From NCBI GenBank assembly GCA_965112735.1, contig OZ218953.1:372001-436000 (forward strand): a stretch of 64,000 nt of DNA, written 5' to 3'. Positions within the stretch are counted from its first letter, which is position 1. The number at the start of each line of letters is the position of its first letter. Below are positions 1-64,000 of the stretch, in pieces. This DNA comes from Phaeosaccion multiseriatum. Lineage: Eukaryota; Protista; Ochrophyta, other classes. Below the pieces are notes generated by a model that did no database searches, was not told the origin of the DNA, and saw nothing but the letters and a program-made list of their open reading frames with translations. Position numbers and translations under genes: made by a program.

Positions 1-1428
1 ATTGACCACCGGGCTGTATCACCAACTGCTGAGGCTGGCTCTGGGGCTGAAACTGAGACTGGGGCTCGCGCTCAGGCTGGGCGGGGCCCACTCCTGCCGC
101 TGGTGGTGGGGGAGCCAAGTGAGTCAATTGACTTGGGGGAGGAAATGGGTTGGGGCCGGGCACGGAGGAAGAAGGACGCACGGAAGGGGGAGCGAGCCCA
201 CCGGTATTCGAGCTCATGCCCCCTACGCCTTGCTGCTGCGGAGGGTCCAGAGGATAGCCGCCGGGGGGGGGGTACATGGACGGTGGCGGGAGGCTGAATG
301 GTTGCGGGGGAGACAACCCCGCTCCTGTCTGCTGCGGACCGCTTGCAGCAGCCGAAGGAGGGCCGCCGCCGTACGCCGGGGGGGGGGCTTGGGCTTGATC
401 TTGCTGCAGGTGGTAGGGGGTCGGGGGGGCTGCGGGCTGAGCGCCAGCATGGCCAGGAGGTGCGAAGGATGACGGCGGGGGCTGCTGCTGCTGCTGCTGC
501 TCTTGGGCCTTCCCTCGCACGATGCTCGCAAGAAACGCCCCTCGGCTGGGCACGTTGGTAAAGTCACTAGAATTGAACTCGTTGAGGGCCGCGAGGGCGG
601 TCTGCTCGGCCAGCCCTGCCAGAATGGCCAGGGTGGCAGGGTCAGCTTCCTGCCTCCGCAGCACGCCCATGCCGAACAGTTGCTCCAGGCGGAGACTCAC
701 CGCCCGAGACGGGGAGGGGGGGGGGGCATGAGGGCTGTACTGCTGCTGCTGCTGCTGCTGCTGCTGGAAGTGCGGGGCAGAGCCGTCCGCTGGACCTCCG
801 CTGCCGTACGGCGCCAGCTGGTGCTGCTGGTGCTGCTGCCCCACGCCCCCGCTCTCGTCGTAGTGTTTGAGGATGGGCCTCTCTCCGTCCTTGTACTTGC
901 GGATGATGGATCTGAGGTAGGCGGGCTTGTTCCGGATGCCCGAGCCCCCGTCCTCCCGGGCGTTTGCATACTCGTCAAGGGCCCCCATAGCCTGTCAACA
1001 CCAACGGAAGGGAGGGAGGGGGGGCAATAGAAGTAGCAGAGACGTGAGACGGGCCACCTTTGTCCCCTCCCCCCCCCCGGAGGCATCCAAAAGTAGCCCT
1101 GCCTTTACCCATCACCACTCACTCCCTCACTTACCTCATCGATGCTCACCTCCTGGAGCAGGCCGACACATCGAATGTCTCCAAGAATGTCGTCGTACCC
1201 CCCTCCGTCCCCGCCAAACACCTCTTCCAATCGCCGCGAGATGAGCGGGGGCAGAGGGTTCTGCCCGAGCTGCTTGACAGTGGGGTGGTAGTCGTTCCTT
1301 CGCCGCCTATTGTTGTTGTCACGGCCTCCTCGGCCTCCAGTCCATCTTTCCTCCCTGCCTCCTCCTCTCTCGTCCCTCCCTCCTCCTCTCTCGCCCCTCC
1401 CTCCTCCTCTCTCGTCCCTGCCCCCCAT
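1..1428 (-). CDS. Protein with RGG-rich N-terminus, two hnRNP Q/R acidic (NURR)-like domains and Pro/Gln-rich region; 3' end runs off the window
   Basis: ATG at 1428 (MGGRDERGGGRGERGG...), GTAAGT donor near 1134, acceptor near 992. Spliced frame reads ...ISRRLEEVF...LLQEVSIDE|AMGALDEYANAR...IRNKPAYLRSIIRKY and VSLRLEQLFGMGVLRRQEADPATLAILAGLAEQTALAALNEFNSSDFTNVPSRGAFLASIVR, both resembling the hnRNP Q acidic domain. The frame stays open to position 1. Confidence 0.7.
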
Positions 1429-1622
1429 CACTGTGCTTCGCGCAGGGCACAAGAGGGCAAGTGTGTTGTTGTGTTAAGGGAGAAACCTCACTTTGGGCCC
1501 ACCTGTTTTTTCTTGTGTCCAAGAGGTGGGCCAATGAACCGAAAGTCGCACTCATCTATCCCGCAAATCGAAAATCGCACTTCCGCCCTTTCCAGCTAAA
1601 TTTTAGAGGAGGGAGGAGGCGA

Positions 1623-2386
1623 ATGAGCTCACAGGAGAGCTTTGCTGGGCAGGCTCCCGTGGTGGAGGCTACGATTGTGCCTCCAGCGCACAACGAAGAG
1701 GAGTTCTTGCTGACAACTCCCACTCAGAGCACCGACGCTGTGGCGCTGCCCATGGCGGTCGCGGATTCTTCCGGGGACAGCCCCAACCTGCAAACTGCGG
1801 TGAGAATCTTTGGCGGGGAGAGAGACTGCGTGTCTGCGTATCGCCTGAGATCCTTAGCGGAGAGAGAGGGGCTCCTTCTCTTTGTCGGTCGCACACTCTA
1901 CCTCTCGAAATGAAGGTTGAATAGGACTCTCAGCTTGCCTTACAGAGTGCCCCCCTTCCCCTCGTGTGCTTGCTTTGCTTCTCTACCAGGCCGGAGGCAC
2001 GACTGTGACAGCAGTGGAGGCTGTTCCTGCCGTGCAGCAGTACCAAGCGCAGGCGATGCGCTACGCAGGTAAGAACAGGGCCTTTTTCCAGAAGAAACTA
2101 TTGAACCCCAGCTGGGTCTTGGACATACTTGTTTGGTGTTGGTGGTGGTGTTGCTCTTTCTTATTGTACCCCAGTGTGTCTGAGAGACTCCGTTCCGCTC
2201 TGTCCCTGCGCAGGCACCCCGGTGGGGAGGTCGGCGACCGCTCCGGTGACAGAGGACGAGGTGGGCGTGTGCAGGGGGTGCGGGGCGGAGTTCATTCGCC
2301 GGAGAGGCACCAACTCTGCGTCGGCCGACTACTACCGCTGCCAGCGCTGCTCGGGGGCGTGGACGATCGAGTGTGTGATACACTAA
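1623..2386 (+). CDS. Small protein (3 exons) with C-terminal CxxC...CxxC zinc ribbon and CaaX-like end (CVIH)
   Basis: MSSQESFAG... from 1623; GT-AG introns at about 1799-1989 and 2069-2213 keep the frame; last exon GVCRGCGAEFIRRRGTNSASADYYRCQRCSGAWTIECVIH*. Confidence 0.65.
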
Positions 2387-3567
2387 GTGGCGTATGCTGC
2401 AGCTGCACTGAGGAGCTCTTGGGGAGGATGGGAGGGCAGAGGAAGGAGGGTGGAGGGTGGAAGGGGAGGCAGCGAGCCTTCTCCGCGTGTACGGTTCAGG
2501 GCCTATCGTAGAAGGCGCCCTTCCTCCTCAGCTAGAGGCATGCGAAGGCAGCTTCCCATGGCGCGGGCCTGGGCGGGGGGGGGGGCGCTCTTCTCTAGGG
2601 CAGAGATTGGCGTCGAGGCCGGGCAAGAAGGGCCTCTTTCTTGTCTCTCAAGCAGAGGCAGCAGGGGCAGGGGATCTTGCAGGCAGGCGAGAGGTGATGA
2701 AGGCGCGCACACACGCTACTGCTGCTGCTTCTGGAGGAAGACGCCACCGCTCGCGTCAACACACAGACACAGACAGCGCTGCCCGGGCCATGTTCGGAAG
2801 GCGTGCTCGAGCTGCCGGACTGACCTGAACAAGAACAACAACAATGGCCTCCCTCACCGCTCTTCCGTGCGTGTGCTGACGGCGAACTACGTACGGAGCA
2901 CAGCGGCGCACAGCCTCCACGACGCTTCCTGCCCTGCCTGACCCTGTTGCTGTCTGAGCGTGGAGAGATCGCTTGGCTTAGAGGTGGAACCCCCCTCTTC
3001 CCTTCGCCTGAAAACTCAGTGCAGTACCCAAGCAGTGTTTTGACATGGCCATTCATTCAGTGTCTTTTGGAGAAGGGAGTGTGCCAAGAACGGGCATGTG
3101 TTGGCTCTCGTGGGGGAGGGGGGAGAGGGACATGCGATGACTTGCACCTGTTTGGTCACGCGGTGAAGCGAAGCAGCAACTCAAATCACCTCATCATTGG
3201 AGCTAAATTGGGGATCGAGGCTCTTCGGGACTCAAAGAGCATCATGAAGTGGTGGGAGGGCGGGAGGGCCCCTTGCAAAGGACCATTAGCGCGTAGCCCA
3301 GTGCATCGTTAAAGAGGCTCAATTCGTGTCTTGCACCGTTGGTGTGGTGTGTGTCTACCCTTGTACATAGGACCTATTACATAAAACGTATATTTCAGTA
3401 TGGCGAAGACGAAATTTTGAAGCCTCTTTCCTTTACTGTACGAATGGCACATCACGTAGTCTTTTCCTTTCCTCCTCATTCCCTTCCCTTCCTTTCTCCC
3501 CCCTTTCTCCTCTCATTGTCGTTGCCGCGGAGGAACAGGTATAAGCCTCTTGCCGTGCTCCCTGCTC

Positions 3568-4851
3568 TTAGGACGACTTCTCCTCCTCACACCCGTCGTC
3601 CGACGCGTAAGCGTCGTAGTCGTCGCTGTCGCTGTCGCCGCCCGCACTCGCCCCGCCCTGGGAGATGCCGGGAGGTGCTGCCTCGATGGCAAGTACCCCC
3701 TGCTCGTCCTCGGCAGCCGCGGCTTCGAGCGCGAACTGGAGAGGGTCCCCCGCCAGGAGAGAGCCATTGGCAACGCTTGCCCGAACCTTCTCGAGCACAA
3801 TGGAATGCTTCCTATTCTTCTCTTCCTCGCGTCGGCAATGAGCTGCGGCGCTGTCAAGAACCGACACTGCCAGCCTTTTGGCAGCTCTCTTCTCCTCCGT
3901 AGCCCTCTCCAACTCGTTCTCCAGCTTCTCCTTGTCAGCTTTGGCCTTCTTCTGCCAACCCTTGAGCTCCTCAGCCATCGCCTCCTGACTGCGCTTCAGT
4001 TCGGCGGAGCGGGCCTCGGCGACTTCCTCGTGCTTCGCCGCCTCCGCCCTGACGGATTCCAAGTCTGCGAGGGCTGCTGCAAGGTCGGCCTTGTTGGCCA
4101 ACTTGACATTTTCCTCGGCCGTCTTGATGCGCTCGGCCTGCTCCCTCTTGGTCGCTTCCTGGTGTTCCTTCGACTCATCGTGGAGCATGTCCATTACAGA
4201 ATCCATGCGCCGGCTCACGGCGGACCATCCCCTCCGCATGGGGATCCCTGCGTCGCAGAGCAGCTGGGGGGGAAGTATGGAAGCAGTAGCAAGCAGGAGA
4301 GGAGAGTATTGGCACAAGACTAAAACGCAGCCAGGAGTGCCTACTGGCTTGCTGACTCAACCAAAAGATATCCACCTGCCTCCCGACTCCATTTCAGCCC
4401 TGCTGCCTTCTCACACCTTGATGAGGAGGTTAGCTTTGACTTTGAGATTCATGGCCTTCCATTTTTCGTAGGTGGCAGCATCCGTGTGCGGGTTACCCTG
4501 GGAAACCTTGGGCGAGCCGCTAAGGACTCTCGCGGCCACGTGCAGCGCACAGTTCTCACTCGCTGTCCAGAGGGCCCGAGTTCGACGGGGGGGGGGCATG
4601 TTGTCGGCCTTCTTGCGCTTTCTGTTGCCGGGTGCGGATCCCTCCAGCTTGTCCTTGTCGTACGTGTGGGCCTCGTCCATCCGAAGGTCTTTGCTTGTCA
4701 TTTCTTTTGCGAATGCTTCCTCCGTGGTGTCCTTCAGGCCCCGCCACTCAGGGTTGTTTACGGCGCATTCTGGCCGGGGGAGAGAGTACGGATAGGGGCC
4801 GGTGTACTCCCAGCCCTCAACACCTCGGTATCCAGCTTGCTGCTGCGCCAT
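3568..4851 (-). CDS. Myb/SANT-like DNA-binding protein with long coiled coil and acidic tail (2 exons)
   Basis: Phase-0 intron 4416-4264 joins the two minus ORFs: ...RKRKK...LWTASENCAL...KWKAM...LLIK|LLCDAGIPMRRGWSAVSRRMD, then an E/K/A-rich coiled coil and a D/E-rich C-terminus; TAA at 3568. Confidence 0.5.
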
Positions 4852-4999
4852 GGCGATTATCTTACCTCTGTTGCCCCTTCTGGTGGTTGTGTGATTGTGG
4901 ATGTGCTGCGCTTGACGACGCTTGACAGAATTGAGTTTGAGTTTGAGTTCAAGGGGGGGCGCCATTTGATCGCCATTTTCAAAGTCGAGATCCTCATTT

Positions 5000-5118
5000 T
5001 ATCGAGCTATCGACCACATTCTCGATAGCATGCTATCGGAGCCTGAGGGTCCGATAGCAGATAGCACGCCGGCTGGCGCCGGCGATAGCAGATAGCGGAT
5101 AGCACGTCAGGGGTCGAT
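5000..5118. repeat. GATAGC-rich dispersed repeat, related to 63231-63322; possible transposon terminus
   Basis: Shares CCACATTCTCGATAGC and CGGCTGGCGCCGGCGATAGC(A/G)GATAGCGGATAG with the copy near 63250-63311; several GATAGC/GCTATC units. Confidence 0.6.
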
Positions 5119-5406
5119 CCATCTTCCATCTTGGGTGCCCCTTCTCTTATGCGGGCCACTTTGGACCGCCGCCTCTCATCCTCTGCTTGTCAGACCATCC
5201 ATCGAGTTCTCCCCACTTCACTCTCCCTCCCTCTCGGCCCTGGACAAGATTACGGTGTGCGCCGGCTGGCGTCGGCTGTCTTAATCAGTAATCAGACAGT
5301 CTTGTCCAGGGCCGATCCCTCCCTCACTCCTGGCTGAATCCATCACCACTCGAGTCGACTCGAGGGCCGTTTCCCGGTGGCGATATTGCCCCCCCCCCCC
5401 CCCGTA

Positions 5407-8400
5407 CTAGCCCGCAGCCTTAGTATTAGTAGCCTTAGAAGCTTCAGCCTCAGCCGCCGCCTTGCCCACCCTGCTGCGGAGGGCCGTGATGAAGTTGTCG
5501 TCCTTCCTCTCGGGGAGGCGGCACTCATCGGGCGGCAGCAGGTCCAAAGCCCCGCACAGCAGCGTGAAGAAGGGCTCCTTGGTGCCCACGAGCATAACCA
5601 GCTTCTGCACATAGCGCGTCAGCTCCTGCTGCAGACGGGCCATCTGCGTGGCGTGAGCGATCATCTGGACGCCGCCCCCGAACTGGATCTTGCCCGTCTT
5701 GTTGTTGACACGCACGGTCGGGACGGACACCTGCAGAGCCGCGGGGCTGGCCAGGGCACTCACCGCCTAACAAAGCGTCAGTAGGGTGTGCGTATGTGTG
5801 TGTGTGCGTGTGTGTGCGTGTGCGTGTGTGCGTGTGTACATGTGTGTGCGTGCGTGTATGTGTGTGTCGCATCATCAGACAGGTCCAGCCAGGTAAGAGA
5901 GGTGGCCAAGATGCAGGGGGAAGAGGACAGAGAGCAGAGGACAGAGGACGGAGCGCAGAGGGTGGGGATCAACCTAAGAATTACGTATGTGTGTGTGTGA
6001 TGGGGCGGGGGAAATGGGTGGTGCAGGGACGCCCTCCGTCCTCGCCACAGCCTCACGGTAGGCGCCTCATGGCTGGTGTCTCATCATCGCTACTGCCTCT
6101 TCATCGTTACTGCCTGCGTGCAGAGCCTCACCTGAGTATTGGTGACCCCCTTGGGCAGGCTGGGCATGTGCTTCACAAGCTTTGTGTCAGTGTCCCGCAT
6201 CGCCGCTCTGTGGTAAGGAGAGGGGGAGAGAGGCGGAGAGGAGCAGACCCCACACCCACACCCACAGACAAGAGACAAAGGCAGTGCCAGAGACGTTGAG
6301 TCGTTGAGCGGACCTCTCACACAGTCCAAGCCAAACACAGCAGGCCAGGCACTAGCCGTAGCTGTATTCGCACGGGATGGAGAGAGTGCTTGCACCATCG
6401 CACTGTATCTGCACGCACGAGAGAGATTGCCGCGCAAGCTCCTGCCCCACCTGAGCTTCTTGTGTAAGCCGTCGAAGTCGGAGAGTGCCCAGAAGGTGCT
6501 TGCTCTGAAGAGGTGCCACTCGCTGTCAAGGCGGTACACAAGCTCGCCGCTGGAGCCGAAGTTGAAGAAGCCGCTCAGCTGTGCTCGTGCCAAGTGATGC
6601 AGGTGAGACGGAAAGAGAAGGGCAGTAAGACAGGGGCACGAGCAGGAAGAGGAGGGGGTGGGGGGCACGGCAGTCGATGGGGAGGCAGGAGACAAGGAGA
6701 AGGAGGCGCGGGGCGTGCGCAACGCGTGAAGGCTATCTCTTTATCCCTCTCTCTCTATATATATCCCTTCCTTTCTCTCTCTCTCCTCTGCCGTCTCACC
6801 TGCACACTGAGAACATCCCCCACTGCGCCATGTGCACCGATCCGGAGCAGCTTCCGCTCTGCACGGTCCGTCACCTGTCGAAGAAGGCAGGGGAAGGCAG
6901 CGGAAGGCAGCGGAAGGCAGCGGAAGGTCGGGCAACACAGGGGAAGCAAGGGGAAGCAAGGGGGGTGTGTAGGAAGTGATCAGTAGAGTTTCGAAGGGGA
7001 GATTCAGATCACACTTTTCCGTGTTGGGTGTCCTCACTGCCAATCGTCCAATCGGCTGGGAAGTACATTGCGCGTCGCCCTCTCCCGTGCGTACCTGCAG
7101 GAAGTCGAGGTCCTCTTCGCTGAGGCCCATCTCCACGATCATCATGTAGTCCGTGTAGCCCTGCCCAGTAAGTCACGCAAGGTGAGGTGCGAGTTAGTCA
7201 GAGAGTGAGTGAGTGAGTGAGAGAGAGAGAGAGAAGAGAGAGAGGGCGGACTAGACAGGACTTATAACGTGACGCACCTTCTCTTCGAAGCGAGTGGCCA
7301 AGTGCCCTAGGCCCAGCGATTCGAGCCACTCGTCCACCCCCGTGTTGGTGCGGAAGGGCAGGCCGCTCCCTCCGAGGCTCAGTGCGCGGTCCACCTGGTG
7401 TCAGGACATAGGAGGGGGGAGGGGGGAGAGGAGGAGGGGGGAGAGGAGGAGGGAGGAGGGAGGAGGGAGGAGGGACGGGGTATGGGGGAGGGAGGAGGGG
7501 TGAGGAGGGAGGACGGAGGAAGGCCAACACAGGACGCGGGGAGTCGGTTCGTCAGTGCGTCAGTGCGACAGGAGGGGGCATCTAGAAGCTCCGAAGGCGG
7601 TCCATACTCTCTCCCCTCCCTAGCCTCCCTTGTTTCCTCCCTCCTGTGTCCATACCCCCCGTCCTCGGTCTCTGTTGGTCCTCCTCTGCCCATACCGTCC
7701 ACCCCTCTGCCCTGCCTGCAATGCCTCCCCTCCCTGACTCCAAGCTTCCAGCGTTTGTTGCCAGCTCTCCTCACCTGCCCTGTCTGTCCCCGCAGCCTGC
7801 GTGTGCCCGACCGGTGCCCCCCTCCTCCTCCTCCTCCTCCTGCTCCTGCTGTCGACGGAGACGCTGCTGACGCTGACGCCGCTCCTCCCCGTGATGAAGC
7901 ATCCTTGTCTACCGCCCTCTCTGGCGACGGTGAACGCACCCCTCCCTCCTGCTGCTGTATCACCAACTGCTGCTGCTCCTGTTGGCTCATTCGCCTGCGT
8001 CCCAGGTGGGCGTCTTTTCGCGCCTGCTGCTTGCGGGCGAAGTCGTGTTCGTCGGCAGCATCAATCGCACTTTGTATCGCCTTTCGAATGGAGGGGAGGA
8101 GAGGGAGGGGAGGGAAGCTAGGGCAGTGAGGAGGGAGCAATATGCGGCAGGGAAGAGAGATGGATGGATGAAGTGAGAGTGAGGTGAAAGCAGGGGACGC
8201 AGAGAAGAGAGAGCACTCCCGCCCTGTCCTGTTATCTGAGGCAGCATAGAGAACAGAGACAGACGTGCAGACGTACGTACGCACGCACGCACCTTGAGCC
8301 AAGCCTCCATGTTTTGTGGGTCCGTTCCGCTGAGTTCTCTGTTGTAATCCTCCTGTACCGCCGAGCTGTCCGCGCTGAGGATCTTCCAGCGCAGGTACAA

Positions 8401-8830
8401 GCCACGCACGAGGAAGCAGCCCTTAAGCGAGAGGAAGCCGCGCGGCTCCTTGGGGCAGTGCTTGGCGTCCTTATACCAAACCAGCTTGGAGCCTTCGAGC
8501 ACGAACCACCTCTTTTGCCAGTTCCTCAGACCTGATTTGCCCTTCTTGTAGAGGAAGCCCGCGTGCGTCACCGGCGCGTGGCTGGCTCCCACCGCGGTCC
8601 CTTCCGTAATCGCCCCTGTGTCCCCGTCTGTATGCAGGTGTGTAGTGAGCCCCCTCAGTCCCAGCCCTGCTCCCATGCCCAGTCCTTGCTCAGCAGAGCC
8701 GCTCCCGCCCCCGCCCGAGCGGTCTCCGGAGCGGCGTGGTGTTTCACATGTTGCCTCTGATGCCTCGCTGTCAGCGGCGCTGCCGCTCGCACTGTGGCTC
8801 TCCGACCCTCTGGCCTCGGTCTCACAGGGC

Positions 8831-8874
<44 letters not shown>

Positions 8875-11180
8875 AGTACTGCTTACCGTGGCGCTGCTTG
8901 CCGTGGCGTGGCTCACTGTCATGAGGCGCGTTCCTGGGGAACCCTCTGACGAGGTACCGTCTTGACTGTCTTGACCGGCGTGCGTACCCCCTCCCCCATC
9001 CCCGTCCGCAATTGCCACGCTGAGCTCCGACGGCCGCTCTCCTTTGCTCTCCCCTCCACCCCCTTCTCCCTCCTCGGTCGCTTGCTGAAGAACGCCCGAC
9101 AGCAGCGGCACGACAGAGCTTCCCAGCTCCCCTCCCTCCCCTTTCTCCCCTCCCTCTCCTCCCTCCCCTCCCTCCCCTCCCCCCCTTCCCTCCCTTCCCT
9201 CCGCCCCCCCACCTCCTTTGGCGCAGTCGACGGAGGCCATGAGGGCTCTGAAGTCCATAGGCGGAGGAAGATCGGCCTCCGAGAGGGGAGGGAGCTCAGT
9301 GGCAAGGTCCTCCAGCCACAAGAGAGCGTCTTCGGCGAGGGGACGGAGGTCGGGCTCGTAGTCACAGAGCTGCGCTGCTAGCTCCAGCAGGCTAAGATAC
9401 AAGTGGGCATGAAAGAGGGGAAGAGAATGGGGAATGGGAGGGGGGAGGGAAGAGGATGGGGAAGGGAGAATGGAATGCGGGGTAAGGGGCGATGAAGAGG
9501 AGAGAGAGAGGGGATTGGGAAGAGAAAAGGATGGAAGGGGAGCAAAGAGAGTGGGAAAAGAACAGTGAGACACGAGACACGGCTTCGCACTCCGCACGCC
9601 CCCCCTAGGCACTGTCTGGGGCTCTCTGCTTCGCTCCGGTCTCAACCTCGACATCGGCCCCAGTGGCGAGAGATGTGGCCATGTACCTTGTTGTGTGATC
9701 TGCATACCCATACACCAAGCTATACACCCATATACCTCTCTATAACCATATCCCCGCATACCTGGGAGGTGCGTCCTTGGGGGCGTTATCTCTCAGCCTA
9801 CCCACGTCAAGCTGAAACCGCTCGTGTGGTCGGCGCTCCGCAAAGCCCCCCTGCCCTGCCTTCCTCCTGTACACCACTTCCCACAGCACCATCCCCAGGC
9901 TAAACATGTCGGCCGCTGTATCGTACGGCTCGTCGAACATGAGCTCCGGGGCCATGTATGCGTCTGTGCCCACCACACTCATGTTCGAGGCCAGGGGCCG
10001 GGCCATGCCTACAAGTGTCACAAGCATCAGGTTGTATCATGCCGTAGAGTGCCACAGAGTCAAGGTTGGAGTCGCAGCAAGGACCAGGGTAGAGAGGTGG
10101 AGGTGGGGTTGTCGACGGAGAAGGTTTGGTGATGAGGTGGTGAGACTGGTGAGGATGTTGGTGAAACAATAGTGCGAGTGTGTGTAGTGGTTTGGTCTTT
10201 GTTCGTGGGCAAGAACGTATCCGACATCAGCCAATGGCCCCTCTGCCCTCTGCGCGCTGCTCGGCAACTGCACGGCAAGTGCACCGTTTGTCCCCCTCCA
10301 CAAGGAAGCAGCACCACTTCCTCTCGCCCTCGCACCATCCACAGACCCCGTCTAGTTCAAGTGTCAGCCAAGCTCCAACCTCACTCACCGAAGTCCGCCA
10401 TCTTGCAGGAGCCTTGTGGGCCAAGCAGCAGGTTGGCCGACTTGACGTCTCTGTGGATGAGGCCCTTGCTGTGAAGGAAGTCCAGCGCGCGAGCGGCGTC
10501 GCACAGGATGTTGACTCTCAGGCGCCAGCAGAGCTCCTCCTGGGCCTCGTTGAGCAGCAGGCGCAGCAGGTCGCCGCCCTCGGCCAGCTCCGTCACGATA
10601 TAGACTGCGGCGGAAGGGACGGGGCCACCGGGGCCACTTCCCCACGCGACGGTGCCACCGGCCCTGGGGGGTTGGGGGATGGAGGCGGACGTAAGGGACG
10701 GGGCACAGAATGGGAAGACATGTCAGGCAAACTACACACCCATCCGGACTGCTAAGTGGGGAGGCAGCGAGCCGGACTCGAACCTTTGGGTGCTAACGTT
10801 GCTGGCTCCAATGTAGGTTAGCAAGTTGTCATGCTGGTAGTGCTTTAGGACGGCAAGCTCGCGCAGGAGGTACTCCTCCAAGCTGTCGTCAGTCCTCACT
10901 TGCTCCTTCACCGCAACCAGCTCACCCAGATACGTTCCAATGAAAACCTTGTAAGGCAAGGCGTGAGAGATGGTAGAAGGAGAGGGAGGGAGAGAAGAGA
11001 AGAGAGAAGAGAAGATTGAGTAGCGCGAGTGAGAGCGAGAGCGAGAGTGAGAGCGAGGAACATCACCTTGCTGAAGGCGCCCTCCCCAATCTGAGGGCCA
11101 CGCTGAACATCCTCTATATTTAGGTAGAAGTCACTATTCCGAAAGCTTGGCAGAGCCGAGCCCTCTGCTGTCGAGCTCAT
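5407..11180 (-). CDS. TKL-family protein kinase with PH, SAM and PX-like domains (multi-exon)
   Basis: Kinase motifs [40 protein letters not shown]; PH domain [21 protein letters not shown]...AWLKAI; [23 protein letters not shown]|GYTDY...[10 protein letters not shown]; PX-like VYRL...[10 protein letters not shown]...MPSLPK...LTRYVQKL; stop at 5407. Confidence 0.85.
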
Positions 11181-11554
11181 CACAAAGGAATGTAAAAGCA
11201 GCGAGGCGCCGAATTCAACTGCCGAAGAAGTCGATGTCATCGACTTTCGGATGGCACTCAAAGGCGATCTCTCTCAAAAAATGACAAACGGTGTGTCAAG
11301 TAGGGCAGAAAGGGCAAAAAAAAACTGCAGTAGAGCTCAGCGAGAAAGGCGTAGACATTGCATTGTTCGTGAGCTGCTCTTGTTCAACTCTTGTGGTTCG
11401 TCAAGGTGCCGACGCTCGCTATCACGAGTGCATCGATCCAACTGCCATTACGTCTTCCTCTCTATCTTGAGTCATGGAGGAAATGAGGAGAAACACCTCC
11501 TAAGGAGCCGCTGGACACACTTTTCTTATCCTGGGCCAACGAGCAGCACCGGCA

Positions 11555-14500
11555 ATGGAGGGCTTGGCTTTGCAGCTGGCCGCGAAGGAGACCAAGCGAC
11601 GCCTCGCAGCCCTTGACGAATGCATTCCCATCCTCGCAACAGCGGCTGCAGCACCAGGAGAAGGAGACGGACAGGAGGGGTCGATCAGTCGACTGGCGGC
11701 GTCATGGCATGCTCTAGTCCAGCCTCTCTTGTCCTGCCTGAAAGACAACAACTTCAAGGTGTGCAAACACGCCTTGGACTGCTTCGGCCATCTACTGAGG
11801 GCAGGAGGGGGCATTGGGGAGGATCTCCGAACGCACTACCTCACTGCGCTTGTACCAGCAGTAGTGGAGTCATTGGGAAATACAAAGGTGCGTTGCAAAG
11901 GCTGACGTGCCTGGGCATGGGGTCAGGGAGACAATGAGGCGTCGTTGCAAGCACCAGTACTTGGCCTGTTTGGAAGAAGTCCTTCGCCAAGCTGGCTGGT
12001 CTTTTCAGTCCGGCCTTTGGACAAACTCGCAAAGCTTAGAGGCGTATCGGGGAGGGAGTCTGAGCGCCGATGCCAGAGATTCGCTTTTTCTGTGCCATTG
12101 TTTGTGTGACTGTGTGCTAGATGCGATTACATGGCCGACCAGCAGACCTACAGTTGGAGCAAAGTGGCGCAGGAAGCCTTGCTATGGATGCTCTGCTTCC
12201 GAACATCATCTGCCCCTCTGCTCTTTCGCTCAACCAGCTTGCCCCCCCCCCCCCCCCTTCATTTTTGGCCCTGACATTTTTCTGTTTCGTCCCTAACGGG
12301 AGAACAGGTCCCCACTCGCGAGGCTGCCGAGTCCGTTCTGTTGGAGATTGGCATCTGTCCACAGGTGCGTGCGTGCTCGCCCCAGTACATGTCTCGTGGA
12401 TGGCTGGGAGTTTTCTCCTCTTTGGTCCTCCTCGGACGTGACTGACTCCCCCCGTCCACCCTTTGTTCCCCTCGTGCCCTTGCACCTTAAGGTACTTGAC
12501 GCCATCGCAGCCACGGCCATGCACAAGAGCAAGCTGCTGCGCAAGGGCTTGGTGAGCGTGCTGGGGGGGCTGCTGCTTGCCCTCGCCGCTGACGGACACG
12601 ATATTCTCCTCCTACAGCCTGCCCAGGGCAAGAGTACCGCTGGCGGTAGGGGCGGCGGGCGGCGGGGGAGCCAAAATGGTGGAAGCAGCGGCAGCAGTAG
12701 CAGCAGCAGCAACAACAACAACAATAGTAGTACCGGTAGTAGCGGTGGGATATGGCTGGCCTCGTATCTCGCTGTTGGTTTGGGAGACTCTACTCCCGAG
12801 GTGAGAGAGGCGGCGACGGAGGCAGGGACCAGAGCATTGTGGGCACTACGGGCTGAGGAGGGGCAGCAAGCGAGACTCCTGGAGCAGATAGAGATGGCAG
12901 GCGTGCGACCGATCAAGATTGCAGAGCTACGGGAGGCGGCAGCGTCAGCGGCAGTTGCGGGCTCCGATGAGCCTTCCTTTGCTCGTCCCTGCCCCCCCCC
13001 CTCCGGCGGTGGTGTCACGGGGGGCAGGCGGGTGGATGAGTGCAAAGCAGCACCGACTCAAACCCCCTCGGGCCAGCAGCGGCGGCAACAACGGCCTCAA
13101 ACCACACTTCGCGACGCTGGCAGCAGCACCACAAGTAGCAGACACAACGCCGGCGGCGGGGGGGGAGGAGAGAGCTCAAGCACAGACTTGAACAGCACGG
13201 GCGGCTCTCTGAGCAACGACTCGCTCGGCAATCAGCCCTTCGCAGCCCTGTCTGCCGTCCCGCCCGTGTGTGTGCGCTCGGAGAGGGAGCTCCACAGGGA
13301 GGCAGAGCTCATCAAGGAAGGGCTCGAGCACCCCTCCGATTGGCAGAAGGTATGTGTGTGTGTGCGTGTGCACTTCTACGTGCGTCGAATGGAATGGAAA
13401 GGAGATCCACTTCCTCCCCTTGGCATCTCCTTGCCAGCGGGTGGGTACCTGCCCCCCTTTAATGCTCTCTCCTCTTTCCTCCGTCCTCCTCCCCTCCCCC
13501 CATCCCCCCATCTCCCTTGCAGTGGGTTCGATCTCTGCACCGCCTCGCCGGTGTGTCCCTCGGAGTGGAGGGCTCAGACTCGCTGGTGGCCTCTCTTGTG
13601 TCCATAGTCCGCACCAAGCTGCACGAGTTGGTGCTCCGGCGCTGCTGTGATCTGCGGAGTGCCGTGACCAGAGAGGCCTGCCACTGTATGTGTGTCATGA
13701 GCAACGCAGTGAAGGACGCCATGGCGCCGCTGGCAGAGGTGTGTGTGTGTGCATATGTGGGGGGGGGGGGAACACCGAGGGCAGGGGGCTGGAGTGGGGT
13801 ATAGAGAGGAGTCGCGGGCCGAAGGGACGCTGGCGAACGAGCAGGGCTGGCAATCCCTTTTCCCAGCTCCAGCCACCGAATTCCTCTGTCCCTCAATGCC
13901 AGTTGACTTCGCCCTCCCACTGACGCTTTTGCGCTTTTGTGCCCCTAATCTCTCCCCTCCCTTCCCCTCCCCCCCCCTGCCCTGCTCTGCCCTGCCCCGC
14001 AGCTGTGGTTCGAGGGCCTGCTGCGGAACACCTCCAACGCCAAAGAGATCATTGCCAACAGCGGTGACGCTCTCATCCGCTGCATGCTGAGCTGCTCTGT
14101 GCAGGGCTTCCCCAAGCTCGTCAGGCGTATCCTCAGGGCCGGGGGCAAGGGCGCATCGCCCATCATCCGCCTCAGGTGCGTGTGTGCGTGCGTGTGTGTG
14201 TGTGTGTGTGTGTGCGCGTGTGCGTGTGTGTGCGTGTGTGTGCGTGTGTGTGCGGGATAGTATGAGTGTCCAACGGCGCTGCTTGCTCCGCGAGCTGCTG
14301 ATGGAAACAAGGGGGCTGCCTGTCTGTTTGCCTGCCCGCCAGTCTTGAGCCCAGGCTCTTTCGTTGCTTTCCCCTCGTACGCAAAAAAGCGTAACTGTTC
14401 TCACCCCCTCCTTCCCCTGGCCCTGTTGGCCCTCCCTATCATATCTCCCTCCCCCCCCCCTCCTCCTCCTCCTCCTCCTCCTTCTTCTTCTTCTTCTTCT

Positions 14501-15542
14501 TCTTCTTCTTCTTCTTCTTCTTCTTCTTCTGCTTCTGCTTCTGCTTCTGCTTCTGCTTGTTCTTCTTTAGATGCATGACCTACCTCCGTCTGGCACTGAC
14601 CCGCTGGAGCCTTGCATCCTTCGAGCGGGAGCAGGGGGAGGTGGCGGCCTATCTGGAGAAGAACATTGTGGACGCTGATGCGAGTGTGAGAGCAGAGGCC
14701 AGGAAGACCTTTTGGATCTTCTCGAGGCGCTGCCCTGACCTTGGGGACGGGGTGTTGAATAGACTCGACCCGGCCTCGCAGCGCCACTGTTTGAAGGAGG
14801 AGAGGACTTTCGATGTGGAGGCGGAGTTTTTGGAGGTGGAGTTGGAGCGCATGGCAAGTGATGGGGGAGGGAGGAGGGAAGGGCGAGGGCGAGGACAAGG
14901 GCAAGGGCAAGGGTCAGACGAGACGGAAGGGGCACAGGAGGAGGCTGAGCAGGAGGAGGCCGTGGCGTTTGGGGTGGGGGGGGGGTTGCACAGCGCGCCG
15001 CAAAAGGGGGACAGGAGAGGGCAGAGGGGGATGGCAGTGGATGACGGCAGGGCGGCAGACGGCAGGGAGGATAACGACAGGGGGGTGGGAGGCAGAGGAG
15101 GAGGAGGAGTATGGGCGGGAGGAGGCGCGTCGTCGTCTGCTGCTGCGTATCACCACCACATGCACACAACGCACCACGCGGGGGCGACTGTGAGGGCGGA
15201 CAGAGGCGAGGCTCGACAGGCGCTCTCGTCGAGGACCATGCCTCTGCGCGTGCAGCTCCACCCGCAGGTGAGGGGTGCAGTGAGGCGTGAGGGAGGGAGG
15301 GAGGGAGGGAGGGGCCAGGTGGTGATCTGCCGCCCGCCGGCCAAGCGAAGGGGAGAAGCGGATGGCCTCAACCACGCACACACACAAACACACACCTAAT
15401 ACGTTCCTTCTCTTCCCGTCCCGTTCCACACACATATACATATATACATATATAATATATATATATATTATATATATATATTGTATATGTACACAGACAA
15501 TGCCCCACGTGTACGAGGGGGAAGAGCAGCAGCAGTCATATG

Positions 15543-15575
<33 letters not shown>

Positions 15576-18500
15576 GACACTTGGCAGCTGAGGACGATGT
15601 TGGAGGGGGCGGAGGAGCGCCTGAGGTGGGTGGGGGAGGACCGGCTCGGGCTCCTCTCTTCACACCTGGCAAGTATTTGTATCACCAACCGCTGCAGCCC
15701 GGAGGAGAGGGCCCTCCGACGGCGCAGCGAGTGCAAGTGCCCCATATACACGTCCACACGGGTGCGCAGCAAGCGGGGCAGACACTGGGGCCCATGCGAG
15801 TCCGGAGAGTCACCCAGAGGGGGGCGGCAGGGAGGGGGGTGCCGGACGAGGGTGGAGGAGAGGCGTTTCCCGGGGGGGAGGAGGGAGCGGGGGGCGGGCC
15901 CGTGGGGGGCTTGGCCGCGCTGAGGGTTTCGCGGCCTGCTGGCCCTTTGGTAGGGGAGGAGCAGCATCTGCAGCAGCAGCAGTTGGTGATACAACAGCAG
16001 CGCGCAGGTGTAGGTGTAAGTGTCAGCGCTGTCAATGGTAGGGGTGACCGACGCAAGGCGAGTGGAGCAGCGATGACAGACATTAGAGACAATAGAGGGG
16101 CCGTGAGGAGCGCTGAACAGCTTCTCAGCGAGCTCGGCGACATGCAGGGGGGGGGGGCGCACTGGGCCAACAGAGTGGACATCCTCGATGCCCTCGCTCG
16201 CCTGCTCACCGCCAATGGAGCCGAAGGAGGAGGAGGAGGAGGAGGAGGAGGAGGAGGAGGAGGAGGAGGAGGAGGCTCGTGGCTGGCCAGCGCCCCTCTC
16301 TTGGCCAAGAGGCTCTCTGCAGCGATCGCGGAGCACATCCTCAACAACCACTTCAAAGTCAGTGCGGCGGCCTTGAGCCTGCTTCTCGCCTTGCTCCACA
16401 CAAGCCCCGAGCTCCTTCTCCCGGACGCTGCCATCAGTCACAACCACCAGCAGCAGCATCAGGTCGCACCGCCCCACCACCAGCAGCAGCAGCAGTCGCA
16501 GCAGCTGGTCCTTCTCCCCTCGCTGCTCCTCCCTGTCTTCGCCTGCCTGGCCGACTCGGGGGCAAAGCAGTCCGTCAAAGCGGCCTCGGAGGCGGTGCTT
16601 GCGGCCTGCAGGGAAACGTACGCCCCACCCCTCCTCTGCGCAGCGCTGTCACCCCGGGTCATGGATGCTATGCCCAACGCTCGCGTCCGCGCAGGGCTGC
16701 TCGAGTTCCTCACGGCGATGGTGCCGGCCTCGGGCTCTTACTACGGCCAACCGGCCGCCCTAAAGGCTCTGGTGCCGCGTCTGATTGGGCTGCTCAACCC
16801 CCCCCAAAGAGGAGCAAGGCTGCCATCTGCGGCAGGGCCAAGTGCCGGCGGTGACGGCACTGATGCAGGTGAGGAGGGAGGGAGAGAGACGACAGAGAGG
16901 AGGGAGACAGGCTCATTCATCGAGGTTCTCCATACCCTGCCCCGCATCACTCTCACACGTCCTGCATCTCCGCTTGTACGTCCTTCGCTCGCTCGCCTGC
17001 TCTCTTACCGTTTCACGCCCTTCTTTGTATGGCATTCCTCTTTCCTCCTCTCCCCTCCTCTTCCCCCCTTCCTTCCCTTCCCTTCCCTCCCCACGCAGGC
17101 GTGCTCTCCTCCGCCTCATCCCACCTGCTGCGTGTGCTGTACCTCCTGGACCAAGGCGCCTTTATGGCAGTGGCCGAGGCTCTACACGGAGACGCTTCTC
17201 ACATTATGCGGCGATGGCTGGCCCACACCCTGCCTCATGCTCTACCTCATGCCCTGTCGAAAGGCACTCACTCCACCGGCGCCACCGCCACCGCTACAGA
17301 GGTAGGGATAGCAACGCATGGCGCAGCAGGGGCAGGGGCTGGGACTGGGCACTCCTCTGGTGCGAGGAGGAGCAGTGGAGCAGGAGGAGGGTGTCAGGAC
17401 GGAGGAGCAGGAGGAGGAGGGTGTCAGGACAAGGGCTCGGACGAGGGTGAGGACGACAGCTCCATGAGCCTCCGAATGCTCAAGGGCCTGGACTTTGCCT
17501 CCGCCAAGACCCATCAGAGGGTGGCGGCCCTGAGGACGCTGAGGGGGCTGGCGGAGACACGTGCCGGGGACTCTGCGTATTGGGCAAAGTACCTCGGGCA
17601 GATCATCATGCTCCTACTTGAGGGAGCGTCACATACGGCGGTGGCGGCTTCGTCTTTGCCTTCTTCTTCTCCTTCTCTTCCTCCTCCTCCTTCTTCTTCT
17701 TCTTCTTCTTCGTCTCCGTCCTCGTCCTCCTTTTCTTCTTACCCTTCTTGTGGTGCGATGGGCCCGGGGAAGGGGGAGCAAGACAAGGAGAACGCCGCCT
17801 GCAGCCTGGCCTTGGGTGTGGCGCATCGGACCAATGGCACTACCACCTCTTGTGGAGGGCAGGGGCAGGGCGAGGCAGCGGCTGGGGCTGGGGCTGTGGC
17901 CCTTGCCAAGGCTCAGAAGCTCCTCCTGCTGCGCTGCAAGTATCTGCAAGCTGTGCGCTGTCTGGCCCTTAGGCTGCCGTCCCAACTACGGCCCTACACA
18001 GAGGTGAGCAAGAGAAAGAGAGGGAGAGAGAGACAGAGGCCCACAGCCCTCGATTTGTCGTCTTTCGGCCTTACCTTACCTGAGATTAATTGCCTTAGGT
18101 TAGAAGAGAAGAGCGACGGACCTAGATGGCCGGCCCGCGATGAAGTAGCCCCGCCCGCCCTCACCAATCCAATCCTTCAACCCCTTTGCCTATCCGTCTC
18201 CTCCCTCTCTCCCCTCCCCTCAGGTGCTGACGTCTCGGCTTCTGGAGTGCGCCTCCTCTGGGGGTGAGTGTGTCCGTGTGGAGGTGGCGGCGGCTCTGGC
18301 ACAGCTCCTTCCCGTGTTCGAACCCGTCCGCTACCTGGCGTGCGTCATGCCCCAGCTGCTGCCCCGCCCCCCGGGGACCAGCACCCCCTCGGGAAGCAGC
18401 CCCACCGGGAGTCCCCCGGGGAGTAGTGGCGTGCGCTGTGAGGCGCTGCGTCTGTTCTGCGGGCTTGTTCCTCGCCTCACATCTCCACACTTGCTCAGGG

Positions 18501-19128
18501 AACTGCAGGAGGGGCCTCTGCTCGGAGGTGAGTGACTGCATGAGTGCGTGGGTGTGTGAGTGCGTAAGTGTGTGGGTGTAGATAAATACGACATCGTTGG
18601 GTTATGCCCGAGGCGGACTGACTCAGGCTGGTGCGCTGGCATGGGTAGGGCAGGGCAGCACACTCACTCCCTGGGACCTCCACCCCAGGGCCGTCCCAAG
18701 TGCGACACGTGGCAGTCGCCCCTCCCCTCATCTCTCCCTTTTTTGCCACGCACTGCCATCCCACCCCTCCTCTCCCCTCCTCTCTGCTCAGGGCTCCGTG
18801 TGGCACTGTCTGAGAGCGATCTGATGGAGCGTCAACTTGCCGTCGCCGCCTTGGTGGAGCTGTACCAGGTGCGTGTGTGCGTGTGTGCGCGTGCATGTGT
18901 GTTTGTGTGTATGTGTCACCACTGTCAGTCGGTCAGTCGCACCACCACATACCCTGCCTCACCCCCCCCCCCCCTCCCCACCCCCCGTAGGTACTGGGCC
19001 AGTCGCTCCTGCCTTTCCTGGAGGAGCTTCCCAAGCAGAGGAGGAAGCTCGTCACCATCTACATCAAGAAACGCAGCCAGAGCCAGGGCCAGACACGGCC
19101 CGGAGGGGGAGTCGCCTATCAGGAGTAG
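11555..19128 (+). CDS. CLASP: CLIP-associated protein (CLASP), TOG/HEAT-repeat microtubule regulator (multi-exon)
   Basis: TOG1 with LKDNNFKV; CLASP_N region SDWQK...DLRSAVTREAC...DADASVRAEAR...LDPASQR; later HEAT repeats (HWANRV, NHFKVS); C-terminus ALVELYQ|VLGQSLLPFLEELPKQRRKLVTIYI; TAG at 19126-19128. Confidence 0.85.
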
Positions 19129-19767
19129 CCTAGCTTAGTTCGCGTGGCTTAAAGGGTAGCTTAGCTTTGCGTACAGTAACTTTGGCAGCTTGGCAAATTA
19201 TTGACAGCCTGTAACTGACTGCATTTTCTTCCCCAACTTTTTTATTAATTTTACTGATTACTAATTCTTATGTATTTGATCTCGCTACTGAGTACGCTTT
19301 GTGGCGAGTACTCTGTGTCCAGTGAAGGACACAACGAAGAAGTAGCCCCGCCGCTGACTGACTTGTCCTTGTCAATCAGACGAGACGATCAAGTCAAAGA
19401 ATTGTGTTCAGCTCAGCTTGGGGAAGGAGCGCCCTCACTGAAGCGAGCAGAGGGCAGAAGGCAGAGTTCAGGGGGCCTTCATCTGGCTTCATGGTGGGCC
19501 CTCCCGTCCCTCGCCCTTCTCTGCTACTGCTGCTACTGCTGTATCACCAACTGCTCCTGCTGCCGAGACTCAAGGTGGAGGAGGAGAGTCCCCTCTCACC
19601 CCCCCTCTCGGTGAGTGACAAGGCCAAGTGCATCCTCCCTCCTCCCCTCCAGCAGAGGGTAGGCAACAGGCTAGCGGGGCGTCACATATGGACACAGGGC
19701 ATATGGGAATGTGCATGCCCTCTGCCTATATGCTTGTTTGTCTGTTTGTCTATCTGTGATGCCGTCC

Positions 19768-22221
19768 TCACTTTGGGGTTATCAAGTTGTTGGCGACCTT
19801 AGACACGAGCTCTGCCATTCGCTTGGAGTAGCCCCACTCGTTGTCGTACCTGACGACGCAGAAACCATCACACGCACGCACACGCACATACATACACCGA
19901 GGTCAGGCTCGTTGCTGTGCACGCAGTGAGGAACGGGGGCTGGATAGATAGATTAACAGAGAGGCCAGAGAGCTGAAACTGCGGGTAGTCACTATCGTAT
20001 TGTCGTACCAGATGTAGAGCTTGACCATGGTGCCGTCGATGACCATGGTGCAGAGAGAGTCCACGATACCTGCGCACGCCCATCGGTTGGGGGGGGGAGG
20101 AGGAGGAGGGGTTAAGACCTTCCGGACCTTCCGGGTATTGGGCAAGGCAGTGAGGCAGTGAGGACAGACTCAGAGGTGCGACGATCGCTTCCACGCATCC
20201 CGCCCTTTTATCTCTGGGCCCCTAAGCCCCCCCCCACTCTGGGTAAAGGAGGCATCCCAGCCCAGTGATGAACGAGTGAGAGTGGCGGTGACACCTCCCT
20301 TCCCTCGCTGTGAGAGTGGCAATGGACACTTCTTCCCTTCCCTCGCGCACTCACCGCTCCGCTCGTCGTTGGTGTAATCTCCAGACACAAGGGGCCTGGT
20401 CTCGTACCCCAGGATGCCCTTGAGGGGGCCCTCCTTGCTCGCTGCCTCCAGCAACCTATGGCCCAGGTGAGTTGGAGGGTGGGAGCGTGGGAGGCGGGAC
20501 GGGGAAAGGGAAAGCACCACAGAGGGAGTACAAGGGAGATTGGGAGATATATCAGCACGGCACTCCTTCCATCCCGTCTGACGCTCAGCACCTCATCAGG
20601 GCAATAAGTCAGCGAATTGTGGGAGATGGGCGCGACTCACCCGTTGACCTCCTCCTTGGTGGTGGGCCTGCCGACCTCGAACACAGCGTCAGTGATGGAC
20701 CCATTCATGAGCGGCACTCGAATCGCCATGCCTGAAAACCAGCATGCACACACAAGCAGAGACGTTAGGACGGCCTCACTACGAGCCGAAAGTGCGCACA
20801 GAGAGAAAAGAGAGGGAGAGGCATCAGTCAAACGCTGCACAGAGGTGTCAGGACAGACTGGATAGGACGGGTGTCAGGACTCACCGTTGAGCTTTCCCTT
20901 GAGCTCAGGGAATATGTTGGTGATGGCGGTGGCCGATCCCGTGGAGGTGGGAGCAAGGTTGGTCACTCCGGAGCGACACCTAAGGAGAGTAGTCGACGGA
21001 TGGCAGCGGATGGGGTAGTGGAAATAGAAAACAAGAGAGAGGTGCAAGGTCAGTGATCGACAGTGAGGGAGAGACGAGAGACGAGAGGCAGGTAGAGAGA
21101 GAAGCGCTGCTGTCCTGACACCAACGAGGCACCCACCTCCTGAGGTCCTTTTTCTTGGTCATGGGCATGTCAATGATGGGCTGCGTGCCCGTGGCGTTGT
21201 GTACAGTGGTCATGCAGCCGTGCGTGATGCCCAGCTGCTCGTGCACCACCTACTTTCCGTAATATGGAATATAGAGAAACGGCAGGAGAAAGGGTGTGAG
21301 GATAAACTGAATAGACAGTGTGTTCGAGTTAGTGGTGGACCACCTCATTGGTCGGGGCGCTGAATGAGAAACTAAATACATCGCCAATGAGCGTGTTAGC
21401 ACCGCACCACACACCTTGACCACCGGGGCCAGGCAGTTGGTGGTGCAGCTGGCGGCAGTGCAGATGAGGTGTTCGTCGGCCAGGAGGTTGTCGTTGACGC
21501 CCATGACCACGTTGAGTACGCCATCCTCCTTGACGGGGGCAGACACCACCACGCGCTCCACGCCCGCGGTCAGGTAGGGCTGCAGAGCCTCCTTGGAGAG
21601 GAACTTGCCCGTGCAGCAGCACACCACATCGCACTGGTGGGGAGGGGGGGGAGGGAGAGAGGAATTCGGTTGTTTACGAATGAGCAGATCTATCTTGGAG
21701 CAAGAGGGAGACACACACTACCGGAGCTCCCGAACCGTGAGAGAAACGACACCCCCCGTCCACCTCAACAAGCAGGGAAGCAAAGCGAAAGTGCCCGACG
21801 ACAGACGACCCAACCCACCTTCTCGCCCCATGCCACGTCCTCGAGCTGCTCGCTGCAGGAGAAAGTCACCCTTTTCCCGTCGATGACGAGGGCATCACCG
21901 TCGGCCTGCACGTCCTGGCCCTGCTGCCAGGTGCCGTGGATGGAGTCGAACTTGAGCAGGTAGGCGGCCGTCTCCGCTCCACCGACCAGCTCATTGATAT
22001 GCACAATCTCTGCAAGCAGGATAAATTGAACAGAAGGGAGTGAGAGGGGTGTGAGATGGTGCAGAGGGAGAAGAGAAGGGAGGCCGAGGCAGCATGGCTT
22101 TCATGGGACTGGGAGCGACGGCGTTCCAAAACCACTCACCGCAAGAGGGGTCTTGCCACAGCAGGCGAAAGAGGCATCTGCCGATCCTGCCAAACCCGTT
22201 GATAGCAACCTTGACAGTCAT
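19768..22221 (-). CDS. gapdh: ArsJ-associated-type glyceraldehyde-3-phosphate dehydrogenase (9 exons, no targeting peptide)
   Basis: Spliced protein: [15 protein letters not shown]...[23 protein letters not shown]...[18 protein letters not shown]...[23 protein letters not shown]...KDLRR...[23 protein letters not shown]...[16 protein letters not shown]...[21 protein letters not shown]...[12 protein letters not shown]. INExxGG, SAPVKE, TGSATAI and GYExRPLVSxDY match the bacterial arsJ-linked GAPDH clade as I recall it. Confidence 0.92.
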
Positions 22222-22676
22222 GCCGTGCTTAAGCGGTGTCGGTGCTATGTTATATGCAAACACTGTGTATGGTGGTGCGTTTGCATCCTTGGCTTACGAG
22301 GCGAATGTTCCTTTGGCGGCAAAACCATCTCACTTGATTTTAGTATGGAAGGGCATGAAACCCCCCCGGGATAAAATATTTGTCCTACTGCCGAGAGAGG
22401 ACTGACATATAAATCTCAGCTCAGGCCCCTTCTCCTCCCTCCAGATAGCTGAAGAGCACAGGCTCTGGTCCTGCTCTTCCTGCTTTCCTACCGCTGCTGC
22501 TGCTGCTACTGCTGGCGGCGCACCTTCGCAGGGGAAGAATCCCCCCCGGCGAAAACACCTTCCACACAAACGGACAAGAATCTGGGGTGCGTTCCACAAC
22601 AGGCGGTGGAGGAGAGAAGCAAGCAAGCACTTTGAGCAGGGAGCAGCGCAAAGGAGAAGGGGGGCGACGAGATAGC
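22222..22676. promoter_or_regulatory. Bidirectional promoter / 5' UTR region shared by gapdh and arsJ
   Basis: 455 bp between the two divergent ATGs; contains two similar GAAWCCCCCCCGG...AAAA elements at about 22357 and 22537. Confidence 0.6.
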
Positions 22677-23529
22677 ATGGGGCCGACGGTGGAGGAGGCC
22701 GTCCCTGCCCCTGCTGCTGCGGCTGTCCCTCCCGTCGCCATCAGCAAGGCCTCCACCTCCAAGCCTCCCGCCCCCATGCACAACCTCTACACCGCAGTCA
22801 TGGGCTACAATGTCTACACCATCACGGACGGCGCTCTTCGCCTCATCGTGCTGCTTCACGCGGATAGCCTGGGTTTCAAGTGAGTTGCGCGAGAAAGGCT
22901 TCCGTAGAAGGGAGGTTGAGGGGAAGCACCTAGTAACTGTAGGCCAGTCGATGCAGCCAAACTCCATCCGTTCAGACTTTGGAGCCTGTGTTTCGGTGGA
23001 GGCCCATGGAGACTTCCCCTGAAGCTAACTCAAAGTCCCCTTTCTATCCCTCCTCTCTCTCTCTCCGCCTGTTACCATTTCTCACTCTCCGCCGTGCTTT
23101 GCTGTGGGCAGCGCCATCGAGATCGCCTTCATGTTCTCCATGTACGAGATTGCGGGGATCTTTACAAACTTATTCGGAGGTAAGGATCCGTGGGGTGGGG
23201 ATGAGTGCAGCGCAGCTCATCCTCACCTCCCTCTCTCCCTCTGCTCTTGCACCCACCTCACCTTCTCCCCCCCCCCCTCCTCTCTACTGCTGCGCTCTCC
23301 TCAGGCGTGGTGGGGTCTATGAAGGGTCTGCGCTTCACCCTCATAGCCTCCTTGCTGCTGCAGATGGTGACTCTGGGGGGCCTCATGCTCACTGACACGG
23401 TGTTCGGCGATCTCGAAGATGCGCGAGGGCAGACGAGGCTCCAGGCCACGGTGTACATCACTGCGTGGCAGGCGCTGGCGGTAAGAACTGACGAAGTGTG
23501 AGATGTGGTTGAGAGTGTGGTTGCGTGCT

Positions 23530-23562
<33 letters not shown>

Positions 23563-26529
23563 TTGTCTCTTCTCCCCCCGCGACATGGCGGAGCTCCAGT
23601 TTTCAAGGCAACGCTCTCTTCGCCTCCTGCCTGCATGCCTGCCTGTCTGCCTACCTGTCTGCCTGACTGACTGACTCCGGGAGTATGAGCGCCCATCCCA
23701 TTCCATCCCTCCTGTCGACAATACCTCCTTGTCAGTGTACCTCTGCATGTTAGTGCCTCATCACTCACTCCACTCAATGGCCCACGCACCCACACACACA
23801 CACGCACCCACACACGCACCCACACGCGTACCCACGCAGGGGGTGGCCAAGGACTTTATGAAACTGACGGGCAAGGGCACGCCCAAGCTCGTGAGCAAGG
23901 AGGGGGACGAGACGAGGCTCTTCCAGCTCGTGGCCTGGCTCACGGGGATGAAGGTGGGTGTGCCCGTATGCCCCACATCTGTCTTCGTCTGTCTTCGTCT
24001 GTCTACCGTACCCCCCCCTCCTCTTGTCTCCCTCTCTGTCTCTCTTGTCTACCTTTGTGCTCTCTGCCATCCGAGGCCCACTGCCCACTGCCCCGCGACA
24101 CACCCTCGTGAAGGCCACCGCAGCAAAGAGCGGCGCTGACCGACTCGCCCCTCCCTTCCCTCCCCACTCTCCCCTCCCCTCCCCTCCCCTCCCCTCCCCT
24201 CCCCTCCTTGTGCGCTGACTGAACCACTGTCCCAGAACGCTCTCAAGGGCCTTGGGCACTTCCTGGGGTCGCTGCTTGTATTCACCATCGGTTATACCTT
24301 CAGCCTACTCGTGCTGCTCCTCATGTGCGCCCTCTTCACCCCCGTGGGCTACTTCTACATGGACAAGGGACTGGGCAAGTCCGTCGTCAAAGAGGTGGAC
24401 TGGTACGGAGTGTTCCACAAACCACGGAACTTTAACTTGCTCTCCCTCGCCAGGTTCTTCTTGTTCTGCAGGTAAGACTTTACTATGTTAGGTGTGTTCT
24501 TACGTATGCAGGAAAGTACGTAAGTACGTCAGTGTGTGCATATGTGCCGAGGGTTTGAGGGTTGTCGTCCGCCCCCTGACCGGCACCTCTCAGCTGGTCC
24601 CCACCCGCCCCCCCTGAAGACTGTTTCTCGTCTGCGCCTGCGCCTCTCTCTCGCCTGCCTCTCTGCCTCTCTTCCTCCCTCTTTCTCTCCTCTCTCTCTT
24701 CTCCTCTTTCTCTCTTCCCCTCTGCCTCTCTCTCTCGTCCACCTCTATGCCTTCCTGCCTCCCTGCTCCTCGCCCCCCCCCCCCCCCTTTCAGCCGTGAC
24801 GTGTGGTTCGAGATCGCCCTCCCCCTCTTCATCAAGAATCAGCTCGAATGGAACGCCGTGCTCGTGGGGCTCTTCATGGCCGGGTACATCGTCGCCTATG
24901 GAAACCTGCAGGTCAGTAAGTCAGTGGGCAGATCAGTCGAGATCAGTGGGCTGTTGGGAGGTTCCTCCTGTTGAAATGTCGCATCTATGGCCTGGTGAGC
25001 CCCCCCTGTCGGGCGCTTGTTGGACGATCAGATCTGACGCACATTTCTCATGCATCTCCTCTCTCCTCGCTCTCCTCTCTCTCCTCTCTCTCCTCTCTCC
25101 TCTCTCTCCCATCTCCCCTCTCTCCCCTCTCTCCTCTGTGTGGCGTTTGGCGTGTGGGCAGGCCATGTCAACAAAGCTGTACAAGAAGAAGGACGGAGGC
25201 GCCCTTGGGCACCCCACCGTCCCATGTATCTGGAAGTGGGCCGCCGCGTGCTCTCTCGGTGAGTGACAAGAGCAAGAGCCATCGTACTTTTCTCTTCACG
25301 TACCCACCGCATGTAGTGCCATCTACACGCATCCACCGCCTTACACATCCCTTCTCTCTGTCCCTCTCTCCCTCTCTCCCTCGTGGCTCCTTCTTCTCCT
25401 CCTCCTCCTCCTCCTCCTCCTCCTCCTTGCAGTCCCCCTGCTACAGGGTACTTTTATGTACCTGTCCTTCTCTGTGTGGGACAGCGTGCCCGCCACGGCG
25501 GTGTTCCTCATCCTCGGCTTGGCGGCCTTCGCAGGTACAGAGCACAAAGAGCATAGCATGCAAGCGCTACACTGACTCGCTAGCTCTCTTGACTTCTGAG
25601 CTCGTAGCTTCATCGTCTACCCAACCTAGAGCCCTCTGCCGTGCTGCAAGCACTCTCTCTGAGCCCTCATCTTTCCTCTCCCCTTTTCCCACTGTCCATA
25701 CGCCTTTCGTTGTCTCTTGTCGGTTGTCCTCACCCTCTTTTTCCTTGACTGGCTGCTTTGCTTGCCGTTGGTTGGCCCTCCCCCCACCATGCCATCGGAG
25801 CAGGCCTGTTCGCGGTGAACTCAGCGTGTCACTCGTACTTCGTTGTGTCATTCAGCAACAAGGACAAGGTGGCGCAAGACCTCGGGGTAAGTCAATGAGG
25901 AACCCAACGCACGCACACGTATACACATACACACGCACACACAAAAGCTCTCTCTCTAAAATCTCGTTGCAGATATCAACCCCTCCCTCTGTTTGGGTCT
26001 CTGCTTTGCTCATCGAAGCAACATCCAGCCCTGCCCCTCCCCCCCTCCTCCCCTAAGGAACTCCGTCGCTCCTCCTTGTTCTCTGACCGCTGCCCCGCTA
26101 ACCCACACTGCCTCACTGCCATCTGTGTCCCTCCCTCCGTATCACCAGTTCTACTATATGGCCAACGCCGGGGGGCGTCTGGGGGGCACCCTGCTGGGCG
26201 GAGTGGTGTACTTCCACACGTCCGACGACTTCGGAATGAGCATGAATCTTTGGCTCGCTGTCCCCTTCCTCGTGCTGGCGGCGCTCGTTGCTGCGCTGCT
26301 CGGGAGGGAAGATGCGGCCAGGGTGAAGGGGGGCGGATCAGCAGCAGTTGGTGATACAGTAGCAGTGGCGGGGCAAGGGCTAGAGAAGGGCTGCGTGGGG
26401 CAAGAGAGGGATGTGGAGGGGGGCGCTCTGTCATCGAAGGAGCTGAGGGAGCAGGAGGCACACGCACAGCAGCCACGGGAACAGCCGTCTTCACTCACAT
26501 CCACAGTAGACGCATTTGCACCAGCTTAG
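22677..26529 (+). CDS. arsJ: ArsJ-family organoarsenical efflux MFS permease (10 exons)
   Basis: Spliced protein has ArsJ signatures: YTITDGALRLIVLLH, FSMYEIAGIFTNLFGG, QALA|GVAKDFMK, VAWLTGMK|NALKGLGHFLG, LSLARFFLFCS|RDVWFEIALP, LFAVNSACHSY, DLG|FYYMANAGGRLGGTLL. All nine introns are GT-AG and frame-consistent. Confidence 0.92.
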
Positions 26530-26972
26530 AAGTACTCTTCAGGCAGCGTTTCATGTGTATATAATAAACCACTGTACATTATACGATACAGTTACACCAT
26601 TGGCCCATTAGAGTCAATGACCCCCCTCTTTGTGCTTCTTTGCATCGGTTCCGCTGTGCTTCCTCTTCGTGATTTACCAAGCTGCCAGGCCTCTAGGGAG
26701 CCTTGGGGGGGGGGGGGGACTTCTGAGGGGGGGCATTTCCACCGTGTCCGCCGAGGCCCTTCGACCAGTGAGGGCTGTGCCTCTCCACAGAGCCAGAGTC
26801 AACCCTTCAGCACCGCCCTCCAGCAGCTTTCCTCTCGACTGAAGGGCTGTGTCGAGGGCCCACCGAAGCAGCAACCTAACCTTCATCGAGGACGGGCGGG
26901 GGCAGGCAGCCGCGGCACTGCGGTGCTCGCCTCGGGGTCATTCCAAGGCCCCACTGCCCTCCTCTGCTGCCG

Positions 26973-27004
<32 letters not shown>

Positions 27005-27449
27005 TATGTTGTTGTTGCTCCCTTCCCTGCTTCTGCTGTTGCGCTCTTGTGCTACAAGCTTGGGATGCATGCCCAACTCTTCTCATGCCCATATGCTTTT
27101 CCAGCTACTCCACAGCAGGACATGCAAACACTTCTACCCCTACTACGATTGTGCTCCACGCTCTCTTCCTTGCGTGTGCCGTGCCATCGCTGCCATCGAA
27201 GCTCTCCCACACGCCCCCCACTTCCGTCTCCTCTGCCCGTCTGCGCCTCTACACCGCGGCTACGGGGGGGCAGAGCCCCGGGTATGCTCACTGTCCGTCC
27301 ATCAGTAGCGGGCACCAGGCGCATGGGCAAGCAGCCCGAAGCAAAGCGGTCCCCTTCCTCGCACACCTGCGAGCCTCTCCCCGAAAGTCTACCGCGGAGC
27401 AGCGCCTCCTCCCCTCACTCTCTCTGTGATCCAACCAAGCGCCCGTCCC

Positions 27450-28215
27450 TCAGGAGTCGTCAACGGAATGCACGATGGGCAAGTAGTGCGTCATGGTGCC
27501 GCAGTCAGGGGGCTGCAGGAAGGTGTGGAACACCACGGAAGTATCCTCCACTATGCACAGGATGCACCGCTCAGGCGACACCGTGCCTGGCCAGTGGGAA
27601 GGGGACGAAGGAGAGGAGAAGAGTTCAGAGGCCACTCCGTGGCATGGGGCAGAGGGGTGCTTAAGTGGGCAGCGGGGTGGAGGGGCTCAAGGAAGAGTAG
27701 GCAGACAGGTAGGTAGGCACACACGTGGGCCGGCAGGTAGGCAGGCAGGCAAAAAACCCTAAGGCGGGTCGCCTCTTCCCCCCCTGGATCGCCCCCCCGG
27801 GACCGTACGTACCGTAAAGGTGCAGCACGCTGGCGAGCTTGCGTCCCTCTACACACACGCTCGTCTTGTTGTTCTTAGAGGCTGCCTCCGAGGGCATGGC
27901 CTCAAAGCGAGGCGTGAGGTTGTTGTAGTACGTCTTGACGGTGGAGTCCGACGTCTCTACTCTTAACACGAGCTGTCCGTCCATGCCGGCGTCGATGTTG
28001 AGATACTTTTCGATGAGTTTGAGACGGTCCACCACCTGCCGAATGGAGCGGTTGCGGGGCAGCTCCAGCTAAAGAGGGAGGGGATGGGAAAGGGGGAAGG
28101 AGGGAGGGAGGGTGGGGGGATGGCAAAGGAGCGAAGGATACGGACACCGAAAGAGGTTGCAGGGTAGGGTATGTGCAACGAGACTGCCCAGCGCAGGGTG
28201 GGGTGCGGGAGAGGG

Positions 28216-28246
<31 letters not shown>

Positions 28247-29658
28247 CATACCTGCACGACGGGCATGGGTACCTCCGGAGGCAAGTAGTTGTTGATCTCC
28301 TCCGCCCTCATCACCTGCCGGGTAGCGACGGGCAGCAGCAGCAGTTGACACAGTAGTAGTTGATAATCAGCAGTTGGTGGTACAGTAGCAGCAGCAGAAG
28401 TTGACACAGCAGCAGTTGATAGGCAACAGTTGGTGGTACAGTACCACCAGCAGCAGCATTTGACACAGCAGCAGGTGATCGACAGCAGTTCAGCAGCAGC
28501 AGCAGCAGCAGCAGCAAGTTGGGAGGGGTGTGGCATAGAGGCGCTAACGTTCACTCAGCTCGAAACGCAGGCTCAACACAAAACAAAACAAACTTTCCTG
28601 ACACTGGCACGCGTCCGGACCGCGGATGTCATCCTTCATCCTGACTCACTTTGATGGGGATGTCGTGCACCACATCCATCTCGAGGGCCCTCGTCTCCAC
28701 GCAAAGGCACGGCTGTCCCTGCCGCTTGGCCAGTTTCAGCTAAGAGGAAGGGAGGGGGGTGCGAGATGGGCGACAGCGGTTAGAGCGAGGATGGCAGTGG
28801 ATGGGAATGGGTGTGCTGGGCTGGCCGTATGGCTCTTTCCCTCCCACCTGCAGCACTGGCGCGCCCTTTCCGCTGGTGAGGGCCCTCTGCAGCAGCGTGA
28901 GGCACAGCTCGAAGAGGATGCAGTTGTCGCTCAGGCTGTCGATGCGGTATTCACTAAAGAGCACAGCCTGGGGAAGGGGGGGGGGGGGGACTTGGCAGTC
29001 AGGGGGGGGAAGAGTTCGGGAGGGGAGGGGAGGCCAAGGGTACACGGACCTGATTGAGGTCGGCGAAGGTCTTGACCTCGTCGTTGTAGAGAACAGGGAC
29101 CGCCAGAGAGACCTGGGAGAGGCAGCAGCGAAGGGTGGGCGTGTTCAATGTGCTGCGTGCATCAGCTTCGACTGGGACCCAATGTTTCCCCACCCATCTG
29201 TGGGCCTCTGTACTGTGCCGTATTAACCAACAACACCAAATGTCCTTCCCGCCGCTGACTGTCCGACCGGAATAGACCAGACCGACACTGCAGGTTCCCG
29301 CCTTTGCTCACTTTCTCTGGAGTCATGTACACGATGCATGTGTCCTGGCTGTTACTGGTATTCTTCTGGAGGCATCCGATCACTCCTGATCACGGGAGCA
29401 GGGTGGAAAAGGGAAAGGGGTAAGTAGGGAAGGAGAGGAGCGGGAGAGGGGGGAGGGAGAAAATAGGCGCCAAATTCGAAAGTGGGTCGAACGTTCCAAT
29501 TCCGCCCCTCCTCCCTCCACCTCGCTACGCTTCTGCAGTATCGCGAGTCCCGCAGATACCTCTCTCCCATCCTGTCACCTCCCGTGTTCCCTCCTCTCTG
29601 GTGACTTGCCTGACAAGATTTTGAGCTTGTCCTGCTGGATCTTGGCCTTGAACTTCAT
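27450..29658 (-). CDS. HUS1: HUS1 subunit of the 9-1-1 checkpoint clamp (multi-exon)
   Basis: MKFKAKI..., LFSEYRIDSLSDNCILFEL...LQRAL, LKLAKRQGQPCL, VVHDIPIK|VM, VVDRLK, C-terminal HYLP; first intron uses a GC donor (G|GCAAGT). Confidence 0.88.
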
Positions 29659-29859
29659 GGCCCCCGCTCCTTCCTTTTACTGTGGCTCCGCTCAGCCGCC
29701 ACTGCGGCTTCCACCCTCGGCAACAATAATCTGGCTCGATGAGCAGCAACCTTCCCCGCTTAAGGGAAGGGAAGGGGGGATTTTTGCTGGCCGCTTGAGG
29801 CTTCATTGACATAATTTTCACGGATCTTTCACGCGTGGATCCTCGTTGACGAGATTATC

Positions 29860-30830
29860 TTGACGACATTTGAGGCTCGGTGAACCAGTCTGAACGCACC
29901 CGAGAACGTCTTTGGCTGAGCACCACAGCACGCTACTATGGGACGCTGTAGGGCACGCGAAGCCAGGCGTAGCACGTAGATCCAGAGCCCCGCACCAACT
30001 TCACTCTCCCGCGCTTTTTTGGGGGGGCACAACTCCACCCCCCGGACGGGCAGCTTCCGCAGAAGAGGACCCTTGGCTTCGGAGGCTGAAGCTCTTGGAC
30101 CCATGGCTTCGGAGGCTGAAGCTCTTGAAGGAAGCCTTGAGCTTCAGGTGAGGAGGACATGGAACTGCTCAAAGAGAACATGAGCAGAACGTATTCGGGG
30201 GATGATATCGTCCTTCGATGGGAAGGGTCTGCGGTCTCTGGCTTCACAAAGCCAGAGAAGCCCTTCCCAACACTATGATTGCATGATCCACGTGCTTCTC
30301 TGGCTTTGTGAAGCCTGCAACCGCAGACCCTTCCCATCAAAGCCCCCCGCACTCGTTCCACTCCCTTTCTCTTTGAGCTCTTCTAGGTCCTCCAAAAAGG
30401 GAGAAGCCGCATCGTGGTTGCCTTGAAGCTCAAGGCTTGCTTCAAGAGCTTCATCCTCCGAAGCCATGGGTCCTCTTCTGCTGAAGCTGTCCGTGCGATC
30501 GGCCCCTAAAAATTCTGGATTCCGGATTCTGATGGCCTCTGCAGGGCGGCTTCCGGATTCTGGTGGCCTCTGCAGGGCGGATTCCGGATTCTGTGCACCC
30601 CCCCCTCAGAATCCCGTCAGGAGCCGAGTGCGGGGCCGGGGGGTGGAGTTGTGCCGCAAAAAAAAGCGCGGGAGACAGAAGAGGAGGCGTTGGTGCAGGG
30701 CTCTGGATCTACTCGCTGCGCCTGGCTTCACGTGCCCTACAGCGGCCCGTAGTAGCGTGCTGTGGTGCTCAGCCAAGACGTTCTCGGGTGCGTTCAGACT
30801 GGTTCGCCGAGCCTCAAAGGTCGTCAACGA
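29860..30830. mobile_element. ~1-kb imperfect inverted repeat (foldback element), with CGTCAAA repeats extending to about 31030
   Basis: 29860-30000 is the reverse complement of about 30690-30828; 30050-30148 matches 30421-30494; 30217-30261 matches 30294-30339; central loop about 30262-30293. Confidence 0.75.
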
Positions 30831-31087
30831 GCGTCCAAATGTGGTCAGATGGTGGCCTAAGGTTTGCAGCAACAGTTGAAACTCCAAACTGCCTCTCGAT
30901 GGCGTCAAATAGAGGGGCTCAAAGCAGCGTCAAACGCCTTCAAAGAGCGTCAAACAGGGGGCTCAAGCGTCGTCAAACGTCGTCAAAGTAATCGTCATTT
31001 GGCGTCCAAAAAAAATCACGGGGCGTCAAAAGTGCCACTCAACCACGAAATCGCAGGATTATTTGTTCTCGATGAGAGGTTTTCCGT

Positions 31088-34000
31088 CTAGAGGGCGTCG
31101 TCCATATCAGCGTCGAGCATGCCCGTGAACTCAGCGACATCATCCGGACTGCGCGTGATTATCTGAGGAGAGAGGAGGAGGAGGAGGAGGAGGAGGGAGA
31201 CGAGTCCGTCAGAGAGCAGGGACAAAAGCCTGCTGAGTGAATCTAATAAAAGACCATTGACTGAACTGACCAACTCGCTTCCTCAGCCTTCCCCCACGCG
31301 TACCCGCATCTCCTCGTGGAGCTGCACGATGACTCTCTCCCTGCTGAGCTGCTTCTCCACCACCTTGCCCGTGAGGCCCACGTCCTCGCCCCGCAGAACA
31401 ATGACTTTGCCCCCGACCCCGGGGGGTAGCACCGTCTCCAAATGGCCCACTTTGACGCCCTCCAGCAGAGAACCACTGTCCATACGTACCGTCCTACCGC
31501 AGGCCGGGAGGAGGAGGAGGGGGGGGGGGGGGGCGTCAACAGGCTTTAGCTTGGTTGGCTCAGCAGGGACCCCACAAACCGCCTGACAGTAGCGCAGCTG
31601 CGCGCCCTCTCTCCCTACTCTGCTTGCTTACCCTTGGTCCGGCGCGGGCACGTCCAGCACAACCCCCTTGGCGAGGCGGTGCTCCCTTCCATACGCCTTG
31701 CTGATGACGCGCACCCGGATCTTGGGCACCAACCAAGACCGCTTCTTGTCTTCTCTCGAGCCACCCTTACCGCCATGGTCGTTGGCCTCCTTCCTGTCTT
31801 CTCTCCGTCTCTTCTTCTTGCGCTCACGCCCCCCGCCGCCGTCACCACTGCTGCTGCCGCCGTCCCCCTCCCAGCTGCCACTCCTCCGTCTGCCTCTACT
31901 CCTGCTCCGGCTCCTACTTCGTCGGTCGCGCTTCTTCCTGTCCTTCCCGGACTTCCTGCCATCTCTTCCTCCCTCCCGCTCCCTTTCTCGCTCTCTGCCA
32001 CGCTCACGATCACCATATCTATCCCTATCTCGATCTCTCCGCCTCCCCTTGCTCCTGCTCCTGCTCCGGCTCGTACTCCTACTTCGACTCGACCTCCTCT
32101 TCATGTCCTTCCTTCTACTCTCCCCTCCGCTGCTGGAGGACACAGCCCCCCCCTCCTTCTCTCCGGCGCTGCGTATCCGAAACGGGTTCTTGGCCTTCTC
32201 GTCCTCCTCCACCTTCATCACGTCGCCCTTCTCAATCTCCTCCTCCTTGCCTCCCTCCTCCATCCGCACAAGCAGCCAGCCCTCCCCCAGCCCCTGCCCT
32301 CTCGTTCGTAGCACCATGCCCCGCTTTGAAGCCATTCGCCCCTTCCGTACCACGACAACGTCGCCAATTGTCACCTTTTGTTGCCGAGCGGCGGCTTCTG
32401 CTTTCTCCTTCCAGGCCGCTTCTTCGGCCTCTGCCTTCAGATCCTTCTGTGAGGAGGAAGAGGGAGAGGAGGAGGAGGAGGAGGAGGAGGAGGAGGAGGA
32501 GGGAGAGGAGGAGGAGGAGGAGGAGGAGGAGGAGGAGGAGGAGGAGGAGGAGGAGGAGGAGGAGGAGGAGGAGGAGGAGGAGGAGGAGGAGGAGAAGGAG
32601 GGTGGTGGGGGGGCGGTGGAGGGAGGACAGGTCAGTTCTCCCAAACGAGTTTTAAGAAACGAAAGTGCCCCTCTCAAGCACGCATTCCACATCCGCTTTC
32701 GCGTCCCTCCTCACAGCCTTCGCGGACAAGACTCTGAGGGTTGAGCTCCGACTCACCTTTCCCTTCCTGCCCTTTCCCCCCGAGGGCTGCTCCGGCGGCT
32801 TGGGCTGTGCCCCGAGTCCAAGTCGATGGTGCCTCACGCTGGCCGGCCCCACCAGGCGCTCCTCGTCCTCCTTGTTGGGGCCTGCCCACCCCATACCTCG
32901 CAGTAGAGCGGCGCCAAACTCCTCAATCGGCACGGACTGGTAAGCTGGCACGAGAGGCACAAGCAGAGCACGGGAGGGGGGCAGGCGGGGAAGAGGGAGA
33001 GGCTAAGTGAGTGGGAAGGGAGTATCAGGACATATCATAGAGTACCAGGGCAATAGGAAGGGAGTATCAGGACATATCATAGAGTACCAGGGCAATTAGG
33101 AAGGCTTGGGGTCGGCAAATCGGTCGAACCCCACGGGGATCCATGAACCAATCCCTCCCACCAGATCCAACCGTCAGACCCCCCCTTGTGTCTCACCACT
33201 GCTCTTGACGTCGAGGTCCTCGGCTCTCATGCTGAGGTCATGCTTAAACTTTGCATCGTCTCCTTCCACTTCATTAAGCCCCGGGATCATGCTGCTAGCA
33301 AGGATACCCTTTTTCTGCGTGCTCCCTTCCTCCCCTCCTCCTTCTTCCGCCGCCCCGCCCCCAGGCTGTAGTGCGATCACTCTTGTGGAGTTGAGCCTGG
33401 TGTGGACAAGCGGCACAACGTGGAGTGAAGGCGAGGTTGGGCTTGTGAGGGAACACAGCGTCGCCAACCCCAAGGAGCGGCGCGGCGGGGGGGGATGGAG
33501 GACAGGATGACACAGGCAGGCTCTCAACGAGGTACAGCGCTTCATCGAGAGTGGGTGAGTGCGTGAGCGGGGAAAAAGGACGTTGGGGGAGTCTCAATCG
33601 CATTTTACGCTAGCCCTGTATGCAAACACAGAGAAAAGAGCGGTGAGGTGAAGGGAGGGTTGGACAGGACAAGGAGAGGGTTACATACCCGAGGCCGAAG
33701 TCATTGTCCGCCTGGGACGCTCCTCCCACCTCCCTGACCAGAGCCTCCGCTGCAAGCTCGTCCAGTGACTTTTCCTTTTCCTTGCCCTCCGTCCCTTCCT
33801 TCTCCTCCTTCCTCTCCCCGCTCCCATTGGCAGTGCCGTTGGCCTTGAGCCCCTTCTTTTGCCAAGGGTTGGATGCCACCGGGATGACTAGGTGGCCCTT
33901 CTCTTCCTTCACCTCGGCTCCCTGGATACCATCGGCCCCAATACTTGTAACCAATTCCCGTTGCCCCTCCTCCCCGTCATTGTCAGAGTCTTCGTGGTCG

Positions 34001-34215
34001 TCCCTTCCCACCCTTCGCGCTTGTCCTCCGCCCTTGCCCATCCCGCCACTCTTCCTCTTGCCCGCCCTCCCTCCCCCGAACTTGCCATTGCCACCACTAC
34101 TACCATTGGCACCGCCATCCTTTAGGCTGAATGTTCCAAAAGCGGGACGAGAAGCAGAAGCGGTAGCTTCAGCTCCCGTCCCTGCCCCAACCCCTGTCTT
34201 CGCCGGATTGTCCAT
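31088..34215 (-). CDS. GPKOW: G-patch and KOW domain splicing factor (GPKOW/MOS2/Spp2 family)
   Basis: G-patch YQSVPIEEFGAALLRGMGW...RHHRLGLGA; KOW IGDVVVVRKG; RS-rich linker; C-terminal SWLVPKIRVRVISK...KGVVLDV...LETVLP...GKVIVLRGEDVGLTGKVV. Confidence 0.88.
32450..32597. repeat. (GAG)n microsatellite, probably intronic in GPKOW
   Basis: About 48 near-perfect GAG units that form the pyrimidine tract before a minus-strand acceptor near 32448. Confidence 0.85.
33014..33097. repeat. 42-bp tandem duplication in a GPKOW intron
   Basis: GGAAGGGAGTATCAGGACATATCATAGAGTACCAGGGCAAT appears twice head to tail. Confidence 0.85.
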
Positions 34216-34390
34216 CCAGACTCATAGGCAGGTCACTCTGGAAAAAAAAACAAAAAAACTGACCCATCTGTGAATCCAGTGGACGACCACCTTCTCTTCA
34301 CTTTTTCAAAATCGTTTGGCTGTTGTTTGTTTGGTCTCTCTTCTCTCTGGGTCTCTCTTCTCTCTGTTATTAACGCTATTTCTGAGGACC

Positions 34391-36351
34391 ATGGCTTCTC
34401 CCTCTTCTGTTAACAAGACCGCTGCTGCGGCATGGGGTATTCTCGACGCCGTGCTGGGGAGCAAAGAACTTTGGGGTGTGAGCAGGGTGCTCGATGCGAT
34501 GACCTCACGCACTCTGGTGCTGAATGCTGCCGTGCCATATCATGTCCTGCAGCAAATGCTTGGTCTACTCCGGTGGCAGCAGCAGGAAGAGGATAGGGAG
34601 ACTCGTGCTGTGCCTTTGGCTGGGCTCTCCGTTGGCAGCGGAGAGGGAGTGGGAAGCTTGGGGGTCGAAAACCGAGACGGAGCAAACGGAGATGCTGCAA
34701 ACAGAGACGCACGTTCCGCGTCGCAGCTGTGCACCTGGGCCCCTCCAGGAGGTGTCCCACACGTGCAGAGTTTGCTGAGAAAGCTCTCGTCACGAAAACG
34801 TTGGCGCTGTTACCGGCATCGGTCAAGCGTGTGGTCTTCTCCACCTATTACAATCAGGCCGACATTTCTCTACCTGCCACAGTGGAGGAGGTGCAAATGG
34901 GGCGTGGGTTTAATCTCCCTCTTGGCCTGCCTGCCTCGCTGAAGAAGATCACATTTGGCTTATGCTTCAATCAGCACGTGGTCCTTCCTGGCGGTGTGGA
35001 GGAGGTGGAGATGGGGGATGCCTTTAACCTCCCTCTTGACCTGCCTGCCTCGCTGAAGAAGATCAGATTTGGCAATCGCTTCAATCGGCACATGGTCCTC
35101 CCTTGTGCCGTGGAGGAGGTGGACATGGGGTGTGACTTTAATCTACCTCTGGGCCTCCCCTTGTCGCTGAAGAAGATCAGATTTGCTGAGTCCTCGAAGT
35201 TCAATCAACACTTGGTCCTTCCTTCTGGTGTGGAGGAAGTGGAGATGGGGAGTTACTTTGACCTCCCTCTTGACCTGCCTGCCTCGCTAAAGAAGATCCG
35301 ATTTGGCAAACCCTTCAATCAGCACGTGGTCCTCCCTTTGTCGCTGAAGAAGATCAGATTTGCTGGGTCCTCGGAGTTCAATCAGCACTTGGTCCTTCCT
35401 TCTGGTGTGGAGGAGGTGGAGATGGGGCGGAACTTTAACCTCACTCTGGATCTGCCTGCTTCGCTGAAGAAGGTCAAATTGAGCTACAAGTTCAATCAGC
35501 ACATGGTTCTTCCTTGTGGTGTGGAGGAGGTGGAGGTTGGGAAGCACTGTAACCTCCCTCTCATCCTCCCCGCCTCGGTGAAGAAGATCAAGTTTCATGA
35601 GGACTCAAGGTTCAGTCAGCACTTGGTACTTCCTAGTGGTGTGGAGGAGGTGCAGATGGGGCGTGTATTTAACCTCCCTCTGGATCTGCCTGCCTCGCTG
35701 AGGAAGATCAAATTCGCTTGGAGCTCCAAGTTCAATCAGCAAGACGTGGTCCTTCCGTATGGTGTGGAGGAGGTTGAGATGGGGGATAAATTTAATTTCC
35801 CTCTGGATCTGCCTACCTCGCTGAAGAAGGTCAAATTTGGCGACAATTTCAATCAGCATGTGGTACTTCCTCTCGGCGTGGAGGAGGTGGAGATGGGCTA
35901 TCGCTTCAAACTCCCTCTGGCCCTGCCTGCGTCAGTGAGAAAGATCATATTCGCTCCGCGTGCCAAGTTCAATCAGCACATAGTCCTCCCTCACGGTGTA
36001 GAGGAGGTAAACTTTGGGGGAAACGACATTACCGGCATTTATGATGGGGGAAATAGTACGGGCCGTTTTAATCTCCCTCTGGACCTGCCTACCTCGCTGA
36101 AGAAGATCACATTTGGATGTTTCTTCAACCACCATGTGGTTCTTCCTTCCGGTGTGGAGGAGGTGGTGATGGGACCTCACTTCAATCTCCCTCTGGAGCT
36201 GCCTGCTTCTTTGCGGACTCTTGAGCTGGGACCGAATTACACCTACCCTCTGGAGAGCCTGCCTGCTGGCCTGAGGAGGCTTAGAGTTGGGTTTGAGTGC
36301 CCATTACCTACAGCACTACCTGAGGGGCTTAAGGTGGATTATGTCTGGTAG
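34391..36351 (+). CDS. FNIP-type leucine-rich repeat protein; repeat region intronless, N-terminal junction unresolved
   Basis: About 24 repeats alternating FNQHxVLPxGVEEVxMG and FNLPLDLPASLKKIxF in ORF 34729-36351. The upstream ORF from ATG 34391 is in another frame, so an intron or frameshift is needed. Confidence 0.8.
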
Positions 36352-36798
36352 GGAAGATTGACTCATCAGTCAGCTGAGGACGTTGGAACTGTGGGGAGGA
36401 AGACAAACCTATCAGTTTATCGCTCTCCAGTTTTGAGTTTGTATGCATTTGTTGCAGAGAGAACGATTCAGCGAAGTGCGGACCAACCGGCCGTGAAGTG
36501 GAGGGGAGGGGAGGGGAGGGGGGCCTTGGGATTGGGATGGGCCAAGCAAGGTAGGCGCAATGCGGAATGCGGCATTGGCGGAGTGTTCCGCGGTTGCGCG
36601 GATGCAGACATACACCCTCGTGTGTGTACAAGACGCCAAGGAGGCGCAGCAGGATCGCTCGAAGGAAGAGGCCTTCGCTGTAAGTGCGTGCGTGGGACTT
36701 TCTAATCGGCCCAATCATTGGGAAGGAGGGCATGCAATGGTGTATTTTTAGGAGTAGAGATGAAAGGTCAATTAAACTAAACTAGTCTGAGGTGTGAG

Positions 36799-39700
36799 TT
36801 ACGCCACGGGCTGAAAGCCTGGCACCACTTCCTTTAGCCTCAGGTGCCGGACGAAGCTGGGCAGCAGAGCCTTGTCTTCGCACTTGAACTTGGCCTCGAG
36901 CTGGAACATGTCGGTATCGAACACGAGCTCCATCAGGCACACGCAGGCGGGCCGCAGGGAGCTGCTGCTGCTCTGCGCGCTGCTGTAGATCTTGGCCTGC
37001 TGCCCCACTATGCCGGACGCCACGACCTGAAGCAGGCAAGGCGAGCGGGAGTAGCGGCAAGAAACCGAGAGAGGGAAGGAGAGAGAGGGAGAGCCTGAGA
37101 ATGGTTGAGCGCGCGAAGGAAAAGGACCCGGGGCGAGCAGCGAGCTGACTTATGCAGGGAGAGCAGATAGACAGGAAGGAGCCCGTCTCCCTCCCTCCCT
37201 CCCTCTCTCCCTACCTTACTTACTCACTCACTCACTCCCTCTCTCCCTCTCTCTCTCCCCCCCCTCCCTCCCTCCCTCCCTCCCTCCCTCCCTCCTCCCT
37301 CTCTCCCTCCCTCCCTCCCTCCCTCCCTCCCTCCCTCCCTCCCTCCCTCCCTCCCTCCCTCCCTCCCTCCCTCCCTCCCTCCCTCCCTCCCTCCCTCCCT
37401 CCTTCCCTCCTTCCCTCCCTCACTCACTCACTCACTTACTCACTCACTCACTCACTCCCTCCCTCCCTCCCTCTCTCTCTCTCCCCCCTCCCTCCCTCCC
37501 TCCCTCCCTCCCTCCCTCCCTCCCTCCCTCCCTCCTCCCCTCACCTGGAACTTATAACGCTGCAGATGGGAAGCGACCACCGCCAACTCGGGCACCGCCT
37601 CCACGCGGCACCTGAAGCCCCCCCTATGCTCCATCACGTCCCACTTAGAGCGGAACTCCTCCGGAGACAGCGCGAGCTCACGTGACAGGGTCAGAGGCAG
37701 GGTGCGGCGGTGGTGGCCCTGCTGCCCGCTCTGTCCGCTGCGCAGACTCTCCGCACCGGAGCCAGAGAACACGCTGCCCCTCCCACTGCTGAGGCTCTCG
37801 GTGTCGTGCTCGCTGCCCCTTAGGCTGAAGGCCCTGTGCATTATCCACTCGGAGGTGGCCGACATGCCCCCTGCCCCGTCTCCCCCGTCTCCGGCGAGAG
37901 GGGCTCTCTGAGCTCGATTATTGGCGTCGAGGCCCATGTCGATGTCCGAGAGAGTGAGCTTGCGCGTGGCGCTTGCGGTGACTGAGCTTCTCCCGTCCTT
38001 CTTTACGTCTCCATCCTCGCTGTCGCTGCTGTCGGCGTCTGTATCTGTATCACTCTCGCTGCTGTCATCACTGCTGCTGTCATCACTGCCACTGGAGGAA
38101 TATGAGTCGTCACTCCGAATACCCCTTGCCCTCCTTCTGTCGTAGCTTGAGTCACCCGATGTGTCAGTAGCCTCGCCTTCGTACTCATCACCGGAGTTAA
38201 TAGGGCTGCGAAGATGGTCCTCCTTGCCAGTGCCAATCTCGATGTCATTGTCGTTTTCGAGGGAGTAGGGGCGCTTTCCCTGTGCGTCTCGCTGCAACCA
38301 GCCTGTCACCAGCAAGCACACCACCACCCCCAAGAACACGCACCATAGGTCGGTGATGGCCTGGAGTGGTGGCATCGTCGGGCAAGGAAGGGAGGGGAAG
38401 GGAGGAAGGGAGGAAGGGAGGAAGAAAGGAAGGAAGGAAGGAAGGAAGGAAGGAAGAAGGGAGGAAGAAAGGAAGGAAGGAAGGAAGGAAGGAAGAAGGG
38501 AGGAAGAAGAAGGGAAGCAAAGAAGCAAGGATAAGCTTCGTTTGTGGAGGTTTCCGACAGCGACCGCACACACTTACAGCACACACACACGCGCACCCAC
38601 ACACACACTTACATGTACGATGGTGATGACGGTGAGGGTGGTCTGAACGCTCCACCGCCCCGAGTAGTCCAGACTGTTGTTCCACGAGTACCCCACCCCG
38701 ACCCAGAGCCACACACCGACGCCCAGGTCCACAAGCTTCACCTTACAACACAAGAGGATGTAGTCCCAGTCGAGTACCACCTTGGGGTGGGGGAGGGAGG
38801 GAAGGGGAGGGAAGAGGAGGGAAGAGGAGGGGAGTAAGAGAATATGCAAAGCAAGAGCAAACAGCAAAGCAAGAGTAAACGACAAAGCTGACCTTGGGAT
38901 AGGTGGTGCCGTGCTTCTTCTTGCGTCTCAGCTCCCGTGCCTTGTGCCAGCCTTGCATGCAGGCAAGGCAACCAAACACGTTGAGGCACAGAGCCAGGTC
39001 CATGTTTCGGAATAGCGCCATGGCGACAAAGAGCAAGGTGAAGCTCTTGACGAGCAGCAGCAGCGTCAGAGGCAAGCCCGCCGTACCGCTGCGTGCGAAC
39101 TGCGGCGCCCAGTCGAACACTATCCCCGTCATGCCTACAACGAAGAGCATACACCCGAAGGCCAGGAGGTGCAGCCAAGCCAGCGCCACGATACGGTTGT
39201 ACACCTCCTTCGTCAGTCGCCGGGGCTCGCCCCAGATGGGGAGGAACAGCTGCGTGCGTACGTGTGTGCGTGCGTGCGTGCGTACGTGTGTGCGTGCGTG
39301 CGTGCGTGCGTGCGTTGGATGTGTGCGTGAGTGTGTGTGTGTGTGTGCGTGCGTGCGTGAGTATGCATGTGAAGGGGAAGGGGGTGATGGGTTCAGGAAG
39401 AGGAGGACTTAACGCGCGCTTGTTTGTGGCAGAAGCACGTATGGGGTGGGTGGGACCGTGACCCCTGGTGATCCAATGTGACCCTTAGTGACTTACTACC
39501 TTATCGTGACTTACTGACCTTGAAGCGTCTCCAGAAGAGGCTGAGCGCGTGTGTTCCTTCCGGACTAGTGGCGAGGAGGCCTTGCCACGCCAGGAATTTG
39601 ACCGACATGAGGGCAATCATGCCTGCCTGAGCGAACCTGCGCATGGTGTTCTCCAACTGTCGCCAGCGGGGAGAGGGGGGGGAGCCAAGACAGGGGCGAG

Positions 39701-42700
39701 TGATGTGTGTGTGTGTGTGTGTGTGTGTGGGTGTAAGAGGAAGAGGAAGAGAGGGAGGGGGGGAGAGGGAGAGAGGGAGAGAGAGCGGATGACCGACTGT
39801 CTGACCGACTATTCGACCGGCATCAGGTACTGATTGACTGACTGACTGACTGACTGACACAAGGTACTGACTGACTGACTGACTGACTGACTGACTGACT
39901 GACTACCCGAATGACTGCCTAGCTAAACAGACTGACTGACTGACTGACTACCTGACTGACACACTGACAGACTGACAGACTGACTGACTGACTGACTGAC
40001 TGACTGGCGGACTGACGGACAGACGGACTGACTGACTGACTGACTGACTGACTGACTGACTGACTAACTGACTGCCTGACGGACTGACTGACCTCCTGTG
40101 CCTTAGGGTGCTCAAAGTCCTCGTCCGTCTCCATGAGGGCGTGGGCGCGTGCGTCGGCGGTGAGGAAGTTGAGATCGAGCAGCAGCGAGAGGAGCATGGC
40201 GGCCGACAGAGTGTAATAGAACTTGCGTTGCCGAATCTGAGAAGAGGCACATGCGAGGGGCGAGGGGCATACGTGAGGCATACGTAAGGAGAGAGAGGGG
40301 GGGGGGGGGAGTGAGAGAGGGGAGGGAGCCAGGGAGAGAGTGAGGAAGAGAGAGAGCCGAGAGAGAGAGAATACAAGTCCGAAGAGTTGAAGGAAGCAGG
40401 CGGCGGCGCGAGATGATGGAGCATACGCGTGTGCGTGGGTGTGTGCGTGTGCGTGGGTGGGTGCGTGTCCCCCCCCTCCCCCCTCCTTACCTTCCTGGGC
40501 CGCCTGTCCACCCGGTCCGCTAGCCACAAGCACGCCACCGCGAGAGCCGAGTTGTACCCCGGGGTGGAGGGGTAGAGCTCCACGAGGAAGGCGAGCAGTA
40601 GCAGCAGCAGGCAAAGATTGATGACATAGGGGTTGCGGTAGATTTTGTCCACCACCTGTTGTTAGTGTTGGAGGTCAATGATTTTGTAACGTCAGGGTCA
40701 GGGTCAGGGTCAGGGTCAGGGTCAGGGTCAGGGTCAGGGTCAGGGTCAGAGCAAACCCAGCAGACCTATCAACAAATGCTCCGACTACACACCTGCGTGG
40801 CTGCCTGCTGGAGAGAGCGGCGCCGCTTGACGAGGATGGGCATGGGTGGGGCTTCGTTAAGATCGTCGTCCAGAGACCCTACAAGGAGCCCACCACCTTC
40901 CTTGTCATTGCCTTCCCTCTCTTTGCTTTTGCTGGCTCGCTTCTTGAGCCCTCCGGCCGCTTCGCTCTCTCCCGTGGGCGCTGCTTGCTCCTCTCCCTGC
41001 TCCCCTTCCCCTTCCCCGCCGCCGGACCCTCCCGCCTGTGCGCGATTGCCAGTCTCGAACTCAACCTTCCTCCCCACCCCGCTACTCTTCCCTCCTCCTG
41101 CTACACCATCGTCCCCTTCGTCGGGAGCAATCGCGACAGAACGATAGGACGCCCTCCCTGACCCCTTCCCACTCGACCGACCGCTCCCCTTCCCACCGGT
41201 TCCTGCCAGAGCGTTGGCCAGCGCCCGAGCAGAGTCCGTAAGCATTTTGAGCGCTCCACCTCCACTCCCACCCCCACTGCCGTCGTCGTTGTCTCCTCCA
41301 TCCAGTTTTCCGAGCGTGAGCTGTGGAATGGCGTGCGCACGCACTGCATCATCCTCCGTGGCGGACGCGCGATCGACCACGCTCACCCCTGCGCCACTCA
41401 CGCCCGCCTCCAGAGAGAGCAGCGCCAGGCCCAGGCTCTGCAGGGGGGAGAAGGGCTGTGAGAAGGACACGGTCCATTCGTTGCTCCCGCTGCTGCCCCC
41501 GCTACCGCCGCTGTCGCTGATGCCGCTGTTCTTGAGCAGCTGCAGGGCAGGTACACGCAGTGAGGAAGGGTCCGCGTCATTGGGTGCCAGAAGCTGCACG
41601 CTCTCTGCAGCAGAGGCCGAACGGCTCGGATGAGCACTCGCACTGGGGCCAGCAGCAGCAGCAGCAGCGCCCTTGGAGGGAAGGAGCGCGTTCTTGGACG
41701 GCTTCCAACCCTCGAACAGGTCTAATTCAAAGGCCTTGTTGGCAGGGGACCACACCGCTGTGTTGCTCTTGAGCACCTGGATGCGGCTGTGGCTGTCCAA
41801 GGAGGACCCACCAGCAGCACCAGCAGCAGTGGTGGCCTTCTCTCCACTTTCCCACAAACCGGCCCCTCCTACACTGCCTCTGTGCTTTGCCTCTCCTCCT
41901 CCCTCCGATGACGACGAGGAGGACGAGAGCGGGGACGAGGACCACAAGAAGCACCGGTTGCTGTTGTCAAGGCACTTGGGAACGTACGCAGACATAGTCC
42001 TCGGGTGCTGCTGGGTAGACCCGCCCTCTTCGGTGGGCAGAGAAGACGCCTTGATCCTGGCAGCGAGGATCTCTCCCAGCTCCGTTGCCTCGCCCCTCCG
42101 GCCTTCGGGCGGGCCCATGACGGTCATGGAAAAGGAGCACTCGCCTGTGGAGGACCCTTCTTCCGTCGCCCCTCCCCCCCCTCTCCTCCCCTTCTTGAGC
42201 TGGGCCAGCGGCAGGGCTGCAGCAGACATGAGGTCCGCCCCAACACCGCTCTTCCCCCCCCTGCTGCTCCCCTTGGTGAGGCACAGCACTCCTCCTCCCG
42301 CGTCTCCTCCCAACCACTCCGCAAAGACATTCGTTGCCTCTCCTCCCGCTCCTCCTGTGGGTACGATGCTGCACTCGTACCTGCGCTGCCCCGTCGGGGT
42401 GATACCCCTCCGCACGGTGGCCGTCATACCCCCCGGGTACTTGTCTGCGGGCTGCAGCAGCCACTGGTCCTCCTCCGGGATGTGGTTCAGTCGCGCGACT
42501 CGCAGCTGCTCTCCCGCCGCATTCTCATCCCACTTGTCGCCCCCCCCATCTGGGCCACCTGCGCCGTCCCTGTCCCTTGCTGAGCCTGGGCCGGAACCAG
42601 ATAAGGATCCTGCGGCGAGTGCTGCTGCGCTGGCTGCCGCTGCCGCGTGCGCGGCCCCTGCCGCCCGAGAGAGCTGACTCGGCCGCCTGTCCCTGGTAAA

Positions 42701-43600
42701 ACCTGCCGGAAGGCCATCCGCATGCCCGGCACCAGGGCTCCCGCGGCCTCTACGGATAGCATCATCATCGTCGTCGTCGCTCATGAGGCCGGGGTTAATG
42801 GTGGGTGTGCCCTGCGTGGCCTTGCCAGAGATGACGTTGGACATGGCCTGAGAGAAGCTCTGGCCGATGCTGCTGAGGTCAGCCCCGGCGGGCTTGGCTG
42901 TCTTCTTACCCCTGCTACTGTCATCCTCCTCATCCCCTTCGCTGCTTTCGGCTACGCTCCTGCTCGATGTCACTTCCCCAACCTTCTCGTTCTCTTCTTT
43001 GGCATCCTCACTACTCCTGCTGGACCGCATACGATCCAGCACTGGCTGCTCCAGCCGAGCTCTGCCAGAGGGAGGTCCCGATAGAGGAGGGCCCGAAGGA
43101 GGAGGGGCAATACCTTTTAACGGTGGAAGCGTTCTCTTGGCGCTCTCTTGCTGCTGCTGCTTCTTCTGCTGCTGCGGACCCTCGTCGGTATCGTTGGGGA
43201 ACGCGAAAGCGCTGCTACAGCCCCCCCTTGCTCCTCCTTCTCCCCCTTCGTGCCCTTCTGTCTTTCCCCCCTCCTGGTCCGAGGGCGAAACCCTTCTGTC
43301 GACTGGTGATGGAGAAGGAGATGCTGAAGCAGGGACGAAGAGACCGGAGCTCGAAAGTGCCTGCGCCGACTTGACCTCGGCCGCCGAGGGCCGCCTGCGA
43401 GCTGGACTTCCCCCGCCACGTAGAGGGCTTAATGATGGAGCTGGTTCACCGTCCTTCTCGTCATCGCTGTCGTCTTTCCTCTCATCTCGGGCACTCATGG
43501 CTTCTGCACGGCTCGTGCTCACGCCATGCGTTACAGATTTTCTTCGCCAACTGTGATATCTTTGCGTGTTGGTTGTCCATTTTTTTTTGTTCGGCGACAT
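36799..43600 (-). CDS. Multidomain protein: degenerate Tubby domain, multi-pass TM region, acidic linker, beta-adaptin appendage C-terminal-like domain
   Basis: Tubby-like motifs LLQP...TVRR...PRTMSAYVP...LKSNTAVW...FELDL...WTVSFSQPFSPLQSLGLALLSL (about 42475-41410). A phase-0 intron 40792-40656 joins to hydrophobic exons. C-terminus LSPEEFRSKW...HLQRYKFQ|VVASG...KIYSSAQ...CLMELVF...AKFKCED. Confidence 0.65.
37188..37535. repeat. (CCCT)n/(CACT)n intronic microsatellite
   Basis: Long tetranucleotide run seen directly. Confidence 0.85.
39829..40092. repeat. (GACT)n intronic microsatellite
   Basis: Degenerate tetranucleotide run; a similar run lies at about 51692-51815. Confidence 0.85.
40691..40749. 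repeat. (TCAGGG)n hexamer array in an intron
   Basis: About 9.5 perfect copies. Confidence 0.85.
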
Positions 43601-43651
43601 CGTTCGACGGCGGCCTCGACCTCCTCCCGGACAGTAGTGGCAGCAAGCTGC

Positions 43652-46600
43652 ATGAGAAAAGCGAAGGCGGCGGCGATCTTGCCTTTGGCCGGGTCGGCGT
43701 CTGCATTTCTCTCGGTGCTGCCCATTGGTGCTAGTTCTGCTGTGGCTGCTGGCCGCACAGGGGCACGTACCCCCCGTTCCTGCTACTGCTTATCGGTAGC
43801 TACTAGGAGACAGGGTGGGTCAGTAATTGGTCCCCTGGCGGGATCAAGAAGGGCGGAATCACGGGTGGAGGGCAGCACAGCAGTACGCGCTGGCAGGAAA
43901 GGGAGTCTACCCTTATCTGTGAGGAGCCGAAGAAGGCCCTTTTCCTCTCTCTCGGCGCTGCGGAAAGCGGCAGCAGTAGCGGACACCTCCGCAGGGAGAG
44001 TAGGGTCGACTGGCTCAGAGTTAGGAGGGCGGGTCGCAGAGGAGCGAGAGCAGATGTCTCAGTCAACAAGTCTTCCTGCTGAGGTTTCGGCGGCCCTCTC
44101 TGCCCTCTATGGCCTGGAGCGGGCCTCCTCCTCCTTGGAGGCGTGCCGCCCCTGCAAGCTGTGCTTGGTGACATCCGGCGCGGGAGGAGCCGCCGTCTCG
44201 TGGCTGTTGGGCATGCCAGGAGCGAGTGCGGTCTTGTTAGAGGCCTCGGTCCCCTACTCCCACTCAGCGAGCAAGCCATGGATGCGCTTCATCGACGACC
44301 GCCCGGAGGATAAGAGTGGCAGTGGCGCTGGTGTTAGCGCTAGTGCTGGTGCCCCCAGTCGGTCGCCCTCGCTGTGCTCACCGCAAGCTGCAGCCTCCAT
44401 GGCCAAGGCGGCGTTCCACCGCGCGGTGCAGCTGCGAGTAGAGGGAGATGGACTCTCCTCTCTCGACCCGGCCAGTGCAGAGGATGAAGTCATACTTCTC
44501 GGCGTGGGCTGCACTGCTGCGGTGGCGTCTGTTCACCCCAAGAAGGGGGAGCACCGCTGTCACATTGCCACTTACTCGCAGCTCGGCAAGGGGGCCGTGA
44601 GTCTAACGCTGGCCAAGGGGCGGAGGAACCGCGCGGGAGAGGACGACGTGGTGAGTCGTCTGATGCTGCAGGCAGTCCTCCTGGCCGTGGGGAGGGGGGA
44701 GAGCGATGGACTCGTGCGAGATCTGGACCCCACGGGGAGGAGGGCGGGAAGAAGCGCTCCAGGAGGAGGAGGAGGAGGAGGAGGAGGAGGAGAAGAGCAG
44801 GGGATGGACAAGGAGGAGGAGGAAGAGGAGGAAGAGAGGCCGCAGTGGGAGCCCACCTTCGAGGCGCACTCGCGCAGCACCATAGAGAGGCTGCTCAGTG
44901 GCGAGGCGGAGAGTGCTGTGGTGCTGCCGACCCGTCGGGGAAGGGGAGGAGTCGGAGCGCTCGGCACAGAAGATGTGGATGAAGACACAGAGGGAAGAGA
45001 GGGAGGAGGCAGCAGCCCTTCCCCGAGTAACGGTAGAGGTGGGGATGATGACGATGATGAGTGGGTGACGTTCGCCGACGCGTGCATCCCTCACGGCACT
45101 CTTATCTACCCGGGGAGCTTCAACCCCCTTCACGAGGGGCACTTGGAGCTTGTACAGGCGGCAAAAACATTCGTGCTCCAAGGACGGAGGGGGGGCGAGG
45201 CTGGAGGGGGGGATGGCAGTGGAGGGGTGCGAGGGGTAGAGGCCCTGTTCGAGATGAGTGTGTCCAACGCAGACAAGGGGACGCTTTCGATGGACGTGGT
45301 TGTGGAAAGAGCCCACCAGTTTTCACAGCCGAAGACGAGGGTGAGAAGCCGAGGCAGTGTGCGACTTGGAGCTCGGTGAAACGGTCAATTGTGTGTCAAG
45401 GCTCTGAAGGGATGGGTGGGTTGGAATGAGGTGAACCGTAAGTTCTGTCTTCGCTTTTGTCACGTCTGTCCCCACCCGGCGCGTCCGTCGCCGTTACCTA
45501 CATAGCTCACACGCCTTTTTTTTTTTTTGCTGCTACTGCTTACTGTTATCCTCCCTCCTCCTGCCTTCACCTCCCTGCTCTCTCAAGATTCCCATCGTAC
45601 TCACTCGGGCGCCGCTGTTCGTGGACAAGGCCCGGCTGTTCCCCGGGTGCGTGTTCGTGCTGGGGGCTGATACCATTGCGAGACTCGTGGATCCAAAGGT
45701 ACGCAGGACGAGTATGCTGAGAGGGGAGAGGGGGGAGGGAGAGAGGGAGGGAGGGAGGGGAGTAGAGGACAAGTCCTGCGGGGGGCGGAGAGGAGTAGTG
45801 TTATGGAGATTGGAACAAGTACAAGAAGGAGGGGGAGGGAGGGAGGGAGGGAGGGAAGGCGGTAGACCTCTTTTCAGCCCCATACCTCGTCCTCGGAACA
45901 GACTGGTCCTCCCACGGTGTAACTGCTTTATACGGTACGCTTCGGGAATGCTCTGGGTCTCTCTCGCGCTCGACACTAATCCGCTCGACACTAATCCGCT
46001 CGACACTAATCCGCTCGACACTAATCCATGGCAATCCATGGCATGTCCTACCCTCCCTCCCGCCTGCCCACCCCTGTGAGCAGTACTACAACAACAGCGT
46101 GGTGGAGATGGCGACTGCTCTGGCGGAGATCCAACACCTCGGCTGCTCCTTCATCGTGGGGGGAAGGCTCGAGCAATCCAAAGGTAAGCCCCCCCCCCCG
46201 CCCCTCCCGTCTCGAAGCGTGTCGCCTGCTTCCATTTCTCCATCGTTTGGATGCTGTTGCCACCGTCGCTTCTCGAGGCGGAAGCTCTCACGCGATTCCC
46301 AACTCTGCGTCCAACCCACTACGATTTCATGTCCTGACACCACCACTACTACTCCATGTCCTGACACCTCTGACCTACTCCCACCCCGCTCCTCATCCAT
46401 GCCCTGACACCCTCTCTGGCCTCCTCAAACCGCACCGCTCCTCTCTGTCCTGGCACTCTACACCCTCTCCATGTCCTGACACCCTACACCCTCTCTCTGT
46501 CCTGACACCCCACACCCTCTCCATGTCCTGACACCCTACACCCTCTCTCTGTCCTGACACCCCACACCCTCTCCATGTCCTGACACCCTACACCCTCTCC

Positions 46601-47538
46601 ATGTCCTGACACCCCACACCCTCTCTCCGTCCTGACACCCTACACCCTCTCTCTGTCCTGACACCCTACACCCTCTCTCTGTCCTGACACCCTACACCCT
46701 CTCTCTGTCCTGACACCCTACACCCTCTCTCTGTCCTGACACCCTACACCCTCTCTCTGTCCTGACACCCTACACCCTCTCTCTGTCCTGACACCCTACA
46801 CCCTCTCTCTGTCCTGACACCCTACACCCTCTCTCTGTCCTGACACCCTACACCCTCTCCATGTCCTGACACCCCACACCCCCCTCATCTCTCTGATCCT
46901 CTTTGACCAATGCCTGATGGATGGCCGCCTCAGAGGCCCAAGCCGGTGGGGGAGAAGCCGGCTTTTTAACCTTGGAACACATTCTGCAGGACTCGCCTCT
47001 GCCCCTGGCCATGAGGGAGAGCCTCTTTGTGAGCCTGCCCGAGGAGAGCTTCAGGAGAGACGTGTCTTCCTCCGACATACGGTGAGCAGAGACGACAAGA
47101 GAAGGCACTCAAGGCAGCAGAGGGCGGCGCAGAGACTGAGATTGGGGTACAAACGCAAACGCGCCTTGTGCGTGGCCGTTGCTACTTGTGCTTTGTGCTT
47201 TGTGCTTGTCCTGTGGGTATACTGTGCTTATCTTGCACTGTGGGTGTACTGTGTTTGTACTGTGTTTGTACTGTGTTTGTACCGTGGTTGTGCACTGTGG
47301 GTGTACTGTGTTTGTACTGTGTTTGTACTGTGGTTGCACTGTGCGGTGCCTATGCTTGTGCTTGTGTACCTTCTCTCACCAACCCTCCGCCCTAACCCCC
47401 TGTATCTCCCCTTGCCCTTCGTCGCCGGTCCTCGCGCGTTGCGTCACTCCGCTATCTGTCCGCCCCTCTCCCCCCTCCTCCGCCCCCCTTCGCCTCTCCG
47501 CTGCCACCACAAGACGGCAGCGAGAGCAGCACCAGTAG
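43652..47538 (+). CDS. CinA/PncC-like plus cytidylyltransferase-family (NMNAT-like) fusion protein, possible organellar presequence
   Basis: SWLLGMPGASAVLLEASVPYS, GVGCTAAVAS...KKGEHRCHIA, RAGED; IYPGSFNPLHEGH (HxGH), FEMSVSNADK, TRAPLFVDKARLFPGCVFVLGADTIARLVDPK|YY, FIVGGR, RRDVSSSDIR. The 3' end is either TGA at 47085 or a spliced tail ending at 47538; the start codon is uncertain. Confidence 0.82.
45970..46027. repeat. 15-bp tandem repeat CTCGACACTAATCCG x4 (intron)
   Basis: Seen directly. Confidence 0.85.
46440..46882. repeat. 26-bp minisatellite CCTGACACCCTACACCCTCTCTCTGT, about 17 copies (intron)
   Basis: Near-identical tandem units with no unique spacers; degenerate copies extend upstream to about 46330. 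Confidence 0.9.
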
Positions 47539-48174
47539 CAGGAGCAGCAGCAGTAGCAACAGCAGCAGCAGCAGCAGCAGCAGCGCCATTTAAGTATTAG
47601 CATCAGTAAGTGCAGAAGCTGAGGAGTCTCAGGACTTGACGATGGCACCAGACGGGAGGAGGGTGGGCAACGTAGGAAAAAGCCCCATTCATCAAAATCG
47701 ATTTACAAGTACGTCGTTTATGAAAAGAAGGGAAAAAGAAAGGTTCTCCTCCTGCTCCTGCTCCTGCTCCTGCTCCTAGTCCTGCCATAAACAACCCAAC
47801 TGCCTGTACATACACGCGACCGCAGAGGATCGTCCTTTTGTGCATGCTCGCACACCGCCACAGAGAGTGGGGGCATTGGGGCATCGGGGCTGAAGGGTGT
47901 AACGGTCTTAGGGGCTGAAGGGTGTAACGGTCTTAGGCTCTCACGGAGCGCCCAAAGCTTGTGACTCATCTTCATCATCAACAGCGGGCGGTGGGTGATG
48001 GGAGTACATCCACAATCAAGCTCATCATCTGCAGACTTGCTGAATAAAGTCAGCAGAGAATGATGTTGTTCGTGGTACGTATCCTCATCATCCACCGCCA
48101 GCTGTTGATGGGCAGAGAATGACGCTGTTCACCACAAATGGGGTTGGTTGTCGTGCCTCCTCCTACTCATCCTC

Positions 48175-48232
<58 letters not shown>

Positions 48233-48784
48233 GTACGCCGGACAGCAGTTTTGAAGTACTGCTACTTCGTCTTCCACTCTCCACATGCTGCAGTCACTTG
48301 GACACACCTGAAGAGCAAAGTTCCTGAGCCTTGAAGCACAATCCTTCCATTGTTGGGTGACCTTGATTGACTGAAGTTGTTGGCGTGCTCGCTGCAGTCC
48401 ATCCTTAAGAAGTGACTGCAGCCGTGAGCATACAGCATTCGACAACAAAAGGCCCTCCAGCGAAGTAAGGTTTGAACTACAAGTGTCTACAGGTTCACCG
48501 CTACCTGTAAATCATCTCTTTCTTCGCCCTTCAGCTCTCTCCAGCCCGATGCACCACACGTGCTGAGTGGCGCCCTGGTGCCGTCCGTGACGGCGTCAAA
48601 GTGGAGAGAAGAGCCCTCCCTGCCCAACGAGGACAGGACGGTAGGTAGGTTGGTAGATTGGTAGGTAGGCAGGTAGACAGGTAGGTGCCCACCTCTCACC
48701 CCTCGCGTCACCCCATCTCCTCCCCTCTCCCCTCTCCCCCCTTGGTATGACGTCCTCCTCCCTTGGCTGCCTGCCGATAGCCCC

Positions 48785-50020
48785 TCAGCTCCTTGGCTGA
48801 ATGAGACCTCTCCCTCCCTCCGTTCTTCCGTCCATCTCGTCGATGAGCGCCAGCAGGGCAGCCTTGGTTTTGGCACCGCCAACGGTACGCGAAGTGCCCT
48901 TACCCTTGCCCCTGCCCTTCTCCTTGTTCCTCTCTGCCAGGGCGTGCTCCTTGAACTGTGCAACTTGCCTCAGTTCCTTTACCGTCATCCTCTCCAGCAG
49001 CCCCGCCTGAAGCTCTCGGGACAGGCGCGCGTTGCTCTCCACCTGCTCGCGTAGCTCAGCCACGGAGAGGCCCCTCTCCGTGCCGCCAGCTTCCCGCTCC
49101 TCCTCCTTTCCAGCAAGGCCCTCCCATGGGGCCCAACGCTTGTCTGTCGCCCAACCGCCGAACCCCCCTGCCAAGCCACTACCGCCACTGCCGGTGCTGC
49201 TACCGGTTGCTAGCATTCCCCGTCCGTCTGGCGTGGGCTTGCAGTAGAAGAGGAGGTCTGCCATGCCCTCGTTGGAGCTCCGCAGCTGCTGCAACACGTC
49301 CGCTGGCACGCCCTCTCTAAGCTGCCACAGATCGCCCACTCTTCGACCGCTCTCCACCAACGCCTTGCCTGCCCCGCGTTGACTCCCGTCTACCATGCGT
49401 CCCTCTGCTGCCGCAGCAGCAGCTTGCGCCGCCTCCTGCCTCCCTCGTTCCCACCCCTCGACGAGGCGAACACAAACGTACGCTCCCACGAACGGAACAA
49501 CAGCATCGACACTCTTGTCCAACCATTGGATTGCATAGGACAGTGCCATGTAGCCGGCTACTGCCGCCATCACCCTGTAAGCTACGCCTCCCACACCCCC
49601 GCTGCTGCTCTGTCCTTTTGCCCCCTCCCCGTCTTCCTCGTCTTCCCAAGAGCGCATAAAAAAAAGGGTATCATCGTCTTTGTTCCCTTTCCCTTCCTTC
49701 TTTTGAATCTCCCGATAGACTTTCTGGTACACTCCTCGCTCCATCTCCCTAACTCGCAGAGCAAGCCTTCTCTCCTCCTCATCGCGAGCACCCTCCTTCA
49801 TGCCCACACGCCACCCCACCTTGTTCCTTGCCCCTCGAGGGGCACTGTTGTTCTTCTCATTGGCGCCAACGCCCCACCCTCTTTCCCTCTTGATGCCATT
49901 GCCAGACCGAGGGGCAGTGTTCACAAACGCCATTTCCCCGCTCTTCGCCACTGCCCCCGCCCCGATGACCAGCATCTCCAAGCGATGAAGCGGCCCACGA
50001 GGCATGGGCCGCTCCTTCAT
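48785..50020 (-). CDS. Hypothetical protein with two predicted TM helices and a C-terminal SAP/Rho-N-like helix-extension-helix motif
   Basis: 411-aa ORF; hydrophobic VAYRVMAAVAGYMALSYAI and AVVPFVGAYVCVRLV; LERMTVKELRQVA...KTKAALLALI. Start uncertain. Confidence 0.55.
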   Translation of the reverse strand: MKERPMPRGPLHRLEMLVIGAGAVAKSGEMAFVNTAPRSGNGIKRERGWGVGANEKNNSAPRGARNKVGWRVGMKEGARDEEERRLALRVREMERGVYQKVYREIQKKEGKGNKDDDTLFFMRSWEDEEDGEGAKGQSSSGGVGGVAYRVMAAVAGYMALSYAIQWLDKSVDAVVPFVGAYVCVRLVEGWERGRQEAAQAAAAAAEGRMVDGSQRGAGKALVESGRRVGDLWQLREGVPADVLQQLRSSNEGMADLLFYCKPTPDGRGMLATGSSTGSGGSGLAGGFGGWATDKRWAPWEGLAGKEEEREAGGTERGLSVAELREQVESNARLSRELQAGLLERMTVKELRQVAQFKEHALAERNKEKGRGKGKGTSRTVGGAKTKAALLALIDEMDGRTEGGRGLIQPRS

Positions 50021-50218
50021 TTGACGATAGGCAGAAGATGTCGTAGATCGAGGGGGATGGGGTGCTTCTGTGCCGTTAAGTGCCTTCTACACTCATTCCT
50101 TCCTGTCACTTAATTCCTGCCACAAAGAGCATTCTTGCTGTTGTAATGTGCAGAACAAAGAAGTATTTGGTGTAGGCGCCGTCTGAGGGGTTCTCAGGAG
50201 GGCAAGCACAGCGCAAGC

Positions 50219-53200
50219 ATGAAAAGGAACGCCGCGACGTGCGCAAAGAGGGGAGGAGCGCCGGCGTTGCTGGCGTTGCTCGCGTTGCTGACTCTGGTCC
50301 TGGAAAGTGCGACAGGGTTCATCTCTCCGCCTTCGTTAGCTCAGTATGCGGTCTCACCATCAGGGTCATCGCCGTCATGCTGCTCCCGCGGTAGCAGCAG
50401 CATCAGGAGCAGCAGCAGCAGCAGCAGCAACAACAGGGGGGGCAGCAGGCGTGCCCGAGAGCTCGGCTCTCGGCTGCGCGTAGCCGAGGACGTGAGCGTT
50501 GAAGGGGGCTCAATAGGAGTCCTCACCGATAATGGCAGCGACGGGGTGAGTGGCTCAATCGCATGTTCCTTACCCCCTCGTAAAGGAACAACTTGCTTCT
50601 TATCTTCTCTTTTCTTGCTCGGCTTCTTCGGGCTACGTTCGCCCTGCCACCCTCCCGCGAAGTACGCTGTCTCTACCTTCCAAAGCGCACACACGATGAT
50701 GTGGCTGGGCACGTGTGTCGTGTCCGCTGTGAGCAAGTCTTCTGACCCATCCCTTGTGCCGACCCCTATGGTTGCTCCCGATGTGTCATGTTCATGTCTC
50801 GGCTTTGTTTTGCAGTTCCCTGCCACTCTCTCGCTGGGAGCCCCAAGGCACCGACCCGGGAAGGAGAGCTACACCACCAAGGGAGGCGTGCACGTGAGTA
50901 GAGCGGATGCGCGAGTAGAGGTAGAAGCTGCTGGCGTGCGCCATCCGTTCTATACCTCAGCAACTCGAAAAGGCGATGACGCATGTCCACATATCCAACA
51001 GCGCGGGAGGCGGTGTGCTGTCCCCTTCCAACCTTTCTCCTTGCCCCGGCCCAGCCCTTACTCTGCTCTGCCCCCTCCCCCCTCCGGATGCCCTCCTCTG
51101 GATGCCCTGGATGGCCTGATTCCCTTGTGTGCAGGTCAAGTGCGAGGTGGTTGACGTACCCGACCCTCAGGTAGCGGTGGAGGGTATCGTGGCTAAGCTG
51201 GACGAGCACCAGGGTGAGACAGAGAGAGAGAGAAAGCGAGAGAGAAGAGAAGATAGAAACAGAGAGCGAGCGAGAGAGAGAGAGAAAGAGGAAGAGATAG
51301 AGAAAGAGAAGGAGAGAGAGAGAAAGAGGTGACAAAGAAACATGTGGACATAGCCTCACTTTCGCTCCCCCTCTCCGTCGGTCTCTGCGGCAGCTTTGGA
51401 AGGGCTGACGGCCCTCGGGTGGCCTCACCGAACTAAACCGACTCAGTCCCCACCCGACCCCAGGAGTCTCATCGGTCTTCGTTTTCGCCCCAGCCCCAGC
51501 CTCAGCCTCATCGTTCTTGCCCCCCCCCCCCACCCCTTGGTCTACCATTGCTTGTGTCAGGGGTGCTGCTGACGTCCTCTTACGAGTACCCTGGGCGTTA
51601 CGCCCGCTGGACCATCGGCTTTGTTGACCCACCCATCGAGGTCACGGGCAAGGGAAGCACCTTCAAGATTAGAGCGCTCAACGACAGGTTGGGACTGACT
51701 AAGTGACTGACTTACTGACTGACTGACTTGCTGACTGACTGACGGCCTGACTGACTGACTGACTGACTGACTGACTGACTGACTGACTGACTGACTGACC
51801 GACTGACTGACTGACTCGAGTCGGGCAGGAGGAGCAGGATGGACAGGAGGAAGGAAGGAAAGAAGGAAAGAAGGAAGGAGAGAAGGAGAGAGAACAAGCA
51901 AGGAAGGAAGACATTGATCGATCGAACGTGACAGACTGGACCTCTTCTCATTCGCCTCCTCCGTCGCTGGGGTTGCTGTTGTCTCCCTCTGTTGTTCCGT
52001 CCGCCCCTCGCCCTCAGAGGGAGGGTGCTGCTGCCCGCCTTCAAGTATGCGCTGAAGGGACACGACGCCATCGGAACTGTTGTGGAGGCCGATGGAACGG
52101 ACGGCGCCTCTCTCGAAGGGTGAGTAAGAGCAAGAGCACCGAGCAGGAGTAAGAGCGACGAGCGAGCGCATGAAGCGCTGGGCCTCATGCCCTCCCTTCC
52201 TTATTTGTTCACCCCTCTTTCTCCTCCTCTCCACCCCCTCCCCTCCCTTCCCCTCCACCCCTTCCTTCCCCTTCCCTTCCACCCCCCCCCCCCTTCCATT
52301 GCCCTCCCCACCCCCCACCTGACCCGGCCTCGCCTGACTGGCACCGGCGTGACTGGGCCTGAATGGCGTGATTGGCATGGCAGGACAATCGCCGAGCGTG
52401 AGGGCTTCTTCTCTGAGGAGGAGCGCTCTCTTCAGCCGTCCTTGTTCGGGCTGGTGAGGGCCCTTGTGCAGCTGTTCGGCTTTGAAGATGATCCTCAGCT
52501 GGGTCTGTACGGCGCCTTTGGCTACGACCTCACCTTCCAGTTTGAGCCCATCGAACAGGTCAGGGTGTGTGGAACAAGTTTGTCTATCAGTCTATTCTTA
52601 TTCTATTGTACTGAGACTAATCCTTTGCTCCCTCGCTCCCCCTCCGTCCCCCCCCTGCCCAACAGATGCACGCGCGTGACCCTGAGCAGAGCGACCTTGT
52701 GCTGTATCTGCCTGACGAGGTAAGTCAAGTCTAACCCTAAGAACTAGCTTACTAAACTAACTAACCCAAGAACAGCGTACCACCTCAAGACTTACAACTC
52801 TAAGAACTAGCTTACTAACCTGCACTAAGTACGAACTCACTCACTAACGACGTTCACTGACTTACTGACATACATCCAAGGTGCTCGTGGTGGACGAGGA
52901 GAAGCGCGACGCGTGGAAAATCAAGTACGACTTCGCCTGGAAGGGGAAGGGGAAGGGGGAGGGGGAGGGGGAGGAGGAAGGGGGCTCCACTGAGGGGCTA
53001 GAGCGGACCGGTCACACGTTGAAGTACGAGGCTTCTACGCTGCCCCCCGGGAGAGACACGCCTGAAGGGCTCTATAGCAAGAAGGTCGAGCGCGCTCGTG
53101 AGGAATTCAAGGTGAGGGAGGGAGAGAGAGAGGGAGGAAGGGAGGGCGGGAGAGAGGGAGAGGAGGAGACAGGGGGGAGGGAGGGAGGGAGGGAGGGACA

Positions 53201-56200
53201 GCAGGCACGACAACATCAGATTGCGAAGACGTTCAGCTTGCCTGCCTTTTCTATTCTACGTTCTCTTGCACCACTTCTTAACTCGACGCCCTCCATGCCC
53301 CTCCCCTCACATCCAAGGTCGGTAACCTGTTCGAAGTGGTCTTGTCCCAGACCTTCAAGGAGCCTTGCAAAAGCCCACCCTCGGAAGTGTTCAGACGACT
53401 GCGCAGTAGGAACCCCTCCCCCTACGGCTTCTTCATCAACCTCGGCAAGGTGAGTGAGTGGGTGGGTGGGTGGGTGAGTGCGTGAGGGAGTGAGGGAGAG
53501 AGGGAGTGGGTGAGGGCAGTCAGTGAGGTATTCGAGGCTCTAGGGACGAATCGGTATGAATGACAAGAGGAGGGTAAACTAGAGGGTAAACTAGACAGAA
53601 CGATGGAGAGAGAGAGAGAGAAAAGAGAACGAGCTGCTCCGTTTCTATTCCGCTGTACATACATGCAGCATCAACACACCGACTCCCCCCACCCCCAATC
53701 CATCCACTACCATCCACTGCCATCCATGTTTCCCCAGAACGAGTACCTGGTGGGGGCCTCCCCAGAGATGTTCGTCCGCTGCGAGAAGACCGGCGAGGGT
53801 CTCCGCGTCGAGACGTGCCCCATCTCCGGCACCATCGCCCGGGGCAGCGACCCCATGGAAGACGCGTGCAACGTGCTAGAGCTTCTCGCCTCGGCTAAGG
53901 AGGAGAGCGAGCTCACCATGTGCACGGATGTGGATAGGAATGACAAGAGCCGCATATGCAAGCCCGGCAGCGTCGCCGTCATCGGCCGGAGACAGGTGCG
54001 TGTGCGTGTGGGTGTGCGTGTGCGTGTGCGTGTGCTTGTGTGTGTGCGTGTGGGTGTGGGTGTGGGTGTGGGTGTGGGTGTAGGGAAGGGTGTGTGTGTG
54101 TGGCCTCTCCGACTTGCGTGTGGCGTGTCGTAGCGAGGCTTCGTCCTGCCCCACCCTGCCCATACACCCTGCCTACTTCACCGTCCACATGCCCACAAAC
54201 TGCCTGCTTGCCTGCCTGCCCATATACGTCCAACAGATCGAGATGTACTCCCGCCTGATCCACACGGTGGACCACGTGGAGGGCTACCTCAGGCCCGAGT
54301 TCGATGCGCTTGACGCCTTCCTCTGCCACACCTGGGCAGTCACCGTCACGGTCAGTCAGTCAGTCAGTCAGTCTGTCTTTCTGTCTGGGTATGTGTGTGT
54401 GCGTGTGTGTGTGGTTGTGTGTATTGTGCTTGGTGGATGTTCTCTGCCACACTTGGGCAGTTACCGTCACGGTCCGTGTGTGTGTGCGTGTGTGTGTGCG
54501 TTTCGTATCCACACGCTCGCCCGCCCTCCTCAACTCTCGCGATGTCACACACACACACACGCACGCACACACACACCCACACGCATACACACACACAGGG
54601 GGCGCCCAAGACGTGGGCAATAAAGTTCGTGGAGAAGAACGAGGAGAGCCCTCGGGACTGGTACGGGGGGGCGGTGGGGCTGGTGGGCTTTGACGGCCAT
54701 CTCAACACCGGGCTAACCCTGAGGACCGTTCGCATCAAGAACGGAATGGTGAGGGGAGGGGTGCGGAGGGGGAGGGTGGGGAGGGCAGAAGGCACTCTAC
54801 TTATTCTCTCTCATCTCGTTCCTTTTCTCTCATTCCCTTCCTCCTTCCTCCTCCGTAGGCCGAAGTGCGAGCCGGCGCTACCCTCCTGTGGGACAGTGAA
54901 CCCGCCGCAGAGGAGGCAGAGACAGGTGCGCCGGGGGTCAGGGAGGAAGGGGGGTCTCGCTGTGTCTGTCCCTGCAGCAGCCGAACCCGTGTGCTTGTTG
55001 CTTTTCGTGTCACTATTACACACCCTTCATCCTCATCTCCCCCCCCCCCCCCCCGTCCACTGCCATTCATTTTCTGCCATCCATTGCCTTCCCCCTCCCC
55101 AGAGCTCAAGGCATCGGCGATGATCGACGCTGTGGTGCGCACGGGGAATGACGTGGGGGCCGAGGAGGAGCTCCCAAGGATCAAGGGCACTGGGTGAGTG
55201 AGTGGGTAGAGGCATATGGGCAAGGGTCCTTTTTCTTTTTTTTTTGGATAGAGGGTAGAGGGGAAATGGGGCGGGGTGAGTGAGTGGGTAGAGGCGTTTG
55301 GGCAAGGGTCCTTGAGTGGATAGAGGGTAGAGGGTCAAGGGCACTGGGTGAGTGAGTGGGTAGAGGCGTATGGGCAAGGGTCCTTTTTGAGTGGATAGAG
55401 AGTAGAGGGTAGAGAGAGTGAGGGGGGGAGAGGGCAGGGGTGAGTGAATAGAGGGCTCATGTCAAAGGATGAGTGAGTGGGTAGACGGGTGTGGGATGAC
55501 GCATGCTCATGTCAGTCAGTTTCGTACGTATGTCAATGAGAGCCCACGCACGGATACACGCGCTCACTCGCCCCCCGGCCCCCTGCTGCGCTCTCTGTGC
55601 GCTCTGGCCGGGCTCTGCCTCTCTGTGTGGCGCTGGCTGGCTGCCTTCCTTCCTTCCTCCCTTCCTTTCCTTCCTTCCTTGCTTCCTTCGATCCTTCGCT
55701 CCTTCCTTCCTTCCTTCCTTCCTTCCTTCCTTCCTTCCTTCCTTCCTCCATTCAGCGAGGGCAAGAACGTGCTCTTGATTGATCACGAGGACTCTTTCGT
55801 GCACACGCTCGGCAACTACCTCAGGCAGACGGGCGCCAAGGTGAGGCACCAGTGGGTATAGGCAATGTATGTATAAACTGTGAGTACCAGTGTGTGTGTA
55901 TTGGCAGTGTATGTGTAGACAGTGAGCACCGGTGAGTGTGTGTGCAGTCGCGCTTCTCTGCATCCACCGTCCCGTGGATGGTCCACCCCTTCTCACCCGC
56001 TTCTCTCTTCTCTTCTCGCTCTGTCACTCTCCCCCTCCCTCTCCCCCTTCCTCAGGTGACTACCGTTCGTAGCGGCGAGCCCCTTCGTGCCTTCTTCGCT
56101 GACCTCAAATCCGGCGACAAGAGCACGCGCCCACTCCCCGACCTCGTTGTGCTGTCCCCCGGGCCGGGCAACCCCACCGACTTTGACCTATCTGGCACCA

Positions 56201-56822
56201 TCTCTGCTCTGCTGGAGCTGCGCCTCCCTGCCTTTGGCGTATGTCTGGGCCTGCAGGGGATGGTGGAGCACTTTGGGGGTGAACTTGGGGTGCTGTCATA
56301 CCCCATGCACGGCAAGCCCTCGTCTGTCGCTCTTGTCGATCGGTAAGGGCCGAGGAGTGTATGGTGTATGTGTGTGTGCGTGTATGTGTGGGGGATGTAT
56401 GCGAGGAGAAGGGGATGTATACTCTCCACTCGACCTGTTTGCTTGCGTTCCGTCCGCGGTGGGGGAGTACCCCACTACCACTCACACACGCCTCCCCTAC
56501 CGTACTACCAACTGCTGCAATACACGACATACATACACATACACACAGATCATCGCACCGCCTGCCCGTGTTCGACGGCCTCCCTGACTCCTTCGGCGTG
56601 GCTCGCTACCACTCCCTCTACGGCCTCACAAACAAGATGCCCTCCTGCCTCCGCCCCACCGCGGTGACGGAGGACGGAGTCGTGATGGCTGTAGAGCACA
56701 CGTCGTTGCCCTTCGCGGCGGTACAGTTTCATCCAGAGAGCATCCTCACCAACGAGAAGCACGGCCTGTCCATACTCGCCAACTGCCTAAGCTCGTTGCA
56801 GTACCCAGAAGACGGAGGGTAG
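50219..56822 (+). CDS. trpEG: Fused anthranilate synthase TrpE-TrpG with probable plastid bipartite presequence (multi-exon)
   Basis: Signal-like [17 protein letters not shown] then Ser-rich peptide; [113 protein letters not shown]; GATase [36 protein letters not shown]. Confidence 0.93.
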
Positions 56823-57121
56823 GGAGGGGGGAGGAGAGGAGGAGGAGGAGGTAGGAAGAGCTCTTGCTCGTCATAAAATTTATTTACTATCCAAGAGAAA
56901 AACATGATACTTTGGTGAGTCATCACAATGAAAAGCGTCACCACGATGCAACGATAAGATCATTAGAAAAAGCTGGCTCCCAGAAGCCGCCCCCCCCCCC
57001 CCCATCCACTGCCATCCCCCCTCCCAGCCCCCTTCCAGGCTAAAGAGGGAGAGGAGAGGAACAGCAACTTGCACTGCCATCCACTGTCATCCCCCTCCCT
57101 CATTCCTCTCTCCTCCAACAC

Positions 57122-59132
57122 TCAGCCCCCGAGGTGCTCCATATCCGCCACCAGCACCATGATGTACACGCCTGCACACAACGCGGCGCCCTCTGCCATG
57201 GTCTGCCCCAGGCCGGAGGGAGAGGCGAGAATCTCGGGCACAAGAGTGGCGCCAGAGATGTAGATGAAGCCCCCTGCCGTTACGGAAAGTAGCACTCGCT
57301 CCATGCCGTGGAAGCTGTTGGGGGGTGAGGAGAGGGAGGGACGGAGGCTGAGGGGTGAGTGTTGAGAAATGAGGTAGGGGTAGGTGGGTGTCCTCAGTGA
57401 GATGGAAGGTTTTAAGAGTTGATGAGGAGGTTTCTGTCCTCAGCAGAAGCCCCTCTCCATGCTCCCCCCCTTCCTTCCGCCCCCCTTCTCCACCATCCCG
57501 AAGCGCCGCCCCCATACCCTCCTGGCTTACCCCTGCCTATTGCCTGCCCCTGCCCATATGCCTGCCCCTGCCCCTCCCCCCTCCTTCCCTTCCCTCGTAA
57601 CTCGCTCACTTGGTGACAAAGAGGCCGATGGCGGTGCCCAGGAAGGCTCCTAAGGCCGTGCAGAACTGAGCCCCAATGGCCTGCCACTTGCTGTAACCGT
57701 TCCTCACCTGCAGTCAGAGCAGTGGCCAGGGGAGGGCACGACAGTGGAGCGGATGGCAGTGGAGGGGTAGGTGGGAATGAGCCACACAAGCGAAGCCGAA
57801 AAGAACAGGACGGGAGAGAGATGGGAAGCACAACAGCACAGCACAGCTCTAAGGGGGGCGAGGGGTTACCGCTGAGGGGGGGGGGGTACCTACCCTACCG
57901 CTCTACAACTCTACCGCCTGCAGCAACAGCCCTGGGGGCCTCCGCGCCGTAGACCGAGAGGCGCTGCACCCGAGGCCCAACCCCAGGCAGGGCCCAAGCC
58001 CAGGCAAGCGAGAGGCAGCAGCTGGCGAGAGGCTTCTCATACACTACTTGAACTACTTCCTACTTGCTCCTCCTGCCTTCTACCTACTATCTGTACCATA
58101 CCGCCCGTATCACCAACCGCTTCACCTCTCACCAACACAGTGTAGTCCCCCAGCTCGTGCGGCAGCTCATGCAGGGCCGTGCTTAGTGTAGTGGCCACCC
58201 CCACCCCGTGTCCGGACGAGAAGGCCGCCCCGATTGCCAACCCGTCCGTAAGGTTGTGCAGCGCGTCCGCAGCCAGGTTGAGCCAGCTGCAGACCTGCTG
58301 CTGCTGCTGTTGGATCACCAACTGCTCATTCACCTGCCGGTACTCCTCCTCCTGGTCGTGTTGGTAATCCACTTCGTCTTGCTCGTCCTGCTCGTCCTGC
58401 TGATCCCCCCCTCCCTCGTCGTCGTAGTCGCTGTCCTGCTCGTCCTCGTCGCTCGAGTAAATGTTGACATCTTTGCTCCTGACCTCTGTTTTTGCCTGTC
58501 TGGAGGGCTGTCTTCGCCTTAGGCCGCTGGACCCGCTGGGGGGGGACTCCTCCTCCCTGGTGCCGGCGTGGGCAGAGCTGTGACTGCTGCCGGTGCTGGC
58601 TGTGGGGCTAGTGCAGGTGCTGAGGACACTCTTGCTAGACTGGGCGGGGCTATGTCCACCGTGACTGTGACTGTGACCATGTGAGTCACGGTTTTTACCG
58701 CCGCTCGCTCCCAAGCGACACAGCCGCTCAAAGAGGAAGAAGAAGATGAAGCCGGCAAGAATGTACAGCCCCACCTGCAACGCCTCGTCAGAGTGCCCAT
58801 GCCCATGCCCGTGCCCGTGATGGTGGTGATGGTGATGGTCAGTAACATGGGCCCCAAGCTCCCTGCGCGCCTCTCCCGCGAGGAGGTGCTCTTGGACATG
58901 TAGTTGCTCTACGTGGACGTGGACATGTTCTATACTGTGACTGTGGCTATCCTCGTGGCTGTGGCTGTGGCTGTGGCCTTCGTCGATGCCCACGTCTCCG
59001 TACGCCCCCACCTCTCCGGCAACAACCTCTTCGCCTCCTCCTCCTCCTCCTCCTCCGCCTCCGCCTCCAAATCCCCCTCCTCCCCCTCCGCCTCCTCCTC
59101 CTCCTCCTCCTCCTCCTCCTCCACCTACTGAT

Positions 59133-59163
<31 letters not shown>

Positions 59164-59563
59164 ACGACGCTCCTCCTCCTGCTCCTACCCTCCCTCCTTC
59201 TGATCCTCCTCCTGCTGCCACTCCCCCCTCATCAGCATGAGAGTGCTCCCCGCCCATAAGATGAGGCAGCAGGTGCAAGAACACGTCCCCCATCATCCCC
59301 CCCACCGCGAAGCAGAGCATCAGCTTTTGAAGAACGCCCCCGCTATCCTCCATACTGGCCGCAGTCGACACCGGCACGAAGACGAGAATGAGAGTAGGAA
59401 GGGTGCTGATGAGGGTCGTGGCCGCCATAGCCTTGAGCCAAACGGAAGGTCGCCCATCTCCCTCATCTGTTCCCCCTCCTTCTCCAGCTGCTGCAAAGCG
59501 TTGCTCACCAGCTCCGAATCCTCCGAGCACAAGCAGGCAGGACACGAGTACGCTACACTTCAT
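57122..59563 (-). CDS. ZIP zinc transporter, LIV-1/ZIP7(KE4)-like, His-rich
   Basis: Signal peptide, [17 protein letters not shown], several H-x repeat tracts, [41 protein letters not shown]. Confidence 0.9.
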
Positions 59564-59851
59564 CCCTCCCCCCTTTTATGCTTTTGCTTCACTTTTGAAC
59601 TGTTGATGATCGATCCACATTTGTTCGCTCGACATCGCTTGAGCCTGGGCCGTATGACCACAAAATGATCACAAAATCCCGACTCACACCAGCGCCTTTT
59701 CCACGCTTGGAGGGGAAGCAGCAGCATCAACGCGAGGAGAAAGAGGACGAGGAGTAGTAGGAGGAGGAGAAGGTAGGCTGAGAAGATAGAGCAGCATTAA
59801 TTGCAACAGCAGCAGCAGCAGCAGCAATTATAGGAGTGAAGGAGTGCATAG

Positions 59852-62801
59852 ATGAAGGGGCTTTCCAGCGTTGTAGGCCGTCTGCGGCTAGTGCTGCTGC
59901 TGTGGCTACTGACCTCTGGCGAGGTGCTTAGTGTGTTTAGCGGGGTGGGGCTTGCCGCAGGTGGATCCCCTTTCGGAGGCAAGGCAAAGGGGGGGGGCAA
60001 AGACGCCCCGACCAAGAAGGGGGGCAGGTCCGGGGTGGCAGCAGTAGGGGAGGTGTGTGACGCCAGTGCCCAGGCGGCGGGCACGTGTATCAACAAGGCG
60101 GTCACCTACAGAGGAGGTGAGTGGAAACCATTGCTTCGAGTGGCAGGGGAAGGGGGGTGGCAACACACCGTGTCTCGTGACCTTGGCATGGCTTTCCAGA
60201 ACAGACAAGAGACATAAGAGGTATGTGACGCTGCATTCGACCTACCTGCCTGCCTGCTTGCCTCCCCTCTTGCCCGCCCTCCTCCAGGCTTTGGCGGCGG
60301 GGGCACGGCCATGGACCTGACCCTGATCAAGGTGGTGATGCAGCTTGTCCTCACCACCATCAATGTGGCGTGCTGGCTGCTTCCCCTCAAGCTCAAGCGC
60401 TTTACAGAGTCCAAGGTGGCCATCAGCCTGGCCAACGCGTTTAGTGGGGGCGTTTTTTTGTCGCTGGCCTTTGGACACATGCTGCCGCATGCACAGCACG
60501 GATTCGAGCACTCGAATCTGCCCGCACAGGTCAGTCAGTCAGTCAGGCAGTCGGTCATGGGCACGCAAATAGACAGGCAGGCGGAAAGACAGGCAGAGAC
60601 TGACACCGACAGGCAGGCGGACAGAGAGACAGACAGACAGAAAGATAGAGAGAGACACACACACAGAGAGGAGAGAGAGGAGAGAGAGAGGACAGACAGA
60701 CAGAGAGGCAGTGCATGGAAGGCAGAAGGAAGGCCCCCTGTGGCCCTTTGAGAAGGGCAAACACGCACATCACTGTCAGTTTGACTGTCAGTTTGTGGTG
60801 CTCCGGCGGCCCTCCCCGTCTCTCACTCAGCCCCCCCCTTGCCCCCCCCCCCCCCCCTTGGCCTATGCGCTCCATTGCGCTCCATTGCACTCCAGCTGCC
60901 GTACTACCTGACCCTTGGAGGCTATATTCTCATCTTCTTCGTGGAGAAAGTGGCCTTCGACACACACACCATGCTCGAGGTGTCGGAGGTGAGTGAGTGA
61001 GTCATGAGGGAGGGAGTGAGTCAGTGAGTCAGTGAGTGAGTGAGTGAGTGAGTGAGTGAGTGAGTGAGTGAGTGAGTGAGTGAGTGAGTGAGTGGGGTGA
61101 GGGGCCCCAGTCAGTCAGTGATGGACCCCAGTTAGTTATGGCCCCCCGTCAGTCATTTAGCCAGGGCTAGGCCCAGCGCTTGACTGTCGCTTGACTGTCT
61201 TTCGCTTGACTGTCGCTTGACTGTCGCTTGACTGTCGCTTGACTGTCGCTTGACTGTCGCTTGACGGTCGCTTGACTGTCGCTTGACTGTCGCTTGGCTT
61301 TCGCTTGACTTTCGCTTGACTGTCGCTTGACTGTCGCTTGACTGTCGCTTGGCTTTCGCTTGACTGTCGCTTGACTGTCGCTTGACTGTCGCTTGACTGT
61401 CGCTTGACTTTCGCTTGGCTTTCGCTTGACTGTCGCTTGTCTGTCGCTTGACTGTCGCTCGACCCGGCCTGACCCTTCCTTGTGCAAGCAAGTAGGCTAA
61501 CAACAAACAAACTACCCCCTCACCCGTCCTCCTCCTCCCACCTCCGTCACTGTGCCTCCTACCCTTGCCCTTGCCCTTGTCCTTACCCCCCCCCCCCCCC
61601 TCCCCCCAGGACGACGGAAAGAAGATCGAGAAAGCCATCAAGGGCAGTCCCAAGGGCGGCAAGAACGACAACAAGATTAGCATCAGCGGTAGTGGCAGCG
61701 GCACCAGCGGACGCAGTGCCACCATCCTCCTCCTCGCTCTCTCTGTGCACTCTCTCTTCGAGACCATGGCCATGGGCATTAGCAAGACCAAACTCGACAC
61801 CTCCCTTCTCGCCATGAGCATCGGTCTGCACCAGCCCGCAGAATCGCTCGCTCTCCTTGTGTCCTTCCTCAAGTCGGGTTTATCCCAGGGACAGATCATT
61901 AAAATGCTCAGTATCTTTAGCTGTGTGGGCCCCCTGGGGTGTGCGCTGGGAGGTGAGGAGCGTGGACTGGGCAGAGGGAGGGCAGGGGAGGGGAGAGACA
62001 GACACCAAGTTCGCTGTCCAGTCCCCACTCTGTCCTAACGCAGTCTTCTCTCCCTCCCTCACGTACGCCCCCATCCACCTGCCTGCCTGTCTGCCTGCCT
62101 GCCTGCCTGCTTGCCTGCTCTTGGCTAACACCTGTATGTGTCTTGCCCTCATCTCTTATCCCCCCGATGTCCCGACTCTCGTCCCTCCTTCTTCGTCCCT
62201 CAGTGCTCATCAGCGAGGTGGCTGGGGAACTTGCCGACGCCATCCTCGTGGCCATTGCTGCGGGTACTTTCATCTATGTAGGGGCCACAGAGGTCATTGC
62301 AGAAGAGTTCGAGCACCCAGAGAACAAGTGGAAGAAGTTCTTCGCCCTAGCAGGTGCGTGTCCTGTCCTTGCGGGTAACGGACGGCTGGGGGGGGGGGGG
62401 GGGTGAGTGGCCTATGGGGTAGCTGACGGGTTGTGGGTGAGAGGAGGGGGAGGGAAGGAGGGTTGAGGGGGTGCTTACATGTGCGTGTTGGTTGTTTGCT
62501 GTCTCACCCCCCCCGCCCCGCCCCGTCCCCGTCCGCTCCTCTCCCTCCCCTCTCTCAATCTCCCCCCCCCCCGTCGTTTTCTCTCTCTTCTTTCTCTCCG
62601 TCCTCTCTTTCCCCCCCTCTCCCTCCCCCCCTCTCTCCTCTCTCTCTCCCCTCTCTCACTCCCCTCTCTCCCACCCTCTCTCTCCTCCCTCCCCCCCCCT
62701 CTCCTTGCCCTTTGTTGTATGCTTGCATGCGTGCAGGAGGCATTGTGCTGATCGGTTACATCACCACGTGGGCCGAGGCCTTGGAGGGGCGGACCGGCTA
62801 G
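59852..62801 (+). CDS. ZIP metal transporter, ZIP1/2/3 (subfamily II)-like
   Basis: ANAFSGGVFLSLAFGHMLPHA, GYILIFFVEKV, ALSVHSLFETMAMG, IGLHQPAESLAL, AAGTFIYVGATEVI; stop at 62801. Confidence 0.9.
61177..61458. repeat. 11-bp tandem repeat CGCTTGACTGT, about 25 copies (intron)
   Basis: Seen directly, with variant units CGCTTGGCTTT and CGCTTGACTTT. Confidence 0.9.
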
Positions 62802-63230
62802 TGGAGGGTGGAGGGGTGGAGGGGGGGGAGGGTAAGGGTTGCGAGTGGAAGAGCCAAACAGCAGCGCAGATAGAGAGAGAGAGGGGGAGGGAGAGAGGGA
62901 GGGAGGGAGGAAAAGCGGAGGGTGCCACCTTTTTTTTTAGTAGAGGGGCGCTCGTTATTTAAATATCGTCGCGTTCTTTGGGAAGGGAAAGGAGAAAGGA
63001 AGGGTCCCCGCCCGGTGCAGCGTCCGCTTGTGTCCGCCGCCTGGCCGCACAGAGGGCAGGGGGCAGGGGGCAGGGGGCGACATACCACAAGCCGGAGGTG
63101 GCAGCAGATAGACGTGAGAAGCAAGCCGAGACGATAGATAGACATTGCTTTCAATAGAAACACCCCCCCCCCCTCCTTCTACATATTTCCTTCCCTCCTC
63201 TTCCGGGCCCTCTTCCGCCCATTTTATGGT

Positions 63231-63322
63231 CAACCCCTGATGCACTTTCGCCCACATTCTCGATAGCGCATAGCCGATCGGCTGGCGCCGGCGATAGCGG
63301 ATAGCGGATAGTGCATCGGTTG
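63231..63322. mobile_element. Putative ~90-bp MITE-like element with imperfect terminal inverted repeats
   Basis: Left CAACCCCTGATGCACT versus right AGTGCATCGGTTG; interior is homologous to the repeat near 5014-5102. Confidence 0.5.
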
Positions 63323-63814
63323 CTATGGTCCAATCAATTTTTGATTTGAAATTGTATATTGATGACCTCCATCGATATCGATATCGATACGATGTATATC
63401 GATCACCGGCCGCCTCACAGGCTGGCGAGATGAATTCCAATTCCCCCAGGGGCCTCGCGACGACGCCTTATTTGGGGCGAGGTCCACGAAGTGTTCTGCT
63501 CGCTGCTCCAGGCCACTTCCTTTCCCCGTGCTGGTCAGCGCTCCTGCTGAGGTGTCGCAGTAGGAGGCGTGTGGAGGCGGGGGCGTGCTGCGCTCCCTCA
63601 GCGGCGAAAGAGGGAAGCAGTTGTTTGCGCAGTTTGAGTGACGAGGCGTAAAGCGAAGGGGGGAGAGTGGGAGCAAGTAGAGGGCATAGACATTTGGCAA
63701 GTGCTACTCATCAGAAGAAGCGGCGGCAACAGCAGGGGGGCTTGGGCTCTGCGGTCGAAAGCCACTCTTGGGGAGGGGCAGACGGCTTTGTTTGGAGAGT
63801 AGAAGGAACAAGAT

Positions 63815-64000
63815 ATGTCTGGACAGGCGGCGACAACGAAGGAGGCGGGGGCAGGAGGGAAAGAAGACGCCTCAAAAGGAGAAGAAGTCTCATCGTCGTC
63901 GGCGCCGGCGAATGTGAATGGTGCGGAAGGTGGGGAGGGGGCCGAGGGGGCAGCAGCAACACCCGTTGCCAAGGAGAGAGATGATGTTGACGGAATCATC
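63815..64000 (+). CDS. Probable 5' end of a gene running off the window
   Basis: ATG at 63815 opens MSGQAATTKEAGAGGKEDASKGEEVSSSSAPANVNG...KERDDVDGII to the window edge. Confidence 0.35.
   Translation, partial: MSGQAATTKEAGAGGKEDASKGEEVSSSSAPANVNGAEGGEGAEGAAATPVAKERDDVDGII

Follow-up and report, generated by a model that had tools for sequence, protein, structure and literature searches.

A 64-kb stretch of the Phaeosaccion multiseriatum genome (hereafter the window) carries a GAPDH gene and an MFS permease gene lying side by side, which raises the question of whether this alga possesses a spliced counterpart of the bacterial gapdh-arsJ module, when such a module was acquired and what it may do. 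Starting from what was observed directly, namely the gene structure, the family assignments, the catalytic and signature residues, the phylogenetic position and the recurrence of the divergent pair in other genomes, we consider it probable (roughly 70%) that the pair is a nuclear, intron-bearing cassette for arsenate detoxification in an ochrophyte that has brown algae, Chrysoparadoxa and xanthophytes among its relatives. The first-pass annotation had left open whether such an arrangement was already described in eukaryotes: it was, in green algae (Foflonker & Blaby-Haas, Mol Biol Evol 2021, PMC7826186), and the window is a further, ochrophyte case.

Two spliced genes transcribed head to head

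From the letters alone, the locus had been described as a 9-exon GAPDH gene (minus strand) and a 10-exon permease gene (plus strand) with start codons 455 bp apart, both eukaryotic and spliced, between CLASP and HUS1 genes. Exon joining reproduced this layout and gave two uninterrupted reading frames from 19 exons in all, and Pfam domains recovered both flanking genes:

14557-15396, plus strand: CLASP_N domain of the upstream neighbour gene (Pfam match)
19768-22221, minus strand: GAPDH gene, 9 exons and 8 GT-AG introns, coding sequence of 1035 nt (344 aa)
22221-22140, 22009-21819 and 21633-21415, minus strand: GAPDH exons 1-3
21249-21137, 20979-20885 and 20731-20641, minus strand: GAPDH exons 4-6
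20455-20355, 20069-20009 and 19849-19768, minus strand: GAPDH exons 7-9
22222-22676, no strand: 455-bp spacer between the divergent start codons, presumed to hold a shared bidirectional promoter and both 5' UTRs
22677-26529, plus strand: ArsJ-like MFS permease gene, 10 exons and 9 GT-AG introns, coding sequence of 1578 nt (525 aa)
22677-22879, 23112-23179 and 23305-23480, plus strand: permease exons 1-3
23840-23953, 24236-24471 and 24794-24911, plus strand: permease exons 4-6
25162-25258, 25433-25534, 25804-25886 and 26149-26529, plus strand: permease exons 7-10
27664-28035, minus strand: Hus1 domain of the downstream neighbour gene (Pfam match)

All 17 introns of the pair are of the GT...AG type and measure 125-359 nt, and the GC content of the pair is 0.58-0.59, for a range of 0.54-0.64 across the window. 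No motif common to the spacers of all three divergent pairs considered here (that of the window and two described below) was found in this putative promoter region, the longest shared k-mer being 8 nt, as expected by chance. A tblastn search with E. coli Pgk as the query detected no PGK-like gene in the 64-kb window (best E = 9) and no match at the other ochrophyte loci.

The GAPDH is of the arsJ-linked type

The proposal that this GAPDH resembles the arsJ-linked clade, rather than canonical GapC or GapA/B, was borne out by model scores, a custom HMM and tree position. NF033735 (G3PDH_Arsen) was the top model for five of the eight GAPDH exon pieces, and the sums of the exon-piece scores were ~332 bits for NF033735, 314 for PRK08955 and 242 for TIGR01534. 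Against the 450-bit cut-off of NF033735 the window GAPDH was scored as separate exon pieces only; its relatives at 71-73% identity reached 483-493 bits on this model, and on a custom HMM built from bacterial ArsJ-linked GAPDHs the full-length window protein scored 492 bits, with 492-508 for the relatives and 320 for E. coli GapA and Epd. Judged by proxy from these relatives and the custom HMM, the window GAPDH thus very probably passes the NF033735 cut-off. An identity as GapC or GapA/B was rejected: the relatives scored 255-277 bits on PRK15425 (cut-off 662) and 307-329 on PRK07403 (cut-off 616), and the PDB chains of chloroplast GapA/B and cytosolic GapC gave ~266-278 bits, below the ~318 bits of Bacillus- and Thermotoga-type PDB GAPDH chains.

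At the residue level, the window GAPDH is 51-65% identical to ArsJ-linked bacterial GAPDHs, 40% to GapA and 39% to Epd. Aligned with E. coli GapA, it keeps the catalytic cysteine of SCTTNC, the histidine of TTVH, the GFGRIGR motif and the residues of the phosphate site, and it carries no N-terminal presequence.

The permease is an ArsJ homologue

Seven of the ten permease exon pieces matched NF033734 (MFS_ArsJ), with no other notable family hit; these matches are collinear and cover profile positions 7-390. All six ArsJ motifs quoted in the first-pass annotation were found in the spliced protein, and 98 of the 139 columns that are invariant among 22 reference bacterial ArsJ are identical in it (71%), most changes at the remaining columns being conservative. 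The permease extends past the bacterial core by ~33 N-terminal and ~80 C-terminal residues. As at bacterial arsJ loci, an ArsJ-associated GAPDH gene adjoins, here divergent instead of co-directional. Altogether, the claim that this protein is an ArsJ homologue bearing the ArsJ motifs held.

The HMM check that had been proposed for it gave a more nuanced answer, since ArsJ was the only family matched but the equivalog cut-off was not reached. NF033734, the NCBIfam model for organoarsenical efflux MFS transporters, has a curated cut-off of 400 bits for a whole protein, while the ~222 bits of the window permease are a sum over separately scored exon pieces. Its closest full-length relatives scored 355-383 bits, under the cut-off. 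On a custom HMM of bacterial ArsJ, the window permease reached 361.5 bits, compared to 650-710 for bacterial members, a score equal to that of relatives whose NF033734 scores are ~355-363. Judged through these relatives and the custom HMM, the window permease would fall just under the equivalog cut-off. Since these scores lie below the ArsJ cut-off and since the protein belongs to a clade apart from the sampled bacterial ArsJ, its substrate could have shifted.

Both genes probably descend from an ancient bacterial module

In the permease tree, the eukaryote ArsJ-like proteins (from stramenopiles, a green alga, diatoms, fungi, hemichordates and Amoebozoa) form a clade that is sister to 27 bacterial ArsJ and separated from them by a branch with 100/100 support; the window permease does not fall inside the sampled bacterial radiation, and it groups with brown-algal, Chrysoparadoxa and Tribonema homologues in a 100/99 clade. 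In the GAPDH tree, the window protein belongs to a single clade of ochrophytes, haptophytes, cryptophytes and Chlorokybus that neighbours 36 bacterial ArsJ-linked GAPDHs; E. coli GapA and Epd, the only housekeeping outgroups, lie on very long branches. The closest relatives of both window proteins are from brown algae, Chrysoparadoxa and Tribonema, with identities of 63-73%, while the permease is 40-47% identical to bacterial proteins.

Since both genes belong to broad clades made up of eukaryotes alone, any transfer must be ancient. The window GAPDH and permease would thus derive from an ancient gapdh-arsJ module of bacteria, as their position in the trees suggests, rather than from one recently acquired by Phaeosaccion multiseriatum: the bacterial ancestry put forward for the pair stands, but not as an acquisition private to this alga. 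A recent transfer of a bacterial operon into this lineage, followed by rapid intron gain and inversion, would be in keeping with the tight co-directional operons of the bacterial relatives and with intron positions that are mostly not shared with relatives (none of the nine in the permease, one or two of the eight in the GAPDH). We nevertheless regard it as very improbable, given the nesting of both proteins among those of brown algae, Chrysoparadoxa and Tribonema and a base composition that matches the surrounding genome. Also at odds with it are a GAPDH intron (APVVK|V, phase 0) found at exactly the same position in the window and in Tribonema, and a three-residue GAPDH insertion present in all four eukaryote proteins examined (window, L006, Tribonema and Phaeodactylum, where the region reads PNTKKSDLRR) and absent from all three aligned bacterial ArsJ-linked GAPDHs.

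The divergent pair recurs in other genomes

In bacteria, 76 of 80 ArsJ loci have a GAPDH gene of this type directly upstream of arsJ and in the same orientation. A head-to-head GAPDH/ArsJ-like pair was also found in Tribonema minus (L007: P0185/P0079), where the annotated ends of the genes lie ~190 bp apart, and on a contig of an uncultured eukaryote (L006: JGI 3300068088, P0076), with 385 bp between ATGs. Both resemble the window pair in their divergent orientation, their short spacer and their membership of the same clades in both trees. Their introns (2 + 0 in L006, 7 + 7 in Tribonema and 8 + 9 in the window) have few positions in common, and their flanking genes are unrelated to those of the window; since the neighbours differ among the three loci, what is conserved is the pair alone. 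The annotation of these two pairs goes no further than "hypothetical" or "putative membrane transporter", and no paper describing them was found in the literature. The two genes are unlinked in seven of the ten eukaryote genomes or contigs inspected (Chrysoparadoxa, Ectocarpus, Scytosiphon, Phaeodactylum, Fragilariopsis, Hondaea and Saccoglossus), showing that linkage is not required for whatever function they have.

This absence of linkage from most sampled eukaryotes, together with a spacer lacking a conserved motif and with exon-junction searches of metagenome and metatranscriptome contigs that gave no match for the window's pair, is what one would expect if the adjacency were an accident or a relic, that is, if the genes were neighbours lacking functional coupling or if one or both were unexpressed. 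We judge this quite unlikely. Since adjacency is seen at 76 of 80 bacterial loci and in two other ochrophyte-type genomes with different flanks, it is not a matter of chance; green algae likewise have the two families side by side (PMC7826186), the reading frames are intact over 19 exons, and the catalytic and signature residues are conserved. Moreover, the orthologous paired permease is transcribed in Tribonema gayanum, one of whose Trinity transcripts (P0075) is sister to P0079 and nearly identical to it.

It had further been suggested that an operon was rearranged into a divergent pair that kept its linkage. The bacterial relatives are indeed co-directional gapdh-arsJ operons, whereas the window pair is divergent; that the linkage was kept through such a rearrangement is plausible, although the genes are separate in seven of the ten genomes or contigs. 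At slightly less than even odds, we tentatively suggest that the head-to-head pair is a cassette inherited from the ancestor of the ochrophyte lineage comprising brown algae, xanthophytes and their relatives, selected for co-regulation from a bidirectional promoter since before these classes diverged, and repeatedly lost or split, as in brown algae and Chrysoparadoxa, while Tribonema grew a eukaryotic "ars island" with ACR3. If so, the green-algal finding would extend to stramenopiles, and the pair would rank among the oldest bacterial-derived linkages of two genes that eukaryotes have retained.

A putative route for arsenate efflux

If the pair is indeed an arsenate-detoxification cassette, the GAPDH, a cytosolic paralogue, would use arsenate in place of phosphate on glyceraldehyde-3-phosphate to form 1-arseno-3-phosphoglycerate, and the ArsJ-like permease would carry this unstable compound through a membrane, probably to the cell exterior, where hydrolysis would follow, making a reduction to arsenite unnecessary. 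Divergent transcription from the 455-bp spacer would permit co-regulation of the two genes. We infer from sequence the arsenate catalysis, the transported substrate, the membrane location, the co-regulation and the expression of the window's pair, and a benefit under phosphate scarcity may be proposed by analogy with bacterial data alone.

The same genes might instead serve carbon metabolism, with an ordinary glycolytic or gluconeogenic GAPDH and a permease for a phosphorylated three-carbon acid or some other organic anion, both co-regulated for central carbon flux. The fully canonical active site of the GAPDH would suit such a role, as would its widespread clade in diatoms, cryptophytes and haptophytes, often with no linked permease, and the eukaryote permeases that stand 100/100 apart from bacterial ArsJ and under the equivalog cut-off. 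Foflonker & Blaby-Haas considered such a hypothesis and then rejected it (PMC7826186), and we also find it unlikely: Chlamydomonas insertion mutants of arsJ, like those of pgk3, are arsenate-sensitive (PMC7826186), and the window permease retains 71% of the bacterially invariant residues and all the motifs. In addition, a second ArsJ paralogue of Tribonema is loosely clustered with another GAPDH, and between these two paralogues lies an ACR3 arsenite pump, which ties the family independently to arsenic.

Comparison with known arsenate-resistance systems

Compared to the bacterial gapdh-arsJ module, the window pair has the same two families, signature motifs, catalytic residues and tight linkage, and presumably the same chemistry, in which 1-arseno-3-phosphoglycerate is formed and then exported. 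The bacterial module is intronless, co-directional and usually under ArsR control, whereas the window pair has 17 introns, is divergent and encodes a permease with N- and C-terminal extensions. In P. aeruginosa, GAPDH and ArsJ together confer arsenate resistance (Chen, Yoshinaga, Garbinski & Rosen 2016, as cited in PMC7826186).

The green-algal ArsJ-GAPDH3(-PGK) neighbourhood, for which transfer from bacteria was proposed, is the closest described counterpart: in both cases a nuclear, spliced ArsJ-like MFS permease gene and a gene for a bacterial-type GAPDH that is neither GapC nor GapA/B lie within a few genes of each other, and bacterial ancestry is proposed for both genes (PMC7826186; red algae are covered in PMC9812998). 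The green-algal members of our trees, Ulva for ArsJ-like and the streptophyte alga Chlorokybus for GAPDH, fall in the eukaryote clades of the window genes; orthology to Cre07.g354150 of Chlamydomonas is thus indirect. The window differs in its host, an ochrophyte (stramenopile), and in having no PGK-like gene within 64 kb, while a non-canonical PGK (PGK3 or PGK4) is nearby in most, but not all, green algae (PMC7826186). The window genes are strictly head to head across 455 bp.

A similar logic, in which a GAPDH arsenylates and a transporter then removes the product, is found in the GAPC1 and OCT4 arsenate-tolerance pathway of Pteris vittata (Cai et al. 2019, as cited in PMC7826186), which is convergent, as it combines a plant GapC with an OCT4-family transporter unrelated to ArsJ rather than a bacterial-type pair.

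Gene models of the divergent pair

Both gene models were rebuilt from the raw sequence, and the coordinates, exon counts, spacer length, neighbouring genes and motifs described in the first-pass annotation were all found to be correct:

22221 down to 19768, minus strand: GAPDH gene, 9 exons joined into a 1035-nt ORF (344 aa)
22677 to 26529, plus strand: MFS permease gene, 10 exons joined into a 1578-nt ORF (525 aa)

The two start codons lie 455 bp apart and face opposite ways, and all 17 introns have GT...AG ends and lengths of 125-359 nt. Pfam searches identified a CLASP_N gene upstream of the pair and a Hus1 gene downstream, and, in other parts of the window, FNIP-repeat, ZIP and PH-domain genes. 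The GC content over the pair (0.58-0.59) is in line with that of the rest of the window. Bacterial contamination is excluded by the introns, the base composition and the flanking genes. Spliced transcripts were sought with two 30-nt exon-junction probes, which gave no match among metagenome contigs. Altogether, the observation of the pair is confirmed, and the interpretation first attached to it is partly supported.

Most introns of both genes carry long CT-rich and CA-rich tracts, and permease introns 3 and 4 hold the microsatellites (GATT)n and (CCCCT)n, at 23531-23563 and 24160-24207.

The two proteins belong to ArsJ-related families

Profile scans of the window proteins were done on in-frame exon pieces; scans of full-length relatives, local HMMs and BLAST complemented them. 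Seven of the 10 permease pieces matched the NCBIfam profile NF033734 (MFS_ArsJ), with no other match of note, and these matches were strictly collinear over profile positions 7-390, summing to ~222 bits. A homologue search seeded with the 78-aa exon 5 piece returned 67 matches. The closest permeases (~59-64% identity) are those of the brown algae Scytosiphon, Nemacystus, Cladosiphon and Ascophyllum, of Chrysoparadoxa australica and of Tribonema minus, and that of Ectocarpus siliculosus shows 57.5% identity. On an HMM built from 80 bacterial ArsJ proteins, the whole permease scored 361.5 bits, as its close relatives do, and bacterial ArsJ scored 650-710 bits. At the 139 columns that are invariant in 22 bacterial ArsJ, the permease is identical at 98, including every signature motif. 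The permease is thus an ArsJ homologue, with NF033734 as its sole, collinear match and the motifs kept. Its full-length close relatives, which match this profile only, reach 355-383 bits, slightly below the 400-bit equivalog cut-off. The PDB holds no structure for the ArsJ family.

For the GAPDH, the summed exon pieces scored best on NF033735, the NCBIfam profile for ArsJ-associated GAPDH (~332 bits), followed by PRK08955 (314 bits) and the generic type I profile (242 bits). Its closest relatives, from Ectocarpus, Ascophyllum and Tribonema (71-73% identity), reach 483-493 bits on NF033735, above the 450-bit cut-off, and stay far under the cut-offs of PRK15425 (GapA-type) and PRK07403 (cyanobacterial/plastid-type). 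On our own HMM of bacterial ArsJ-linked GAPDHs, the window GAPDH scored 492 bits, as do these relatives, with E. coli GapA and Epd at 320 bits. Bacterial arsJ-adjacent GAPDHs share 51-65% of its residues, whereas E. coli GapA shares 40% and Epd 39%. These profile scores and identities exclude a canonical GapC or GapA/B. Both catalytic residues (Cys and His) are preserved, as are the sites for cofactor and phosphate, and since the protein is without an N-terminal presequence, it is probably cytosolic. The nearest permeases and GAPDHs together place the alga among the ochrophytes, within or close to the group of brown algae and xanthophytes.

Both genes point to bacterial ancestors and to an ancient transfer

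The ArsJ tree (56 rows, careful search) splits 27 bacterial ArsJ from 29 eukaryote sequences with a support of 100/100. The eukaryote side holds stramenopiles (the window permease, other ochrophytes, labyrinthulids, a MAST and diatoms) together with Ulva, hemichordates, chytrid and glomeromycete fungi, Corallochytrium, a dictyostelid and a colponemid. Within it, the window permease clusters (100/99) with brown algae, Chrysoparadoxa, the two Tribonema paralogues and the homologue from an uncultured eukaryote (contig L006). The GAPDH tree (88 rows, quick search) gathers all eukaryote sequences, from ochrophytes, diatoms, a haptophyte, cryptophytes and Chlorokybus, in one clade (SH-aLRT 91, or 97 without Chlorokybus) that lies beside bacterial ArsJ-linked GAPDHs and distant from E. 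coli GapA and Epd. This placement, like the profile scores, agrees with the earlier view that the protein resembles the arsJ-linked clade; the case against GapC and GapA/B is carried by the profile scores, since the tree has E. coli GapA and Epd as its sole housekeeping members. Across the two trees, Ulva and Chlorokybus served as green-algal stand-ins in place of Chlamydomonas ARSJ and GAPDH3. All four aligned eukaryote GAPDHs carry an insertion of three residues ([10 protein letters not shown]), which none of the three bacterial ones has.

These sequence comparisons support a bacterial ancestry of both genes and, since the window genes lie inside the eukaryote clades of both trees, show that the transfer was ancient rather than an event in this alga. 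A recent horizontal transfer into this alga is excluded by the trees. Of the idea that the module was acquired from bacteria, the bacterial origin therefore stands, but not the acquisition by this alga, the clades being eukaryote-wide.

The eukaryote clade includes ArsJ-like permeases from the hemichordates Saccoglossus (P0098, locus L093) and Ptychodera (P0032), from chytrid/glomeromycete fungi (P0147, P0343, P0347), from the holozoan Corallochytrium (P0005) and from the dictyostelid Synstelium (P0045). The Saccoglossus gene is essentially intronless, with no GAPDH within 10 kb. Diatom ArsJ-like proteins (P0329 of Fragilariopsis and MMETSP relatives) join the branch of Ulva and the hemichordates with 100/100 support, apart from other stramenopiles, a placement in the tree that suggests old paralogy or a eukaryote-to-eukaryote transfer.

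Introns appear to be mostly lineage-specific

Introns were compared by exact exon mapping of annotated relatives. The window GAPDH has one intron exactly in common with Tribonema (APVVK|V, phase 0) and a further near-coincident one after exon 1, while 0/9 permease introns are exactly shared with relatives, several lying 1-3 codons from introns of other lineages. The L006 pair has 2 and 0 introns only. All 17 introns were therefore gained after the bacterial ancestor, and most of them look lineage-specific. As a sign of old residence, shared intron positions are a weak signal.

In the permease alignment, several introns from different ochrophyte lineages sit within 1-3 codons of one another but at no common position (examples follow LGF, NLFG, LTGMK and DLG). 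Intron sliding may account for this, or favoured sites may have taken up introns repeatedly.

The head-to-head arrangement recurs in other eukaryotes

In 76 of 80 bacterial ArsJ loci, a GAPDH gene lies directly upstream on the same strand, whereas the window pair is divergent. A head-to-head pair is also found in Tribonema minus (locus L007; P0079/P0185) and on L006, where the spacer is 385 bp. Since each of the three pairs is flanked by different genes, conservation is limited to the pair itself. Among the genomes and contigs inspected, the two genes are not adjacent in Chrysoparadoxa, Ectocarpus, Scytosiphon, Phaeodactylum, Hondaea, Saccoglossus or another metagenomic eukaryote, nor in Fragilariopsis, where they lie on different scaffolds. 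The suggested rearrangement of an operon into a divergent pair with its linkage kept is plausible, but the genes are unlinked in most inspected eukaryotes; the divergent pair may be a direct descendant of the operon or a later reassembly. A conserved promoter motif was sought in the three divergent spacers, which share k-mers at chance level only.

The second Tribonema ArsJ paralogue (P0068) lies ~9 kb from another GAPDH gene, with an ACR3 arsenite pump, identified by TIGR00832 (194 + 91 bits on two exon pieces), between them:

L003 (JAFCMP010000112.1), 1-24416: loose arsenic cluster, in the order GAPDH, unknown gene, ACR3-family arsenite efflux gene, ArsJ-like P0068

The ACR3 gene within this cluster ties the family to arsenic independently. 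The name eukaryotic "ars island" might suit this cluster, and our literature search found no paper mentioning it.

Two further loci are of side interest. On L006, a PNP_UDP_1 (purine-nucleoside-phosphorylase-family) gene at 6915-7664, ~750 bp past the end of the pair's GAPDH, may be a coincidence. In a Filomicrobium sp. MAG (NZGY01000106.1, L014 1894-4251), one 785-aa ORF spans the GAPDH and ArsJ regions, being either a natural fusion or the product of a stop codon lost by assembly error.

An ochrophyte addition to a known type of system

A eukaryotic ArsJ-GAPDH arrangement has already been described in green algae, where an ArsJ-like transporter, a bacterial-type "GAPDH3" and usually a non-canonical PGK form a conserved neighbourhood, where joint acquisition of GAPDH and ArsJ from bacteria was proposed, and where Chlamydomonas insertion mutants of arsJ and pgk3 are arsenate-sensitive (Foflonker & Blaby-Haas, Mol Biol Evol 2021, PMC7826186). 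A search of the 64-kb window for a PGK-like gene, usual in that neighbourhood, and for an ACR3-like gene found neither. In the red algal Cyanidiales, arsJ is reported to occur alone and to form a monophyletic group with sequences from green plants and other eukaryotes (PMC9812998). We found no paper mentioning ArsJ in stramenopiles. By analogy with bacteria and Chlamydomonas, the best-supported reading of the pair is arsenate detoxification, in which the GAPDH would make 1-arseno-3-phosphoglycerate from arsenate and the ArsJ-like permease would remove it, with divergent transcription from the 455-bp spacer possibly co-regulating both genes. A link to phosphate scarcity is suggested from bacteria only, gap-arsJ being induced by phosphate limitation in Nodularia (PMC9846622).

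The pair is an ochrophyte addition to an already known type of system, and adds a stramenopile example to eukaryotic arsenate detoxification without reduction to arsenite, known from bacteria and green algae. Arsenate enters marine algae via phosphate transporters, which makes the pair relevant to arsenic cycling at low phosphate. Since both the idea and its first genetic test already appeared in 2020-21, no new question is opened; the added interest, which is modest, lies in the recurring bidirectional arrangement (Tribonema and L006) and the Tribonema ACR3 cluster, which together amount to a natural experiment, on a small scale, in how genes from an operon keep their linkage in eukaryotes. 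The family assignment also offers a better name for brown-algal and xanthophyte genes whose present labels are "putative membrane transporter" or "unnamed protein product".

Other features of the window

Two features lie outside the pair:

29860-30827: nested near-perfect inverted repeat, ~1 kb, arms ~29860-30261 and 30294-30827
34729-36351, plus strand: single FNIP-repeat ORF, 540 aa (Pfam PF05725, 215 bits)

The inverted repeat, situated downstream of HUS1, has arms that are 76-96% complementary around a 32-nt centre and resembles a foldback or palindromic element. FNIP repeats, best known from Dictyostelium and giant viruses, make up nearly the whole length of the 540-aa ORF.
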